This document shows, piece by piece, positions 1 through 57,296 of a stretch of DNA of 57,296 nucleotides. This stretch comes from Gemmatimonadota bacterium. Lineage in GTDB: Bacteria; Gemmatimonadota; Gemmatimonadetes; Longimicrobiales; RSA9. Location: the NCBI GenBank assembly GCA_052389275.1, contig JBQTID010000074.1, positions 1 to 57,296 on the forward strand, written 5' to 3'. How positions within the stretch are numbered: position 1 is the stretch's first letter; each line of letters starts with the position of its first letter. The position numbers and the translations under genes were made by a program. The notes beneath the pieces were generated by a model. The model was not told where the DNA came from and ran no database searches. It saw nothing but the letters and a program-made list of their open reading frames with translations.

Positions 1-1
1 C

Positions 2-377
2 TCCTGTATATTACGCGTTCATCACGTGCTTGGCCCCGGCTTCCTGGAAATTATCTATAGACGCGCGCTGGTAATTGAACTCAACAAGCACGGTCTCGCT
101 ACCGAAATAGAAAAGGGATACCTATCTATTACGAAGGCGTGCGACTGGGGCAGCGCAAGCTCGACATTCTCGTCGAGGGGCCAAGCTCATTGCCGAGCTG
201 AAGACAGTAGAAGCGCTTAGCAAAGCGCACTATGCGCAGGTGCGATCTTATCTCAAAGCAACCGGCTTGAGGGTTGCGCTGCTGGTCAATTTCGCAGCCG
301 CTCGCGTCAATTTCCGGCGTATACTGTCGCCACAGTCTCCACCGTCCCCAATGTCCCCATTCTTGCAGAAGCGGTGA
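2..377 (+). pseudogene. GxxExxY family protein (PD-(D/E)xK-like), 5'-truncated by the window edge, two frameshifts
   Basis: Frame 2 reads VHHVLGPGFLEIIYRRAL (GxxExxY motif). It continues as IPIYYEG..KLDILVEG in frame 1 and KLIAELKTVEAL..YAQVRSYLKATG..ALLVNF in frame 3 to TGA at 375-377. Both shifts lie in homopolymers (AAAAGGG, GGGGCC), so they may be sequencing errors. Confidence 0.85.
325..360 (+). repeat. Degenerate 9-bp tandem repeat (4 copies) at the 3' end of the GxxExxY gene
   Basis: TGTCGCCAC AGTCTCCAC CGTCCCCAA TGTCCCCAT, encoding SPQSPPSPMSP. Confidence 0.65.
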
Positions 378-387
378 AAACCGTTCA

Positions 388-1326
388 TCAGCTCGCTTGC
401 GATTCCTTGTATAGATCGCGATAGGACTCGTAGCGCGCGCGCGACAACGAGCCGGCCGCCACTGCATCACGTATCGCGCAGTCCGGCTCGTGGATGTGCG
501 TGCACGACGTCGTGAATTTGCAATCGCCGATCAGCGCGCGAAATTCCGGAAAGCAGATGTCGAGGCTGTCCGGATTGATCTCGAACAGACCCACTTCGCG
601 AATGCCGGGCGTGTCCACGATGTAGCCGCCGCACGCAAGCGGAATCAGCTGCGCCGCGACCGTCGTGTGCCTGCCCTTCACGACCGCATCGGAAATCTCA
701 GCGGTCCGCAGCTCGATGCCGGGCTCCAGCAGATTGAGCATGCTCGACTTGCCGACACCGGACGGACCGGTGAGCACGCTCTCACGACCGCACACACGCG
801 CGCTCAGCTCGGCGACCGCAACGTTCTCCTTGACGCTCGTGAACAATACTTCATAACCGGCAGCGATATAGTCGCGAAACAGCTCGCGCGCGCCGTCCGC
901 AGCGATGAGATCGAGCTTGTTGACTACGATGAGCGACGGCAGGTCGTTGGCTTCGGCGAGCACGAGGAAACGGTCGATCATGCGCAGCCTGGGCTCGGGG
1001 CGCGCGGCGGCAACCATGATGACAACCTGATCGACGTTTGCAACCACTATCTTGGCGCGCTGATGCTCGCCACGCCCGGGCGCGCGGCGAGCCAGCTCGC
1101 TCTTGCGCGCGGCAACCTCTTCGATCGCGTAGCTGCGATCTTCATCGTGCAGCTCGACTCGCACGCGGTCACCTGCAACAACGCGGTCGCCTGTCCGCTG
1201 CTCGAGCTTCAGACGACCGCGTAGCGCGGCATCAACCTGCTGATTTGTGTCGAGAAGGATCCGGTAAATGCCACCGGTTCCCCATAGAACGATGCCGTTG
1301 AAGTGGGAGATCGCGGCGCGGGGCAT
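388..1326 (-). CDS. rsgA: Ribosome small subunit-dependent GTPase A
   Basis: Circularly permuted GTPase motifs NKLD, GPSGVGKSS, GRHTT, DTPG; C-terminal zinc site CKFTTSCTHIHEPDC. Confidence 0.95.
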   Translation of the reverse strand: MPRAAISHFNGIVLWGTGGIYRILLDTNQQVDAALRGRLKLEQRTGDRVVAGDRVRVELHDEDRSYAIEEVAARKSELARRAPGRGEHQRAKIVVANVDQVVIMVAAARPEPRLRMIDRFLVLAEANDLPSLIVVNKLDLIAADGARELFRDYIAAGYEVLFTSVKENVAVAELSARVCGRESVLTGPSGVGKSSMLNLLEPGIELRTAEISDAVVKGRHTTVAAQLIPLACGGYIVDTPGIREVGLFEINPDSLDICFPEFRALIGDCKFTTSCTHIHEPDCAIRDAVAAGSLSRARYESYRDLYKESQAS

Positions 1327-1374
1327 TATTGGGCGTGCCGCCTCCGGGCGTCACGCTTGCAAGTGAAGGGCGCC

Positions 1375-2292
1375 TTAGGCCGCGAAGCTTTCGAGTGCAT
1401 CTCCGAGATCGCCTTCGCGCAGCCGCTTGAGCGCCCGATCGCGCAGCTGCCGCACACGCTCGCGCGTGACACCGAGCATGTTGCCGATCTCCTCCAGCGT
1501 ATGCTCGCGGCCGGCTTCCAGGCCGAAATACAGCCGCAGCACGCGCGCATCGCGCGGCGTAAGCGTGTCGAGCGCGCGCTCGATCTGCTCGGCGAGCAGG
1601 CGCTCCTCGACCAGGATCTCCGGCTCGAAAGCTTCCTCGACGATGAACCGCTCGACCAGTTGGCTGTCATCACTGTCGCCGATCGGCGCGTCGAGTCGGA
1701 TCTCCGCCGCATTCAGTGTCTGGAGTGATTCCACGATTTCCGGCGTCAGCTTCGCCGCTTGCGCGACTTCCTCCGTACTCGGATCGCGCCGCAGCTCCTG
1801 CTTCAAGCGCTCCCGCTCGCGGAAGATGCGGGCAAGATCGCTCGCCCGATTCAAAGGCACTCTTACCGCGCGACCCTGATTCGCCAGCGCTGAAAGAATC
1901 GCCTGCCGAATCCACCACACCGCATACGAAATGAATTTGACGCCCTGCTCGGGATCGAATTTGCGCGCAGCCGTGACCAGCCCGACGTTGCCCTCCTGGA
2001 TCAGGTCCGTGAGCGAAACGCCGCGGTTCTGGTATTTCTTCGCGACACTGATGACGAAACGCAGATTCGAGCGTACCAGCTTGTTGATCGCGTCTTCGTC
2101 ACCTTTTTGCGCACGCCGCCCCAGCTCGATCTCATCCTGAACCGTGAGCAGCTTGTGGCGGCTCACTTCCTTCAGGTATTGATCGAGCGCGGTATAGTCC
2201 TCAGCAGCACCGAGGAAATCCTCGAAGCCGTCGGACTTGCGACGCCGCTTCTTGCGGCTATCCAGTGCCGTTCTCACGATCGGAGTGTCCAA
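1375..2292 (-). CDS. RpoD/SigA-family sigma factor lacking region 1.1
   Basis: NLRFVISVAKKY, DLIQEGNVGL, KFISYAVWWIRQ, TLEEIG..VTRERVRQ. Confidence 0.93.
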   Translation of the reverse strand: MDTPIVRTALDSRKKRRRKSDGFEDFLGAAEDYTALDQYLKEVSRHKLLTVQDEIELGRRAQKGDEDAINKLVRSNLRFVISVAKKYQNRGVSLTDLIQEGNVGLVTAARKFDPEQGVKFISYAVWWIRQAILSALANQGRAVRVPLNRASDLARIFRERERLKQELRRDPSTEEVAQAAKLTPEIVESLQTLNAAEIRLDAPIGDSDDSQLVERFIVEEAFEPEILVEERLLAEQIERALDTLTPRDARVLRLYFGLEAGREHTLEEIGNMLGVTRERVRQLRDRALKRLREGDLGDALESFAA

Positions 2293-2373
2293 AATCCTAT
2301 CCCGTTGTTGCGCTACTTCGAAATGCGCAAAATCATTGCCGCAACTCTAACACCCAGAACCCCAGGCAAGTTC

Positions 2374-2898
2374 CTACTCACCGGGCTCATTCGTGATGAT
2401 GGTAGAATCCGCCTCGTAGCCGGCCAGCAAGGAATCCAGTGTCGGCGGCGCGTTTCCGCCCCCCCGCGCCAATGACCCTCGCAGGGCGATGACTTTTCGC
2501 CGCAGCTCCGTCACCTCCCGCGTAACCGTCACCTGATCGACACCACTGCGCATTTGCGCCATAATCCGATCAGCCAATGCCTGGATCTGTCGAAGGTATG
2601 AGCTGAGGTCGTAGGCGTTAGCCGTCAGCCAGGCAAATGGGATCTCCGATTCCAGCAGTCGGTCGGTAATGGCTTCAGCCCGTAGAATATTCCCTTCCGC
2701 CGAGCCATCCATTCCCTTGCCCAGCGCCTCGGACAATTCTTTCTCGAGCTCTTTGAGACTTTGGTCGAGAGGCAGATTCTGGCGCGCCAATGCGGCGGCC
2801 GGTGGGGGTGCCGGCTGTGACGTAGCGCTTTCCTCGGGATTCTGACGGCAGCCCGTGATGGCCGCGATCCCCGTCGCAATGAACAGTACTCGCAGCAT
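2374..2898 (-). CDS. Hypothetical lipoprotein
   Basis: Start chosen at MLRVLFIATGIAAITGC (signal peptide with lipobox); helical mature part. Confidence 0.7.
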   Translation of the reverse strand: MLRVLFIATGIAAITGCRQNPEESATSQPAPPPAAALARQNLPLDQSLKELEKELSEALGKGMDGSAEGNILRAEAITDRLLESEIPFAWLTANAYDLSSYLRQIQALADRIMAQMRSGVDQVTVTREVTELRRKVIALRGSLARGGGNAPPTLDSLLAGYEADSTIITNEPGE

Positions 2899-2926
2899 GC
2901 CGATCGGTCGGGCAAGGCCTATGCCC

Positions 2927-2958
2927 CGATTGCGATGGCGATAGCGAAAGCGATAGCG
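2927..2958. repeat. Hexamer tandem repeat (CGATAG-like, about 5 copies) between divergent genes
   Basis: CGATTG CGATGG CGATAG CGAAAG CGATAG CG. Confidence 0.6.
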
Positions 2959-2966
2959 TTTCCGGC

Positions 2967-3617
2967 GTGCCACTAAATTCCTTTGGCGCGAGCGACATTG
3001 GTAGAATGCGCACGCGCAATGAAGATGCGTTTGGTATACGAACGGACCTCGCCATTTTCGCGGTTGCCGATGGCATGGGCGGTCACGCCGCCGGTGATGT
3101 CGCGAGCCGAACTGCGCTCGATGCCTTCATGAGCGCGATCGCTACCATGCCCATGGCAGCCGCGGTCAGCCTAGCCAATCGAGCCGTGTGGCAGCAAGCG
3201 CAAGAAAATCCGCAAAGGAGCGGCATGGGCACTACGCTGACCGCGGCGCACTTCGAGTCGGCGTCCGAGCTGGTGTGCGGACATGTCGGCGACTCGCGGT
3301 TGTATCGCTTGCGTGATGGCGCGCTCGAGCAGCTCACGCGCGATCATGCGATTCCACGCACCAGCATGCTCACCCGCGCGATCGGAACTCAAGCCGATGT
3401 GGAAGTCGATGTCTTTCGCGCATCGGTGGTTGCCGGAGATCGGTATTTGTTGTGCTCGGATGGCCTGACCGGAATGGTCGTGCCTGAAGATCTGCGGCTG
3501 ATTCTATCACAAAGAGGGACACTGGAAGAGATTTGCGGTGATCTCGTGAACGCCGCCAACGCGCGTGGCGGCATTGACAATATCACGGCAATTGTAATTG
3601 AGAGTGTGGGAATGTGA
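2967..3617 (+). CDS. PP2C/PPM-family Ser/Thr protein phosphatase
   Basis: RNEDA, VADGMGGH, HVGDSR, LCSDGL, DNIT motifs. Confidence 0.93.
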   Translation: MPLNSFGASDIGRMRTRNEDAFGIRTDLAIFAVADGMGGHAAGDVASRTALDAFMSAIATMPMAAAVSLANRAVWQQAQENPQRSGMGTTLTAAHFESASELVCGHVGDSRLYRLRDGALEQLTRDHAIPRTSMLTRAIGTQADVEVDVFRASVVAGDRYLLCSDGLTGMVVPEDLRLILSQRGTLEEICGDLVNAANARGGIDNITAIVIESVGM

Positions 3618-3723
3618 GAATGTGTGAATGTGTGAATGTGTGAATGTGAGAAGTGTCCCACACTCCCACACTCTCACACTCTCACACTCTCACACTCTCA
3701 CACTCTCACACTCTCACACTCTC
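3602..3723. repeat. Inverted pair of 8-bp tandem arrays between convergent stop codons
   Basis: Left arm (ATGTGWGA)n with about 6 units; right arm (TCYCACAC) x8; the arms are near reverse complements. Confidence 0.9.
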
Positions 3724-4103
3724 TACTGCCGCCGTTCTTTGAGCCGCTCCTGTCTCGCCTTCATCCGCTCATCCACTTCAGTCACATTCTTCTCGAAAAT
3801 CTCGAGCTGCGCGGGCGTCAGGATCGAACGGATCTCCGCCACCATTTGCTCGTGACGCTGCTTCATATCGGCGCGAACCTTCGCGCGATCTTCGTGATCT
3901 TTGTGATCTTCATGTTCGATACGCTTCGGCATGCCGTGCTTCTCGCGCAGCGCCTTGAGCTGTTCCCGTTGCTGCTTCGTCAGCTCAATGCCCTTGAGCA
4001 ATTGCGCACCGGAGCCGCCTCGCTTCATCTGCTGCGCGGGTGAGACGGACGCAGCGCCGAGCGTCAAAGCCAGCGCGATGCACGCCATGATCATGCGTTT
4101 CAT
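3723..4103 (-). CDS. Spy/CpxP-like periplasmic helical protein
   Basis: Signal peptide and two LTxxQ motifs (LTKQQ, LTPAQ). Confidence 0.75.
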   Translation of the reverse strand: MKRMIMACIALALTLGAASVSPAQQMKRGGSGAQLLKGIELTKQQREQLKALREKHGMPKRIEHEDHKDHEDRAKVRADMKQRHEQMVAEIRSILTPAQLEIFEKNVTEVDERMKARQERLKERRQ

Positions 4104-4163
4104 AGCAAACTCCCGAATTGTTGATGTTTCGTTATAGAGATGATGCGCGGGCGGATGGAAACG

Positions 4164-5366
4164 TTAGGCGAGGACGATTTCGCGAATGCGCGCTTCGTCG
4201 AGTCGGTGCCGGCCGCCGCTCACGAATACGCGCAGCACGCGCGCGGTCCGGTACAGCTCGTCGGCAATGCGCGGCAGGCCGATCAATCCTGCGCGCCCGC
4301 CGGGTCCAAGGCGCAACACTTCACCGGTCTTGCGCTCGACCAGCAGGTCCAGCGCGAACATGGCTTTCTTTTCCGGATAGTCCACGTAGACCTGCTCGGC
4401 GGCAACGCCCATTTCGTCCGCCAGCTTTGCCTCCGCGGCTCCTGCGTCAACCGCCGCAGCGCCGAGCTCCGCGGCAACGAACTCGCCCGCTCGCTTCGGC
4501 AGCTTGCGGTCGCGCAGCTGCTGCACGCGCGCGTCGGCCGGAACGCGCGACTCGATCAGGAACAGCACGCCCTCGTCCGTTTGTCCGATCAGCTCATCAC
4601 TTGTCACCGAGCCCGCGCTCAACGCGTCCGACACGATCCGCTTGTACATCACGGTTGCCGCACGCACCGCGTGATGCCAGTAAACGTTGCGGAACATCTG
4701 ATACTTGGCGAACAGCAAGGACTCCAGCGATGCGACACCCTTCTCGTGAACACCGACCTCGAGCCTGCCGCTTTCCGGATCGCGCACAATGGTGAGCGAG
4801 TGCAGCAATCGGTCGACGTCGACTTCGCCGTAGGGAACACCACAGAAGAATGCGTCGCGCTTCAGGTAATCGATCTTGTCCAGGTCGAGACTGCCGCTGA
4901 CCAATCCTTGCAGCGGACTGGCTGATTCGCCGCGCACCAGCGCCTGCACCGCCTCCAGGATTGGATCGCTCAATGCGGACCGCACAGCGGCATCGTTCAG
5001 AAAACGGCCGACCAGAGCCTCATGGTCCTCGGGAATCTGTTCGGACTCGAGTTCTTCGAGCGCGTGCGAGAATGGATAGTGTCCAATGTCATGCAGCAGT
5101 CCGGCGTACGGAATGACCAGCGCGTCCTGCGCGCTGATTTCAGCGAAGAGTCTGTGGCCGCGCAGAAGCGTGAGCGCGCGCTTCGCCAGATGATAGACTC
5201 CGAGTGCGTGGTCGAAGCGGGTGTGCGATGCGCCAGGATAAACCAGATGGGCAAGACCGAGTTGGCGTATGTAGCGAAGGCGTTGAAAGGACGGGCTGTC
5301 TACAATGCGAACAGCAACATCGTCGAGCCGAACGGTATCCCAGAGCGGGTCACGTATCAGTACCAC
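4164..5366 (-). CDS. HD-domain phosphohydrolase (SAMHD1/dNTPase-like)
   Basis: FQRLRYIRQLG, HTRFDHALG, LLHDIGH, DLDKIDYLKRD motifs. Confidence 0.9.
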   Translation of the reverse strand: MVLIRDPLWDTVRLDDVAVRIVDSPSFQRLRYIRQLGLAHLVYPGASHTRFDHALGVYHLAKRALTLLRGHRLFAEISAQDALVIPYAGLLHDIGHYPFSHALEELESEQIPEDHEALVGRFLNDAAVRSALSDPILEAVQALVRGESASPLQGLVSGSLDLDKIDYLKRDAFFCGVPYGEVDVDRLLHSLTIVRDPESGRLEVGVHEKGVASLESLLFAKYQMFRNVYWHHAVRAATVMYKRIVSDALSAGSVTSDELIGQTDEGVLFLIESRVPADARVQQLRDRKLPKRAGEFVAAELGAAAVDAGAAEAKLADEMGVAAEQVYVDYPEKKAMFALDLLVERKTGEVLRLGPGGRAGLIGLPRIADELYRTARVLRVFVSGGRHRLDEARIREIVLA

Positions 5367-5367
5367 T

Positions 5368-5407
5368 CATGCTCCCATGCTCCCATGCTCCCATGCTCCC
5401 ATGCTCC
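5368..5407. repeat. 8-bp tandem repeat (CATGCTCC) x5
   Basis: Five perfect copies fill the gap between the pckG stop and the HD gene start. Confidence 0.95.
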
Positions 5408-5411
5408 CCAA

Positions 5412-7265
5412 CTAATCGGGCATCATTTCCCAGCGCTTCGGCGAGCGCCAGATGCTCGACATCATTAGCTGCCGCATGAATACGAACTCTTTCGGCAGCC
5501 GGTCGTACAGCTTGGTGAACAAGCCATCGTGCATCTGCAGCTCGTTCATCCACTCGTCACGGTCGACCGCCATCAGCTGCTGCGTAAACGCATCGCGCGA
5601 GAACTCGAGCCCTTTCCAATCAATGTCTTCATAGCGGGGCATGAAGCCGAGCGGACCCTCGAGTGCGTAGCCGCGGCCGTTGACGCGATCCACGATCCAT
5701 TTCAGCACCCGCATGTTCTCGCTGTATCCCGGCCAAATGAATTTGCCCTCAGCATTTTTGCGGAACCAGTTGACGCCGAATATGCGCGGCGGATTCTTCA
5801 GCTTGCGGCCGATCTCCAGCCAATGATTGAAATAATCACCCATGTGATAACCGCAGAACGGCAGCATCGCGAATGGATCGCGCCGCACTTCACCAACGTT
5901 GCCCGCCGCCGCCGCCGTAGTCTCGGAGCCCATGGTCGCGGCAAGGTAAACGCCGAAATTCCAGCCGATCGCCTGGTAGACGAGCGGTACGGTTCGATTG
6001 CGCCGGCCGCCGAAAATGAATGCGCTGATTTTCACGCCCTTCGGATCTTCCCAGTTCGGATCGATCGAAGGGCATTGGCTTGCGGGTGCGGTGAAGCGCG
6101 AATTCGGATGCGCTGCCGGCGTGCCCCTGTCCGGTGTCCACGGCTCCCCACGCCAGTCGGTCACTTGCTGGGGCGGCTTCTCGGTGAGGCCTTCCCACCA
6201 GACATCGCCGTCGCCGGTGAGCGCGACATTCGTGTAAATGGTGTTCGCGCGCAGCGTCGCCATGGCATTCGGGTTCGATTTTTCATTCGTGCCCGGTGCC
6301 ACACCGAAGAAACCCGATTCCGGATTGATCGCGTACAGCTCGCCATCCTCACCGGGCGTGATCCACGCGATGTCGTCACCGACGGTCGTGATCGTCCAAC
6401 CCTTGAACGCGGGCGGCGGAATCAGCATGGCGAAGTTGGTCTTGCCGCACGCGCTCGGGAATGCAGCCGCAACGTAGGTCTTCTCGCCGTGCGGATCCTC
6501 CACGCCCATGATCAGCATGTGCTCCGCCAGCCAGCCCTGATCGCGCGCCATGGCGGAGGCAATGCGCAGCGCAAAGCATTTCTTGCCGAGCAAAGCATTG
6601 CCGCCATAGCCGCTGCCGTACGACCAGATCGAGCGTTCCTGCGGAAAATGCACGATGTACTTTACTTCGCGATTGCACGGCCACGACACGTCCTGCTGCC
6701 CGGGCTCGAGCGGCGCGCCGACACTGTGCATGCAGGGCACGAAATGACCATCCTCGCCAAGCGCGTCGTAAACCGCGCGCCCCATGCGCGTCATGATGCG
6801 CATGTTCACGACGACGTATGCCGAATCCGACAGCTCGACGCCGATGTGCGAGATGGGCGAGCCGATCGGTCCCATGCTGAACGGCACGACATACAGCGTG
6901 CGGCCGCGCATGCACCCGTCGAACAGGCGGTTCAGCTCCGCTTTCATTTTCCCCGGCGGCACCCAGTTATTGGTGGGACCAGCGTCGTGTTGCGCAGAGC
7001 TGCAGATAAAGGTGCGATCCTCGACCCGCGCGACATCGCTCGGATCGGACCACGCGAGGTAACTGTTGGGACGTTTCTTCTCGTTCAGCTTGATGAATGT
7101 GCCGGCGCTCACCAGCTCGGCGCACAGGCGCTGCCATTCCTCCTCTGAGCCGTCGCAGAAATGTACGCGCTCCGGTTTGCAGAGCGTTGCCATCTCCTCG
7201 ATCCAGCGGCGCAGACCGTTGTGCTTGACGTATTCCGGAAAATCAACCTTACTGTTGCGATTCAT
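5412..7265 (-). CDS. pckG: Phosphoenolpyruvate carboxykinase (GTP)
   Basis: [46 protein letters not shown] motifs; start placed at MNRNSK. Confidence 0.95.
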
Positions 7266-9570
7266 GGCGCAGAGAATCATGCATTGAATCCTCATTGGCA
7301 AGGGAGGCTTCCGTGCGCCTTCTCTGCTGCGCGTCCACCACGGCAATGGCGGTCAGGTTGACGATGTCGGCGGCCTCACTGCCGCGCTGAAGCACGTGCA
7401 CCGGTTGCGCCATGCCGAGCAGGATCGGACCGATCGCTTCGGCGCCACCCAGGCGCCACAAGAGTTTGTATGCGATGTTGGCCGAATTGAGGTCGGGGAA
7501 AACCAGCACGTTCGCCCGCTCCTGGAGCGTGCTGAACGGGTAGGTCTTATTCAGAATCTCCGGCAACACTGCCGTGTCCGCCTGCATCTCGCCATCGACG
7601 ATGAGCTCGGGCTCCTGCGACTTGATCAGCTGTACGGCGTCTCGAACCTTGTCACTCTGCGGACTGCGGGCTGATCCGAAGTTCGAGAACGACAGCAGCG
7701 CAATGTGCGGCTCGATGCCGAGCCGCCGCACGTATTGAGCTGACAGCAATGCGATCTCGGCCAGGGTTTCCGCGTCAGGATCGATGTTCACGGTCGTGTC
7801 CGCGAAGAACATCACTTCCTGTTCGAGAATCATCATGTACAGCCCTGCCACGTGCTTGACATGCGCGGCCGTGCCGATGGCTTCGAGTGCGGGCCTGATG
7901 GTGTCGGGATACGCGACTTCCTGGCCGGCAATCAAACCGTCCGCATCGCCTTCGCGTACCATCATGCAGCCGAAGTAGGTAGCGTTGCGCATCATCTCGC
8001 GCGCGGTGTCGAGGGTGACGCCGCGGCGCTGGCGCGAGCGGAAGAACTCTGCTGCGTACCGCTCCTTGCGCTCCTCGTCCGCCCAGTGTTCGACAATGGT
8101 TACGCCGCTCAGATCGAGATGCAGCGCGCTCGCCGCTTCACGAATCCTGACCTCGCGCCCGAGCAGCAGCGGCCGCGCAATACCTTCCTCCCTGCTCGCG
8201 ACCGCGGCGCGGATGATGGTCGGATTCTCACCTTCGGGAAACACGATGCGCTTCGGATCGCGCTGCGCGCGCAGAATGTAGTCGCGCATGACTTCCCGGC
8301 GTCGGCCCAGGCGCCCTTCGAGCTGATTGCGATACTCGGCGAGATCGATCTGGATGCGCGCGACCGCGGTTTCCATCGCGGCTTTCGCGACCGCCGGCGC
8401 GACCCACAACAGCACGCGCGGATCGAACGGCTTCGGAATCAGGTAGTCCTTGCCGAAGCGAAAGGTGGCTTGACCGTATGCAGCCGCGACCGCTTCCGGC
8501 ACGTCCTGCTTCGCGAGCTCGGCCAGCGCCCTGGTCGCCGCCATCTTCATCTCTTCGTTGATCGCGCGCGCCCGTACATCCAGCGCGCCGCGAAAGATGA
8601 AAGGAAACCCGAGCACGTTGTTGACCTGATTCGGATAATCGGAGCGGCCGGTCGCCATGATCGCGTCGGCGCGCACGGCATGCACATCTTCCGGCGTGAT
8701 CTCGGGATCCGGATTGGCCAGCGCGAAGATGATCGGCTGCGCCGCCATCTTTTCGACCATCGCTTGCGTGACTGCGCCCGCAACCGACAACCCCACGAAA
8801 ACGTCCGCACCGTCTAGCGCATCCGCGATCGTCGCCTTCGTGGACTTCTGGACAAAACGCGCCTTGTACGGGTCAAGTCCAGCTTCGCGTCCTGCGCGTA
8901 TCACGCCCTGCCGGTCGCACATGTAGATATGCTGACGCTGCACGCCCAGCCGCACGTAATGCTCGGCAGTCGCGATCGCCGCTGCGCCCGCGCCGCTGAA
9001 GACTACGACGACATGCTCGATTCGTTTGCCGGTGACTTCCAGCGCGTTCAGCAGTGCAGCGCCGCTGATGATGGCAGTGCCGTGCTGGTCGTCATGAAAG
9101 ACCGGAATCTCGAGCTTCTGCTTGAGCTGCTCTTCGATGTAGAAGCAATCGGGCGCGGCGATGTCCTCCAGGTTGATGCCGCCTACGGTGGGCTCGAGCA
9201 GCTCGCAAAAACGGATGATCTCGTCCGCGTTGGTGCTGTCGACTTCGATGTCGAATACGTCTATGTCAGCGAATTTCTTGAAGAGAACGCCTTTCCCCTC
9301 CATGACCGGCTTGGCGCCGAGCGGCCCGAGATTGCCGAGACCGAGCACCGCGGTGCCGTTGGATACGACTGCCACCAGATTGCCGCGCGCCGTGTACTTG
9401 AAGACGTCATCGGGATTTTTGGCGATATCACGGCACGGCTCGGCAACTCCAGGAGTATATGCCAGCGAAAGATCCCGCTGTGTGCCGACCGGCTTGGTCG
9501 CGACTACCGCGATTTTACCGGGCCTGCCTCGCGCGTGATACTCGAGTGCCTCGCCCCGTTTGTCCGCCAT
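7249..9570 (-). CDS. maeB: NADP-dependent malic enzyme with C-terminal phosphotransacetylase-like domain
   Basis: [31 protein letters not shown] motifs, followed by a PTA domain (RIVFPEG, DGEMQAD). Confidence 0.95.
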
Positions 9571-9654
9571 TGCCTGAGAGTAGCTCTCATACAAGCAGCG
9601 GTCCAGACGGTATGACCGCCTGAACCGCAATGACCGCCGGGTCGCCGCCGCGAC

Positions 9655-10836
9655 TTACCAGCTCGTCACGTACTTGTACAGCAACAGATTCGGAGTGCTA
9701 CAGCAGTTCCCGTTGATGACGCCGGACGTAGCTGCATTCAGCAGATAGCTGCGCACCGATGAAGAAGAAATGTCGCCGTAGCGATGCTTGATCAGCGCTG
9801 AAACACCGGCCACGTGCGGCGAGGCCATCGACGTACCGCTGATCGTGTTCGTCTCGGTCGTGCCGCTGCCGATCCACGCCGATTTGATCGCAGAACCCGG
9901 CGCATACAGCTCGACGCACGTTCCGTAATTCGAGTACGACGCCTTGTAATCTGTCTTGGTCGACGCAGCAACGGTAAAGACCGCGCTCGCACTGGAAGGT
10001 GAATAGTTGCACGCGTCCGCATTGCTGTTGCCGGCCGCAACCGCCACGAACACACCGGAATTCGCGAGATTGTTTACGGCCGTGTTCAGCGATGACGAAT
10101 AGCCGCCACCCAGCGACATGTTGGCGACTGCCGGATTGATGCGATTCGAGCGTACCCAGTCGACCGCGGAGATGATGCCGGAGGTCGAACCCGAGCCGCT
10201 GCAATCGAGCACCCGCACGCCGCGCAGATACGCTTTCTTCGCCACACCGTACGTCTTGCCGCCGACCGTTCCGCCCACGTGCGTGCCGTGACCGTTGCAA
10301 TCGTTGCCATTGCCGCCGAACGCGTCGTAGACATTGGACGCGCGACCCTCGAACTGGCCGTGGCCGGTATCGAGACCCGTGTCGATGATGTAGGCGCGCA
10401 CGCCCGAGCCGGTGTAGCTGTACGTGTACGTCCCGTCCAGCGGCAGATAGCGCTGGTTGATGCGGTCGAGCCCCCACGGGTCGCCATTCGAATCCATGTA
10501 CTGCGTCGCATCCAACGTGACCGTTTGATCCGGCTCGATGTAGTCGACGTTTGGATTGCGGCGCAACGCAGTCAATTGACCGGCATTCAATGTGCCCGCA
10601 AAACCGTTCAGCGCAGACGTGTAGACATACCGGGGATTGACCCCCGCTACCGCGGCAACAGAACGCGGATCTGCACCGTCTTTCAGCACGACAATGTAGG
10701 AATCCTTGATATTCTGCCCCTGCACCGACAGCAGCGGCGCGCCGGCATCGGCCGGCGCCACCTGTGTCGGATCATCGGCGCACGCGGCCAGCGCCAGCAC
10801 GCACAACGCGAGTACTGCTAACTGCCGTTTGTTCAT
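9655..10836 (-). CDS. S8 subtilase (aqualysin/proteinase K-like) lipoprotein with I9 prodomain
   Basis: Lipobox LAAC; catalytic triad motifs IIDTG, HGTHV, GTSMASPHV. Confidence 0.93.
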   Translation of the reverse strand: MNKRQLAVLALCVLALAACADDPTQVAPADAGAPLLSVQGQNIKDSYIVVLKDGADPRSVAAVAGVNPRYVYTSALNGFAGTLNAGQLTALRRNPNVDYIEPDQTVTLDATQYMDSNGDPWGLDRINQRYLPLDGTYTYSYTGSGVRAYIIDTGLDTGHGQFEGRASNVYDAFGGNGNDCNGHGTHVGGTVGGKTYGVAKKAYLRGVRVLDCSGSGSTSGIISAVDWVRSNRINPAVANMSLGGGYSSSLNTAVNNLANSGVFVAVAAGNSNADACNYSPSSASAVFTVAASTKTDYKASYSNYGTCVELYAPGSAIKSAWIGSGTTETNTISGTSMASPHVAGVSALIKHRYGDISSSSVRSYLLNAATSGVINGNCCSTPNLLLYKYVTSW

Positions 10837-10860
10837 ATGCCCACCTCTCTGATCGTGAAG

Positions 10861-10894
10861 AAAAAGTGCCCGGCGTCGTTCCAACGCCGGGCAC
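10861..10894 (-). terminator. Intrinsic terminator-like hairpin between subtilase genes
   Basis: GTGCCCGGCGT..ACGCCGGGCAC stem with an adjacent A5 tract (U tract on the minus strand). Confidence 0.65.
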
Positions 10895-10922
10895 CCGGAA
10901 TCCGTCCGCCAGGACATAACCA

Positions 10923-12089
10923 CTAGAACTTGCCCACGTACAGCCGCGTGATGGTGCGGCCGTCCTTGCTCGTGTTCGCGGTCGTCGTCGCGTTGGTCTT
11001 GAGCGCGCTTTCGACCGTGGCCGGGCTCGCGCCCGTGTTGCTCGACAGGTACAACGCGCCGCCGCCACCCACGTGCGGCGACGCCATCGACGTGCCGCTC
11101 ATGGTGGTGGTGCCGCCGCCCTTCTTGGTCGACAGAATGCTGACGCCCGGCGCCCAGATGTCGACGCAGTTGCCGAAGTTGCTCCACGAGGCTTCCTTGT
11201 CGTTGCTGTCGGTGGCCGCCGTCGTGGTGACGCCGTTGTGCGTGCCGGCGCGCGCCGGCGAAAAGTTGCACGCGTCCGCGCCATCGTTGCCGGCCGCGAT
11301 CGCGTAGAAGACGCCGCTGTCCGCCGACTTCTTGACCGCGTCATCGACCGCCTGCGACGCACCGCCGCCCAGACTCATGTTCGCGATGGCCGGCTTCTTC
11401 GCATTCGCCGTGACCCAGTCCACGCCCTTGATCACGCCGCTGTTCGAGCCGGTGCCGCCGCAGCCCAGCACCTTCACGCCCGTGATCGGCGCGCCCGGCG
11501 CCACGCCCACCACGTCCGACGTGTTGTCCTTCGCCGCGACCGTGCCGGCCACGTGCGTGCCGTGACCATGGCAGTCGTTGTTCGGGCCGCTCGCGAAGTT
11601 GACGTGGTTCACGACGTTGAGATCCGCGTGCTTGGCGTCGGCGCCGGTATCGATGATGTAGACGTTGACGTTGCTGATGGTGCCGGTGCCGTCGCCGGCC
11701 TTGGTCGAGGAGATGTCGGCATCGATCTTGTCGATGCCCCACGGCAGCGTCTGCGCGACCGCCGACATAACACCGTCCTCCTCGACGTACGCCACGCGCG
11801 GATCGTTGCTGAGCGCCGCCAGCCGGCCATCCGGCACCGAGGCCGCGAAACCGAACAGTGCCGCACCATACGTGAAGCGCGGTGTCACGCCGAAAGAGCG
11901 CGCGACGTCCGCTGCCCGCGCCAGGTTGGCCTCGTAGCCGCCCGGCGCGAATTCACTCTTGAGAACCACGACGACATCCGTGCTGCCCGACTTCGAGAAC
12001 TGCACATCCGGAGCGGTCGGCTGCTCGCCGGTTTCCTGGCACGCAGCCACCGCGACTGCAACTACGAAGGGAGTCATCCAGCGTTTCAT
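10923..12089 (-). CDS. S8 subtilase lipoprotein with I9 prodomain
   Basis: AGGAG RBS, lipobox [25 protein letters not shown]. Confidence 0.93.
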   Translation of the reverse strand: MKRWMTPFVVAVAVAACQETGEQPTAPDVQFSKSGSTDVVVVLKSEFAPGGYEANLARAADVARSFGVTPRFTYGAALFGFAASVPDGRLAALSNDPRVAYVEEDGVMSAVAQTLPWGIDKIDADISSTKAGDGTGTISNVNVYIIDTGADAKHADLNVVNHVNFASGPNNDCHGHGTHVAGTVAAKDNTSDVVGVAPGAPITGVKVLGCGGTGSNSGVIKGVDWVTANAKKPAIANMSLGGGASQAVDDAVKKSADSGVFYAIAAGNDGADACNFSPARAGTHNGVTTTAATDSNDKEASWSNFGNCVDIWAPGVSILSTKKGGGTTTMSGTSMASPHVGGGGALYLSSNTGASPATVESALKTNATTTANTSKDGRTITRLYVGKF

Positions 12090-12143
12090 CGTGCGGCTCC
12101 TGTTTCTGGTGATCACGAAAAAAGGCGCGACGCGCGTCCCACC

Positions 12144-13301
12144 TCAGTAATTCGAGAAGAGCAGGTGATTGTTCGCCGTGTTCGACGACGTCACGATGCC
12201 CTTCGTCGTATTCGCGTAGAGCGCGTCGCGCACTGTCTGTGCGGATGCGCCCGGGTTGCTCTGGAGATAGAGCGCCGCGACACCCGCGGTGTGCGGCGTC
12301 GCCATTGACGTGCCGCTGATCGTGTTCGTCGCTGTGTCACTGTCATCCCAGGCCGATGTGATGCCGAGACCAGGCGCGAACCAATCGACGCACGGTCCGT
12401 AGTTCGACCAGCTCGTCTTCTTGTCCGTCTTGTCGGTTGCGCCAATCGTGATCGCCTCCGGCACGCGCGCGGGTGAATACTTGCACGCGTCCTGGGCGCG
12501 GCCGCCCTGGTTGCCGTTGCCGGCCGCAACCGAAGTCGATACGCCTGACGCGATCATGCGCTTGGTCGCATCATCGACCGACGTGTTGGCGCCGCCACCG
12601 AGCGACATATTTGCAACCGCTGGCAACACCCGATTCGCCGTGACCCAGTCCATGCCTGCGATCACGCCACTCCAGGTGCCGGATCCGCTGCAATCGAGCA
12701 CGCGCACCGCAACCAGCGCCACGCTCTTCGCGATGCCGTAAGTCGTGCCGCCGACCGTGCCGGCCACGTGCGTGCCATGGCCGTTGCAGTCATTAGTGCC
12801 ATTGCCATCATCGATCGCTGTAAAGCCGCCCGTGGCACGGCCGCCGAATTCGTTATGCGTGACACGAATGCCGGTATCAATGATGTAGGCCGTCACGCCG
12901 CTGCCTGTGTTGGTGTACGTATAACTGGTGTCGAGCGGCAGGCCGCGCTGGTCAGTGCGATCAAGGCCCCAGGTCGCTGGCTTCTGAGTCGTAGACGCTG
13001 TCGCAATGCCGTCTGCCTCCACACGTGTGACTCGCGCATCGCGCAGCAGTCCGGCGCGCGCGGCGTCAGACATCGCACCCGCGAAGCCGTTCAGAACGGT
13101 CGTATAAACATAGTCCGGAGCTACCCCATGCTCTGCGGCGACGGCGGCCGGGTTGGCGCCATCACTAAGCGTAACAATGAAGCGGCCGGGGATCGTGGCG
13201 AACTGCGGCGTAGCGTCGTCGCCGGCGGGTGTTGTGACCTGATTGATGTCGCTACATGCGGCGATCGCGAGCACCAGGACAAAAGGGAGCTTCCGGTTCA
13301 T
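12144..13301 (-). CDS. S8 subtilase (aqualysin-like) lipoprotein with I9 prodomain
   Basis: GGAGG RBS, lipobox [24 protein letters not shown]. Confidence 0.93.
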
Positions 13302-13361
13302 CGACAAGCCTCCAAAGGGTAGTTTTTGAGAACATCTACGTGCGATGGGCGGAAACCCCTA

Positions 13362-13377
13362 TGCAGGCCCCAGGCCT
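13362..13377 (-). promoter_or_regulatory. Putative sigma54 -24/-12 promoter for the subtilase cluster
   Basis: Minus strand AGGCCTGGGGCCTGCA (GG-N10-GC), about 60 bp upstream of the start; AT-containing imperfect palindrome just upstream (13395-13419). Confidence 0.5.
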
Positions 13378-13442
13378 ATGCCGCACATAAGCTCAACTCT
13401 TTGTGTAGCAACGGGTTGCGCACTTGGACCCGTGCGGTGAAA

Positions 13443-13578
13443 CGTCTCAATTTGGTGCATTCCCCAGCCGGGCGCCCCGATTTGGTGCACGAAGGGTCGT
13501 GATGGCGACATCCTCATGGCCCCGTTCGAGTGCGTCTGATTTCGGTTGGCACGCCCTTGCGCGCACTAAATCGGTGCA
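13443..13578. promoter_or_regulatory. Three NtrC/Fis-type upstream activator sites
   Basis: CGTCTCAATTTGGTGCA (13443), CGCCCCGATTTGGTGCA (13473), CGCACTAAATCGGTGCA (13562); these resemble the NtrC consensus TGCACC-N5-GGTGCA. Confidence 0.6.
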
Positions 13579-13614
13579 CTAGACTCTGGAACACACTCAT
13601 CCCTCAGGTATTTC

Positions 13615-14934
13615 ATGGCGATCCTCGCCCTCACGAGCTCGCCCGCTTCACTCGGGTCCCTGACGGACGTCTTCGGCCCCGAGGAGTTTTGCATCGAATC
13701 CAGACCGGCGCAGGGATTGGTTCGAGCGCAGCAGGCGGTCTGGTCGGTAGTTCTGGTCGATGCCGATTTTGGCGGCGATTCAGCCATCGAGGTGGTCGAG
13801 CGTCTGGCGGCGTCCGGGCAGGCGGTCGCGCTGATCGCGCGCGCGCCGTCGCTGCGCACGACCCTCGAAGCAATGGACCGCGGCGCGCGCGATGTGCTGC
13901 CGTTTCCGCCCGAAGCCGGCAAGCTTCGCGAGCTCGTGATGCGCTGCCACAAGGCCGGCGCGCGCGGCGCGGTTTCGGTGGCGCCTTCGTCGGATACTGC
14001 CGGCTCGATTGTGGGCGAGAGCCCGCGCATGCTCGAGGCCTTCATGACGATCGCGCGTGTCTCCAAGAGCTCCGCGACCGTGCTGATCCGGGGTGAGAGC
14101 GGCACCGGCAAGGAGATGATTGCGCGCACGATTCACGAGCGCAGCGCGCGCGCGGGGGGACCATTCGTGGCCGTGAACTGCGCGGCAATTCCGGAAAACC
14201 TGCTCGAGTCCGAGCTGTTCGGCCACGAAAAGGGCGCGTTCACCGGTGCGATCGCGCGTCGTATTGGCCGTTTCGAGCGGGCGTCGGGAGGCACCCTGTT
14301 TCTCGATGAAATCGGCGACATGAGCCTGTCGCTTCAGGCGAAGATCCTGCGCGTGCTTCAGGAGCGCGAAGTTGAGCGCGTCGGTGGCAGCGCGCCGGTT
14401 ACGGTAGATGTGAGATTGATCGCCGCGACGCATCGCGACCTGGAGAGCGATGTGGTCGCTGGTCGTTTTCGCGAGGACCTGTATTACCGGCTGGCGGTCG
14501 TGACCATGCAGCTGCCGGCGCTGCGCGAGCGTGGCGATGATCTGCGTGTGTTGGCGGAGCATTACCTCGAGCGCTACGCTCGCGAATACAACCGGCCGCT
14601 GCACGCGATTTCGCGCGAGGCGCTCAACGTGCTGCGCGCCTACAGCTGGCCGGGCAATGTGCGCCAGCTGCGGAATGTCATCGAAAGCGCCGTGTTGCTG
14701 GCTGACGGTGACACACTGCTGCCCTGTCATTTGCCGCCGGAGCTGGTCGCGCCGCAGCCGGTGCCCGAGTATTCGGAGTCCGTGCTGCCGCTTATCACGC
14801 TCACCGAGCTGGAGCGGCGCCACATACAGAAGGTGCTGGCCGTGAGCGGCGGCCAGATGAACGTAGCAGCAGAGATTCTCGGCATTCACCGTAATACGCT
14901 GCGCCGCAAGCTTGCGGATTACGGCATCGCCTGA
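13615..14934 (+). CDS. Sigma54-dependent enhancer-binding activator (atypical receiver-AAA+-Fis HTH)
   Basis: [36 protein letters not shown], and C-terminal [15 protein letters not shown]. Confidence 0.95.
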
Positions 14935-15014
14935 AGTCGTCACAAATCGCTATCGCAGTTGCAGTCTGGTGCCGTTATCTAGGTAAGCGCCACATCCTAC
15001 AGGGAGAGCATCCA

Positions 15015-15578
15015 ATGAATCGATTCACCCGTGTTGCTGCTGTCGTGCTGACGCTGTTCAGCGCGGCATGCAGTGACGAACCGGTTACGCCGCACGCTAC
15101 CGGTCGCCAATTCTCGACCGCGCAGGGCGGCGATTTGAGCAAGGTCGCGAGATACACATCCGGCGCGCCGGACGTGCTTTTCGGTTTCGCGTCGAAATCG
15201 ATCGGGCCGGCGGGCGGCAGCATCCGGCTGCTCGATTTTGAGGTCATCGTGCCGGCCAAGGCAGTCGCGAAAGCGACGAATTTCACAATCCGATTGCCCG
15301 CCGATCCGTTCGGTGCCGAGTACGCGTATGCCGAATTCGGCCCGCACGGCTTGAGGTTCGCGACGCCGGTGACCATCAGGCTGCCGTACCAGGGCACGAC
15401 CTCGGAAGGTGGCACGCCGCACGTGATGTGGAACAACAGCGGCCAGTGGGTAGCCTTTCCAACGTCGGCTACCGAAGACGGTCGCATCCAGGCGCAGACT
15501 AACCACTTCTCGGAATATGGCACGGAAGAAACCGACCCCAGCCGCGGCATTACACTCGCGGGCAAGCGCCTCCGCTGA
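15015..15578 (+). CDS. Lipoprotein with ZU5-like domain ending in an HFS motif
   Basis: Lipobox SAAC; IGPAGG..IVPAKAV..FGPHGLRFATPVTIRLPY..TNHFS pattern typical of ZU5-like domains. Confidence 0.7.
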   Translation: MNRFTRVAAVVLTLFSAACSDEPVTPHATGRQFSTAQGGDLSKVARYTSGAPDVLFGFASKSIGPAGGSIRLLDFEVIVPAKAVAKATNFTIRLPADPFGAEYAYAEFGPHGLRFATPVTIRLPYQGTTSEGGTPHVMWNNSGQWVAFPTSATEDGRIQAQTNHFSEYGTEETDPSRGITLAGKRLR

Positions 15579-15585
15579 AGCCGGT

Positions 15586-16833
15586 GTGACGCTGGATCGG
15601 TTGCTCGGCGCTCTCCCCGAGCAACACGAACTTGCGCCACTGCGGCATGCGTTGCTACGCACGTCCGTGCCGGATGCGGCGCGGGCGTGGGCGCATTCGA
15701 GTGCGTATGCAACGGTCGACAAGCGCGTCATTACAGCGGACGCGCTGCGCGCCGCCGCCGCGGATGCCAGGAACGCGGCGCATGCGCGCGCCGACGCGCT
15801 GTATGATGCGGTTACGGAAGTGCTGGAGTTTGCCGCGCACAACGACGACGTCGCGGCGGCTCTTCGATTGATCGCGATCGGCGAGTCGGCGGAGGCGGAA
15901 GAGAATTATCGAACCGCTTGCGCGTATTACGAGGTGGCCGGCCGTTTCAGCGAGACCCTGGCCGACCGCCGGGTGCGGGTGCTCGCGCTACGCCGCCTGG
16001 CGCGCGCACGTGCCGCCCTCGGCGATGTGGATCTGGCGATCTCGGTTTTCCGCGCGAGCCTGGAGCAAGCGGTTGCGGCCGAGGACATCGAGGCTCAAGT
16101 GTACGTTCAACTGGGTCTCGGCAACATCATGGGATTCCAGGGCCGCTGGCAGGAAGGCAGCCAGTACTATGAGGCCGCCCGTGCTCTGTGCGGCGATCAG
16201 TTCCCGCGCTTGCGCGGCCAGATCGCAATCAACCTCGCGGTCATGCACCGGGAGCGCGGCGACCTCGAAGCAGCCTCGGCGCAGCAGGCGGCAGCATCCG
16301 CATTATGGAGCGAGATGGCACCCGCCGACCACTCCGTGTGGTACAACAGTCGCGGATTGCTGGCCGTGGCGCGCGGCGAAACCGACGCCGCGGAGACGAT
16401 TTTCCGGCAGGCATTGGAAACTGCCGGCAGCGATTTCGACCGGGCCATGGTCCTCGATAACCTGGCTGAGCTGTTCATTCAGCAAGGCAATCTCGCGGAT
16501 GCGGAGGCGTACGCGCGCGCAGCCGAAGAACTGGCGTTGAGCGCGGCTTCGCCACGGGCTCTTGCGGAGATATATACGCGTCTCGGCAAGATCTTCCGCC
16601 TGCGCTCGGATCTGAACGGTGTTACGTTTTTCGAAAAAGCGCTGGAGATCTGCCGTGGCCGCAGATATCCACTGACCGAGGCGAACGCATATCTCGAATA
16701 CGGTATCTTCCGTCGCACACTCGGCGACACCGAAGAGGCTCGCTCCTATATCGAGCGGGCGCGACAGCTGTGCGCCGACATCGGCGCCGCGCAGCTGGAG
16801 CGCGTCGCGTCCGAGCAGTTCGCGCAGCTCTAA
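15586..16833 (+). CDS. Tetratricopeptide-repeat protein
   Basis: Repeated TPR-like helices (LGLGNI, INLAVM, NSRGLL, DNLAEL, TRLGKI); start placed at GTG 15586, after the upstream stop. Confidence 0.8.
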   Translation: MTLDRLLGALPEQHELAPLRHALLRTSVPDAARAWAHSSAYATVDKRVITADALRAAAADARNAAHARADALYDAVTEVLEFAAHNDDVAAALRLIAIGESAEAEENYRTACAYYEVAGRFSETLADRRVRVLALRRLARARAALGDVDLAISVFRASLEQAVAAEDIEAQVYVQLGLGNIMGFQGRWQEGSQYYEAARALCGDQFPRLRGQIAINLAVMHRERGDLEAASAQQAAASALWSEMAPADHSVWYNSRGLLAVARGETDAAETIFRQALETAGSDFDRAMVLDNLAELFIQQGNLADAEAYARAAEELALSAASPRALAEIYTRLGKIFRLRSDLNGVTFFEKALEICRGRRYPLTEANAYLEYGIFRRTLGDTEEARSYIERARQLCADIGAAQLERVASEQFAQL

Positions 16834-16834
16834 T

Positions 16835-18595
16835 CCGGCTTTTCTCGCACTACTCCTGCTTGTCCTGACAGCTCCGTCGTTTGCGCAACGCCCGTGCGCC
16901 ACCGGCACGATCTCCTTCATCTTCATCGACAACCATTCGATCTTCGACACGAACGATCCCGATCTGGATCGGCGGTTCGGCTGGGCGTATCGCGCGGCGA
17001 ACGCGCTGCACGTGAGAACCCGGCGCAGTGTGGTCGAGCGCGAGCTGCTGTTCGGTCCCGGCGATTGTTATGATGCGTACTTGCTCGAGGAAACCGAGCG
17101 CTTGCTGCGCGCGTACGACTTTCTGGCGCAAGTAGACGTATTCGGCATTCCACAGCCCGATGGCAGCTACCATGTGGTGGTCGACACGCGCGATCAGTGG
17201 AGCACATCGCTGGACCTGCGCCTCGGATTCGATCGCGGCCTGAAGTTCGAGGGTATGCGCCTGCGGGAGTCGAATCTGCTCGGCACCGGGCAGGAGATCG
17301 GTTTTTTCTATATCGATCGCGATGTCACACGCGATTACGGCATAGCATACGGCACGCGTCAGCTCGCGGGCACCCGCTGGGATCTGAATACTTCGCTGGG
17401 ACGCACGAGAGCGGGGTCGTTCTTTACGCAGAGCATCGCGTATCCCTTTGTCGGTGAGGTAGGGCAGTGGGGCGCGCGCCAGAGCTTTTCGCATGAAGAC
17501 CAATTCTTCGATTACATCGCTGTCGACAGCGCGCAGGCTGTCACTCGACATGTTCTGCTGCCGGTACGGGAAAAACTCTTCGATGTTGCCGTAGGTACGC
17601 GCTTCGGCAATCGCGGCAATCTGACCGTGCTCGGCGGCATCATCAGTTACGAGCAGTTGACCTATCCGGCTGCCATACAAGTCGCCGAGGCCGGCGACTT
17701 CGCTGACCGCGTTCCCGGCGACTCGGCGTTGACCGAGCAAATCGCCTCACAGTTGCAGCCGCTGGGCAGTGTTCGCGCCGGTCTCGTGCTCGGCCAGCGC
17801 AACATTTGGTGGGTGAAGCGGCGTGGCTTCGACAGTATGCGCGGCCAGCAGGATGTACCGCTCGGCGCCGACGTGGCGGTCGCATTCGCACGCTCGATTC
17901 CGGGACTCAAACGCGACAACGATATGGTCGGCACATTTCGCCTGTATACCGGACTGGAGACCGGCCCGGCACTCCTCGCAACTCGGCTGCGGCTGGATGC
18001 GCGCCGCGATCTCGACGCAGCTAGCGACATGCCCGAATGGGAAGATGTCTACGCTGACGGCGAGCTGCTGACGTACTGGAAGCCCGCGTCACTGTCGCGC
18101 CACACTTTTTTTGTGCGCACTGCCGCCGCTGCGGCCTGGAACACGCGCACGCCGTTTCAGCTGACGCTGGGCGGAGACCGCAACCTGCGTGGCTATCCGG
18201 ACGAACGGTTTCCCGGCGGCCGGCGCGTGATCGTCAATGCCGAGGATCGCATCTATTTCGGCTGGCCATTGCGCGAAGTACTGGACGTTGGTGGCACGGT
18301 ATTCGTCGACGGCGGGCGTATTTGGCCAGGCGACGTTCCGTTCGGCAGTGATTCCGGCTGGCGCGCCAGCGCAGGCGTTGGTCTGCGCGGTTCATTTCCC
18401 GCCGGCGGCCGCTCCACGTTTCGCATCGATGTCGCAACGCCACTCGATGGTGGCCTGCGCTTCAAGAATTTTCGCGTGATTCTCTCCGCATCGGAACTGC
18501 TTGGGCTGCGAACCGTCAACACACCGGATGTGCAATTGATCCGCTCGCGCAATGAAGGCGTGGAAGGTTTTCTTTTCCGGATGCGCAATCAATGA
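16835..18595 (+). CDS. BamA/TamA-like outer-membrane protein (POTRA plus beta-barrel); 5' end probably frameshifted
   Basis: The frame is open from a signal-like FLALLLLVLTAPSFAQ, then RELLFGPGD..LEETERLLR (POTRA) and LRGY..F.G. There is no in-frame start; the likely start is GTG at about 16770 with a 1-nt indel in a T run near 16840. Confidence 0.75.
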   Translation, partial: PAFLALLLLVLTAPSFAQRPCATGTISFIFIDNHSIFDTNDPDLDRRFGWAYRAANALHVRTRRSVVERELLFGPGDCYDAYLLEETERLLRAYDFLAQVDVFGIPQPDGSYHVVVDTRDQWSTSLDLRLGFDRGLKFEGMRLRESNLLGTGQEIGFFYIDRDVTRDYGIAYGTRQLAGTRWDLNTSLGRTRAGSFFTQSIAYPFVGEVGQWGARQSFSHEDQFFDYIAVDSAQAVTRHVLLPVREKLFDVAVGTRFGNRGNLTVLGGIISYEQLTYPAAIQVAEAGDFADRVPGDSALTEQIASQLQPLGSVRAGLVLGQRNIWWVKRRGFDSMRGQQDVPLGADVAVAFARSIPGLKRDNDMVGTFRLYTGLETGPALLATRLRLDARRDLDAASDMPEWEDVYADGELLTYWKPASLSRHTFFVRTAAAAAWNTRTPFQLTLGGDRNLRGYPDERFPGGRRVIVNAEDRIYFGWPLREVLDVGGTVFVDGGRIWPGDVPFGSDSGWRASAGVGLRGSFPAGGRSTFRIDVATPLDGGLRFKNFRVILSASELLGLRTVNTPDVQLIRSRNEGVEGFLFRMRNQ

Positions 18596-19959
18596 CCGGG
18601 CGCCCGCGCCTTTATTCGGCGCGCTGGCTTTTAACCGTCACGCAACCGCCGCTGCGCGACTTTGCGATGCTGGTCGGGGCGAATGGTCGAATCGAGCGTA
18701 TCGCACCGGTCGGCTCGTTCGATGCTGAAGACCATTACGAGCGCAGCGATTTCGGCGACGCCGCGATTCTGCCGGGACTGGTCAACGTGCACGCGCATCC
18801 GGAGCTTTCGGTCATGCGCGGCTTGCTCGAGGATCTGCCGTTTCACGAGTGGATTCCCACGCTGATGCGTTGCAAGCGCGCTGCGAATCTCACACTGGTT
18901 GACTACGCGGTGGCGGCGCGCTGGACCTGCGTCGAGGCGTTGCGCGCCGGTATCACCACCATTGGCGCCACTGAAGATTCGGGGGCCGCGGTCTGCGCGC
19001 TCGGCGAGGCCGGTATGCGCGGCCGGGTTTATCTCGAGGTCTTCGGACCCGCGCCCGAGCAGGCGAGCGAATCATTGCAGTCACTGCGCTCGAGAGTTGA
19101 GGAGCATGCGGCTCTCGCAACCGAGCGGGTGCAGCTCGGTGTCTCACCGCACGCTCCCTTTTCCGTGTCCGATGCATTATTCACGCTGGTTGCGGCTTAC
19201 GCGCGCGAAGAGCGGCTGCCGATCGCGACGCATGCCGCCGAATCCGAGGCGGAAGAGCTGCTCGTGCGCGCAGCGCTCGGGCCCTTTGCGGCCGGATTGC
19301 GGTCGCGCGGCATTGAGGTTGCGCCGCGCGGGCGCTCCGCAATCGATCTGCTCACGCGCACCGGCATTCTCGATCTCGCACCGCTCATCATTCACGGCAT
19401 TCGCGTATCCGTCGGCGAGCTGCGCGCCATCGCTGCGGCCGGCGCGTCGATCGCGCACTGTCCGATCGCAAATGCGCGGCTCGGCCATGGGATCGCTCCG
19501 ATTGTCGAGGCGCTGGACCAGAGCGTCACGGTCGCTATTGGCACTGACTCGGTTGCGAGCAACAACCGGCTCGATCTGCTGGAGGAAGCCCGCGCGGCGC
19601 AGGCGCTTCAGCGGGCCCGCTTGCGGAACGCGTCCGCACTACCGAGCGAACAGCTGCTGCGTCTCATCACCATCGAAGGTGCACGCGTGCTGGGCATGGC
19701 TGACAGAATTGGCTCGCTCGAAGTCGGCAAGGACGCGGATTTCTGTGTCGTGTCACTGGCCGGTCCGCACAGCGTGCCGGTCGCGGAGCCATTGGCGGCC
19801 GTATTTCACGCCGCGCGTGGCAGCGATGTGCTGCTGACCGCCGTGGCCGGTCGCCATCTCTTCGAAACAGGACGCGTAACCACTTTGGATGAAGCCGAGC
19901 TGCGTGAGCAAGTCGATGCGATCGGCGCGCGGCTGCGCGCCGTGAGGAACGGCGCATGA
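18592..19959 (+). CDS. Amidohydrolase (MTA/SAH or futalosine deaminase-like)
   Basis: PGLVNVHAH, SPHAPFS, THAAES, IGTDS, GSLEVGKDAD motifs. Confidence 0.85.
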   Translation: MTGRPRLYSARWLLTVTQPPLRDFAMLVGANGRIERIAPVGSFDAEDHYERSDFGDAAILPGLVNVHAHPELSVMRGLLEDLPFHEWIPTLMRCKRAANLTLVDYAVAARWTCVEALRAGITTIGATEDSGAAVCALGEAGMRGRVYLEVFGPAPEQASESLQSLRSRVEEHAALATERVQLGVSPHAPFSVSDALFTLVAAYAREERLPIATHAAESEAEELLVRAALGPFAAGLRSRGIEVAPRGRSAIDLLTRTGILDLAPLIIHGIRVSVGELRAIAAAGASIAHCPIANARLGHGIAPIVEALDQSVTVAIGTDSVASNNRLDLLEEARAAQALQRARLRNASALPSEQLLRLITIEGARVLGMADRIGSLEVGKDADFCVVSLAGPHSVPVAEPLAAVFHAARGSDVLLTAVAGRHLFETGRVTTLDEAELREQVDAIGARLRAVRNGA

Positions 19960-20837
19960 CCGCGAATGCAACCGCGCGCGCGGGGCGAACCGCAGTTGTG
20001 CGCCGTGTGCTCGTCGTTACGCTGGTTGCGAATCTGGCGGTTGTCATCGGCAAGGCGATCGCCGGCGTCTCTGCGAATTCATTGGCGGTACTCGCCGATG
20101 CGGCGCACTCGTCGCTGGATGCCTGGAACAACGTGATGGCCCTGTTCATCGCGGGCGTGGCTGCGAAGGCGCCCGACGCGGAGCATCCGTACGGCCACGG
20201 CAAGTTCGAGACGGTCGGTGCGCTCGGCATCGTTGCGTTCCTTTCGATCACGGTGTTTCAGGTGGTCGAGGCGGCGCTTACGCGCTTGTTCGGATCGGGC
20301 CCGGAGCCGCAGGCTACGCCGGTGGTCGTGACCATCATGACAATCTCGGCGGCGGCCAGCTTCCTGATCGCGCGTTACGAAGAGCAGTACGGTCACCGCT
20401 ACGAGAGTGAGATCCTGCTTGCCGACGCCGCGCACACGCGCTCGGATGTCTACGCTTCACTCGCGGTGCTCGCCGGCATTGCATTGGTCGCCGCCGGTTA
20501 TCCCAAAGCGGACGCACTGGTCACGCTGCTCGTCGCGGTGGTGATTGCGCGGGCCGGCTGGCGGATCATCAAGCGCACAGTGCCGATTCTGGTGGATGAG
20601 CGCGCCGTCGAAGAGAGTGCGATCTGCGCTGTCACAGCGCGCACGCCGGGAGTAGTCGATTGCTTCGCGGTCCGCTCGCGCGGGCGCAAGAGCGAGATCT
20701 TCGTCGAGCTGACGATAACGGTCGAGCCTACGCTCAACGTTCACGAAGGTCACGTAATCGCGGATGAAGTCGAGCGGCGCGTGGCTGCCGCGGTTGGCGC
20801 TCGTGAAGTAGTTGTGCACGTCGAGCCCGCTACATGA
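19956..20837 (+). CDS. Cation diffusion facilitator transporter
   Basis: ADAAHSSLD, HPYGHGKFE, ADAAHTRSD, VHVEP motifs. Confidence 0.92.
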   Translation: MTANATARAGRTAVVRRVLVVTLVANLAVVIGKAIAGVSANSLAVLADAAHSSLDAWNNVMALFIAGVAAKAPDAEHPYGHGKFETVGALGIVAFLSITVFQVVEAALTRLFGSGPEPQATPVVVTIMTISAAASFLIARYEEQYGHRYESEILLADAAHTRSDVYASLAVLAGIALVAAGYPKADALVTLLVAVVIARAGWRIIKRTVPILVDERAVEESAICAVTARTPGVVDCFAVRSRGRKSEIFVELTITVEPTLNVHEGHVIADEVERRVAAAVGAREVVVHVEPAT

Positions 20838-21541
20838 GCTCGTTCGCGCGCGCGGAAGACGCGCCCGAGCTGCTCGACCAGGAGCGACACGATACGCGCG
20901 AGCTGGCACAGAGTCTCGGCCATGTCGCCGCCGTGAACCGCTGGCTGGGCGGTGTCTCGGCGCTGCTCGCGCATGTCATGCCGCTGCTCGATGCCGAACG
21001 CACGACGCGCATTCTCGACATTGGCACCGGCTCCGCCGATTTGCCGCGTCGAGTCGTAGATTGGGCACGCGCGCACGGCCGCAGGATAGAGATCGTCGCA
21101 GCGGATTTGCACCCGCAGATTCGTGCGCTGGCTGCGGCGCAGTCCACCGATTATCCAGAAATCAGTGTCGAGGCTGCCGACGCGTTGGCGCTGCCATACC
21201 CGCCTGCTTCGTTCGACATTGTCACGATTTCGCTCACCTTGCACCACTTCGATGGCGGGCAGCAGGTCCGCGTCTTGCGCGAAGCGGCACGCGTGACCCG
21301 CGCTGCCGTTATCGTCAATGAGCTGCTGCGCACGCGTTTGAATTATCTCGGCGCGCGGCTGCTCGCGCTCACCCTCTGGCGCGGCAACCGGCTGACACGC
21401 CACGATGGGCCATTGTCGGTGCGGCGCGCTTTTACTGCCGCGGAACTGTCAGGACTTGGGGCCGCAGCCGGATTGAACGGCCGCGTCTTTCGTCATTTCT
21501 TTCAGCGCATTGTTCTGGTAGCGCGCCCCGGCGCCGGATGA
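20834..21541 (+). CDS. SAM-dependent methyltransferase-domain protein
   Basis: ELLD..VNRWLGG, ILDIGTGSAD, LHHF, HDGPLSVRRAF; a family usually found beside type III PKS genes. Confidence 0.88.
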   Translation: MSSFARAEDAPELLDQERHDTRELAQSLGHVAAVNRWLGGVSALLAHVMPLLDAERTTRILDIGTGSADLPRRVVDWARAHGRRIEIVAADLHPQIRALAAAQSTDYPEISVEAADALALPYPPASFDIVTISLTLHHFDGGQQVRVLREAARVTRAAVIVNELLRTRLNYLGARLLALTLWRGNRLTRHDGPLSVRRAFTAAELSGLGAAAGLNGRVFRHFFQRIVLVARPGAG

Positions 21542-22704
21542 GTGCGCGCGTTCGCGACGTGGTCATTGTGGGCGCCGGACCCGCCGGCTCCGTGACCGCG
21601 CTGCTGCTTGCACGGGCCGGTCTCGATGTCGAGATACTGGAGCGGCGCGATTTTCCGCGGGCGAAGGCGTGCGGCGATTGCATCAGTCCCGGCGCCAATG
21701 CGATTCTCCAGCGTATTGGCGTATGGAACGATATCAGCGCCACTCGACCCGGGCGTTTGCGCGGGTGGCTGCTGTGCGCCGATGGCGATGCCGCTTTCTC
21801 GTCCGAATTCGGAGCCGATACACACTCGCTCGCAATCGAGCGCGCAAAGCTGGACGCAATTCTGCTCGACGCCGCGCGGGCTGCTGGTGTGAGCGTGCGT
21901 ACGGATGCGCATGTCACCGACCTTTGCCGCGCTGCCGATGGTCGCGTTATCGGGGTCAACATGCTGCTGCGCGGCACCGCTGCTCGCATCGAAGCGCGGT
22001 TGACGGTGGGCGCGGATGGCTTGCGCTCACGCGTTGCGCGCCGGCTCGGCGCGCGCAGCAGAATGCCGAGGCTGCGCAAGCTGTCTCTGACCGCGCACGT
22101 GCGCGGCGTGCCGAATCCTGGATTGAACGGCGAGCTGCACTTGCAGCGGAATGCGTGTCTCGGAATCGCGCCGCTAGAAGCGGTCTCCGATCCGCTTTGC
22201 AACGTGACCATCGTGATGCAAGCGAATTCAAATGGAAGTTCAACTGGAAGCACGACGCCTAACCAAATGATGCGGCAGGCTCTGTCTCGCTTTCACGACC
22301 GCCAGCTTTCACACTTGATCGAGGATGACACCGTAATTCTGGCATCCGGACCGTTTGATTCGCCTACACGTAGAATCCTGTTCGATGGCGCGGTACTGGT
22401 TGGCGATGCAGCAGGTTATTACGATCCATTTACCGGGCAGGGCATCTACCATGCGCTGGCCGGCGCGGAAATGCTGGCGGAGCACATTCTCGCTGCGCGG
22501 CTGGACCGATACGCGCAGCTGCAACGCGCGCGCTTCGATTCAGCGCGGCGCGTGCAGCGCGGAATTGAGTTCGTATGCTCGCGGCCGCGTCTCGCGCGTG
22601 CGGCATTCAAGCAGCTGCGGCGCTCTCCGGCACTCGCTCAACGCCTGATACAGGTAACCGGTGACATGCGCCCTGCTCGCGAGCTACTATGGTCAGGCCG
22701 ATGA
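21538..22704 (+). CDS. NAD(P)/FAD-dependent oxidoreductase (geranylgeranyl reductase/halogenase-like fold)
   Basis: VGAGPAG, FPRAKACG, GADG, VGDAAGYYDPFTGQG motifs. Confidence 0.88.
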   Translation: MSARVRDVVIVGAGPAGSVTALLLARAGLDVEILERRDFPRAKACGDCISPGANAILQRIGVWNDISATRPGRLRGWLLCADGDAAFSSEFGADTHSLAIERAKLDAILLDAARAAGVSVRTDAHVTDLCRAADGRVIGVNMLLRGTAARIEARLTVGADGLRSRVARRLGARSRMPRLRKLSLTAHVRGVPNPGLNGELHLQRNACLGIAPLEAVSDPLCNVTIVMQANSNGSSTGSTTPNQMMRQALSRFHDRQLSHLIEDDTVILASGPFDSPTRRILFDGAVLVGDAAGYYDPFTGQGIYHALAGAEMLAEHILAARLDRYAQLQRARFDSARRVQRGIEFVCSRPRLARAAFKQLRRSPALAQRLIQVTGDMRPARELLWSGR

Positions 22705-23177
22705 TTACGATTGATGAGCGCCTGGTACGCGCACCAGCTGATGTCTGCTTCGACGTTGCCGCCGACGTAGAACGCTGGCCGCTCATTTTGCCACACTACC
22801 GGTGGGTTCGCTTTCACGACAAGCGAAGCTTTGGGCAGGGCGTGGTAGAAATGTCTGCATGGCGAGTTTTCCCGGCCGGCGTGAAGTATCCGACCTGGTG
22901 GGTCTCGGAGATGCGATCACAAAAGGATGAGCCTGCCGTGTACTACAAACACATCGGCGGCATTACGCGCGGCATGGACGTCAAATGGGAGCTTCAGGCG
23001 CGTGGCCGCGAGACCTTCATTCGAATTCATCACAGCTGGCACGGACCCGCGTGGCCACTGATTCGCGGCATTGCCGCGAGCTGGGTAATCGGCCCGCACT
23101 TCATCAGCGCAAGTGCACAACGCACTCTTGCCGGCGTCGCGCGTGAGGCAGAAGCGCGCGCGAGCAAATCGCAATGA
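22701..23177 (+). CDS. SRPBCC/polyketide cyclase-aromatase family protein
   Basis: FDVAADVERWPLILPHY..GMDVKW pattern; ATGA overlap with both neighbours. Confidence 0.8.
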   Translation: MITIDERLVRAPADVCFDVAADVERWPLILPHYRWVRFHDKRSFGQGVVEMSAWRVFPAGVKYPTWWVSEMRSQKDEPAVYYKHIGGITRGMDVKWELQARGRETFIRIHHSWHGPAWPLIRGIAASWVIGPHFISASAQRTLAGVAREAEARASKSQ

Positions 23178-24433
23178 TTGCTGAGCTTCGCCCCACGCAC
23201 CGCGTTGCGATCACCGGCATTGGACCGATCACGGCGGTCGGCACCGGCAAGGAAAAACTCTGGGCCGGTCTCAGAAACGAGCGCTCGCCCGTGCGCCGCA
23301 TCACACGCTTCGATGCGAGTCAGTGGAAATCGCAAATCGCGGCCGAAGTCGATGATTTCGATGCGGCTGATTTTATGGAGGCGAAACTCGCGCGGCGCTA
23401 CGACCGCTTTACGCAATTCGCAGTGGCGAGCGCGCGTATGGCGCTCGATGATGCGGACTTGAATCCCACCGGTCTCGATGGCGATCGCGTAGCCGTCCAA
23501 ATGGGCTCCGCGCTCGGCGGCACCGCCAATGGCGAAGCGCAGCTCGTCAATTTGATCTCCAGCGGTATTCGTGCGGTTGATCCGCGCGTCGCCCTCACCA
23601 CGTTTTGCGGCGCGGCCAGCTGCGCGGTCGCCATTGAATTCGGATTCACCGGACCGAATTCGACTAACGCAATGTCGTGCGCGTCTGGTACTATCGCGAT
23701 TGGCGAAGCCTGGCGTCTGATTCGCGATGGCCTCGCCGACTTCGCGATCGCCGGCGGCATGGAAGCGCCGCTCGCGCCACTCTGCTTCGGCGCATTCGCA
23801 ATCATTCGCGCAATGAGTACCCGCAACCATGACCCGGAGCGTGCGTGCAGACCATTCGATACCCAGCGCGATGGCTTTATCATGGGCGAGGGCGCCTGCG
23901 CGCTCGTGCTCGAGCGCTACGACCTCGCGGTCAGGCGCGGCGCGCACATTTACGCGGAGCTGGCCGGCTATGCGAACACGAATGACGCGTATCACATGAC
24001 CGCGCCACGCCCGGACTCCTCGCAGGCGGCGCGCGCGATGCGGAACGCGCTCGAGATCGCGAAGCTCGATCCGAACGACGTCGACTACGTGAACCCGCAC
24101 GGCTCGTCCACCCCGCTCAACGATGCGACCGAGTCACAGGCGATCAAACAGGTCCTCGGACCGCGCGCGTATGAGATTCCGATCAGCGGCACCAAGCCCT
24201 ACCATGCCCATGCCTTGGGCGCTTCCGGTGCCATCGAAGCCGCAGTCTGCTGCCTCGCTTTCGAACGCGGCTGGGTTCCGCCCACCCTGAACTTCGAGGC
24301 CGGCGACGATGCCTGCGATCTGGACTATGTCAAAGCAGGTGGTAGAACGGTCCAACCGCGCGTGATTATGTCAAATTCTTTCGGGTTTGGCGGAATCAAT
24401 GCCGCCCTGATTTTGGCCGCTCCGGCGCTTTAG
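23174..24433 (+). CDS. Beta-ketoacyl-ACP synthase (FabF/type II KS-like)
   Basis: Catalytic Cys (AMSCASG), His (NPHGSST) and His (HAHALGA); SNSFGFGG. Confidence 0.9.
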   Translation: MIAELRPTHRVAITGIGPITAVGTGKEKLWAGLRNERSPVRRITRFDASQWKSQIAAEVDDFDAADFMEAKLARRYDRFTQFAVASARMALDDADLNPTGLDGDRVAVQMGSALGGTANGEAQLVNLISSGIRAVDPRVALTTFCGAASCAVAIEFGFTGPNSTNAMSCASGTIAIGEAWRLIRDGLADFAIAGGMEAPLAPLCFGAFAIIRAMSTRNHDPERACRPFDTQRDGFIMGEGACALVLERYDLAVRRGAHIYAELAGYANTNDAYHMTAPRPDSSQAARAMRNALEIAKLDPNDVDYVNPHGSSTPLNDATESQAIKQVLGPRAYEIPISGTKPYHAHALGASGAIEAAVCCLAFERGWVPPTLNFEAGDDACDLDYVKAGGRTVQPRVIMSNSFGFGGINAALILAAPAL

Positions 24434-24480
24434 CCTAAAAAAAGCACATCCTACCGCTATTCCTCAAGTCTCCATCGTCT

Positions 24481-24496
24481 TGGCAGAGAACATGCA
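24481..24496 (+). promoter_or_regulatory. Putative sigma54 promoter
   Basis: TGGCAGAGAACATGCA (GG-N10-GC), about 70 bp upstream of the start at 24569. Confidence 0.6.
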
Positions 24497-24568
24497 AGCC
24501 GAGCCTCCGCTGTTGGTGCGGAGCGGGGATGCCGCGTCTGCGTTGCGTGGAAACGGAGGTAAGGAGAC

Positions 24569-25894
24569 ATGAAAGCGCTATATCGAGGAGTATTGCTGCT
24601 CCCGCTGTTCGCGATCATCGCAAGTGCACCTGCGATGGCACAATCGTGGAAGTGGGACTTCGGCGTGAATGCTGGCTATGCCACGTACACGGCGGCACTG
24701 GACGAGGAGGACACGGGCGGCACGGATGTAAAGTTTAAGCACGGGAAGATCCTGGGCAGCCAGCTAGGCTTTTGGTTCGGGCCGAGGCTGGGGCTGCGAC
24801 TGAATGGCCGCTATGCGGATCGTCCGATCACTTTTGAGGAGGATCCGAACGATACGCGGCCGGTGACGAGCGTACTGCTATGGACCGGGACGGCCGACGT
24901 GCTGTTCCGCTTCCGGGCTCCCGCGGAGGAGCGCACTCGGTTTGAGTTCCTGCCGTATCTGGCGCTCGGCCTGGGCGCGAAATGGCATAACGGCGCGCAT
25001 GACGATTTCACCTGTGTGGACCAGACGAACAGCTTTGCTTGCTCGCCGTTCGTAATTGACGGCCGCGGCTTTGCGATGGGTGAGGAGAACGCGATCGCGG
25101 GGCTGATCGGTCTAGGCGCGGATTGGCGTCTTGGCCGGCGTATCAACCTGCGGACGGAACTGAGCGACGTCATCTACAAGCCGCAGTTCCATACTGCCAC
25201 GGTACCGGCGTCGCCGGCTGGAACGTGGAGCGTCTCGGAGGAAAACGTGGCGAAGGTCGTGCACGAGCTGGGCGGCCAGATCGGCTTGCACTTCCTGTTC
25301 GGCATAGCTGCGCCGCCGGTAGTAGCCTTGGTTCCGCCACCGGCACCACCGCCGCCGCCTGCACCGACACCGGAGCCGCGCCGCGAAGCGCTCACCGTTT
25401 GCGTGATCGATCCCACGTCACCTGGTGGCATTCGGATGCAGACCGTAACGCTGATCGAGGGTCGCGACACCGTGATCACGGTTGGCGGCACCGATCGTCC
25501 GTTCCGTGAGTCGGTCGGCAACGTAATGGTCGCGACCAATGCGACCTGGTTCGTGCAGGGTCAGCCGCTGGTAATGAACGTCGGCACCAATCGGGTCGAG
25601 TTCACAACCTTCGGCTCGCCACGCATGGTCGAGGCTGCCGACCTGGCGTTCCTCGGCACGGTGAACGGGTTCCCGGTCTACGCCGATAGAGACGAGGTCG
25701 AGGAAGTCATCGAAGAGATCAACGAGCTGAACCGCGCGCGCGCGGGCACGGATCTCGGGCAGATTCTCGAGGAAAACCGTGAGCTCGACGACGAACTCGA
25801 TGACATCAGGATTCTCTACGTTCCACTGCATGCAACGGGCTGCGTCTTCCAGGCTGTGCAGCGCCAGGAAGAAGTCCGGAAGGGTGGAAAGTAA
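24569..25894 (+). CDS. Outer-membrane beta-barrel protein with Pro-rich linker and unknown C-terminal domain (paralog 1)
   Basis: AAGGAG RBS, signal peptide, amphipathic beta-strands ending GLHFLFG, PPPAP linker. Confidence 0.8.
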   Translation: MKALYRGVLLLPLFAIIASAPAMAQSWKWDFGVNAGYATYTAALDEEDTGGTDVKFKHGKILGSQLGFWFGPRLGLRLNGRYADRPITFEEDPNDTRPVTSVLLWTGTADVLFRFRAPAEERTRFEFLPYLALGLGAKWHNGAHDDFTCVDQTNSFACSPFVIDGRGFAMGEENAIAGLIGLGADWRLGRRINLRTELSDVIYKPQFHTATVPASPAGTWSVSEENVAKVVHELGGQIGLHFLFGIAAPPVVALVPPPAPPPPPAPTPEPRREALTVCVIDPTSPGGIRMQTVTLIEGRDTVITVGGTDRPFRESVGNVMVATNATWFVQGQPLVMNVGTNRVEFTTFGSPRMVEAADLAFLGTVNGFPVYADRDEVEEVIEEINELNRARAGTDLGQILEENRELDDELDDIRILYVPLHATGCVFQAVQRQEEVRKGGK

Positions 25895-25926
25895 GCCTCT
25901 TCGGCACCCGCAACAGACGCGGTAGT

Positions 25927-25958
25927 GAAAGGGTCCGGCCCAGTAGCCGGGCCCTTTC
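25927..25958 (+). terminator. Intrinsic terminator hairpin
   Basis: GAAAGGGTCCGGC..GCCGGGCCCTTTC. Confidence 0.7.
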
Positions 25959-25985
25959 TATTTGTGGCTTCAATGCGGTGATTCG

Positions 25986-26001
25986 TGGCAAGAATCCTGC
26001 A
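25986..26001 (+). promoter_or_regulatory. Putative sigma54 promoter
   Basis: TGGCAAGAATCCTGCA (GG-N10-GC), upstream of the start at 26100. Confidence 0.6.
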
Positions 26002-26099
26002 AACTCCCCTGCGGGCCTTCGATCGCTTGTGGCCGAAGCGGCGGGCGGCGGAACCGTCATGCTCGTCCGCAAAAAAGTGTGTGGAAGAGGAGAGGATAC

Positions 26100-27470
26100 A
26101 TGAAACTCGCAAGTAAGGTAGCCATGCTTACGGCACTGCTGGTGCCTCTGGCTACGATTCCAGCGTCGGCACAGAGCTGGAAATGGGATTGGAACATCAA
26201 CGGCGGTTACTCCACGTTCAGCAAGATCCTGGACGCTGAAAATACGGGTCTGACCAGCGTGGAAGAGTCGGATGTGAAGTTCAAGAGTGGCGGGCTGCTA
26301 GGCACGCAGCTCACCTTCTGGCCATCTTCACGAATCGGCATTCGCGTGAACGGCACCTACGCGGACCGTCCGCTCGAATCGAATGATCTCACTTTGACGA
26401 ACTTCGCGAACAGCGGACTCGAGCACGTGAATCTGTGGAGCGGCAGCGGCGATCTGATGATCCGCTTCGCAACACCGGACGAGGAATACGATGGGATGGA
26501 ATTCCTGCCATACCTCGCTCTTGGTTTGGGCGCCAAGTGGCATAATCCTGCCGGTGACAATTTCACCTGCAACGACACGACTGAAGGCAAGTCGTTCGCA
26601 TGCGCACCGTTTACCGTGCAGAGCGGTACGACCACCGGCAACACCTTTGCGCTTGCCGAGGCTAACACGCTCATGGGGCTGGTAGGACTGGGAGCCGACT
26701 GGCGTGTAGCGCGCGCGATCGCGATTCGCACCGAGATCGGTGATCGAATCTGGGATCCGCGTGTCCATCGTGTGACTACGCCGGCAACCGGCACGACCTT
26801 CACGCTCGCTGACAGCGATGAGGACGTGGGCAAGACGATTCACGAGCTGTTCGGGCAGATTGGCCTGAGCTTCCTGTTCGGCATCGCGCGGCCACCGGAA
26901 GTCGCAGTGGTAGCACCACCGGCCCCGGTCGAGCCGGCACCAGCGCCGACGATCAGCCGTGAAAACCTCATGGTTTGCGTTATCGATCCGACAGCGCCCG
27001 GCGGCATTCGTATGCAGAACGCAGTGCTGGTCGGCAGCCGCGACACCGTGGTTGTTGTAGGGGGCGTTGATCGTCCGCTCACCGCATCAATCGGCACAGT
27101 GGCAGTGGCCTCGAATGCTGATTGGTTCGTGCGTGGACAGCCGTTGATCATTCGTACCGGAGGCACCACCACGATCGAGTTCGCAACGCACGGAACTGCG
27201 CGTGTGATCGAGTCGGGTGATCTGACGTTCGTCGGTACCGTGAACGGTATGCCGGTGTTCGCCGATCGTGACGATGTCGTCGACATCGCGGACGAGCTGG
27301 CAGAGATCAACCGGACACGCGCGGGCACCGATCTCGCCATCATTCTGGAGGAGAACCGTGAGCTTCGTGATGAGCTCGACGATGTCCAGGTTCTCTTCGC
27401 TCCACTGAATGCGACCGGCTGCGTTTTCCAGGCGGTTCAACTACAGGAGCAGGTCCGCAAGGGCAAGTAA
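26100..27470 (+). CDS. Outer-membrane beta-barrel protein with Pro-rich linker and unknown C-terminal domain (paralog 2)
   Basis: Shares AQSWKWD, EFLPYLALGLGAKWHN, VCVIDPT.PGGIRMQ and TGCVFQAVQ..E.VRKG with 24569-25894. Confidence 0.8.
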   Translation: MKLASKVAMLTALLVPLATIPASAQSWKWDWNINGGYSTFSKILDAENTGLTSVEESDVKFKSGGLLGTQLTFWPSSRIGIRVNGTYADRPLESNDLTLTNFANSGLEHVNLWSGSGDLMIRFATPDEEYDGMEFLPYLALGLGAKWHNPAGDNFTCNDTTEGKSFACAPFTVQSGTTTGNTFALAEANTLMGLVGLGADWRVARAIAIRTEIGDRIWDPRVHRVTTPATGTTFTLADSDEDVGKTIHELFGQIGLSFLFGIARPPEVAVVAPPAPVEPAPAPTISRENLMVCVIDPTAPGGIRMQNAVLVGSRDTVVVVGGVDRPLTASIGTVAVASNADWFVRGQPLIIRTGGTTTIEFATHGTARVIESGDLTFVGTVNGMPVFADRDDVVDIADELAEINRTRAGTDLAIILEENRELRDELDDVQVLFAPLNATGCVFQAVQLQEQVRKGK

Positions 27471-27499
27471 TCCGCCGTTACTTGAATGCTCCGGTAAGG

Positions 27500-27531
27500 G
27501 TAAAAGCCCGGCCGCAAGGCCGGGCTTTTAC
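27500..27531 (+). terminator. Intrinsic terminator hairpin
   Basis: GTAAAAGCCCGGCC-GCAA-GGCCGGGCTTTTAC. Confidence 0.8.
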
Positions 27532-27560
27532 GTTTCCGGGCTTTCCCTACATTATTCCGG

Positions 27561-28526
27561 GTGATCACTGCCCCTCTCGTTGTTCTCGGCCAGGTTCTCG
27601 GCTTCGCCTTCGCCGCAGGGCTCAATCTGTATGCGACGGTGGCGCTGGTCGGCGTAGCCGCACGATTCGGCTGGATCGCGGGATTGCCGCCTACCGTGCA
27701 GGGGGTCGAGAATCCGCTCGTTCTCGGCACCGCGGCACTGCTGTATCTGATCGAGTTTCTGATCGACAAGATTCCTTACGCTGATACCGCATGGGACGTG
27801 ATCCACACGATTGTACGTCCGGTTGCTGCGTCTTTGCTCGTGGCGGCCGCGCTTTCCGAAGCGACTCTGCCCGTGCAAATCGGAGCCGCGGTGCTGGCCG
27901 GCGGCGTCGCGCTGGGCGCGCACGGGCTCAAGGCCGGCCTTCGCCTCATCCTTAACGTGCGGCCGCGCAAGGCGCTCAACGCATTTGTGAGCATAATCGA
28001 GGACGCATTCGCCGTCGCGGTTGCCATAGCAGTCTTGATGTATCCGGTTGTGGCGCTTGCCCTCGCGGCGGCTGCGCTGCCGATTATGCTGCTCGCCGGT
28101 CCGCGCCTCTGGCGGGCAGGTGTGCTGGCAATGCGCGCATTGGTTGCCCGCGTACGCGGCTTTTTCGGCCACAAGGACTGGCGCGACACGGATGCTTTGC
28201 CGCCTCGGCTGCGATCGGTGCTTGCTCCCCTTCCTCTCGGACGCGGTAAAGCGCGTGTCGCGCGCGCCGCACTTCGCGGCATGAAAGGAGTCGGGTCGTA
28301 CAAGAGCGGTTGGGTGGTTCTCTCTGACGAGCCGGTATTCGTCTATTTGTCGCTGCTTCGGCCCCGCAGCCTGCCCCTTCCTCGCATTCGCGAAGCACAG
28401 GTCCGACACGGCCTTTGGACAGACAGCCTCGAGTTCGATAACTCCAACGCCAGCTGCACGCTGTTTCTCTTGAAGGACGGTCCTTCAGCCGAGGTCGCGC
28501 TCGCGGAGTTGCGCGCGGCTACGTGA
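27561..28526 (+). CDS. DUF4126-like membrane protein
   Basis: AAGLNLYAT, IEFLIDKIPYADTAWD.IHT..RP motifs. Confidence 0.8.
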   Translation: MITAPLVVLGQVLGFAFAAGLNLYATVALVGVAARFGWIAGLPPTVQGVENPLVLGTAALLYLIEFLIDKIPYADTAWDVIHTIVRPVAASLLVAAALSEATLPVQIGAAVLAGGVALGAHGLKAGLRLILNVRPRKALNAFVSIIEDAFAVAVAIAVLMYPVVALALAAAALPIMLLAGPRLWRAGVLAMRALVARVRGFFGHKDWRDTDALPPRLRSVLAPLPLGRGKARVARAALRGMKGVGSYKSGWVVLSDEPVFVYLSLLRPRSLPLPRIREAQVRHGLWTDSLEFDNSNASCTLFLLKDGPSAEVALAELRAAT

Positions 28527-28558
28527 GTTACTTTGTTCTGAGATAATCGGAGCCGCCA

Positions 28559-28990
28559 ATGTTCAAGTTCAGCATTACCCAGCACCGCATCGCCATGCTG
28601 GTCCTGCGCCTGATTGTCGGCCTCGTGTTTTTCGCTCATGGGTATCAAAAGGCTTTTCAGATGGGTCCTGACATGGTTGCCGGATTCTTCGGCAGCGCCG
28701 GCATACCCGCGCCTGCAATCACGGCCTGGCTGATCACGCTACTCGAGACATTCGGCGCCGCGGCATTAATGCTCGGATTGCTGACCCGGGTCTTTGCGAC
28801 GCTGTTCGCACTCGACATGCTCGGCGCAATGTCGTTCATTCACTTCGAGCAGGGCTTTTCTGTTGCCAACAACGGATACGAGTTCGTGCTCACACTGTTT
28901 GCGGCGAGCGTAGCGCTGGCCATTGCAGGTCCGGGCGCTGCTGCGATCGATGATTTGCTGGCGCGCCGGAAGGAAGCGCGCGCGGCGTGA
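28559..28990 (+). CDS. DoxX family membrane protein
   Basis: LRLIVGLVFFAHGYQK, LE..G...L.LGLLTR, NGYEF..GPG motifs. Confidence 0.9.
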   Translation: MFKFSITQHRIAMLVLRLIVGLVFFAHGYQKAFQMGPDMVAGFFGSAGIPAPAITAWLITLLETFGAAALMLGLLTRVFATLFALDMLGAMSFIHFEQGFSVANNGYEFVLTLFAASVALAIAGPGAAAIDDLLARRKEARAA

Positions 28991-29856
28991 GCTATGGCAT
29001 CAAACCGCCCGGTTACCGGCTGCCGGAAGGGACACGCATCGGCGGCGTGCATCTGCGCGTCAGTGACATCGAGAGATCCCGTGCTTTCTACCAGGAGGTG
29101 CTCGGCTTCGACGTGATAGAAGCGGAAGCCGGGCGCGTGAAGCTCGGCGTCGGCTCTAAGGAGTTGATCGAGCTTCAGTCAGGCGCGGCAGATCCGCTAC
29201 GAGGTGCTCGACTCGGTCTCTATCATTTTGCGATTCTGCTGCCGGACCGAGCTTCGCTCGGCCAGTGCCTCGAGCATTTATCGCGACCGGGAATCAAGCT
29301 CGGAGCAGCGGACCACCTCGTCAGTGAAGCGCTCTACCTGAGCGATCCCGACGGCCTTGGGATAGAGATCTATCGCGACCGGCCGCGGAGCGAGTGGACG
29401 GTGAGAGGAGGCGAGCTGGCCATGGCCACCGAACCGCTGGATTTTGACGCGGTAATCGGCGCCGGCGGTGGCATGGGTTGGCAGGGCATGCCGGGCGGCA
29501 CGACGATCGGCCATGTGCATCTTCACGTGAGCGACCTCGAAAGAGCCAGGGCGTTTTATCACGAGGCGCTCGGATTCGATATCACGGTTTGGAGTTATCC
29601 GCAGGCGCTATTCTTCTCGGCTGGTGGCTATCACCACCATCTCGGCACGAACACCTGGGCACCTGACGCACGGCTTGCTGGCGCCGCAGAGCCCATGCTG
29701 GTGCATTGGGATCTTCTGCTGCCATCGCCGCAAGCGGTTGTAACGGCAGCAGATAGTCTCGTGCAAGCCGGTTATTCGATCTCTCCGGAAGAAATTGGCG
29801 GCAGCATTGTGACCGATACCGACGGAATCGCGCTTCGCCTCGCTCCAAGCGGATAG
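28987..29856 (+). CDS. VOC-family protein (CatE-like catechol 2,3-dioxygenase); forms a catDE-like pair with DoxX
   Basis: GLYHFAILLP, DHLVSEALYLSDPDG.GIEIY, GHVHL, GGYHHHLG.N.W motifs. Confidence 0.88.
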   Translation: MSYGIKPPGYRLPEGTRIGGVHLRVSDIERSRAFYQEVLGFDVIEAEAGRVKLGVGSKELIELQSGAADPLRGARLGLYHFAILLPDRASLGQCLEHLSRPGIKLGAADHLVSEALYLSDPDGLGIEIYRDRPRSEWTVRGGELAMATEPLDFDAVIGAGGGMGWQGMPGGTTIGHVHLHVSDLERARAFYHEALGFDITVWSYPQALFFSAGGYHHHLGTNTWAPDARLAGAAEPMLVHWDLLLPSPQAVVTAADSLVQAGYSISPEEIGGSIVTDTDGIALRLAPSG

Positions 29857-29976
29857 TCAAGGTTCGGACAACCTGGATTTGACTAAGTTTTGTCGGAACA
29901 TGGGTTTGTGCGCCAGTGTACCTTCCGCCGTTACCACAGGCCCCACGCGGATAATCCGCAGGGCGGCATAAAAGGG

Positions 29977-30005
29977 TTGAACTAAAATTCAGCTTTTTTT
30001 ATATT
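29977..30005 (+). promoter_or_regulatory. Sigma70-type promoter
   Basis: TTGAAC-N17-TATATT. Confidence 0.6.
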
Positions 30006-30011
30006 CGGCGA

Positions 30012-30156
30012 GCTTATGATCAGAATCGTTTTGGGGTGTGATCGAGTGAGGCTTTTCCACGGTGCGGTGTTGGTCGGGGCTACGGAAAAGCCACACGAAA
30101 ACCTCAGTTGAGCAGCGGGATTTTTCGAGCTTCGAAATCTCCGCTGCTTTTTATTT
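30012..30156 (+). ncRNA. Structured 5' leader or small RNA ending in an intrinsic terminator, upstream of a sigma factor gene
   Basis: Stem GGCTTTTCC (30050-58) / GGAAAAGCC (30084-92); terminator AGCAGCGG..CCGCTGCT plus U tract (30111-30156) before the ATG at 30184. Confidence 0.5.
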
Positions 30157-30183
30157 CACATAAACCGATCGATATCCAGAAAG

Positions 30184-31053
30184 ATGTCGTCCATGTTCGT
30201 TAGTTCCCGTGCTTTGGATTCGTTTGATCAGTACCTCTACGATGTCGAGAAATACCCCCTCATCGAGAACGCCGAGGAAGAGCGGCAGCTCGCGCGACGC
30301 GCACGCGTCGGCGACAAGGAGGCTGCCGAGCGGCTGGTGACCGCAAACCTCCGGTTCGTCATCTCATACGTCAAGAAATATCAGGGGCGTGGTCTCGGCC
30401 TGGCAGAGCTGGTGTGCATTGGCAATGAAGGTTTGCTGAAGGCCGTCAAGAAGTTCGATCCGGACAAGGGTGTAAAGTTCATCTCGTACGCAGTGTGGTG
30501 GATTCGCCAGACCGTGCTCCAGGCGCTCGCTGAGCAGACACGCTCGGTTCGTATTCCGCTCAACCAGAACTCGAATCTGGTCAAGCTGTCACGCACCGAG
30601 ACCGCGCTGACTCAGCTGCTCGGCCGTTCGCCGACCGACCAGGAAATCGCCAACGAGATGGGCGAGCCGGTCGAGACTGTGCGAGCACTGCGGCGTGTTG
30701 CCGCGTCAGAGCTTTCGCTCGACGCGCCGATCGACCGTGGTGATCGTGACAGTGCTTCATTCGGTGAGCGTTTCGCCGGCGCCGAAGCAGAAGACATTGA
30801 AGAGACCGTCGAGTCGCAAGCGCAGCGTGAGTTTCTCGATCGCATGTTCGAGAAGTATCTCACCGAGCGCGAGCGCAAGATTCTGTATCTCTACTACGGT
30901 CTCGATGATGGCGAGGAGCGCACGCTCGAGGAGATCGGTTCACTGCTTGGTGTGACGCGCGAGCGCATCCGTCAGATCCGCAACCGCGCGTTCGAGAAGC
31001 TGCGTGAGAGTCCGGACGGCGAGGCACTGGCAACCTTCTGGTCAGCCAACTGA
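30184..31053 (+). CDS. RpoD/SigA-family sigma factor lacking region 1.1
   Basis: ANLRFVISYVKKY, KFISYAVWWIRQ, TLEEIG..VTRERIRQI. Confidence 0.93.
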   Translation: MSSMFVSSRALDSFDQYLYDVEKYPLIENAEEERQLARRARVGDKEAAERLVTANLRFVISYVKKYQGRGLGLAELVCIGNEGLLKAVKKFDPDKGVKFISYAVWWIRQTVLQALAEQTRSVRIPLNQNSNLVKLSRTETALTQLLGRSPTDQEIANEMGEPVETVRALRRVAASELSLDAPIDRGDRDSASFGERFAGAEAEDIEETVESQAQREFLDRMFEKYLTERERKILYLYYGLDDGEERTLEEIGSLLGVTRERIRQIRNRAFEKLRESPDGEALATFWSAN

Positions 31054-31077
31054 AGAATCTGCGATGCTGCAACAATG

Positions 31078-31107
31078 AAGGCCCGCCTTTCGGCGGGCCT
31101 TTTATTT
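31078..31107. terminator. Terminator hairpin between convergent genes
   Basis: AAGGCCCGCC-TTTC-GGCGGGCCTT followed by TTATTT. Confidence 0.8.
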
Positions 31108-32242
31108 ATGTCCGAGGCTTTGCGGTTCGACCGGTGCTCGAGCCGCTGGACGATGATCCGCCAGAGTCACTGCCATTGGAGCCTTTGGTGCTGGTGGTGC
31201 TGCCGGTCGGCTTCGGTGACGGACTGTTCTCGCGTGCCGTCGAGCTGCTACTCGAGTTGCCGCTGCTGTAGCCTTTGCGTGTGACGCGCGCACTCGGGTT
31301 CGGCGTTGTCGGATTGCGAACGACAATGACCGGCGCCCCATGGTATCCCCAGCCGCTGCCGTAACCCCACGGCGAAAAAGACCGGCCGTAGCGGTAACAC
31401 CGATTGTAGCCGTAATCATGGCTGTAGCCTATCGGTCCCATCCACGGATCGTAGGGCCGTGTATGGCATGGATCGTATCCGTAGGTGCGGCGCCCTCTGT
31501 CATCGACTCTCTCGGTTCGTGTCCGCACGGCGAAGTGTTCGGGATTGGACACCGCGACCAGCACGTCGATGACGCTCGCGGGCACGCCCGCGTCGGCGAG
31601 TGAGACGAGCTTCTTGCCGGTGAGATCGAATGCCTGGCCTGCTTCGGTCAGCCAGGCCATCACGGCATCGGCGTGGATCGCTGCAACCGCTTCCTGGACA
31701 TCCGCGAGGTCGATCAGACTGCCCGCTGCGCTGCGCGCAGTCTCGCGCGCAAGCCGGTTCGCGCGCAGCGACCGTGCGATATCCTTGGGGATCCCATTCT
31801 CGTTGGCCGCGGCGTAGCGCGCCGAGCGCGTGCTCGTGTTCTCGCCGGAAGTGATGGCTTGTACGTTCAGCCATTCGGTGCCGAGTATCGCCATTACGCC
31901 CGATACTTTGCGTTGCGTACGCTCGCCGCATGTCATGTCGGACAGCAGGAACAGCCGCTGCTCATCCTCCGACCAGCGCGCCTGCTGAGTGCCCGTGCAG
32001 CCCTCATCACTGAATGGCCTGGCGACGCCGTCCGCTATGATACGCGTCTCGCTTTCGACGGCGCCGCCTACATACCGCACCATGCGAGCGCCCGCGCCAT
32101 CCGGGACAATGCAGACCAGAGTGTTTTCGGCATCTTCGACCGCGCGCCAGCAGCCCTGCCACGCGAGCCACGCGCCGTCAGACGACACCGGGGCGGTTAC
32201 ACCCGCTGCGGTGATTACGCTGAGCAATAGCGTCGTAATCAT
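31106..32242 (-). CDS. Secreted hypothetical protein with Tyr/Gly-rich segment and Ser-rich tail
   Basis: GGGAG RBS, signal peptide, WLAWQGCW motif, low-complexity C-terminus. Confidence 0.7.
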   Translation of the reverse strand: MITTLLLSVITAAGVTAPVSSDGAWLAWQGCWRAVEDAENTLVCIVPDGAGARMVRYVGGAVESETRIIADGVARPFSDEGCTGTQQARWSEDEQRLFLLSDMTCGERTQRKVSGVMAILGTEWLNVQAITSGENTSTRSARYAAANENGIPKDIARSLRANRLARETARSAAGSLIDLADVQEAVAAIHADAVMAWLTEAGQAFDLTGKKLVSLADAGVPASVIDVLVAVSNPEHFAVRTRTERVDDRGRRTYGYDPCHTRPYDPWMGPIGYSHDYGYNRCYRYGRSFSPWGYGSGWGYHGAPVIVVRNPTTPNPSARVTRKGYSSGNSSSSSTARENSPSPKPTGSTTSTKGSNGSDSGGSSSSGSSTGRTAKPRT

Positions 32243-32253
32243 GGTTGTTCTCC

Positions 32254-32994
32254 CTAGAAGCGAAGCGCGAGCCCCGCGGTAATTTGAAAACCACGCAAAT
32301 CGATATTGCCAAAATCGGCGAAGTCTGTCTCGAGATCGCCGCTCGCCCACGAATAACGGCCTTCCGCACTGATGCCAACGCGCGGCGTGAACCACAACTC
32401 ACTGCCGCCGCCAACGTGCAACGTAGCGCCGCCACCACTCGATTCAAACCTGCGTCTGAAGACCTCGAGCGACTCGTGATCCACGAAATCGCCGTGCTGC
32501 TCGAGATCGTAGAACATGTAGCCTGCGCCGGCCGTCACAAAGGGCGTGACGTTCGTCGGCACCCATGTGTGCGTGCTCAGGCTGCGGCCTCGCGGCAGAA
32601 TGTAGTACTTCGCGCCGACGGTGAGCGGTATGCGGTCGAAGCTCGTGGTCTGCTCGATCGGCATATCATCCTGATCGACCCAATCGCGAAACTCGGAGCG
32701 ATTGGTGGACCCGTCATAGGCGATCCCGAGTAACACATCGAATTGACGCGTCACGCGGATGCCGACATCGGCGGCCAACGCAACCGTTCTGAAGTCGCCG
32801 CGCTCGAGCGTCAGCTCGCGCGTGAAGAAATCGAAGAGCTGATCATTTGCGCTTGGGTTCGCCGCGCCGACGCGCACGCTGATGGTCGCATCCGGCGGCC
32901 CGAACATGAAACCGGACTGCGCGTGCGCACGCGCCGGGAGGATGGCAAAAGCCAGTGTGAAGGCAAGGACGAAAGTCGATCGAGCGGCGCGCAT
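32254..32994 (-). CDS. Outer-membrane beta-barrel protein
   Basis: Signal peptide ending AHA-Q; amphipathic strands; terminal GLALRF. Confidence 0.8.
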   Translation of the reverse strand: MRAARSTFVLAFTLAFAILPARAHAQSGFMFGPPDATISVRVGAANPSANDQLFDFFTRELTLERGDFRTVALAADVGIRVTRQFDVLLGIAYDGSTNRSEFRDWVDQDDMPIEQTTSFDRIPLTVGAKYYILPRGRSLSTHTWVPTNVTPFVTAGAGYMFYDLEQHGDFVDHESLEVFRRRFESSGGGATLHVGGGSELWFTPRVGISAEGRYSWASGDLETDFADFGNIDLRGFQITAGLALRF

Positions 32995-33005
32995 TGGACC
33001 CCTCT

Positions 33006-33060
33006 CATGGGAGCATGGGAGCATGGGAGCATGGGAGCATGGGAGCATGGGAGCATGGGA
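33006..33060. repeat. 8-bp tandem repeat (CATGGGAG), about 7 copies
   Basis: Same unit as 5368-5407 in the opposite orientation; lies between divergent genes. Confidence 0.95.
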
Positions 33061-33126
33061 ACTATGCCGTACATCATGTTGTGGTGCTACTGCCGCGTTT
33101 CCAGGAAGGTTCCTTATCTTAACCGC

Positions 33127-33909
33127 ATGAGAGTTCTGGCTGCGACACTTGCTATCTCCCTGCTTTTCGGTCGCGGCGCCGACGCTCAGGGGCTCGACCA
33201 TTCCGGCTACCACGTGGTGCTCGCCAAGTACGTGTCGGAAATGGGGATACGCTACTCCGAACTGAAGGCCGACCGCTCGCGGCTAGACTTGTACGTCGCG
33301 GGCCTGGGCACGATAAGCGAGGCAGAGTTCGATCAATGGCCGCGCGCCTGGAAGCTGGCCTACCTGATCAATGCCTACAACGCGCTGGTGCTCCAGCAGG
33401 TACTGGACAACTACCCGATCAAGCGCTCTCTGAATCCCACGGCACTGATCCGGCCGGCCAATTCGGTATGGCAGGTGGCGGGCTTTTTCGGCGGGATCCG
33501 GCACCGGGTGGCTGGACGTTCGCTCACGCTGGATCAGATCGAGCACGAGCTGCTGCGCGCGCAATTGAAGGAGCCGCGCATCCACGCGGCGCTGGTGTGC
33601 GCGGCGGTCTCGTGTCCGCCGCTGCGGGCCGAGCCCTACGAGGCAGCGCGCATCGACGCACAGCTCGACGATCAGTGGCGCCGATTTCTCGCAGACGCCG
33701 CGCGCAATCGCTTCGATCGGGAACGTGGTGAGCTGAAACTCTCCGAGATTTTCAAATGGTTCGCGGGCGACTTCGGTGGTTCTGACGGTGTAGTCGACTT
33801 CATCTCAGACTATGTCGACGCACCGACCCAGGCCTGGCTGCGCGCCAGCAAGTACCGGCTCACGTATTTCGATTACGACTGGACCCTGAATGATGCTTCG
33901 CCGCGCTAG
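33127..33909 (+). CDS. DUF547-domain secreted protein
   Basis: KLAYLINAYNA, LDQIEH, EPRIHAALVCAAVSCPPL, YDWTLN motifs. Confidence 0.9.
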   Translation: MRVLAATLAISLLFGRGADAQGLDHSGYHVVLAKYVSEMGIRYSELKADRSRLDLYVAGLGTISEAEFDQWPRAWKLAYLINAYNALVLQQVLDNYPIKRSLNPTALIRPANSVWQVAGFFGGIRHRVAGRSLTLDQIEHELLRAQLKEPRIHAALVCAAVSCPPLRAEPYEAARIDAQLDDQWRRFLADAARNRFDRERGELKLSEIFKWFAGDFGGSDGVVDFISDYVDAPTQAWLRASKYRLTYFDYDWTLNDASPR

Positions 33910-35914
33910 CTGCGCGCTTCTGTTTCTCCTCATTGCACGCTCCGCATTCGCACAGGATCCGCTCGGCTGGAATTCGGCGCGCGCGCTCGAGCTGATCGAT
34001 CGTGCACGCGTGCGTCGCGAGCTGCCGCGCGGCGATACGTCGCTCCAGAATTACCAGGCAAAGGCTAACGGCTACGTCTATTTCTACCTGGATCGCCGCG
34101 AGGATAACGAGCGCACGCTCGTGAAGGTCGATCAGATTGCGCTCGACCTTTTCTGGAAGCGGCCGAACCTGACGAAGCAGCGCATTGTCGGTATGCGTGA
34201 CGTGAGCCGGCTGCCCAATCGCATGTATTACCATCTGGATCATCTGACGGTCGTGCAGAACAATCTCGGCGATGTAATCCGCATTGGTGATGGCGACGAG
34301 GTGCGCGACGTGCCCCATCCCGCCGCAGCCGGTGCCGATTCCATTTACGATTATCGGCTCGCCGATTCGGTGACGCTTCAGCTGGGCGGCGGGCAGGGCG
34401 ATGTGCGCGTATACGAGCTACAGGTCCGTCCGAAGCGTACCGATCGCTCCGCACTGATCGGATCGGTGTTCGTCGATCGCGATGCTGCCGACATCGTTCG
34501 CATGACTTTCACATTCACGCCGGTTTCGTACGTGGACCGGCGGCTTGACTACATCAACATCTCCCTCGATAACGGACTGTTCGGTGGCCGATACTGGCTG
34601 CCGAACGAGCAGAGCGTCGAGATCCGCAGACAGCTTCCCGAGCTGGATTTCGCGGCGGGCGCGGTCATCAAGGGACGGCTGCGCGTGTCGGCGTACGAGT
34701 TCAATGAACCAATTCCCGACTCCGTCTTCTACGGCCGGCCGGTCAGCGCCGCGCCCGAGCACGAGCGTGAAAGTTTCCCATTTCCGGAAGACATCTATGC
34801 CGGCGTGAACGAAGAAGGCCTCGCGCCGCCGCCGCAAATGGAGGATTTGCGCGCGCGCGCCGCCGAGCTGATCGGTGAATCGAGGTTGAGTGGCTTGCCG
34901 GCGTGGCGGCTGTACGTGCCGAACGCGTCGAGCGTGCTGCGGCACAACGATGCAGAAGGCTGGTACGCCGGGCTCGGTGTCGCTTACGTGCCATCTCCGA
35001 CTTTCCGCGTCGACGTCACCGGCGGCTACGCGTTCGGCGCGGCGAAGCCCGAGGCAGTCGTGGCTTTACGATTGAATGCGGGGCACAACGCGGTAACCCT
35101 GACAGCGCATTACAACCAGCCGCGCGATGCCGGACTCGCCTCCGGCGTGCCAGAAGCCTTCAACACGCTAAGCACGGCGTTTGGCGGGCGCGACTATACG
35201 GATATCTATTTCGTGCGCGGCGCGCGCGTTGACTTTGCCGGCGCGGTAAATCAATGGAATCTGGGCTTTGGGTTGAGCGCCGAACGACACGATGCGGTTG
35301 GCGCGGATGATACAGCGCCGCTTGTTACGGGCTTCGATCCTGGAAGGTTGTTCGGTTTGCACGTGTTCGCTACGAAGCCGCTCAAGACGCAAGGCACATT
35401 CACGTGGGGCGGATCGGCAGCCTTGAGTGGATACGGCTTCGATCGCGCTGAGAGCTTCGCCACAAGAGAGGCGATTTTTCGGCTCCTACTACGGGCGGAT
35501 GTCCGGCGTAGCTCGGAAGACAAGCGGCGTGACCTGTTCGCGCGCGCGATTTTCGGGCGCAATCTCGGGCCTGCACCCGCGCAGTTCTCTTTCCCGATCG
35601 GCGGGCGCGAGACACTGCCCGGCTATGACTATCGGACGTTCGTCAGCGAAGAGGAAGCCGCGCTGGCTCGCGTAGAGTATTCACACACCGTCGCGTCGCC
35701 ATGGCTCAGATTGCGTGCGCTCGGCTACGCCGCGATCACGTCTCAGCCTGCAGTCGAGGGCGACATTATCCTCAATTCGCTGGAGCGGCGCGTGCGCGGC
35801 AGCACCGGTCTCGGCGTCGGCCTGCTGTGGGACGTCCTTCGCGTCGATTTCGTGAAGGGCGCCCACTGGCAGACCATTTTCTCCGTGCGCCACGACTTCT
35901 GGGACATGCTATAG
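33890..35914 (+). CDS. Large outer-membrane/secreted hypothetical protein with probable C-terminal beta-barrel
   Basis: Signal peptide, YWLP motif, LPGY..F and beta-strand-rich C-terminus. Confidence 0.7.
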   Translation: MMLRRASCALLFLLIARSAFAQDPLGWNSARALELIDRARVRRELPRGDTSLQNYQAKANGYVYFYLDRREDNERTLVKVDQIALDLFWKRPNLTKQRIVGMRDVSRLPNRMYYHLDHLTVVQNNLGDVIRIGDGDEVRDVPHPAAAGADSIYDYRLADSVTLQLGGGQGDVRVYELQVRPKRTDRSALIGSVFVDRDAADIVRMTFTFTPVSYVDRRLDYINISLDNGLFGGRYWLPNEQSVEIRRQLPELDFAAGAVIKGRLRVSAYEFNEPIPDSVFYGRPVSAAPEHERESFPFPEDIYAGVNEEGLAPPPQMEDLRARAAELIGESRLSGLPAWRLYVPNASSVLRHNDAEGWYAGLGVAYVPSPTFRVDVTGGYAFGAAKPEAVVALRLNAGHNAVTLTAHYNQPRDAGLASGVPEAFNTLSTAFGGRDYTDIYFVRGARVDFAGAVNQWNLGFGLSAERHDAVGADDTAPLVTGFDPGRLFGLHVFATKPLKTQGTFTWGGSAALSGYGFDRAESFATREAIFRLLLRADVRRSSEDKRRDLFARAIFGRNLGPAPAQFSFPIGGRETLPGYDYRTFVSEEEAALARVEYSHTVASPWLRLRALGYAAITSQPAVEGDIILNSLERRVRGSTGLGVGLLWDVLRVDFVKGAHWQTIFSVRHDFWDML

Positions 35915-35929
35915 CGATAGGCTAGCGAG

Positions 35930-36316
35930 TTACTCTTCGTCTTCGTCCTCATTAGCATCGGCATCTTCAGGGTTGCCATTGCCATTCTTCGGCGCACCGA
36001 GCATCACGAGCTCGCGCACGGTCACTTCCGCGGTTGGAATCGTGACGCCGTTCTTCTCGAACGAGTCATACTCCATGCGCCCTTCCACATAGACGCGATC
36101 GCCTTTGCGTACATAGTCCTCTGCGAGCTGTGCGAGCCGGTCCCATAACGTGAGACGGTGCCACTCGGTACGGTCCTCGAAGCTGCCGTTGCGCTGGATG
36201 CGGCGGCTGGTCGCGAGCGAGACGTGCGCGACCTTGGTGCCGGCATTGGTGGTCTGGATGTCCGGGTCGCGCCCGATGTTGCCGACCAGAATGACTTTGT
36301 TGACGCTGCGAGACAT
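35930..36316 (-). CDS. ssb: Single-stranded DNA-binding protein (short form)
   Basis: MSRSVNKVILVGNIGRDP, TEWHR, KGDRVYVEG; acidic tail. Confidence 0.92.
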   Translation of the reverse strand: MSRSVNKVILVGNIGRDPDIQTTNAGTKVAHVSLATSRRIQRNGSFEDRTEWHRLTLWDRLAQLAEDYVRKGDRVYVEGRMEYDSFEKNGVTIPTAEVTVRELVMLGAPKNGNGNPEDADANEDEDEE

Positions 36317-36384
36317 TGCGAGCCTCCATGGAATGAGAGTGTGGAGGCGAATGATGAAGTGGGATTCGGGGCAGCTACATAGTG

Positions 36385-36515
36385 GTAACGGACGTTCACG
36401 TTCACGTTCGCGTTTACGTGTACGGCGGCCAATCAAGCGGTTCGCTTGAGGACAAACCGGCGCGCTAACCGTACACGTGCACGTGAACGTGAACGTGAAC
36501 GTACACGTCCGTTAC
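36385..36515. repeat. Palindromic element with hexamer tandem-repeat arms
   Basis: GTAACGGACG(TTCACG)n..GTGTACGG / CCGTACAC..(CGTGAA)n..CGTCCGTTAC; overlaps the polA stop codon. Confidence 0.9.
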
Positions 36516-39256
36516 TTGGTCTCGTACCAATTCTGACCAACCCCGCTCGCGACCTCCAGCGGCACCCGCAACGGCACGGCATTCCGCATCTCGTGAAGCA
36601 CCAGCTCGCGCGTCTCGTCTATGACATCGACCGGTATTTCGAAGACCAGTTCGTCATGCACCTGCAGCAGCATGCGAGATCCATTGTTTCTCCCACGAAG
36701 CGCATGGTGGATGTTGATCATTGCAATCTTGATGATGTCCGCGGCACTGCCCTGCACCGGCGCATTCTGGGCGGCGCGCTCGCCGAAGCTGCGGATGTTG
36801 TAGTTGGGACTCTGGATCTCGGGGATGTAGCGACGTCGGCCTGAGATGGTTTCGACGTAGCCTTTCGCGCGCGCTTTCTTCACCTGCTCGTCCAGGAAGT
36901 CGCGCACGCCGGAGAAGCGCACGAAATACTGTTCGATGAAGCGCTTCGCTTCCTGCGTGGTGATGCCGAGCTGGCGCGAGAGAGCGAACGGACCCTGGCC
37001 GTAGATGGTCGCGAAGTTGATGGTCTTCGCGGCCGCGCGCTGGTCCGCTGTCACGTTCTCGAGCGGCACGTCGAAGACGAGGGCGGCCGTGCGCTTGTGC
37101 ACGTCGCCGCCGTGCTGGAACGCATCGATCAGGGCCGTGTCCATAGCCAAATGGGCGAGGATGCGCAGCTCGATTTGTGAGTAGTCCGCGCTCAGAAAAA
37201 CGTGACCCTTCGCCGGCACGAAACCTTTGCGGATCTCGGCGCCGGTCTCGGTGCGAATCGGGATGTTTTGGAGGTTCGGATCCTGGGATGACAGCCGGCC
37301 GGTGGCCGCGACAGTCTGGTTGTAGTAGGTGTGGATGCGGCCTGTTTGCCGGTTGATCAGCGGCGGCAACGCATCGACGTACGTGCCTTTCAACTTGTCG
37401 AGCTGACGGTACTGGATGATCAGGCTCGGCAGCTCATGACCGAGCTCCGCCAATTCCTGAAGCACCTCGACATCGGTCGATGCTCCGGTCTTCGTCTTCT
37501 TGACTACCGGCAACTGCAGTTTATCGAAAAGAACTTCCCGCAGCTGCTGCGGCGAGCCGATGTTGAACTGCGTGCCCGCGACGTCGAAGATCTTCTGCTG
37601 CACGGCGGCCAGCTCCTGGTTGAGCCGCGCGCCGAAAGCGTGGAAGTAATCGAGATCGATCGTGATGCCGGTGGACTCCATGTCGGCAAGCACGTCGATC
37701 AGCGCCAGCTCGATGTCGCGATACAGCCGATCGAGATGCAGGCTCTCCAATTCCGGCCTGAATCTCTGCTCGAGGCGGATGGCGACGTCGACATCTTCAC
37801 CCGCGTACTCCTTCACTTTTTCGACATCGCACTCGGCAATCGACTTGTGCTCCTTGCCTTTGCCGCACAGCTCATCGTAGGTGGTCGTGCGATAGTCGAA
37901 ATGCTGGAGCGCGAGCGAATCGAGTGTGTGGTCCTTGCGTCCGGGATCGAGCACGTACGATGCGATCATCGTGTCGAAGTCGATGCCGCGCATATTTACG
38001 CTCGCTCTACGCAGCACGACGTAGTCGTGCTTCAGGTTGTGGCCGATCTTGCGTATGGTTTCGTCTTCGAGCAGCGTGACCAGGTCGGCCAGCGACTTCA
38101 GCGGCGGCAGGTTGCCAGATGTAGGGCCACCGAGCGCGAGCTCGCCCGCCGTTTGATGACCGAATGGCAGATAGAAGGCTTCGAGCGACTCGAACGCGAT
38201 GCCGATACCGACCAGCTCGCCGAGCATTGGGTTGGCTTGCGAGTTCTCCGCAGCGATTGCGAGGTAGCCGAGCTTGCGGGCGCGCGCGACGAGGTCGGCG
38301 ACGCGCGACGTCGACTTGATCAGCTCGTAATTCGTGTCCTGCGGCTTGGTCTGCTCGACCGGCGCGGCGTACTCACGCACGAGCGTCGTGAACTCGAGCT
38401 CGATGAACAGCTGGCGCAGGCGCGCGCGGTCCGGTTCGCGCACTCTCAGCTCGTCCGGCTCGAGCGGCACCGGCAGATCGCATTTGATGGTGACCAGCTC
38501 TTTCGACAGGCGCACGTCCGCTTCGTGATTCTCCAGCGCCTCGCGTGGACGTTTGGCTTTGATTTCAGTGATGCGCGTGAGGATTTCTTCGACAGGGCCG
38601 AACTGCTCGATCAGCTGGATCGCGGTTTTCGGGCCGATTCCGGGCGCGCCCGGAATGTTGTCGGAGCTGTCGCCTATGAGCGCGAGGTAGTCGACGACGT
38701 GGTGCGGCGGCACGCCGAGTCGTTCCGCGGCGTTGCGTGTGTCGATCCACTCTTCCTCGACCATCGCGTTGCCGCCACGTCCGGGATTGAGCAGCGAGAT
38801 GCCGGGACGGATCAGCTGATAAAAATCCTTGTCGCCGGAGATGATGACCGCCTCGAGATCGTGATCCTGCGCGCGCATGGCGAGTGTGCCAATGACGTCG
38901 TCGGCTTCCTGGCCGGCGATCGCAATCACGGGGATGTTGAAGGCGTCTACGATCTGATGTATGCGCGGCAGCTGGAGCTCGAGATCGGTCGGCATCTTGT
39001 TCCGCGTCGCCTTGTACTCCGGATAGATCTCCGTGCGCTGGCTGGACCCGGCGTCGACCACTACGGCAAGGTAGTCGGGCGTGTGGTCCTCGAGGACGTT
39101 CAGAATGAAGCGCGTGAAGCCGTATGCGGCGGATGTATTTTCGCCGCGCGTCGTGATCAACGGCCGTTGAATCATCGCGAAGAACGCGCGGTAGATCAGC
39201 GCGTAGCCGTCGATCAGGAAGAGGCGCGGTTTTGTTTTCGTGGGGACTTCGACCAT
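36512..39256 (-). CDS. polA: DNA polymerase I
   Basis: 5'-3' exonuclease (LIDG..YRAF, EADD); polymerase motifs TGRLSS.DPNLQNIP, ADYSQIELR, QVHDEL. Confidence 0.97.
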   Translation of the reverse strand: MVEVPTKTKPRLFLIDGYALIYRAFFAMIQRPLITTRGENTSAAYGFTRFILNVLEDHTPDYLAVVVDAGSSQRTEIYPEYKATRNKMPTDLELQLPRIHQIVDAFNIPVIAIAGQEADDVIGTLAMRAQDHDLEAVIISGDKDFYQLIRPGISLLNPGRGGNAMVEEEWIDTRNAAERLGVPPHHVVDYLALIGDSSDNIPGAPGIGPKTAIQLIEQFGPVEEILTRITEIKAKRPREALENHEADVRLSKELVTIKCDLPVPLEPDELRVREPDRARLRQLFIELEFTTLVREYAAPVEQTKPQDTNYELIKSTSRVADLVARARKLGYLAIAAENSQANPMLGELVGIGIAFESLEAFYLPFGHQTAGELALGGPTSGNLPPLKSLADLVTLLEDETIRKIGHNLKHDYVVLRRASVNMRGIDFDTMIASYVLDPGRKDHTLDSLALQHFDYRTTTYDELCGKGKEHKSIAECDVEKVKEYAGEDVDVAIRLEQRFRPELESLHLDRLYRDIELALIDVLADMESTGITIDLDYFHAFGARLNQELAAVQQKIFDVAGTQFNIGSPQQLREVLFDKLQLPVVKKTKTGASTDVEVLQELAELGHELPSLIIQYRQLDKLKGTYVDALPPLINRQTGRIHTYYNQTVAATGRLSSQDPNLQNIPIRTETGAEIRKGFVPAKGHVFLSADYSQIELRILAHLAMDTALIDAFQHGGDVHKRTAALVFDVPLENVTADQRAAAKTINFATIYGQGPFALSRQLGITTQEAKRFIEQYFVRFSGVRDFLDEQVKKARAKGYVETISGRRRYIPEIQSPNYNIRSFGERAAQNAPVQGSAADIIKIAMINIHHALRGRNNGSRMLLQVHDELVFEIPVDVIDETRELVLHEMRNAVPLRVPLEVASGVGQNWYETK

Positions 39257-39336
39257 GGCGGTATTGTACCAGCGCGAACTACGGTTGGCACCTGCTGTCG
39301 AGTACTGTTGGACACTGAAGGGGTTCTGCTTCTTTC

Positions 39337-39507
39337 AACGCAGAGGAGGCCGCGAGCCAGAAGCCTTGGAACAGGATCGATCGTATCGCAGACAGGCTTG
39401 TTCTTTTTCGAATGTGCTGACAAGCAAATTGAAAAAAGTCCTGCTACTGGGCTGGTCTGGGGCCTGGTCGAAGACTAATCGGCCTGACGCGCGACCTCCT
39501 CTGCGTT
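39337..39507. repeat. MITE/REPIN-like element with 24-bp terminal inverted repeats
   Basis: AACGCAGAGGAGGCCGCGAGCCAG (39337-60) versus the reverse complement of 39484-39507, AACGCAGAGGAGGTCGCGCGTCAG (21/24 identical). Confidence 0.7.
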
Positions 39508-39593
39508 AGAAACAGCCGGCTCTCTTCCCTGAGGAATCGTACTCGAGCGCGGTCCACAGCTTGCACCCTTTGCTCGTTGAAAAGAGGCCCTTT

Positions 39594-40163
39594 ATGGCAT
39601 CCAGCAAGCAGAGCGATCCCGCCGTCTCGTATAACGAGTTCAAGGAATTCGAGGGCCGGAAGTATACCGGCATGAAGATCGGCCGCAGCCACAAGTGGTA
39701 CTACGACTCGGGCGAATGGAAGGAAAAGAAGATCACGCCCGACCTGTGGCAGATCAGTTATGCGGTCACGAAGCGGCGCGCGGGCAAGGCGCCGGAAGGC
39801 TCCGGTGTGCCGGTCGGCACCGAGTATCACTGGTACATCGTCGCACATCAGAACGTGACGAAGCTGAACGCAAACGATTACACGACGTCACTCGCGGGAT
39901 TGAAGTTCAAGGTTGCGCACAAGCGCGCAGACAATGGCAAGTGGAGCGCGAGCACGGCGGCGCAGCGGCGGCGCATGATCAAGTTTTTGCGTGAAGTCAT
40001 CGAGGATCTGGAAAGTCCGGCCGAAGAGGAGGCGCTGCCTGCGAAGGCTCCGCCGAAGAAAGCTGCTGCGAAGAAAGCTCCTGCGAAGAGAGCGCGTAAG
40101 GTCGCGACTCCGAAATCAATGACGAAGCCGGCGCGGCGGAAACGCAAAGTAAAGTCGGCCTAG
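39594..40163 (+). CDS. Hypothetical protein with Lys/Ala-rich (histone H1-like) tail
   Basis: GAGG RBS, globular aromatic-rich domain, PAKAPPKKAAAKKAPAK tail; possible sigma54 promoter CGGTCCACAGCTTGCA at 39550-65. Confidence 0.75.
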   Translation: MASSKQSDPAVSYNEFKEFEGRKYTGMKIGRSHKWYYDSGEWKEKKITPDLWQISYAVTKRRAGKAPEGSGVPVGTEYHWYIVAHQNVTKLNANDYTTSLAGLKFKVAHKRADNGKWSASTAAQRRRMIKFLREVIEDLESPAEEEALPAKAPPKKAAAKKAPAKRARKVATPKSMTKPARRKRKVKSA

Positions 40164-40254
40164 CTTCTCGCGAAGGACGCTAGGTTAACGAAGGGTTGCT
40201 GCAATTAGACAGGAACGAGCTGTTCGGTGCGAAATTCCGGGAACTGTGATGGCG

Positions 40255-40563
40255 TTACTCCGGCCTCTTTTTCTGCTTGAGTAGCTGATCGGCAAAGTCG
40301 AGACGTTGCTGCGTCTCACTCAATTGCCGCTCGAGGTCACTCAGATCGGCTTCGAGCATTTCCACTTTATGATCCTGACGCTCATCGCGGCGTGGCGGTT
40401 CGTGCCGCAGATAGCGCGCCCATAACACGGAACCCACCAGGATGGCGCCGTGAACGTATGCATGCATCGTCTCCGACATCACCAGCGCGTAGACGGCCCC
40501 CGCAGCGTTGATGACGATCAGACCGACGGCAATCGGAAACCAGACCGCACGTTTGATGTTCAT
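40255..40563 (-). CDS. Small membrane protein with C-terminal coiled coil
   Basis: Two TM helices, then LSETQQRLDFADQLL. Confidence 0.7.
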   Translation of the reverse strand: MNIKRAVWFPIAVGLIVINAAGAVYALVMSETMHAYVHGAILVGSVLWARYLRHEPPRRDERQDHKVEMLEADLSDLERQLSETQQRLDFADQLLKQKKRPE

Positions 40564-40679
40564 ACCCGTTTCTTACCGGCTTTCTTTTCTCTCTTCTCTG
40601 CCTTCTCGGCGGCCTTCACCCGTTGTGCTGCCCTCCGCTTCTTTGCGGCGCGCTTCATTGTCTGTTGTCTCTTGGCCAT
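40560..40679 (-). CDS. Small basic protein (39 aa)
   Basis: MAKRQQTMKRAAKKRRAAQRVKAAEKAEKREKKAGKKRV; ATGA overlap with the next gene. Confidence 0.5.
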   Translation of the reverse strand: MAKRQQTMKRAAKKRRAAQRVKAAEKAEKREKKAGKKRV

Positions 40680-40703
40680 GACAGTAGCTCGCGATGATAG
40701 GGT

Positions 40704-41363
40704 TTACTGGAACTCTCGTGTGAACTCCTCGAAGCGGGCACGCAGCTGCGCCAGCTCCGAACGTAATGAGGTAACCGCATCCTCCAGCGCCTCGATCCGG
40801 CCGGTTTCTACCGCATCCTGACTTGCCTCCCGGGCAGGTGCAACCTGGGCAGGTGCAGCGACCTGAGGCTCGCCGGAGAGCAAATGCGCATACCGAGCTT
40901 CCTTCTGGCCGGGTTGTCGCGGCAGTTGAGTAGCGAGCGGCGTCGCAACCGTCATCAGTGCCTGCAGCGTGATATCCACTTGTGCGAGATCTCCGAACTC
41001 GAACAGCCTGGCCGCTCGGGTCCTTATCTCGCCTGCTGTCTGCGCGCCGCGTAACATGAGCACGCACATTACCGCCGTTTCCGCTGGATGCAAGCTCATG
41101 GACTCCGACATGGTCTGCCGATAGCGCTTCGCACGCGAGTCGCTACGATGTACTGCGCGCACGAGCGACCGCCGCCCAAGATCGTCCAGACTCCTGGACA
41201 CCGTCGCTTCGTCCAGGTTGAGCACTGGATCGCGATTCGATGTCTGATTGCACGCGGCTGTCAATGCGTTGAGCGTGAGCGGATAAGTGTCAGGTGTCGT
41301 AATCTCCTTTTCGATCAACGAACCGAGCACGCGAACGCTGACAACGTCTAATGCAATATCCAT
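40704..41363 (-). CDS. YceH/DUF480 family protein
   Basis: RVLGSLIEKEITTPDTYPLTLNAL..ACNQTSNRDPV, LRGAQT.GE motifs. Confidence 0.9.
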   Translation of the reverse strand: MDIALDVVSVRVLGSLIEKEITTPDTYPLTLNALTAACNQTSNRDPVLNLDEATVSRSLDDLGRRSLVRAVHRSDSRAKRYRQTMSESMSLHPAETAVMCVLMLRGAQTAGEIRTRAARLFEFGDLAQVDITLQALMTVATPLATQLPRQPGQKEARYAHLLSGEPQVAAPAQVAPAREASQDAVETGRIEALEDAVTSLRSELAQLRARFEEFTREFQ

Positions 41364-41371
41364 AACGATCC

Positions 41372-42820
41372 CTATCTCAATTCCAGGTCAACCAGCGCCG
41401 CATCGGCCGGCTTGGTCGACACGCCGGCCTTTGCTCGTGTCTCGGCATTCACCGCCGTGAACCTGAAAATCTTCACGAAGGCGCCGACAACGAGCCCGAC
41501 CTCCAGGAGACCCAGATATTTTCCGGGACAGACCCGCGGGCCGTAGCCGAACCCGAAGTGAAGAATGTCCTTTGCGGAACGGCCCTGCCTGGCAAGAACC
41601 TCCCATCGATCCGGTGCAAAGGTTTCCGCCGGATACCCGGTCAGCGCCTTGCCCCAAAAGTCCTCACACCGGTTTGCGTGCCATACGTCGAGCACGACGT
41701 GCGTCTTTTCCGGAATGAACAGCTTCCGGCCGTCTACCGTCTCGATCCACGTGTCGACCGTCGTCCAGCGAGGCAGGAAGTAGAGCGACGGCGTGATTCG
41801 GAGCGTTTCTTCCAGCACGCGATTGAGCGTCACTGCCTGACCCAGGTTCTCCGGATCGTACACGTCGACGCTCTTCACTTCATCGTACACGCGCTCCTGA
41901 ACCTCGGGAGCACGCGACAGATGCGAGAGCGCCCAGCTCGCGAACGACGTCGTCGCCTCCAGTGCACCCGCCAGAAACACGCGGATGTTGCTGCGGAGCG
42001 CGTCGTCGGATGCATCCGATTTGAACTCGGCCCAAAGGCCGAGACCTCGAACGCGGCCAGCCAACGCGATGTCGGTCAACGTTTCGAAGTCCGCTCGCGC
42101 TCGTTCCGCTGCTTTCTTTCGACCCGTGACGATATCCAATGGTGCTCGCAACCGGCGGCCTACCGTATCGCGGATCATGTGATCGATCGAGTGCGAGAGC
42201 GCCGGCACAAACCGGTCGCGCAGCTCCTCATACGAGACGTTGCCGCCGAAGAAGTTGTTGACCAGCATCTCGAGCATAACGGCAACGATCTCGGGCTCGA
42301 GCTCGATGCGCGTTACTCGTTGACCCGCAGCTTGCTGGCGCGCGCGCAGCAGCTCCAGTCGCTGTGCGACGGTCTTGCGGAAGGTCTGCTCGAACTCGTG
42401 AAACTTCTCCGGCTGAAACAGGTTCGAGCGGCTGAACGATGGCGCCGCCAGCTGCTTCTGCCTGCGCCAGAGCGGACCGTTGGCATACAGCAGCGAGTCT
42501 TCGCCCGTAGCGCGGGCAATGCCGGCAGTCGGCGCCGTGTCGCGATCGAACTGGCCAGGCTTGTCGCCGGTGGCTGATAGCACTGCGCGGATGATGGCCG
42601 GCTCGCGCGTCACCAGCACGTGCGGCATGCCGCGCACCTCGAGGTAACGGTTGTGCTTTCCCGATCCGGTTTCTCGCTCGGTGCCCCAGAAGAAGGTATC
42701 GAGAATCCGGATGGGCTCGCGGTAGTTCCACGGATGCGGAAACGGCAGGCTGGGTCGTCCGAACGCGAATAGATGAACGCGCGTCGGCAGGCAGTCTCCA
42801 GCGAACGGGTTACCAACCAA
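41372..42820 (-). CDS. Cytochrome P450
   Basis: Heme motif FGYGPRVCPG, EETLR, FAPDRW; I-helix FLAGALEATT. Confidence 0.9.
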   Translation of the reverse strand: MVGNPFAGDCLPTRVHLFAFGRPSLPFPHPWNYREPIRILDTFFWGTERETGSGKHNRYLEVRGMPHVLVTREPAIIRAVLSATGDKPGQFDRDTAPTAGIARATGEDSLLYANGPLWRRQKQLAAPSFSRSNLFQPEKFHEFEQTFRKTVAQRLELLRARQQAAGQRVTRIELEPEIVAVMLEMLVNNFFGGNVSYEELRDRFVPALSHSIDHMIRDTVGRRLRAPLDIVTGRKKAAERARADFETLTDIALAGRVRGLGLWAEFKSDASDDALRSNIRVFLAGALEATTSFASWALSHLSRAPEVQERVYDEVKSVDVYDPENLGQAVTLNRVLEETLRITPSLYFLPRWTTVDTWIETVDGRKLFIPEKTHVVLDVWHANRCEDFWGKALTGYPAETFAPDRWEVLARQGRSAKDILHFGFGYGPRVCPGKYLGLLEVGLVVGAFVKIFRFTAVNAETRAKAGVSTKPADAALVDLELR

Positions 42821-43328
42821 CTGGCGCGACCCAAGACCGATGGCGCAGGTAGGCGGGAGTTGCTTGCGGACGATCTCGTTCTTCCAGGCGTTCCGCCAGC
42901 CATTGGAACCATTCGAGCAGCAGCGGCTGGCGCTGTTCTTCGCGCATCTGCGTGACCCACGGTTTTATCCGACTCCAGAGGCTTACTCCGAGGCCGCCTA
43001 CCAACTCCTCCACGAGTTCGATTGGCATAATACCTCGATATACGAGGTAGCCGAGCATCTCGTATTTTGAGCCGAGTGCCCAAGCCGCTTCTTCGAACGA
43101 CTCACCGCGCGAGCGGAATTCGTCGACAGAGGCGTTGACGGGTAAAGTGAGCAGGACCCGAAGCGAGCGTGTAAACTCGGCGTCTTGAATCGAACGCATT
43201 AGCTCGACTGCCAGCGCGTCCCTGCGCTGTTGTCGAAATTGCCGGATCTGCGCGACGCCAAACGCAATCGCCGCGACGACCGCGATCGCGCCGAGCACTT
43301 GCGCTACGTTTGCGAGAGTTTCGAGCAT
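42810..43328 (-). CDS. DUF4760-like protein
   Basis: N-terminal TM helix, YE.LG.LV..G, EWFQWLAE motif. Confidence 0.65.
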   Translation of the reverse strand: MLETLANVAQVLGAIAVVAAIAFGVAQIRQFRQQRRDALAVELMRSIQDAEFTRSLRVLLTLPVNASVDEFRSRGESFEEAAWALGSKYEMLGYLVYRGIMPIELVEELVGGLGVSLWSRIKPWVTQMREEQRQPLLLEWFQWLAERLEERDRPQATPAYLRHRSWVAPVGW

Positions 43329-43654
43329 TATCTTTTCGCGGACGCCGCGTCCTGTGGATTCAATTTCGATCTGTGAAGCTGCAGCTCGAATTCATGCTGT
43401 TCCTTTAACTCGGCGAGCTCGCGAGTTGCGAAGGCGAGTTCGTCTTCAGTAAGGCTCAGCCTCTCCTCCAATTGACGAATCCGCGGTTCGTCCCGCTTTT
43501 CCGCGCGCCGCGACAACCACGCGTTCTTGAGCGCAGGAAACAGTGTTGCTGCCATGCCCGCGAGAATCGAAAGGAGCAGCAGATCGAAATTGTCTTGCAT
43601 CGTCGCGAATAATATTCCCGCGCCACTGAGCCATATTATTGGGTTGCGTTTCAT
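43328..43654 (-). CDS. Small membrane protein with coiled-coil C-terminus
   Basis: TM segments, then RIRQLEERLSLTEDEL..LKEQHEF. Confidence 0.65.
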   Translation of the reverse strand: MKRNPIIWLSGAGILFATMQDNFDLLLLSILAGMAATLFPALKNAWLSRRAEKRDEPRIRQLEERLSLTEDELAFATRELAELKEQHEFELQLHRSKLNPQDAASAKR

Positions 43655-43678
43655 GATCTTTCAATTTCAAGTAATTGA

Positions 43679-44149
43679 CTACCAGCCGCCACCACCACCA
43701 AACAGCGAACCGCCGCCGCTCCAGCCACCACTCGTGCTGGATCCCGTCGCGATTGCCATGTCCGTGGAATGACGACCTGCGAACGCGCGGAACCAGTGGT
43801 CGATGTGTTGGCCGAGGCCGAATGCCACCAGATACGGGAACCACGCATCGTCGAGCGCAGGATTCGGCCGCTTCAGCTCGTGCATCATGAACGCACGGCC
43901 GGCCGCAAGGCGACGCCGCAGCTCGAGTCGCTGCCAGTCTTCGCGGTTGCGCGCCAGACGCAACACGAGAAACGCGATCCCGAGGTACATGGCCAGCACG
44001 CCGACGAAGACCAGCAAAGGCGGATTTACGACGATCGCCGGCGCGAGCGTGTACGGCATCCCCGCTTCCAGCAGCCCGAGAATCAAAATCAGCGCCGGTG
44101 TTGCGGTCAGCAAAAGCATGACGACGACGCGTCCCGCGCGGCGCGGCAC
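43679..44149 (-). pseudogene. C-terminal fragment of a DUF2207-like membrane protein
   Basis: FPYLVAFGL..W and SGGG..GGGGGW terminus; no credible N-terminus. Confidence 0.55.
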
Positions 44150-44169
44150 GTCGATGACAGATGTACGAC

Positions 44170-44339
44170 AGGCTGCGGCAAAGGCGAGCGGTCTCGCCTT
44201 GACGCAGGCGCATCCAGGTCTCCATCACGGGCTTCAATGCGAAACGAGCGCTCAACGCGAGGATTGGCGTAAGCAGCGCCGCCCCAAGAAAGAACGCCAC
44301 CAGCACGCTCGCAAACGCATAAAAATCTTCTGAAGTCAT
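44170..44339 (-). pseudogene. N-terminal fragment of a small membrane protein, fused to unrelated sequence
   Basis: MTSEDFYAFASVLVAFF..LSARFALKPVME, after which the sequence loses protein-like character. Confidence 0.4.
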
Positions 44340-44827
44340 CGCGGAATCTCCCGTTCAGGTGGCCAGATGCGAGTCCATTCCCGCCTGCTGGGCTTCGCCG
44401 CACCGCCGATAAAACCTCCCAGCGTCGCGCCGAGCGTAGCGCCCATAGCCGTACCTCCGGCAAGCTCACGAAACGAGCAGTTTGGTTCACAAAACTCGCT
44501 GACAATAAGCAGGCCGAGCAAACCGACCATGCCTGCGCCGGCCAATGCTGCTCCGCCACCACCACCGCCGGTACGAACCTGTCGATCTATTTGAGTGATT
44601 GCGGCAATGGCGATTCTGGACTGCCCGATCACGGCGGAGTCTGCCTTGAATGTCCGAGAGCGTCCTGGACCAATTGAGTCCCCACTGGCAATAACGCGAA
44701 CTATCCAGTTCTTGTGCTCTGCCTCCTGCAGAATGGCATGCGGCGTCTGTGCTGCTGCATCCATGCCCAGCGCGCATGTCAGGAAGAACGGAACAATGCG
44801 CAGAGCCAATGAGTCACTTCTTTTCAA
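44336..44827 (-). CDS. Secreted hypothetical protein with glycine zipper
   Basis: Signal peptide; GGTAMGATLGATLGGFIGG. Confidence 0.6.
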   Translation of the reverse strand: MKRSDSLALRIVPFFLTCALGMDAAAQTPHAILQEAEHKNWIVRVIASGDSIGPGRSRTFKADSAVIGQSRIAIAAITQIDRQVRTGGGGGGAALAGAGMVGLLGLLIVSEFCEPNCSFRELAGGTAMGATLGATLGGFIGGAAKPSRREWTRIWPPEREIPR

Positions 44828-45663
44828 CGGACGCGAGCCAGTCGAGGATGATCTTGTTGTACTGCTCCGGCTGTTCGAGGTTCACAAAGTGCCCCGCATT
44901 CTCGACCGTTATCAATCTTGCGCCGGGAATCGATTTTGCGACGAACTCCGCCTCGTTTTTCAACGCTGACATCTCTCCATCGCCGACGACAACGCGGATC
45001 GACCTGCTTCCGGCGAGGTGCATTGGGACGATTGGCTGACCAACTGTTTGGGTGCAGAATCATTTCGTTCAGGAGCCGGCGAACCCGTGGCATCGTACTG
45101 GCTACCTGGAAAGGCGGGAATGCCCACATGCGATCGTGCGTTAATTGAAGATCGTCTGCAACTCCCGCACTGATTACACCTCGCATACCATCCGCGAACT
45201 CTTTGCCCAGGTCGTAACCGCGCAATGGCGATGCGCCGATCACCAGACTTCGCACCGCGTGTGGATACGCGAGCGCAAAGTCGATTGCCAGCTGGCCTCC
45301 CGCCGATAATCCAACGAGGTGCGCGCGATCAATTCCAAGCCCATTGAGTAATGCCGCGAGGTCTTCGTAAGAGGCGTATGCGGAGTCCCCGATTGCGGAA
45401 CGGCCAGCGCCGCGTACGTCGTAACGCACAACCTTGTATTTACGACTCAGCGCCGAGAATTGCTCATCCCACTGTCGGGAGTTCAGCCAGCCACCGTGAA
45501 GCAGCACCACAGCCGAACCGGCACCGGCCATCTCATAATAAAGTTGGGTTGAATTTACCGGGAACCAACCAAAGACGTGACCAGTGTCTTGCGCCTGTAG
45601 TGGGCTGCCGAGGAAAAGCAACGTCGCCATCGCGGCATATTTGCGGAGCGTCTTGCCCGACAT
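44814..45663 (-). pseudogene. Alpha/beta hydrolase, frameshifted or deleted near 45000
   Basis: LLHGG, YDVRGAGRS, GLSAGG nucleophile; the C-terminus (VVVGD..NAGHFVNLEQPE) is in another frame. Confidence 0.8.
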
Positions 45664-45701
45664 GTATACCTCCGGCAGTTACGAAAATAGACGATTCGCG
45701 A

Positions 45702-45872
45702 TCTAGGAACAGTCCTCGGCGTATCCGACGGGATGACGTTTAGCGAGGATCTCGGCTACAAACGCCGATTTACCCTCGATGTATTCTCTCGATCCCGTGG
45801 ATACATACGTGCCAGCGTGAGTTTGAGCTCACCATAGTCACGCGCCCTCGCAGGATCTGCACGCAGTGCATC
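45702..45872 (-). pseudogene. GrpB-family C-terminal fragment
   Basis: DALRADPARARDYGELKLTLA..YP.DRE / YIEGKSAFVAEIL across a frameshift. Confidence 0.55.
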
Positions 45873-45977
45873 GCCATCACCGCCGCACTTAAGCTGCGCC
45901 AATTCCTCGTCATTCCCGCTCTCGCCGAAACTGCACCGGTATAGCATTTTCCTGCCGGTTTGCGCAAAATCCTGGTG

Positions 45978-48238
45978 CTAAGGGACTAAGGCCTGGTTAG
46001 GACGACCGAGTATCTCACCGCCTTTGATAACCGATCTAATACGCCGCGTGTTGCGAATGTCCCGCAGCGGATCCGCATCGAGAATCACCAGGTCCGCCCA
46101 CTTGCCGGGCGCAATAGTGCCAATTTCAGTCGATCCAATTATACGCGCAGCCGTGCCGGTTGCCGCGATTATCGCCTCCAGGGGAGTCATGCCTGCTGCG
46201 ACCAGCTCCTCCAGCTCGTAATGCAGCGCGTCAGGAGTAGTTGGATCGTCCGGTGCGACAGTCAGCCCTGCACTAACAACCTTCCTGGTTGCCTCGCGCG
46301 ATACGCGAGCCAAACGCTGATAGCCCGGCGCCCGGTCCGGCGGCAGACGCAAAGCCCACCAGCGCAGAAACGGCGTCACAAATTCGGCCGCCTCGTGACG
46401 CTGCAACACCGTCGTGTCGGCGATTATGCGTGGTACAGCCGCGAATGCATTGGTAGTTGGTACGACCCACAGCCCACCACTTCTGAAGATTGACGTCAGA
46501 TCACTGTACCACAATCCATCGCTGCGCGCTGCGCACGCGGCCGAAAGATGTTCCTTGCCCCTGATTCCTGCAGCAATGAGTGGCAATTGATGCGCGCAAT
46601 GACCGCTTACGTTCATTCCCGCGCTGCGCGCATTTGCAATCAGTCGCACGGCCTCACCAAGGTTGGCCGGTATTCGCAGCTTGATGTAATCGGCGCCTAA
46701 CCCGCGAGCGAGTGCGATTGCGCGCGGCGCTGCGTTGTCCGTCGTCGATTGAATGACTGCGCCGGATGTGCCGAACTCTCGTGCACCTGGATAAACCTGG
46801 AAGCCACCGAATACGACGCGCGGACCACTCAAGACACCGGCTGCAATCGCATCGCGAAAGGCGGCGACGCGTGCAATCGGCCCGCCCATCTCTCGAATCG
46901 TGGTAACGCCGAAATGCAGCGCGCCGCGAAATGATGCATCATCCCACATATGGCCGTGCAAATCGATCAGACCTGGCACAACAGTGCGGCCTTCAGCATC
47001 GAGCACGGTGATATTCGCTGCAACGCTGATCACTCCGGGTGCGGCAACCCGTGCGATGCGTCCATTCCGAATCAGGATGTCTCGCTGAGCTGGCGCAGCG
47101 CCGAGCCATCGATTACGCGCGCATTTCGAATCAGAAGTGGCGACGGAGGCTTGGCGACCCGGTACATAAGGGGCCACCCTAGCGCTCGCTCCTCTTTATT
47201 TATTGTGGTCAACCGCCAACCATCCGGCGCGAGGAACAGCACGGTGCCATCGAGCGCAACCGTCGGATAAAGTGCAGGAGTGCTGGACAGACGACGCGGC
47301 TCACCGAGTGTTCCAGATTCGGAATCGAATTTTGAGCGCCATAGGAGGTTCTCGCGGACGAATACCAATGAGGAATCCGGATCCCAATGAGCGAAGGTAG
47401 CGCCGGCTGGATACCTCAATCGACGAATCGACCCGTGAAACGAGAAGAGCATTGAATCGATCAGCACTGCATCTGACGCTGGACTCCAAAGCGGCCGTTC
47501 CTGACCTTTGCCAAAGAATGCAAACGTCCAATCGATTGCCGTAATCTTTGCGATTTCCGCCGCGTCGTCGGCTCGTGAGACTGTAATTGCGTGCGCGGGG
47601 ATGCGTCGCACTCGGTACTGGCCACACTCATCGTCGTATCGCGAAGGCGGCGTCGCACACGCAGGCTTGGGCCAGTGTATGAATGCTATCCAGGACCCAT
47701 CGTTGCGTGCACCGTCAGCCGACCAGACTGGATCGCGCACGCCGGGCGCTGGTAGACCCTCAATCTGGAGCGAGGCCGTTTGTGCCCCCGGCAACGAAAC
47801 AATACGGATCGTGTCGCGTGCCACGTATGCGAGCTTGCTGCCGTCTGGCGACCAGGCGAGCATCGCGGCTGTGGCGGGTACATCGAGTCGTCGCAGCTCA
47901 CGCGTTTCGAGAGCGACCGTCCAGATGCCGGAATTGCGCGGTCGGTCAGACTTAAATGCGATCAATCGCGCATCAGGGGCGAAGACGGGATCGAGGTCTT
48001 CAGTCGTGTCGCGCACCGAGCTGGTAACGGCTATGGCATCGCCGCCAGCAGCCGACAAAATCCAGATCTGACCGAGCAGGTCGAACGTGATCCACTGCCC
48101 GTCACGCGATACATCAAAGCCGAGGCGGGTGCCGTGTGTGATGTCGACGGACATTCGCGCAGAACCTTGGGGTTGAGCTACGGCGACAGACGCGTGCGTT
48201 ACACAGCACAGGACGAGGAGGAGCTTGACACGCATCAT
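45978..48238 (-). pseudogene. TolB/PD40-repeat plus amidohydrolase fusion, split by a frameshift near 47100
   Basis: Signal peptide, DVSRDG..FDLLG, WSPDG repeats, LIRNARVIDG / DILIRNGRI, PGLIDLHGH, GTIAPGKWADLVILD. Confidence 0.75.
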
Positions 48239-48245
48239 GATCTGG

Positions 48246-48875
48246 TCACTCCTTGTAATCCCACTGCACGAAGCAGAAGGATGCCTCGGACACATCTTCG
48301 TTCCCGACGTACAACGCAGAACGGAACCACTCCTGTTGATCTTTGCCCAGGACGTCGTTGTGCTTCGGCGCCGTTCGCTTGCACTGCATGAAGACGAAAT
48401 CAGAATCGCGCCACGCGAAAACGTCCCATGCTCCCTTATAACGACGAGGTTTGTTAAATCCGGCGATTCGAGCGAGGATCTGACGCGGCGCATCGTCATG
48501 AATCGGGCGGGTCTTTTGCTCGGCCCGAGGAACATCATTCCATTCAGTGAGGAACTTCCATACTTCCCCGCGTCCGCCATATGTGTTGACCCATCGTCCT
48601 TGCCAACCATCCTTCTCGAGAATGCGCAATAGCGCGAGTTCGGCAAAAAGATGCTCGCCATCCAGTTCGACCATCGCAGCGGACTTCTTCCCGAAATCGT
48701 CTACAAACGGCTGGCCGCCCCACCGGCAAAAGCGCATGAAGACACCTGGTACTTCATGGATCATGCGGCCAGCAGGTAACGTAATCGGAACTTTCAACTC
48801 GACGCGGATATCCTGCTCCACATACGGCGCTAAAGCCGACAGCCACGGTTGGCGTCGATCCGAAGCTGAATTCAT
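48246..48875 (-). CDS. Hypothetical protein, possible PD-(D/E)xK/VRR-NUC-like nuclease
   Basis: FAEL..L..GW.GRWV, GAWDVFAW..FVFMQCK, Q.EW spacing. Confidence 0.5.
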   Translation of the reverse strand: MNSASDRRQPWLSALAPYVEQDIRVELKVPITLPAGRMIHEVPGVFMRFCRWGGQPFVDDFGKKSAAMVELDGEHLFAELALLRILEKDGWQGRWVNTYGGRGEVWKFLTEWNDVPRAEQKTRPIHDDAPRQILARIAGFNKPRRYKGAWDVFAWRDSDFVFMQCKRTAPKHNDVLGKDQQEWFRSALYVGNEDVSEASFCFVQWDYKE

Positions 48876-48884
48876 GACATAAAA

Positions 48885-49127
48885 CTATGGCTCGATTGTC
48901 GACTTGGAGTGCGGATCACGGGACGCTCGGACGAAGGCGATGGTGAGACCAATGATAATTCCAATGTCCCACAAACACACATCACCATACCGGTAAAATG
49001 GGAGATACTCGTCCAATCCGTATCGGTCGATGACGAATTCAGCGATCAAAACCCAAGTATTAAAAACGGTTAGGGCAGCGGCGAGTCTGACCCAAAAAGG
49101 AAGTTGGTAAAACGCGATCTTATGCAC
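48885..49127 (-). CDS. Small membrane protein
   Basis: GAGGAGG RBS; two hydrophobic helices. Confidence 0.6.
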   Translation of the reverse strand: MHKIAFYQLPFWVRLAAALTVFNTWVLIAEFVIDRYGLDEYLPFYRYGDVCLWDIGIIIGLTIAFVRASRDPHSKSTIEP

Positions 49128-49163
49128 GACGCCTCCTCAGAAGACTTGGAGCTTGCGCGGTCT

Positions 49164-49300
49164 CTAACGAGTAGTTAGGGATGGTCGAGCAACAAGGACC
49201 ACGACAGGTGCGGTCGTCAGCGCGGCCAGTAGCGCCAGTGTCGGATAACCCCACGCAAACACAACGACGCCAGAAAGCGCGCCGGCTGATGCGCCTGCGG
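49164..49300 (-). pseudogene. MFS transporter C-terminal fragment
   Basis: AAGASAGALSGVVVFAWGYPTLALLAAL resembles MFS TM11-12. Confidence 0.45.
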
Positions 49301-49308
49301 CGCGCTCA

Positions 49309-49794
49309 TTACACGTCCACCATAACCCGAATCGACCGGGGTATCGCTTGGCCCGTGAAGATATCGCGCCTTCGAGTGATGAACCGGCGCCGCTCAAGAG
49401 TCTTGATCATCGCATGAACTGATGGAGCAGACACCAGGAAATGGCGCTCGATGTCGGACTCTGCCGGCGCTACGCCGAAGCGAATCATGTACTTCACGAT
49501 AAACTCAAGGTACTCGCGTTGACGACGAGTCGGCCTGGAACCGGCGTCCTCCCTGCGCACCGGCTGAGGCATTTCGCGAAGCGTTAGGTCCAGGTTATCA
49601 CCGTCGCGCGCAACAACCAGGATGGCGCCACTCTCAAAATGAACTGCGACACTTCCAGAGTCCACGTAAGTGACATGGGACACCCGCTGACCGGAAAGGG
49701 ACTTGGTGAGCTTTTTGATATCCAATCCTTGCGCCTCTACAGCAAGATGTTGGTGCGTGTCCTCGGATTCAAACCGCTGGTTGAAGTAGTCCAT
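49309..49794 (-). CDS. Protein with C-terminal LexA/MarR-like winged-helix DNA-binding domain
   Basis: PTRRQREYLEFI..APAESDIERHF.VSAPSVHAMIKTLERR..PRSI. Confidence 0.7.
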   Translation of the reverse strand: MDYFNQRFESEDTHQHLAVEAQGLDIKKLTKSLSGQRVSHVTYVDSGSVAVHFESGAILVVARDGDNLDLTLREMPQPVRREDAGSRPTRRQREYLEFIVKYMIRFGVAPAESDIERHFLVSAPSVHAMIKTLERRRFITRRRDIFTGQAIPRSIRVMVDV

Positions 49795-49980
49795 CTCGCT
49801 CGACAGGGTAGCGAGGTAATCCTGGGCTTGTTCAAGGTGCGCCCTGGTGCTGTCAGCGGTATAGGACTTTGTAAATCGTCATCGTTCGCTCTCGGTCTGG
49901 CTACGTAGAGAATCGGCTGCAATTGCAATCCCACGGGTGGAAGATATGGCGCCTTCGGATCAGGAGATAGATCTCGCGCC

Positions 49981-50076
49981 GCCTGACGTACTAAAGATCA
50001 GTTGCGCGGCGCCACCCAGACGATAGGTGCATCAGCAGGCGAGCGGCGCGTCAACTGCATCCGATTGATATCAGGC
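49981..50076 (-). repeat. attC site (degenerate R boxes)
   Basis: GCCTGAC..GATCAGTTGCGCG..CGCGTCAACTGCATC; similar to the attC at 53759. Confidence 0.6.
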
Positions 50077-50123
50077 TGGCAGCCGCATTAGCCGCCGCTG
50101 TGCGAATCAGATTCATTGTCGGA

Positions 50124-50240
50124 CTATTTTCTCGCGAATTTCAGGTGAACCACGTTCGGCGCCGCGACCGTATCGACCAGGACGAGGTCGTGCAGGTCGG
50201 CGACGTTGTCAAACAGGCGCTCGCCCCCACCTGCGATATC
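50124..50240 (-). pseudogene. Dihydrofolate reductase-like (RibD C-terminal) fragment
   Basis: IAGGGERLFDNV..AAPNVVHLKFARK*. Confidence 0.5.
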
Positions 50241-50329
50241 AAAGTCGGAGGCCGACACGACAACGCGCACACCGCGGTTCGTCTAACGGATGTAACGCTT
50301 CCGAACTATCGTCCATCGGCGAAAAGGAC

Positions 50330-50512
50330 GCGAGGCATGATTGGATGGTAGAGTAGGCTGGTTTTTGCAGCATAACGCGAAGGGCGAGAGCCTCGACATG
50401 TGCTTTGGCCTCGTCATGAGACAATCCATTAGGCAAGCACGCCCGGCAGATCCGGCACTTCCGCGATCCAGCGCCCGTCGGCTTCTTGGTCGAGTTCAAT
50501 GAGGAAGGTCAT
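50330..50512 (-). pseudogene. hicB: HicB-family antitoxin remnant
   Basis: MTFLIELDQEADGRWIAEVPDLPGVLA, then a stop/frameshift, then GLSHDEAKAHVEALALRV. Confidence 0.75.
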
Positions 50513-50518
50513 AATCGG

Positions 50519-50623
50519 ATTCTAACGACAGATAAGCTGCACAGCGCGGCGAAATCAATGAATGCAGTGGTGAGATGCGCGCTTTGCCAGCTTCATCCGA
50601 TTGCCAGCTTCACCTGTTAGAAT
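50519..50623 (-). repeat. attC site
   Basis: ATTCTAAC..GATAAGCTGCACAGCGCG..CGCGCTTTGCCAGCTTCATC..GTTAGAAT, with an internal duplication. Confidence 0.75.
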
Positions 50624-50791
50624 GCCGCGCACATGCATTGTCAAAACTCCGGGGCGCAACTCACGGTAGTACAGTCGAACAATCCCGACCTTTAGCCTCC
50701 GGCGCGCACGAGCCAGTTACGCGCATCGGATAGCCGCACCGCTCGCCTTGAAGTCAGCGTTTGCTCCGGTGCAGCGCAGTGCTGCGCGTTC

Positions 50792-51205
50792 TCACGGAGC
50801 CGGATCCGGTGACCACAGCTCTAACAGATTCCCGTCGGGATCATAAAAGTAGTAGGCGTCCGCCTCCATCCAGCGAAGGCGGACCGGCCCGTAGACCTGG
50901 ATGGCATGGCTCCGTACCCGCGCGACCGCTTCCTCCAGCCGGTCGGGCGGAACGTGCAACGCGTAATGGACCTGCCCCCAGCGCTTGTCCGGCGGATTGG
51001 GCGAGTGCTCCTCAAAGAAGAGAGAGCCGGCGTGCACGGCGATTCGCTGCGGCGCCTCCGCCGGCCCCATGCGAAACCACGCCCACTCGTCGGTGACTTC
51101 CGTCTCCCGGTCGAGGCCGACGACGTCCTGATAGAACGCGGCTGCGGCTTTCACATTTTTTACCATCAGGACGATCTCGGAAATGCCTCTGACTGCTGCA
51201 GTCAT
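50792..51205 (-). CDS. VOC/glyoxalase family protein
   Basis: AGGAG RBS, ISEIVL.V..AAAFY..VVGL, HYAL, YFYDPDGNLLEL. Confidence 0.88.
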   Translation of the reverse strand: MTAAVRGISEIVLMVKNVKAAAAFYQDVVGLDRETEVTDEWAWFRMGPAEAPQRIAVHAGSLFFEEHSPNPPDKRWGQVHYALHVPPDRLEEAVARVRSHAIQVYGPVRLRWMEADAYYFYDPDGNLLELWSPDPAP

Positions 51206-51645
51206 GGTTCTCCTCTCCCCGCGGTGGCGGACATCACAGCGTCCGGCGTGCGGCTGAAATCCGGCGCAGCTAATTCGGCGTAAATCTCAAGAACGTTGCC
51301 TTCGGGGTCGCGGAAGAAAATCGTCCGATGGCCAGAGGAGCGATCTTCGAGAGCTTCCAGCATCTCCACGCCCTTCGCCGCAAGATCCCCGTAGCAGGGC
51401 TCCACTTGGTCAGGGGCGACACGGAAGGCGAGTTGGACACCAGCTATCTGAGCAGAGAGTGGCCCGTCGTACGGACGGCCTCGTGGCCGCAGGGCGAGCA
51501 GGGTTGCGCCGACCCGAAACTCGACCCACTCGCCCCAATCTCGATAGACTTGGAAGCCCATTACGTCTTGGTAGAAGCTTCTCGTGGCCTGCAGGTCGCG
51601 GCAGAGAAGCACGACGTAATCGAGATTGCGAATGGCGCGGAGCAT
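51202..51645 (-). CDS. VOC/glyoxalase family protein
   Basis: LDYVVLLC.DL..TRSFY, QLAFRV, FFRDPEGNVLEI. Confidence 0.88.
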   Translation of the reverse strand: MLRAIRNLDYVVLLCRDLQATRSFYQDVMGFQVYRDWGEWVEFRVGATLLALRPRGRPYDGPLSAQIAGVQLAFRVAPDQVEPCYGDLAAKGVEMLEALEDRSSGHRTIFFRDPEGNVLEIYAELAAPDFSRTPDAVMSATAGRGEP

Positions 51646-51835
51646 AACAGTCTCCAAGAGAGAAAGTTGGCGCGTCAGCTCCAAGCCTCGCCGGTCTGCG
51701 AGAGCCGAGCAGCATTACGACGAGCCGGCCGCTTCCGACAGAACGCGCCGCCAGCTGCAAACGCCCGTCAGGCTACAGACGTCGGTGATGCCGGATACGC
51801 CGCCGAGACCCGTCATACTGAGCACTTGCATAGCG

Positions 51836-52417
51836 CTACCACGTACTCGCTTCCAGCGCGGCCAAGACTTGGTTGACCGGCGGATGATCGCCGGCGACAG
51901 TACTCAGGTAGCTGTACGGGACGCGCCCATCTGGGAGCACCACCACTATGCCGCCTAGCTGCCAGGCATCGCCCTGGGTCCCCGGAACGAGTGCCGGCAC
52001 CGACCAGTACCACCAGCGCAAAATTACTTGCACGCGTTTTTGAAGGACGCCGTCTCGGAGCGCGCGGAGCATCTTCGCCCATGTGCGCCAAGACGCAAGG
52101 GTACGCGCGATGCCGTGCTTCATTCCCAGCGCGCGGTACGATGCGCGCGTAGTGTCAACGTAGAGCGGCGTGTCGAGGCGGAGATCCTCGCGAAACGCCT
52201 CCGCGAAGTGCTCCGTCCCGATAACGACCAGCTCCGCTCCGTGGGCGTGGATGCTGTCGACTTCGCGGCGCAACTGCGCCACCTGCTCGCGGCAGAACAG
52301 TCAGGCGAAGTGCCGGACGAAGGCGAGCACTGCCGGCTGCTCCGCCCAGGTCTCTCTGAGCTCGTGCTCCTGCCCGTCGAGGCCCTCGATCTTCGAGCGC
52401 GCCGCTTCGTCGGACAT
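51836..52417 (-). CDS. Peroxiredoxin-like (AhpC/TSA-2, SelU/FAM213-like) probable selenoprotein with UxxC motif
   Basis: ATG 52417 reads in frame through TGA 52301-52303: VLAFVRHFA-U-LFCREQVAQL; downstream QGD.WQLGG and GDHPP motifs. Confidence 0.8.
52265..52282 (-). promoter_or_regulatory. Candidate bacterial SECIS hairpin
   Basis: GTGGCGC-AGTT-GCGCCGC; the loop starts 25 nt after the in-frame TGA and has G at loop position 2. Confidence 0.5.
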
Positions 52418-52482
52418 CAGATCTATTGGGCACCTCATAGCGAGTAGAGGTCGCGCAGCGCGACTGGGCATACAGGTGTGCA

Positions 52483-52542
<60 letters not shown>

Positions 52543-52719
52543 CGCTGCTGATTCGACAATTTCTCAGCGGCTCAGCAATGTCAGAAAAACGTCCAACTGC
52601 GATTCCCAGTAGATCGCGTTACTGGGAATCGCATGCGGATTGGCCAGCGTATGCTCGGTCACCAGGATGTATTCGGCCTTGCCTCCCCGTCCCGCAAGGC
52701 CTTCAGAATGCTTTGGCGG

Positions 52720-52994
52720 CCGGCCATTGCCGTCATGTGCTCGTGCAGGCGGCCTGGAGCTGTCGTCACAAACCGCGCGTGGGTGAGGCGCTCAAGAAGC
52801 GGCAGCTAGGACAGCCGGCACGCGTGATCACGCACGCGTGGAAAGCGCAGCACCGGCTGCGCAAGCTCTATCAGCACCTCTCTTATCGAAAGGCACCCCA
52901 AATCGCTGCGGTCGCCGTCGCGCGCGAGCTGGTGGGCTTTCTCTGGGCCGTCATGCGTGACGTCGAGCTGTTACGCGAACCTGCTGCACCCTGA
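52720..52994 (+). pseudogene. IS110-family transposase C-terminal remnant
   Basis: HCRHVLVQAAW..HAWKAQHRL..IAAVAVARELVGFLWA. Confidence 0.8.
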
Positions 52995-53087
52995 AGTAAC
53001 GTAATTAGGGTAACCTGCGCGGCGTCACGCGGAACAAGACTTCACGAGTGAATTGCACGCCGCGACAGGTTCACCCGATTGTTAGCC
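52994..53087 (-). repeat. attC site
   Basis: AAGTAAC..GGGTAACCTGCGCGGCGT..ACGCCGCG-A-CAGGTT-C-ACCC..GTTAGCC, with two extrahelical bases. Confidence 0.85.
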
Positions 53088-53093
53088 TGCCGA

Positions 53094-53465
53094 CTAACTT
53101 GCCTGCTTGAGAGGTTTTAGCCGCGCGATTTCCGATGCTTCTTTGGACCGCATTGCGTGCCAGAGGTCGTAATCCTGCTGCAGCCCCAGCCAGAAATCAG
53201 CGCTCATCCCCGTCACTTGCGCCAGACGAAGTGCAGTGTCCGGCGTTACGCTGCGCTTGCCATTAACGATCTCATTCAAACGAGGAAACGACACTCCAAG
53301 CCTTTCCGCGAACGCGGACTGAGTAATTCCAAGGGGCTTAAGGAACTCCTCGAGCAACATTTCGCCAGGGTGGGTCGGCGCGCGATCAGAAGGAAGCCGC
53401 CGTTCAACTAAAGCTTTTTTCGCCCTAGTGGTAGTCTGTGATTTCGACTTCGTCGGCATAGCCAT
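53094..53465 (-). CDS. higA: HigA-family antitoxin
   Basis: THPGEMLLEEFL.PLG.TQ..LNEIVNGKR.VTPDTALRL..FWL.LQ. Confidence 0.92.
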   Translation of the reverse strand: MAMPTKSKSQTTTRAKKALVERRLPSDRAPTHPGEMLLEEFLKPLGITQSAFAERLGVSFPRLNEIVNGKRSVTPDTALRLAQVTGMSADFWLGLQQDYDLWHAMRSKEASEIARLKPLKQAS

Positions 53466-53718
53466 CCTCCCAACTGAAACAAATCCGGAATTGATCGTTA
53501 ATTCGGATACTGTATTGACCTTTCCTGCGGCCGCGGAGCTGCTCGAGCCGGTTACCAGGAGGAATTCTAAGCTCCTGGAGCCGACGTACGCGATTCAGCT
53601 GGTCGAGTTTCCGCCGAGCCGCGGGCCAGATCTCCTGTGGACACGTGTCCCTCGCCCTCCGACTGTCGGCGCCGTCAAAGATGTCCTGCGTCCCGCCATC
53701 CGCGAAAGATCTTACCAC
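53425..53718 (-). CDS. higB: HigB-family (RelE fold) toxin
   Basis: SFAD..T..IFDG, ARRKLD.L, PPGNRLE.L.G.R.GQYSIRINDQFRICF.W..VEITDYH. Confidence 0.92.
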   Translation of the reverse strand: MVRSFADGGTQDIFDGADSRRARDTCPQEIWPAARRKLDQLNRVRRLQELRIPPGNRLEQLRGRRKGQYSIRINDQFRICFSWEDGYADEVEITDYH

Positions 53719-53725
53719 GGAAAAT

Positions 53726-53754
53726 ATTATAGCGTGTGCCGTTATACATTACAA
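53726..53754 (-). promoter_or_regulatory. Cassette-internal sigma70 promoter/operator of higBA
   Basis: TTGTAA-N17-TATAAT with overlapping palindrome TATAACG-N5-CGCTATA; GTG start lies 7 nt after the -10. Confidence 0.75.
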
Positions 53755-53758
53755 GGCA

Positions 53759-53854
53759 GGCTAACGGATCAAGGGTCAGTTGCGAGGCGCCAACAGAGAA
53801 CCGGCGTTCCACGAGTCACTTACGCGCCTCGTCAACTGCATCCGGTTGTTAGAT
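53759..53854 (-). repeat. attC site
   Basis: GGCTAAC..GGGTCAGTTGCGAGGCGC..GCGCCTCG-T-CAACTG-C-ATCC..GTTAGAT. Confidence 0.9.
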
Positions 53855-53871
53855 CACATGCCGACGAAGCA

Positions 53872-54177
53872 CTATGCTGAACGAGCCGGCCGCTTTCGAC
53901 GCGCCTTTGTAGCAGGCTTGGTGATCGCACTCGCAATATCGTTCTTCGAAGCACCTGCGGCGAGCAACCCGCGGATCAGCAAGTCGATTGATACCGAAGG
54001 GTCACTGGCTTCCATCTTCGCGACACGAGACTGACTGGATCCGAGACGCTGCGCGAGTTCGATCTGCGACAGACCGTGCTCGGCGCGTACATCTTTCAGC
54101 TCCGAGCTCAAAGCGAGTTTCAACTCGACGAACTCTATTTGCTCCGGCGACAATCCGAGGAACTCCGTTCCTGGCAC
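53872..54177 (-). CDS. XRE/HTH antitoxin (N-terminus probably deleted)
   Basis: EFLGLSPE..VELKLAL, LSQ.ELA.RLGSSQSRVAKMEA.DPSVS.DLL. Confidence 0.8.
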   Translation of the reverse strand: MPGTEFLGLSPEQIEFVELKLALSSELKDVRAEHGLSQIELAQRLGSSQSRVAKMEASDPSVSIDLLIRGLLAAGASKNDIASAITKPATKARRKRPARSA

Positions 54178-54420
54178 GCTTCAATTACCGCTTTCAGGGT
54201 CTGCTGGGTCTTCTTACTGAAGACTTCCAGAATGACGACGGCATCCGGATCCAGTCGATATACAAATCCGCCAAGTCGCGTCCTCGTCCTGAATACGGAG
54301 CTCATGGCACCGCCGTCCGATGCTCGGCATGGGCGCGAATGAGGTAACTCCGGCTTATCCCCGCGTTGCAGCCGGCGAAGCAGGACGCCTGCCTCTACAC
54401 GAGCGGCCTGTTTGAGAGCG
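54165..54420 (-). pseudogene. RelE/Gp49-like toxin remnant
   Basis: ARVEAGVLLRRLQRG..PHSR / PSIGRRCHELRI.D / YRLD.DAVVILEVFSKKT, across frameshifts. Confidence 0.75.
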
Positions 54421-54440
54421 CAGGACGAATTGGCGATGTG

Positions 54441-54526
54441 ATCTAACGTTCAAGCGTAAGCTGCGCGGCCCATGCTGCTCTCTCTAGATCCTCACAGCAA
54501 TCCGCGCCAGCTTCACGCGTTTAGAC
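54441..54526 (-). repeat. attC site (R'' side shortened)
   Basis: ATCTAAC..GCGTAAGCTGCGCGG..CCGCG-C-CAGCTT-C-ACGC-GTTTAGAC. Confidence 0.8.
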
Positions 54527-54540
54527 AGTGAGTTACGGAT

Positions 54541-54846
54541 CTAGATCGGAGGTCCGCTAAACTCCTGCGACGTGTGGATGAGCGCTACAATCCAAACTTT
54601 GTCTTCACCACGAGGTAGACCAACCAATACGGTGCCAGGATCCAGTTCTCGAAATTGTGGGTCATCAAGGTCCGGAACAGTGCGACCGCGGTCCGGCAAT
54701 TCTGCCAGGGAAGCCGAGGCACCGAGGATGCGTTCGAGTTGCTTTGCTGCAGCGAGGCGGGAGTCGGCGGCGATAAATGAGATTGCCTCATCCAAGTCCG
54801 CCTGCGCGAGTCTGGTCCAAACTAGTCTGAAATGCCGAGCAACCAC
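54541..54846 (-). CDS. ParE/RelE-family toxin (possible compensating frameshifts near the C-terminus)
   Basis: LVWT..A.ADL.E..FIA.DS..L.ELP.RGR.VP..FREL; the expected ILAPYWLVY segment is in another frame. Confidence 0.75.
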   Translation of the reverse strand: MVARHFRLVWTRLAQADLDEAISFIAADSRLAAAKQLERILGASASLAELPDRGRTVPDLDDPQFRELDPGTVLVGLPRGEDKVWIVALIHTSQEFSGPPI

Positions 54847-55028
54847 TTATCGCGCAAACGGCGAGCGACTTCCTCGTGGGAGATCGTGCGGCCCGCTTCG
54901 ACGTCCGCCAATCCCTGATCGATCTTATCTAGGACGTATAGGTGATATTGCACGTCCTCAAGCGTGCAATCATCAGGAAGGCGGTCAAGCAGCTCGCGGA
55001 CACGTGCTTTGGTATTCATGTCGTTCAA
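54822..55028 (-). CDS. Putative antitoxin upstream of the ParE toxin
   Basis: LLDRLPDDCTLEDVQYHLYV..KI..GLADVEAGRT.SHEEV. Confidence 0.75.
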   Translation of the reverse strand: MNDMNTKARVRELLDRLPDDCTLEDVQYHLYVLDKIDQGLADVEAGRTISHEEVARRLRDKWLLGISD

Positions 55029-55073
55029 TATCGCGATTCTCGATCAGAGAGTACCGCGAAGGTCTTGCTCGCC

Positions 55074-55176
55074 GTCTAACGGATCTGCGCGTCAGCCGCG
55101 AGGAATCGCGCGGCATGCACGTACAAGTGACAATATTTTGACGCGGTTCCTCGTCGGCTGCACGCGCGAGTTAGAC
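55074..55176 (-). repeat. attC site
   Basis: GTCTAAC..CGCGTCAGCCGCGAGGAATCGCG..CGCGGTTCCTCG-T-CGGCTG-C-ACGCG..GTTAGAC. Confidence 0.9.
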
Positions 55177-55193
55177 GGCGCGGTAACTGCGCC

Positions 55194-55388
55194 TTACCTT
55201 TGCGACAGCGTTTTCGCACTGACAAGCCTTAACCCGGTGATCAGCAGTGGTATCGCGACAACAAGGAGGGCTGGGCTGACGTTGCGACCAGCAGCCGACT
55301 TGAAAATGTAAAGAGCGACCGAAACGATCGAAATTCCAAGACACACCCAGCCAAATACTCTCGCCCATCTAGCCTTTTCCGCATTCAT
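55194..55388 (-). CDS. Small two-TM membrane protein (gene cassette)
   Basis: AAGGAGG RBS; bounded by complementary cores GTTAGACGGCGC and GCGCCGTCTAAC. Confidence 0.7.
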   Translation of the reverse strand: MNAEKARWARVFGWVCLGISIVSVALYIFKSAAGRNVSPALLVVAIPLLITGLRLVSAKTLSQR

Positions 55389-55422
55389 TTCGCCTCCTTC
55401 CAGTTTAGAGGATCTTAGCGCC

Positions 55423-55516
55423 GTCTAACGTTAACGCGGGTAAGCTGCGCGGCCATGCTACCGAGGTCAAGCTTCACATTATCCGCGCCAGCTTCACCTG
55501 ATGCGCTTTGTTAGAC
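55423..55516 (-). repeat. attC site
   Basis: GTCTAAC..GGGTAAGCTGCGCGG..CCGCG-C-CAGCTT-C-ACCT..GTTAGAC. Confidence 0.85.
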
Positions 55517-55695
55517 AGCACCAGGAACGAGATCGCGCGTCGGTAGCGTAGGCGAGCAAGACCACGGCGCGCGCGGCCACGAACGTGCGGAGTATAAAGC
55601 TCACGCGAGTGAGCACCATAGCAAGTTGCCGGTGAGGTGCGCGATCAGTGCGCTGCGGCGAGACCGATCAGCCCGACAAAACCCGACGACGAATT

Positions 55696-55821
55696 GTCGA
55701 ACGCCAAATCTACAGGCGGAGCCGAGTAGCGCACGGCACGTCTTGCACCAAGCCGTTAAGGGTCCGCGCGTTATCGTGCGCGGGCAACGTGCGACGTTTC
55801 GCATCACAAATGGTGTTAGGC
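55696..55821 (-). repeat. Probable degenerate attC site
   Basis: GTCGAAC..GTTAGGC; the R'' box contains the brnA stop codon; weak internal pairing. Confidence 0.5.
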
Positions 55822-56067
55822 CGAACGTTTCTTAGCCTTCGAACCTGCACGCTTTGCAAGCGACGCAAGACCTCGAAGAGCTTCATTCACAGACTCTGAG
55901 GTGGGAAAAAGCCTGCTGAGATCAGGGTCAATCACGACGACGTTCGAGCCCTTGGCGTAGCGTTTGGCGGTCACGCCGCGAACCCCTTGCGAGAAGTCAT
56001 ACTCGGGCCGCATGGTGTCGCGATCGGGATCCAACTTTTTGCGTGGACTATTCTTTCTCGTAGCCAT
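55816..56067 (-). CDS. BrnA-like antitoxin
   Basis: MRPEYDFS.GVRG..Y..VV.IDPD....FPTSESVNEALR. Confidence 0.8.
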   Translation of the reverse strand: MATRKNSPRKKLDPDRDTMRPEYDFSQGVRGVTAKRYAKGSNVVVIDPDLSRLFPTSESVNEALRGLASLAKRAGSKAKKRSA

Positions 56068-56326
56068 TTCGTTCGCGCCTGGTTGCCTTTCGAGCGCTGA
56101 TGATTCGAGTTCGTTCTCCGCGTTCCGCGTACGCGACAACGAGAAGATGTTGTTGTTGCGACATTCCGAGAACCAGGTATCGCTCCTCTGCCTCTGAATG
56201 TTCCGGGTCTGCGAGGTTTATAGCGAGCGGATCACCGAAGACGGTTGCGGCCTCTTCAAATGATTCACCGTGCTTTCGGATATTCGCCGCCGCATTGGCC
56301 GCATCCAATTCAAACCGGTAGGCCAC
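56048..56326 (-). CDS. brnT: BrnT-family toxin
   Basis: NIRKHG.SFEEAATVF.DP..D.EHS..E.R..LG.S..RIISARKAT..E. Confidence 0.88.
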   Translation of the reverse strand: MAYRFELDAANAAANIRKHGESFEEAATVFGDPLAINLADPEHSEAEERYLVLGMSQQQHLLVVAYAERGERTRIISARKATRRERNGYEKE

Positions 56327-56401
56327 ACGGACAAATTAGTCGATCATCGCGTCCACGCGACAGGTTAATAGCGGGAAGCAGTCGATTCCAGTTCAGAAGT
56401 G

Positions 56402-56488
56402 GCCTAACGGATCGGAGCTAAGCTGCGCGGCCCATGTGCCGAGGTCAATCCTCGCGTCGTACGCGCCAGCTTCAGCTCTTTGTTAAGC
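56402..56488 (-). repeat. attC site
   Basis: Minus strand GCTTAAC-AAAGA-GCTGAAGC..GCTTAGC-TCCGATCC-GTTAGGC; the upstream gene's TAA lies in R''. Confidence 0.92.
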
Positions 56489-57037
56489 ATTTGAAGGATT
56501 GCGAGTCCCGCCGTTCTGGGCGCGCTTGCGGCGCACAATGCTCGCGACGACGCGTTGAACAAACACGGCGCTGCGCTCACGCCAGGACCCTGGCATCGGA
56601 CGGAGCTGGAATCCCAAGAGTTGGGATGCGGCCTCCAGCGGATCAAATCGGGTTTCGATCCTCTGGACCAGGCCATTGTCACGAAACGTGAAATAATCCA
56701 GACCATCAAACTCAACGTGACGATTCGTTGGCGCGAACCCCGGCGGATCCAGAATCGCGGTGTGCGTCGCCGCGATGCTCCAAGGCACGCAGCAACTCAG
56801 CCCATCTTCGGCGATGCAGACTGGAGCGCGCATTTCGTAGCGAAAATCGGGGAAAGCAGAAAGCACAGATTCGCTGAACTGACGAACCGCAACCGTGCCA
56901 ATCGCCGGCGGGTGTGCCATGCCCAGATCATGCCACGATACATCTGGAGCGAGCTGCGCAACAAACGCGTCAAGATCACGTCGGTTCCAAGCATCGAGCA
57001 GGTATTCGACTTTTCCTTCAACCTCGGATCGCGTCAT
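56483..57037 (-). CDS. SnoaL-like/ester cyclase (NTF2-like) protein
   Basis: AWN.RDLD, AFPDF, ATHT..PPGFAPT.R.VEFDG.D..FRD motifs. Confidence 0.85.
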   Translation of the reverse strand: MTRSEVEGKVEYLLDAWNRRDLDAFVAQLAPDVSWHDLGMAHPPAIGTVAVRQFSESVLSAFPDFRYEMRAPVCIAEDGLSCCVPWSIAATHTAILDPPGFAPTNRHVEFDGLDYFTFRDNGLVQRIETRFDPLEAASQLLGFQLRPMPGSWRERSAVFVQRVVASIVRRKRAQNGGTRNPSNA

Positions 57038-57074
57038 GAGATGGTAGGCACGAGGAGTGTACGATGAATGATCT

Positions 57075-57296
57075 GCCTAACGCATGTTGAGAGCACGCCC
57101 CTTGGTGCTACCATGGAGTTGTCAAAGACCTATGGACGCAGCCAAGGAGCGGCTCTCATGAAACGGACTACCAAGTATGTCGCGTTGGACGTGCATCAGG
57201 CAACCACGGTGACCTCGGTGCGCGAGCCGGGCGGTCGGGTCATCGCGCGGACCATCCTGCCGACCGAAGCGGCGGTGCTCGTGGAGTATTTCCAAA
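57075..57296 (+). mobile_element. IS110/IS1111-type element, left end, apparently inserted in an attC site
   Basis: The attC core GCCTAAC (57075-81) is followed by a non-attC 75-bp end with an extended -10 (TGCTACCAT) and an AAGGAG RBS, then the transposase. Confidence 0.7.
57158..57296 (+). CDS. IS110-family transposase (DEDD RuvC-like N-terminus), truncated by the window edge
   Basis: MKRTTKYVALDVHQATTVTSVREPGGRVIARTILPTEA. Confidence 0.8.
   Translation, partial: MKRTTKYVALDVHQATTVTSVREPGGRVIARTILPTEAAVLVEYFQ

Follow-up and report, generated by a model that had tools for sequence, protein, structure and literature searches.

The window, a stretch of 57,296 nucleotides from a Gemmatimonadota bacterium, carries at positions 9655–16833 three intact S8-family lipoprotein proteases that are divergent from a σ54 activator, a lipoprotein of 187 amino acids and an all-TPR protein. 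A first-pass annotation had described this arrangement, and all of the genes were confirmed in the sequence at the positions it gave. The proteases occupy the minus strand: protease 1 at 9655–10860 (Pfam Peptidase_S8 127.6 bits, Inhibitor_I9 42.5 bits; lipobox LALAAC), protease 2 at 10923–12116 with a likely ATG start at 12089 (Peptidase_S8 136.9 bits; lipobox VAVAAC), and protease 3, the first gene of the run, at 12144–13307 (Peptidase_S8 124 bits; lipobox LAIAAC). In all three the S8 domain is accompanied by an I9 propeptide in Pfam, the D/H/S triad motifs can be read from the sequence, and a lipobox cysteine stands behind a hydrophobic N-terminus, which bears out their earlier description as lipoprotein subtilases. 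Between genes 2 and 1 lies a terminator-like hairpin (10864–10896, minus strand; a 15-pair stem with 10 G–C pairs, then a T run), a match to the consensus only.

The intergenic region between the protease and activator genes holds three GGTGCA repeats, at 13454, 13484 and 13573 (13454–13578), which are candidate binding sites for the activator. Their density, three in 307 bp, compares with 0.51 per kb genome-wide, and there are nine such clusters in the genome; two of the window's three intergenic repeats are conserved in L001, its closest relative. A weak σ54-type −24/−12 candidate of the form GG-N10-GC, AGGCCTGGGGCCTGCA (13362–13377, minus strand), lies some 55 nt ahead of protease gene 3 and scores no better than many sites in the G+C-rich window. 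We count it only because similar elements, as judged by eye, occupy comparable positions before the S8 genes of seven other loci; a regular expression flagged two of the seven (L003:1075 and L017:496). TGCACC/GGTGCA repeats like those of the lipoprotein operon precede S8 genes in eight of nine upstream regions, as well as in the window. Ahead of the lipoprotein gene itself, a conserved GG-N10-GC element with TGCACC/GGTGCA repeats upstream of it is found in 19 of 22 loci; the window itself has no σ54-type element between its activator and lipoprotein genes.

The activator (13615–14934, plus strand) has an AAA+ domain with the GAFTGA motif and an HTH_8 domain (Pfam Sigma54_activat 249 bits, HTH_8 48 bits, with AAA_lid_14), as do activators of the NtrC/PspF type that are controlled in trans, from which it differs in its degenerate receiver and in having no PspA-like gene. 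Its N-terminal 132 amino acids score 14.8 bits against a Response_reg cut-off of 30.2, and in place of the acidic pair, Thr and Lys stand T/S, A and F. The receiver state behind its earlier label 'atypical' is a derived one; in orthologues whose titles name Longimicrobium or Longimicrobiaceae the receiver is still canonical (Response_reg 34–44 bits). Judging by those receivers, the ancestral input of the activator family may have been a kinase, and because of them a distant kinase could still serve it. Of the 36 HATPase_c matches in the genome, not one falls on the window's contig, in agreement with the earlier claim that a histidine kinase is missing, and no histidine kinase was seen among 18 scanned proteins, 15 of them neighbouring ORFs from related loci and 3 the window's own. 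The genome does contain rpoN.

The lipoprotein gene (15015–15578, plus strand; signal peptide and Cys19 at 15015–15071) is followed after 7 nt by the gene for the TPR protein, on the same strand. The TPR reading frame is open from ATG 15517; its relatives align only from residue 23–25 of that ORF and many in the database are 415 amino acids long, so the real start is probably GTG 15586, which gives a protein of 415 amino acids (15586–16833) with no signal peptide. Beyond it is an Omp85-family barrel with one POTRA-like region (17012–18595, plus strand). This is a conserved neighbour, present 3′ of the TPR gene in 13 of 22 related loci, whose membership of the module is uncertain, and its gene is translationally coupled to a conserved amidohydrolase/CDF/methyltransferase block. 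The anti-phage models of PADLOC gave generic subtilase, AAA+/HTH and TPR matches only, and none for the lipoprotein or the Omp85 protein.

The ZU5 lipoprotein and the TPR protein

Pfam, sequence searching and structure all identify the domain of the lipoprotein, termed 'ZU5-like' in the first-pass annotation, as a genuine ZU5 domain. The Pfam match (PF00791) is marginal, at 22.4 bits against a cut-off of 21 (E = 1.5e-4). A phmmer search reaches eukaryote-type ZU5+Death and ankyrin proteins; 13 of the 25 longer matches carry Pfam ZU5, two of them together with Death domains, and 787 representatives match the lipoprotein at E ≤ 1e-3. The AF2 model (pLDDT 83.9) finds ankyrin ZU5 in Foldseek at E = 1.2e-6, and VIA-align gives Z scores of 11.4, 10.8 and 10.6 for ankyrin ZU5, the best with an rmsd of 2.8 over 116 residues, against 8.9 for UNC5b, 7.2–8.3 for GAIN, and 6.1 and 5.8 for the FIINDs of CARD8 and NLRP1.

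The H164-F165-S166 motif reported earlier (15504–15512, plus strand) stands at the C-terminal end of this domain. It is invariant in all 38 aligned relatives, 38 of 92 matches having been taken into the alignment, and is present in 201 of the 239 relatives collected. In the AF2 model it is followed by a β-strand, 167–171, and this strand is the most conserved segment of the protein (entropy 0.49, compared with 1.36 for the core). The tail after F165, which is the predicted post-cleavage peptide (15510–15575, plus strand), comprises 22 amino acids, SEYGTEETDPSRGITLAGKRLR. Its part beyond the strand is predicted to be disordered and keeps G178 (38/38) and G183 (36/38); the tail is conserved between species and families, and many relatives have a conserved Gly-Gly at the C-terminus. 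Paralogous modules inside one genome have differing tails (SEYGT..., SDYSPATD and SKYCMAEN). Tails of only 7–8 amino acids, as in paralogues, may be no more than the end of the fold.

Among animal autoproteolytic sites of the ZU5 superfamily, those of PIDD1 and Nup98 read HF/S and those of the CARD8 and NLRP1 FIINDs read SF/S. The window's lipoprotein has the same fold as these autopeptidases, with H-F-S at the domain end and then a β-strand; it is unlike them in being bacterial, exported and lipid-anchored, with cleavage predicted only, and in having no UPA or death domain but 22 residues past the site. To judge from sequence and model, it is a ZU5 domain with an HFS site, and may cleave itself. 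The first-pass annotation had cleavage release the tail, which is doubtful: since the strand after HFS is predicted to be integral to the fold in the AF2 model, cleavage alone would not free the peptide. In the GAIN domain of adhesion GPCRs, the tethered agonist is a terminal strand which self-cleavage leaves in place and which remains there until something disturbs the carrier. The logic we propose for the lipoprotein is the same and the fold is related (Foldseek E 4e-3 to 1e-2, besides the Z scores above), whereas the GAIN cleavage motif differs from HFS and the window's module has no 7TM receptor, the proposed receiver being a separate cytoplasmic TPR protein.

As set out in the relevant passages of D'Osualdo (2011; PMC3210808), cleavage takes place between F and S by an N–O acyl shift and the fragments stay associated. 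Bacterial ZU5 'releasing autopeptidases' figure in passages of Zhang et al. (2012; PMC3482391) on polymorphic toxins and large surface proteins. There too, an N-terminal ZU5 domain in a secreted bacterial protein is predicted to release the part downstream of it, and relatives of the lipoprotein include secreted proteins with RCC1, VWA, beta-helix and Kelch domains after HFS. The window's lipoprotein differs from the proteins of Zhang et al. in carrying a short peptide in place of a cargo domain or toxin, and its partners are a TPR sensor and a σ54 activator rather than immunity or secretion genes.

The TPR protein is predicted to be cytoplasmic, given that it has no signal peptide; the HD_5 fusions in its paralogues are likewise cytoplasmic by prediction. 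Pfam finds only TPR families in it, and the N-terminal 87 residues form helices and a loop of no known family. The nearest folds to its model (pLDDT 92.8) are the TPR superhelices of LGN/Pins and OGT and designed consensus TPR proteins, superhelices that bind extended peptides in their groove. An RRNPP-type receptor, as had been suggested, finds no specific likeness here by Pfam or by structure matches. Neither RNPP_C nor HTH matches at E ≤ 0.01 in Pfam, the families found being TPR with no effector part such as an HTH or phosphatase bundle, and no solved RRNPP receptor is among the best PDB matches listed, in a fold class that matches very widely; the protein is not a recognisable member of RRNPP(A). 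In the TPR paralogue of locus L029, RNPP_C scores 24.0 bits, under its cut-off of 26.5.

Conservation across the Gemmatimonadota

Conservation of the neighbourhood, one of the checks named at the outset, was found for the core trio of activator, lipoprotein and TPR protein, with the activator in 21 of 22 related loci and the TPR protein in 21 of 22. The proteases, which had been taken as members of the module, adjoin it in nine of the 22 loci only and are absent in L001; they are accessory and outside the core. Across a phylum sample that includes distant paralogous modules, a short ZU5-HFS lipoprotein lies beside a TPR gene of one family in 20 of 24 loci, and all 31 such TPR ORFs, from 20 extended regions, match the profile of the window's TPR family (E 1e-17 to 1e-149). 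The spacing between the two genes outside the window is often 0–25 nt. The TPR partner occurs alone or fused to an HD-type c-di-GMP phosphodiesterase domain (HD_5), and the window's genome has two further ZU5-lipoprotein modules, each adjoining TPR-HD proteins.

Sensor-less σ54 activators, peptide-binding SBP_bac_5 proteins and periplasmic proteases recur near Gemmatimonadota modules, and in L064, L073 and L076 a sensor-less activator comes directly after the TPR gene. SBP_bac_5 genes, of which the whole genome has only three, sit in the operon in four of the 20 extended regions and in the genome's C46 module, and module SBPs have been recruited at least twice; one extended region encodes both a POT transporter and an Opp-type ATPase. 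The window's own cluster is without an SBP or permease gene. The distances of ZU5 and TPR sequences co-vary with r = 0.77 over 27 pairs, a value reached by none of 2000 shuffles and confounded by shared descent. Any module that is passed on as a whole should show such mirror-tree and synteny signals.

A possible peptide route and its alternatives

The evidence favours a self-cleaved C-terminal peptide that is read by a cytoplasmic TPR sensor, where cleavage, release, uptake and binding are all steps that we infer. That the exported ZU5 lipoprotein and the TPR sensor form a signalling module throughout the Gemmatimonadota is a tentative proposal, to which we would give somewhat less than an even chance. 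In such a module the lipoprotein would be exported and lipidated, and its ZU5 domain would cut itself between F165 and S166, the new peptide staying held as the last β-strand (S166–E171) with a flexible, partly conserved tail. The peptide would be freed when the carrier unfolds or is digested, possibly by the co-regulated S8 lipoprotein proteases here and by an HtrA-like protease in other modules. The peptide or a fragment would be taken up, a role for which dedicated SBP_bac_5 proteins sit in paralogous modules, and would bind in the groove of the TPR protein. This in turn would alter the activity of the σ54 activator, whose degenerate receiver would be unable to take a phosphoryl group. The activator would drive the candidate σ54-type promoter of the protease operon and, in the Longimicrobium- or Longimicrobiaceae-titled orthologues, the lipoprotein–TPR operon itself; in sister modules the output would be the HD-type c-di-GMP phosphodiesterase domain fused to the same TPR family. 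More likely than a strain-specific quorum pheromone is a cell-autonomous signal that reports on the envelope or on proteolysis.

A more elaborate form of the proposal, possible but in our view doubtful, is a 'tethered peptide' relay in Gemmatimonadota that dispenses with a transmembrane sensor and includes auto-inhibition of the TPR protein by an internal peptide motif. A periplasmic or surface lipoprotein of the ZU5/GAIN type would cut itself and keep its C-terminal strand in store as a latent signal, the strand would come free once the carrier is proteolysed or unfolds, a dedicated binding protein would import it, and the cytoplasmic TPR receptor family would switch σ54 transcription or c-di-GMP breakdown. 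TPR proteins of the window's family may be auto-inhibited by an internal S-x-Y-x-T-x-D copy that the real peptide displaces. In Rap–Phr systems an exported precursor is encoded beside a cytoplasmic TPR receptor, extracellular proteases and oligopeptide uptake take part, and the receptor acts on a response-regulator-type protein. The module would resemble these RRNPP(A) systems in its working only if the proposed model holds; its phylum is diderm, unlike the RRNPP family, which literature abstracts describe as Gram-positive, its precursor is a folded lipoprotein with predicted self-cleavage, and its outputs would be σ54 transcription and c-di-GMP.

A reading with no peptide sensing at all, which we regard as unlikely though by no means negligible, would make the TPR protein a protein–protein regulator of the σ54 activator or of a sister TPR-HD enzyme, in the manner of a trans-acting anti-activator or of RcbA towards RcbB; the ZU5 lipoprotein and the proteases alike would be just envelope proteins from a regulated operon. 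Pairs of TPR-only and TPR-enzyme proteins that interact through their TPRs are published for RcbA/RcbB of Vibrio vulnificus (PMC12282931), where, as here, the gene for a TPR-only protein adjoins that for the enzyme or activator which may be under its control; RcbB is a cyclase, however, and the abstract on the pair describes no lipoprotein partner. The sensor-less activators right after the TPR gene in three loci and the structural role of the post-HFS strand in the AF2 model suit such regulation, as does the σ54-type promoter before the lipoprotein operon in 19 of 22 loci, on account of which the lipoprotein is at least an output. It leaves unexplained the linkage of the TPR family with ZU5-HFS lipoproteins, which holds in 20 of 24 loci irrespective of the output domain, the invariance of HFS, and the recurrence of peptide-binding or uptake proteins in the operons. 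Classical cell-to-cell quorum sensing, in which the 22-mer or an S8-cut fragment would accumulate outside, be re-imported and report density through an RRNPP-like receptor, draws equally on the evidence for our preferred reading. The differing paralogue tails would allow orthogonal channels, and the Omp85-family protein could expose the lipoprotein at the surface, but its gene, which is coupled to a conserved housekeeping-looking block, may have no relation to the module, and the peptide would need to cross a diderm envelope two times. The quorum-sensing reading of the first-pass annotation is doubtful because the tail is conserved between species, unlike the typical diversification of pheromones, and the TPR protein is not a detectable RRNPP homologue; we consider it improbable.

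TPR chaperones of type III secretion bind their substrates, and the TPR protein could in the same way bind the not-yet-exported lipoprotein precursor and be released for action on the activator as export goes ahead or stalls. The genes are adjacent and closely spaced, and the TPR protein is predicted to be cytoplasmic where the lipoprotein is exported; such secretion-coupled partner switching would nevertheless need neither an invariant HFS nor periplasmic SBP_bac_5 and protease partners, we know of no need of Sec/Lol substrates for dedicated TPR chaperones, and the idea seems to us very improbable. Least credible, and pure inference, is that a nucleophile other than water resolves an acyl-ester at HFS, attaching the ZU5 domain or the tail covalently to an envelope component, or that the S8 proteases have the lipoprotein as their substrate or regulator, the TPR linkage being regulatory only in either case. 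An ester intermediate does belong to the mechanism in the published passages (PMC3210808) and the Gly-Gly ending would fit attachment, but the cluster has no conserved transferase or sortase-like gene.

A literature search at the level of listings and keyword passages found no description of a ZU5 lipoprotein–TPR–σ54 module, and the module, carried by a soil bacterium and conserved across its phylum, may be an undescribed route by which a peptide signal passes from the cell envelope to gene control. If the self-cleaved peptide is indeed read by the TPR sensor, export–import peptide signalling with cytoplasmic repeat receptors, so far described in the literature passages for Firmicutes and their phages, would extend to a diderm phylum. 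The widespread, unstudied bacterial ZU5-HFS lipoproteins would gain a function, bacteria would be seen to use the self-cleaved 'stored strand' principle of GAIN and FIIND domains, and the envelope input to receiver-deficient σ54 activators and TPR-gated c-di-GMP phosphodiesterases would be accounted for. The tethered-peptide relay, if true, would have evolved independently as the diderm counterpart to RRNPP signalling, and would set a bacterial precedent for the way in which tethered agonists of adhesion GPCRs work. The parts are all small and soluble, and the model is therefore directly testable.

The ZU5 fold and HFS site of the lipoprotein

An ORF map combined with Pfam and NCBIfam scans confirmed the gene content given in the first-pass annotation. 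Three S8 subtilase genes lie on the minus strand (9655–10860, 10923–12116 and 12144–13307); each product combines a lipobox cysteine and an I9 prodomain with an S8 domain that bears the Asp/His/Ser motifs. Divergent from them on the plus strand is a trio of genes for a sigma54 enhancer-binding protein (13615–14934), a 187-aa lipoprotein (15015–15578) and an all-TPR protein without a signal peptide. The TPR ORF is open from 15517, and its likely start is the GTG at 15586, 7 nt past the lipoprotein stop, because relatives align only from residue 23–25 and many are 415 aa in length. The absence of a histidine kinase was also borne out, in that all 36 HATPase_c matches in the genome fall on contigs other than the window's; rpoN is encoded elsewhere in the genome. 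PADLOC returned generic domain matches only for the locus proteins. A strong terminator-like hairpin (10864–10896, minus strand) separates protease gene 2 from protease gene 1, so the three may not share one transcript.

The lipoprotein domain described initially as 'ZU5-like' is a genuine ZU5 domain by Pfam, phmmer, an AF2 model, Foldseek and structural alignment. The Pfam score is 22.4 bits, barely over the 21-bit cut-off. An exhaustive phmmer search with the lipoprotein found 787 representatives at E ≤ 1e-3, and 13 of the 25 longer matches scanned contain Pfam ZU5; two of these are of eukaryote type, one with ZU5 and Death domains and the other with ankyrin repeats, ZU5 and Death. The model (pLDDT 83.9) exceeds 90 across the core at residues 41–170, with a strand at 167–171 and a disordered tail. 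Foldseek matched it to ankyrin ZU5 (E 1e-6), and an independent all-against-representatives comparison with VIA-align gave Z scores of 11.4, 10.8 and 10.6 for ankyrin ZU5, 8.9 for UNC5b, 7.2–8.3 for GAIN domains, and 6.1 and 5.8 for the FIIND of CARD8 and NLRP1. A whole-genome Pfam ZU5 search yielded no match here or in any control genome and is hence uninformative; a profile built from the lipoprotein family found three places in the window's genome.

The HFS site (H164-F165-S166, 15504–15512) is unchanged at each of its three residues in all 38 relatives aligned, out of 92 close relatives, and HFS is found in 201 of 239 collected proteins, most of which start with a lipoprotein-type signal. 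Beyond HFS these proteins continue for 7–30 residues or run into large surface domains. The ZU5 fold and the invariant HFS are established by computation. In the window, the 22-mer that the first-pass annotation had following F165 is the peptide found here. Conservation in the lipoprotein peaks in the strand that follows HFS (entropy 0.49, vs 1.36 for the core), and two near-invariant glycines are kept within the disordered tail. N-terminal bacterial ZU5 domains have been predicted to be 'releasing autopeptidases' (Zhang et al., 2012, PMC3482391). HFS cleavage is described as occurring between F and S via an N–O acyl shift, after which the fragments remain associated (D'Osualdo et al., 2011, PMC3210808).

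Conservation of the locus and sister modules in the phylum

A one-genome-per-species scan gave 22 loci, all in Gemmatimonadota by record title, and these were searched by tblastn with the window's proteins. The activator is present in 21, being absent only from locus L002, and the TPR protein likewise in 21, missing only from L019, which lies at a contig end. S8 proteases are found in nine loci, in variable number and orientation and in two cases as fragments only. In L001, the closest relative (activator 78% identical), the activator is directly adjoined by a malic-enzyme gene, and no protease genes intervene. The gene linkage envisaged at the outset thus holds for the trio but not for the proteases. 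Judged by gene content, the trio is the core and the S8 proteases are accessory, since protease genes sit in fewer than half of the loci and are missing from L001.

An Omp85-family gene, seen in 13 of the 22 loci, is translationally coupled to amidohydrolase, cation-efflux and methyltransferase genes; because this coupled block is also conserved, the Omp85 gene may be a mere neighbour of the module. Its frame is open upstream of the first ATG/GTG/TTG (17012), and the intervening 16834–17011, directly after the TPR stop, encodes a signal-peptide-like stretch without a standard start codon. Orthologues are approximately 600–650 aa long with a signal peptide, and the anomaly may stem from an unusual start codon or from a fault in the assembly. 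L002 and L003 are two contigs of one metagenome-assembled genome that together carry two copies of the lipoprotein–TPR pair. One copy is accompanied by an S8 gene as well as an activator; the second lacks an activator, directly adjoins a malic-enzyme gene and still has an upstream −24/−12-like element. The pair may be genuinely duplicated, or the bin may be mixed.

The first-pass annotation called the activator atypical, which is correct for its receiver, although an alignment of 11 orthologues with Pfam Response_reg scores indicates that this state is derived, since orthologues titled Longimicrobium or Longimicrobiaceae retain the acidic pair, Asp, Thr/Ser and Lys (34–44 bits). The activators of the window (14.8 bits), L001 and L003 (28.2 bits) have lost the acidic pair, Thr and Lys. 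No kinase gene was found among 15 neighbouring ORFs of the related loci (18 proteins scanned, three of them the window's own).

The window's genome holds two further ZU5-type lipoprotein modules. Contig C229 has a TPR-HD gene downstream of a single lipoprotein gene (tail HFSKYCMAEN). On contig C46 (17000–24500, locus L056) a tandem pair of ZU5 lipoproteins, both with the tail HFSDYSPATD, is followed by a pair of TPR-HD proteins and by one SBP_bac_5 protein, and a receiver-less sigma54 activator is divergent from these genes. A response-regulator-PAS-GGDEF gene lies some kilobases from the C46 module. Across the phylum, 77 of 201 sampled genomes match at E ≤ 1e-5; two of the genomes in this tally (G057 and G182) are unpublished. 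After five loci with large or unclear ORFs were set aside from the 29 returned, a TPR-only (~345 aa) or TPR-HD_5 (~500 aa) gene adjoins the lipoprotein in 20 of the 24 short-lipoprotein loci; the remaining four are L028 (with a transposase), L038, L041 and L040 (contig end). Family profiles run over 20 extended regions recovered 24 ZU5 ORFs and 31 TPR ORFs, every one of the latter matching the window's TPR family. The pairing of lipoprotein and TPR protein is thus conserved whatever the output domain.

These 20 regions hold 110 further ORFs within 3.5 kb, of which 58 were scanned. Among them, sigma54 activators occur in six regions, three being sensor-less and each flanked by a TPR gene on one side and a TPR-HD gene on the other; SBP_bac_5 proteins occur in four, HtrA-like proteases in two, Ser/Thr kinases in two, and a POT peptide transporter with an Opp-type ATPase in one. 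Peptide-binding and protease partners therefore recur. The window's genome has only three SBP_bac_5 genes and 11 strong activator matches, of which one and two, respectively, are at ZU5–TPR modules. Module SBPs of four genomes share 33–50% mutual identity; because the C46 SBP is nearer to a different SBP encoded in the same genome (46%) than to the module SBPs, the comparison suggests that recruitment took place independently at least twice. At L064 and L076, which belong to other genomes of the phylum, some paralogous lipoproteins bear longer Cys-rich tails past HFS (RYILIS..VWVCVEGC..) and adjoin modules with the short tail RYMLxSx, with an HtrA-like protease gene divergent.

Candidate promoter elements

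A weighted sigma54-consensus scan of the window flagged 192 sites, which is noise in G+C-rich DNA, and we relied instead on comparison across loci. Of the 22 loci, 19 carry a GG-N10-GC element (cGGTACGcnCCGTGCt type) in the gap that separates the lipoprotein gene from the activator gene, with TGCACC/GGTGCA repeats upstream of it. The corresponding gap in the window and L001 is only 80 nt and contains no such element. The window's 307-bp protease/activator spacer has three GGTGCA repeats, against approximately 0.15 expected from a genomic density of 0.51 per kb; only nine such clusters exist genome-wide. These hexamers stand 130–270 nt upstream of S8 genes in eight of the nine upstream regions examined, and the sharing of promoter-region repeats is established by computation. 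Upstream of S8 genes, −24/−12-like elements were flagged by regex in L003 and L017; the others, including AGGCCTGGGGCCTGCA in the window (13377–13362), are GG-N10-GC elements picked out by visual inspection and constitute weak evidence. The near-consensus TTGGCACGCCCTTGCG upstream of the activator (13546–13561) was rejected as a promoter, having GG-N9-GC spacing and a GG not conserved in L001. A sigma70 scan of 9500–19000 found zero sites. From promoter-region motifs only, we infer that in most relatives the lipoprotein–TPR operon is probably under the activator's control, as would be the protease operon in loci that have one attached.

A possible peptide relay and its alternatives

The TPR protein is modelled with high confidence (pLDDT 92.8) as some eight helix pairs behind an 87-residue N-terminal part. 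By structure and by sequence it is matched best by the TPR superhelix of OGT, by LGN/Pins and by consensus TPR proteins, all of which hold extended peptides in their groove. The first-pass annotation had likened it to RRNPP receptors. No RRNPP entry is among the structure and sequence matches listed, and neither RNPP_C nor HTH is matched in Pfam, so it is not a demonstrable RRNPP member, yet it could work in an RRNPP-like manner.

The sequence of events that we envisage begins with self-cleavage of the lipoprotein, after which the strand past the cut would stay held on the protein until proteolysis or unfolding released the peptide; this would then be taken up and bind in the TPR groove, through which the sigma54 activator would be controlled. 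The main rival, possible if doubtful, makes the TPR protein purely a protein–protein regulator and the lipoprotein an output; the RcbA/RcbB TPR pair of Vibrio vulnificus (PMC12282931) offers a comparison. ZU5 and TPR distances are correlated over 27 pairs (r 0.77, with 0 of 2000 shuffles as high), a result that inheritance as a unit gives equally. A functional peptide is favoured because of the pronounced conservation of the post-HFS strand and the two glycines of the tail. Peptide exchange between cells, the quorum-sensing version proposed in the first-pass annotation, shares that peptide and is improbable: the structure prediction makes the strand an integral part of the fold, and the tail is conserved between species, both of which argue against quorum sensing or simple release. 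For this reason we tentatively prefer a cell-autonomous relay from envelope to cytoplasm, whilst rating it somewhat short of an even chance. A bolder, tethered-peptide form of the relay, in which the lipoprotein would store its own C-terminal strand as a latent signal to be released, imported and read by TPR receptors, by analogy with GAIN domains, is speculative and on the unlikely side.

We file the system under export–import peptide signalling with a cytoplasmic repeat receptor. Its parts (ZU5 autopeptidase, TPR protein, NtrC-type activator and subtilases) are of known kinds. In the literature searched, at keyword level, we found no description of their combination, nor of ZU5 lipoproteins paired with TPR, sigma54 or HD-GYP genes.

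The only low-confidence loop of the TPR protein, residues 36–48 (15691–15729), carries a near-invariant motif, W-x2-S-S-A-Y-A-T-x-D-K-R, in which W, T and R are present in 56 of 56 sequences and Y and D in 55. It resembles the post-cleavage strand S-[ET]-Y-G-T-[ET]-[ED] at lipoprotein residues 166–172 (15510–15530). Among context proteins totalling 86,489 residues, the pattern S-x-Y-x-T-x-[DE] turned up only twice, once in the orthologous TPR protein. The loop may mimic the peptide from within the TPR protein, a likeness noticed post hoc.

Follow-up and report, generated by a model that had tools for sequence, protein, structure and literature searches.

Can a gene whose product depends on selenocysteine (Sec) travel as an integron cassette? 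The question is raised by a minus-strand gene that begins shortly after an attC site and whose reading frame is divided by a single TGA, placed where its homologs have the first cysteine of a redox motif. The window, by which we mean the whole stretch of DNA that was analysed, is a contig of 57,296 nt from the draft genome of a Gemmatimonadota bacterium (3.59 Mb in 292 contigs, 95.7% complete, with an estimated contamination of 3.2%). We consider it likely that the gene is intact, that it encodes a Sec-dependent, peroxiredoxin-like protein with a thioredoxin fold belonging to the known "Prx-like / SelL-related" family, and that it was horizontally acquired as an integron cassette. The parts of this reading are not equally firm, and they are taken up in turn below, from the codon and its RNA context to the protein, the attC array and the genome that would have to decode the gene.

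The reading frame and its TGA codon

The features on which the coding reading depends are the following.

51836..52417, minus strand: predicted selenoprotein gene, from ATG 52417 to TAG 51838-51836, 193 aa
52301..52303, minus strand: in-frame TGA, predicted to be read as selenocysteine, position 1 of the U-x-x-C motif
52265..52282, minus strand: bacterial SECIS-type hairpin within the coding sequence, stem 52282-52276 with 52271-52265, loop AGUU 52275-52272

A preliminary description of this locus had proposed that the frame runs from ATG 52417 through one TGA and that this TGA occupies the first Cys position of a redox motif. Both points are borne out: the minus-strand ORFs 52301..52471 and 51836..52282 share a common frame that is split by TGA 52303-52301 alone, and the read-through peptide is ...AVLAFVRHFA-U-LFC-REQVAQLR..., with the Cys of the homologs aligned at U and the codon of the resolving Cys, TGC, at 52294-52292 of the minus strand. 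Further in-frame ATGs are found at 52438 and 52471, and the codon with which full-length homologs start is an ATA in the window copy, three codons 5' of ATG 52417. The automatic start, GTG 52282, is base 1 of the SECIS-type stem, and the resulting call is a fragment of 148 aa.

The frame of the window copy is otherwise open and nearly all of the conserved residues are kept in alignment with the homologs, in which the same copy is seen to be without the GN of a near-invariant IGNG motif. This site is covered by two contigs from other runs (X2 and X3), and both have an extra CCGTTT (plus strand) at window 52217/52218 that restores the GN of IGNG, so that the deletion in the window either marks a strain difference or arose as a slip in assembly. 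One contig of run X1, which may be the source sample, covers the stretch from the R' box of the upstream attC through the TGA with one difference, which does not fall at the TGA.

A protein search gave 62 database relatives, 14 of which cover at least 82% of the query; the remaining 48, the window's own 148-aa call included, cover 48-77%. In an alignment of 22 relatives the short ones start at or just after the motif and the full-length ones read RHFGC-x-x-C, and Cys stands in the TGA-aligned column in all 14 homologs that span it. That standard annotation misses the gene, as had been claimed, is therefore true of the family at large, most database relatives being about 150 aa long and starting just 3' of the TGA.

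For the codon itself, 80 homologous loci were taken from genome records of Myxococcota, Acidobacteriota, Gemmatimonadota and others, at 36-79% protein identity. A pattern scan of these loci found TGA at the same codon in 76 and Cys in three (L051, L066 and L079), and had no match in one (L060). With identities of this range across several phyla, the 80 loci are not one clone. A metagenome scan with a single protein yielded two short partial loci, with 38-39 residues matched, and added nothing. The search for homologs with Cys or TGA at this site, which had been put forward as a check, thus came out with TGA in the large majority.

A covarying hairpin downstream of the TGA

The preliminary description had also pointed to a SECIS-like stem-loop 18 nt after the TGA, and this element is not only located but conserved and covarying. 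After a spacer of 18 nt (52300-52283) a 7-bp stem with a small, G-containing apical loop lies inside the ORF. In an alignment of 77 sequences pairing in the hairpin reaches 95.6%, both sides have changed in five of the seven pairs (52 cells), and none of 500 shuffles matches this; in a control in which the partner was slid by 1-3 columns, pairing was only 12-57%. All seven pairs are kept in 64 of the 76 Sec loci, and the AGTT loop in 71 of them, against just 1-3 of the seven pairs in the four Cys forms. The stem changes also alter the protein (VA..RR, VA..RD, AV..HR), a sign that selection acts on the RNA. The evidence for a predicted SECIS element is comparative and does not come from the window's own fold: folding 81 nt around the TGA as a single sequence gave nothing distinctive (z = -0.04), and covariation over the homologs was used instead.

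The encoded protein

The assignment to the peroxiredoxin-like FAM213/SelU proteins, likewise made in the preliminary description, holds on two counts, the Pfam family and the closest known structure. The protein matches AhpC-TSA_2 (PF13911) with 60.6 bits against a cut-off of 27, and also AhpC-TSA and Redoxin; PF13911 presumably holds the proteins named FAM213, PRXL2 and SelU. The match to NCBIfam NF040769, "SelL-related redox protein", is borderline, with 122.4 bits against a cut-off of 120 when C replaces U, and the six-frame score, in which the TGA does not count as a residue, is 107.9, under the cut-off. An AlphaFold2 model (pLDDT 85.4) has the thioredoxin/peroxiredoxin fold and places U57 between a strand (47-51) and a helix (58-69), at the N-terminus of the latter. 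The best PDB match by sequence is human prostamide/PGF synthase (E 6e-10), which is also the best match by structure in Foldseek (E 3e-11; TM to target 0.79-0.88), at 20-23% identity, followed by PrxQ/Bcp, AhpE and ResA.

The window clade and its closest relatives have in addition a segment of about 20 residues (KRVQVILRWWYW...LVPG; KRVQ...LVPG) at residues ~143-165, corresponding to window ~51977-52045. This segment is absent from more distant members, and in the model it contains a helix (147-161) of lower pLDDT.

We infer as follows how the protein would be made and how it would work. The host SelB with Sec-tRNA(Sec) would bind the hairpin within the coding sequence, so that Sec is inserted and translation does not terminate, and the active site would then be U-x-x-C, with the UGA-encoded selenocysteine in first place. 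An oxidised substrate, which may be a disulfide, a peroxide or an endoperoxide, would be attacked by the selenolate, the resulting intermediate would be resolved by Cys60, and reduction by a thioredoxin-type partner would return the enzyme to its starting state.

Publications on Prx-like/SelL selenoproteins go back to about 2004-2005. The available passages of PMC1088965 describe bacterial Prx-like selenoproteins as a family whose motif is a thioredoxin-like UXXC, and a table in the available part of a 2026 review (PMC13188914) has the entry "Prx-like thiol:disulfide oxidoreductase, UxxC/UxxU", predicted with high confidence. Since both sources describe Prx-like UxxC selenoproteins, the family is already known.

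The attC array

The gene lies within an array of integron cassettes, of which the following features were located.

49981..56488, minus strand: integron cassette array with nine attC sites, cassette genes all on the minus strand
56402-56488, minus strand: attC
55423-55516, minus strand: attC
55074-55176, minus strand: attC
54441-54526, minus strand: attC
53759-53854, minus strand: attC
52994-53087, minus strand: attC
52483..52542, minus strand: 60-nt attC with R' box GTTACGC at 52489-52483, which opens the selenoprotein unit
50520..50622, minus strand: next downstream attC, 70.3 bits over 50520-50609, a site of the model's own training set
49981-50093, minus strand: attC

The attCs of the array are repeats with the architecture R''-L''...L'-R'. 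A strict R''/R' pattern scan of the window recovered only three of them, together with unrelated hairpins, and a covariance model was used instead. This model was built from eight sites of the array, whose alignment has compensatory changes in 14 of 24 consensus pairs, and it is biased to its own attC type. The ninth site, 52483-52542, was held out of the model and scores 31.1 bits (E 9.4e-07), and its DNA is more stably folded than shuffled versions (z = -3.0). The core of this site (52498-52534) has a depth of 66-103 in contigs from three public runs, against about 3 for its flanks; the high core depth and the several different flanks make it a repeated, shared attC type. Its R' box (GTTACGC, 52489-52483) lies 65 nt 5' of ATG 52417, in keeping with the earlier statement that the gene begins about 65 bp after an attC.

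The Pfam content of the array cassettes comprises SnoaL-like, ParE, HTH, HigB/HigA and VOC proteins. Toxin-antitoxin cassettes or parts of them, of a kind usual for chromosomal integrons, are found at 53094-53718, 53872-54177 and 54541-54846 (HigB with an HTH antitoxin, a lone HTH protein and ParE). The same genome also encodes, on another contig (C163, 3.1 kb), an integron integrase that scores 415 bits with TIGR02249, whose cut-off is 265:

C163 (L096) 724-1698, plus strand: integron integrase, TIGR02249
C163 2751-2871 and 3071-3122, plus strand: attC sites, one with 37.1 bits and of the array type, the other cut by the contig end

On C163 the integrase is co-oriented with its cassettes, an "inverted" layout, and the first of these cassettes is a toxin-antitoxin pair.

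Limits of the cassette and traces of rearrangement

Three further features define what lies on either side of the gene.

51202..51684, minus strand: first glyoxalase/VOC-fold gene (PF00903, E 7e-15), about 150 nt after the stop of the selenoprotein gene
50792..51205, minus strand: second glyoxalase/VOC-fold gene (PF00903, E 7e-12), its start overlapping the stop of the first by 4 nt
52725..52999, plus strand: IS110-family remnant, 3' part of the transposase only, between attCs 52994-53087 and 52483-52542

Bounded by attCs, the unit spans 52488 to 50526 (about 1.96 kb) and comprises both VOC genes besides the selenoprotein gene. In the 146-nt spacer that separates the selenoprotein gene from the first VOC gene the model, with its filters off, finds no attC, and the spacer folds no better than shuffles (z = +1.1). 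By strict definition, therefore, this is not a one-gene cassette. In formal terms, moreover, the attC at 52483-52542 is the end of the cassette before it, one that the IS has broken. The description of the gene as an integron cassette stands, with a correction: the attC array is real and an integrase is present in the genome, but the gene has no attC of its own, belongs to a three-gene unit, and follows an attC that closes another cassette.

Two short repeats were observed in the spacer. A 15-nt motif at 51669-51683 resembles the L'' half only of the array attCs (repeat family D9), and 20 nt at 51720-51739 are 95% identical to the DNA just before attC 53759-53854 (repeat family D20); judged from this resemblance, D9 and D20 may be relics of a lost attC. 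A 69-nt attC candidate at 50654-50722, whose R'' box exactly complements the start of the unit, was dropped, with no match to the model and a fold z of +0.93.

The IS110 remnant just upstream implies that the region has been rearranged. At the DNA level it matches, with 86% identity, the 3' end of a gene on contig C201 whose product has 377 aa and the domains PF02371 and PF01548. Pfam gave no match for the remnant or for a 46-aa ORF at the contig end, and BLASTP of this ORF against the C201 transposase gave none either; the remnant and the ORF were both identified via longer paralogs in the same genome. The ORF (57158-57296, plus strand) corresponds to codons 1-46 of a transposase gene of the IS110 family and has an attC R' box, GTTAGGC, beside it at ~57075; an identical copy ends contig C265, and a paralog that is 82% identical, with IS110 Pfam domains, is found on C286. 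The repeated copy at the contig end explains the assembly break there. The end of the remnant at 52725-52999, for its part, abuts the R' box of attC 52994-53087. IS1111-attC is a group of attC-targeting IS110 elements, and the copies in this genome look like attC-targeting elements of the IS110/IS1111 type.

These traces lend some force to the one alternative that keeps the selenoprotein and gives up its mobility, namely that the gene is a fossil in a decaying array, fused to the VOC genes after the loss of its attC, no longer a mobile cassette and by now like any other chromosomal DNA. The missing attC and the spacer without a stable fold, the half-motif at 51669-51683, which fits a truncated attC, the IS110 remnant, the shifted start codon and the two-residue deletion of the window copy would all agree with such a history. 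The three-gene unit, however, still lies between two well-formed attCs (31 and 70 bits), and the upstream attC belongs to a type that the same metagenome contains in large number and in varied settings. In principle, IntI is able to excise whatever lies between a pair of attCs. We regard the fossil as unlikely, though as the alternative to be taken most seriously, and we retain acquisition as a cassette as the preferred reading.

Probable acquisition and possible circulation

A close homolog (E <= 1e-10) is absent from the 100 relatives of the host that were searched, and the family model has a full-length match in just one other relative (G093), also with a TGA. In many relatives (for example G050:C241, G006:C80 and G045:C159) positions 1-100 of NF040769 find short matches of thioredoxin fold, each with one in-frame TGA; these are probably other UxxC-type selenoproteins of the lineage.

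The four closest homologs, 66-79% identical, come from records of Gemmatimonadota, Solibacteraceae and Vicinamibacteria, and their neighbours are unrelated: GNAT and DUF2784 in one, MOSC and RRM in another, globin and a P450 fragment in a third, and DUF1801 and MOSC in the last. Beyond the gene itself their flanks neither align to the window nor share an attC. Weak attC-like matches (E 1e-3 to 1e-5) occur near the homologs at L016 (22.8 bits) and L018 (26.5), both among the four closest, and at L020 (24.7), and a loose scan placed one attC-like site after the gene in L017. In five genomes that carry homologs, SelA is present in all five and an integron integrase above the cut-off in four. These contexts fit recurrent carriage on cassettes, as far as weak attC-like matches and a model biased to the window's array can suggest it.

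Taken together, the selenoprotein gene most likely arrived as a horizontally transferred cassette, a movement that we infer from its sporadic distribution and its position in the array. Because a bacterial SECIS lies within the coding sequence, the gene would be self-contained as a cassette, and it would function here only since the host lineage already has the selenocysteine machinery. Whether the clade as a whole behaves in this way is a wider claim, and a more tentative one: that it circulates as cassettes across phyla, among Sec-competent soil Acidobacteriota, Gemmatimonadota and the host lineage, is a possibility to which we give slightly less than even weight.

A host predicted to decode the gene

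The preliminary description had made its reading depend on Sec genes in the genome, and all four were found. The tRNA-Sec (selC) scores 72.3 bits against a cut-off of 47, SelA is present, divided over two contig ends, and SelB and SelD are present as well, SelB presumably being the protein that binds the hairpin. The host selD (contig C172:517-1443, L012) has an in-frame TGA of its own, and SelD is on this ground probably itself a selenoprotein. Of the genomes searched, 57 of 60 from the host's family have SelA, as do all 20 from a second family of the order, as against 0 of 20 from a third; these tallies include the unpublished genomes G017, G018, G021, G048 and G062.

In a draft of 292 contigs with some estimated contamination, and with the Sec genes on contigs other than the window, one may ask whether the window was binned wrongly and stems from an organism without Sec machinery, in which the UGA would terminate translation. 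A core gene of 914 aa on the window contig speaks against this: its identity is 86% and 73% to the copies in the two genomes of the host's genus, drops to about 60% across the family and reaches 52-54% in the neighbouring family. Such a gradient of kinship places the contig in the Sec-competent lineage, whose family has SelA in nearly all genomes searched, and makes a binning artefact very improbable.

Close to refuted is the idea that the TGA is a nonsense mutation of a Cys codon in a pseudogene: TGA is one base from TGC and TGT, Cys forms of the family exist and the window copy has a small in-frame deletion, but 76 of the 80 loci, which span many lineages, share the TGA, their protein identity of 36-79% excludes one recent clone, a covarying hairpin is present only with the TGA, the frame is otherwise open with its conserved residues nearly all kept, and the genome has Sec machinery. 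The preliminary description had named homologs that never have TGA, together with donor and host lineages lacking Sec machinery, as what would speak for such a mutation; the homologs do carry TGA, and the host genome does have the machinery. A Sec-dependent protein encoded by an intact gene thus remains the preferred reading.

Novelty and implications

Taken singly, the family, the SECIS and the integron are all familiar; what is new is their combination only, and this is not a new kind of system. Only the integron context of a selenoprotein gene appears to be undescribed. In the literature searched, which did not extend to subscription journals and supplements, no selenoprotein gene in an integron cassette was found, and the available passages of the literature on selenocysteine and attC gene cassettes mention only selenocysteine lyase. 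Surveys of cassettes use standard gene calling, which cuts at UGA, so that selenoproteins would be invisible in their catalogues.

Integrons may, then, move genes that work only in hosts that read UGA as selenocysteine. A cassette that needs selABCD would be a clear case of a function depending on the translation system of the recipient, and it would offer a concrete vehicle for the patchy, horizontal spread of a selenoprotein family. If cassettes of this clade do circulate, the cassette pool would hold a hidden selenoproteome, cut at UGA by gene callers, and the usefulness of such a cassette would depend on the recipient having selABCD. The UGA with its hairpin 18 nt downstream, conserved across phyla, also constitutes a compact natural test object for the breadth of SECIS recognition by SelB.

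Comparison with known systems

With the published Prx-like UxxC family and NF040769 the protein shares the thioredoxin/peroxiredoxin fold, Sec as the first residue of UxxC, a SECIS directly 3' of the UGA and the existence of Cys homologs. It differs, as compared with the available parts of the published descriptions, in the extra ~20 residues of the window clade; a location in integrons is not mentioned in the available passages of PMC1088965 and PMC13188914. The PRXL2/FAM213/SelU proteins, represented by human prostamide/PGF synthase (PDB 9us9 and 9usa, the entry title naming a C44S/C47S mutant), belong to the same Pfam family and have the redox motif in the same place. The eukaryotic enzyme, however, has a prostaglandin endoperoxide as its substrate, a compound that a soil bacterium is not expected to contain.

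With sedentary chromosomal integrons the array has in common small, same-strand, mostly promoterless-looking genes between structurally conserved attCs, toxin-antitoxin cassettes, an integrase in the genome and, in the selenoprotein gene, a start shortly after the R' box. In class 1 integrons integrase and cassettes are divergent, whereas the integrase on C163 points the same way as its cassettes. The unit described here departs from usual cassettes in having no attC directly after the selenoprotein gene and in comprising three genes over ~1.96 kb. It departs from them also in that the function of its selenoprotein would depend on selABCD, and thus on the translation system of the host.
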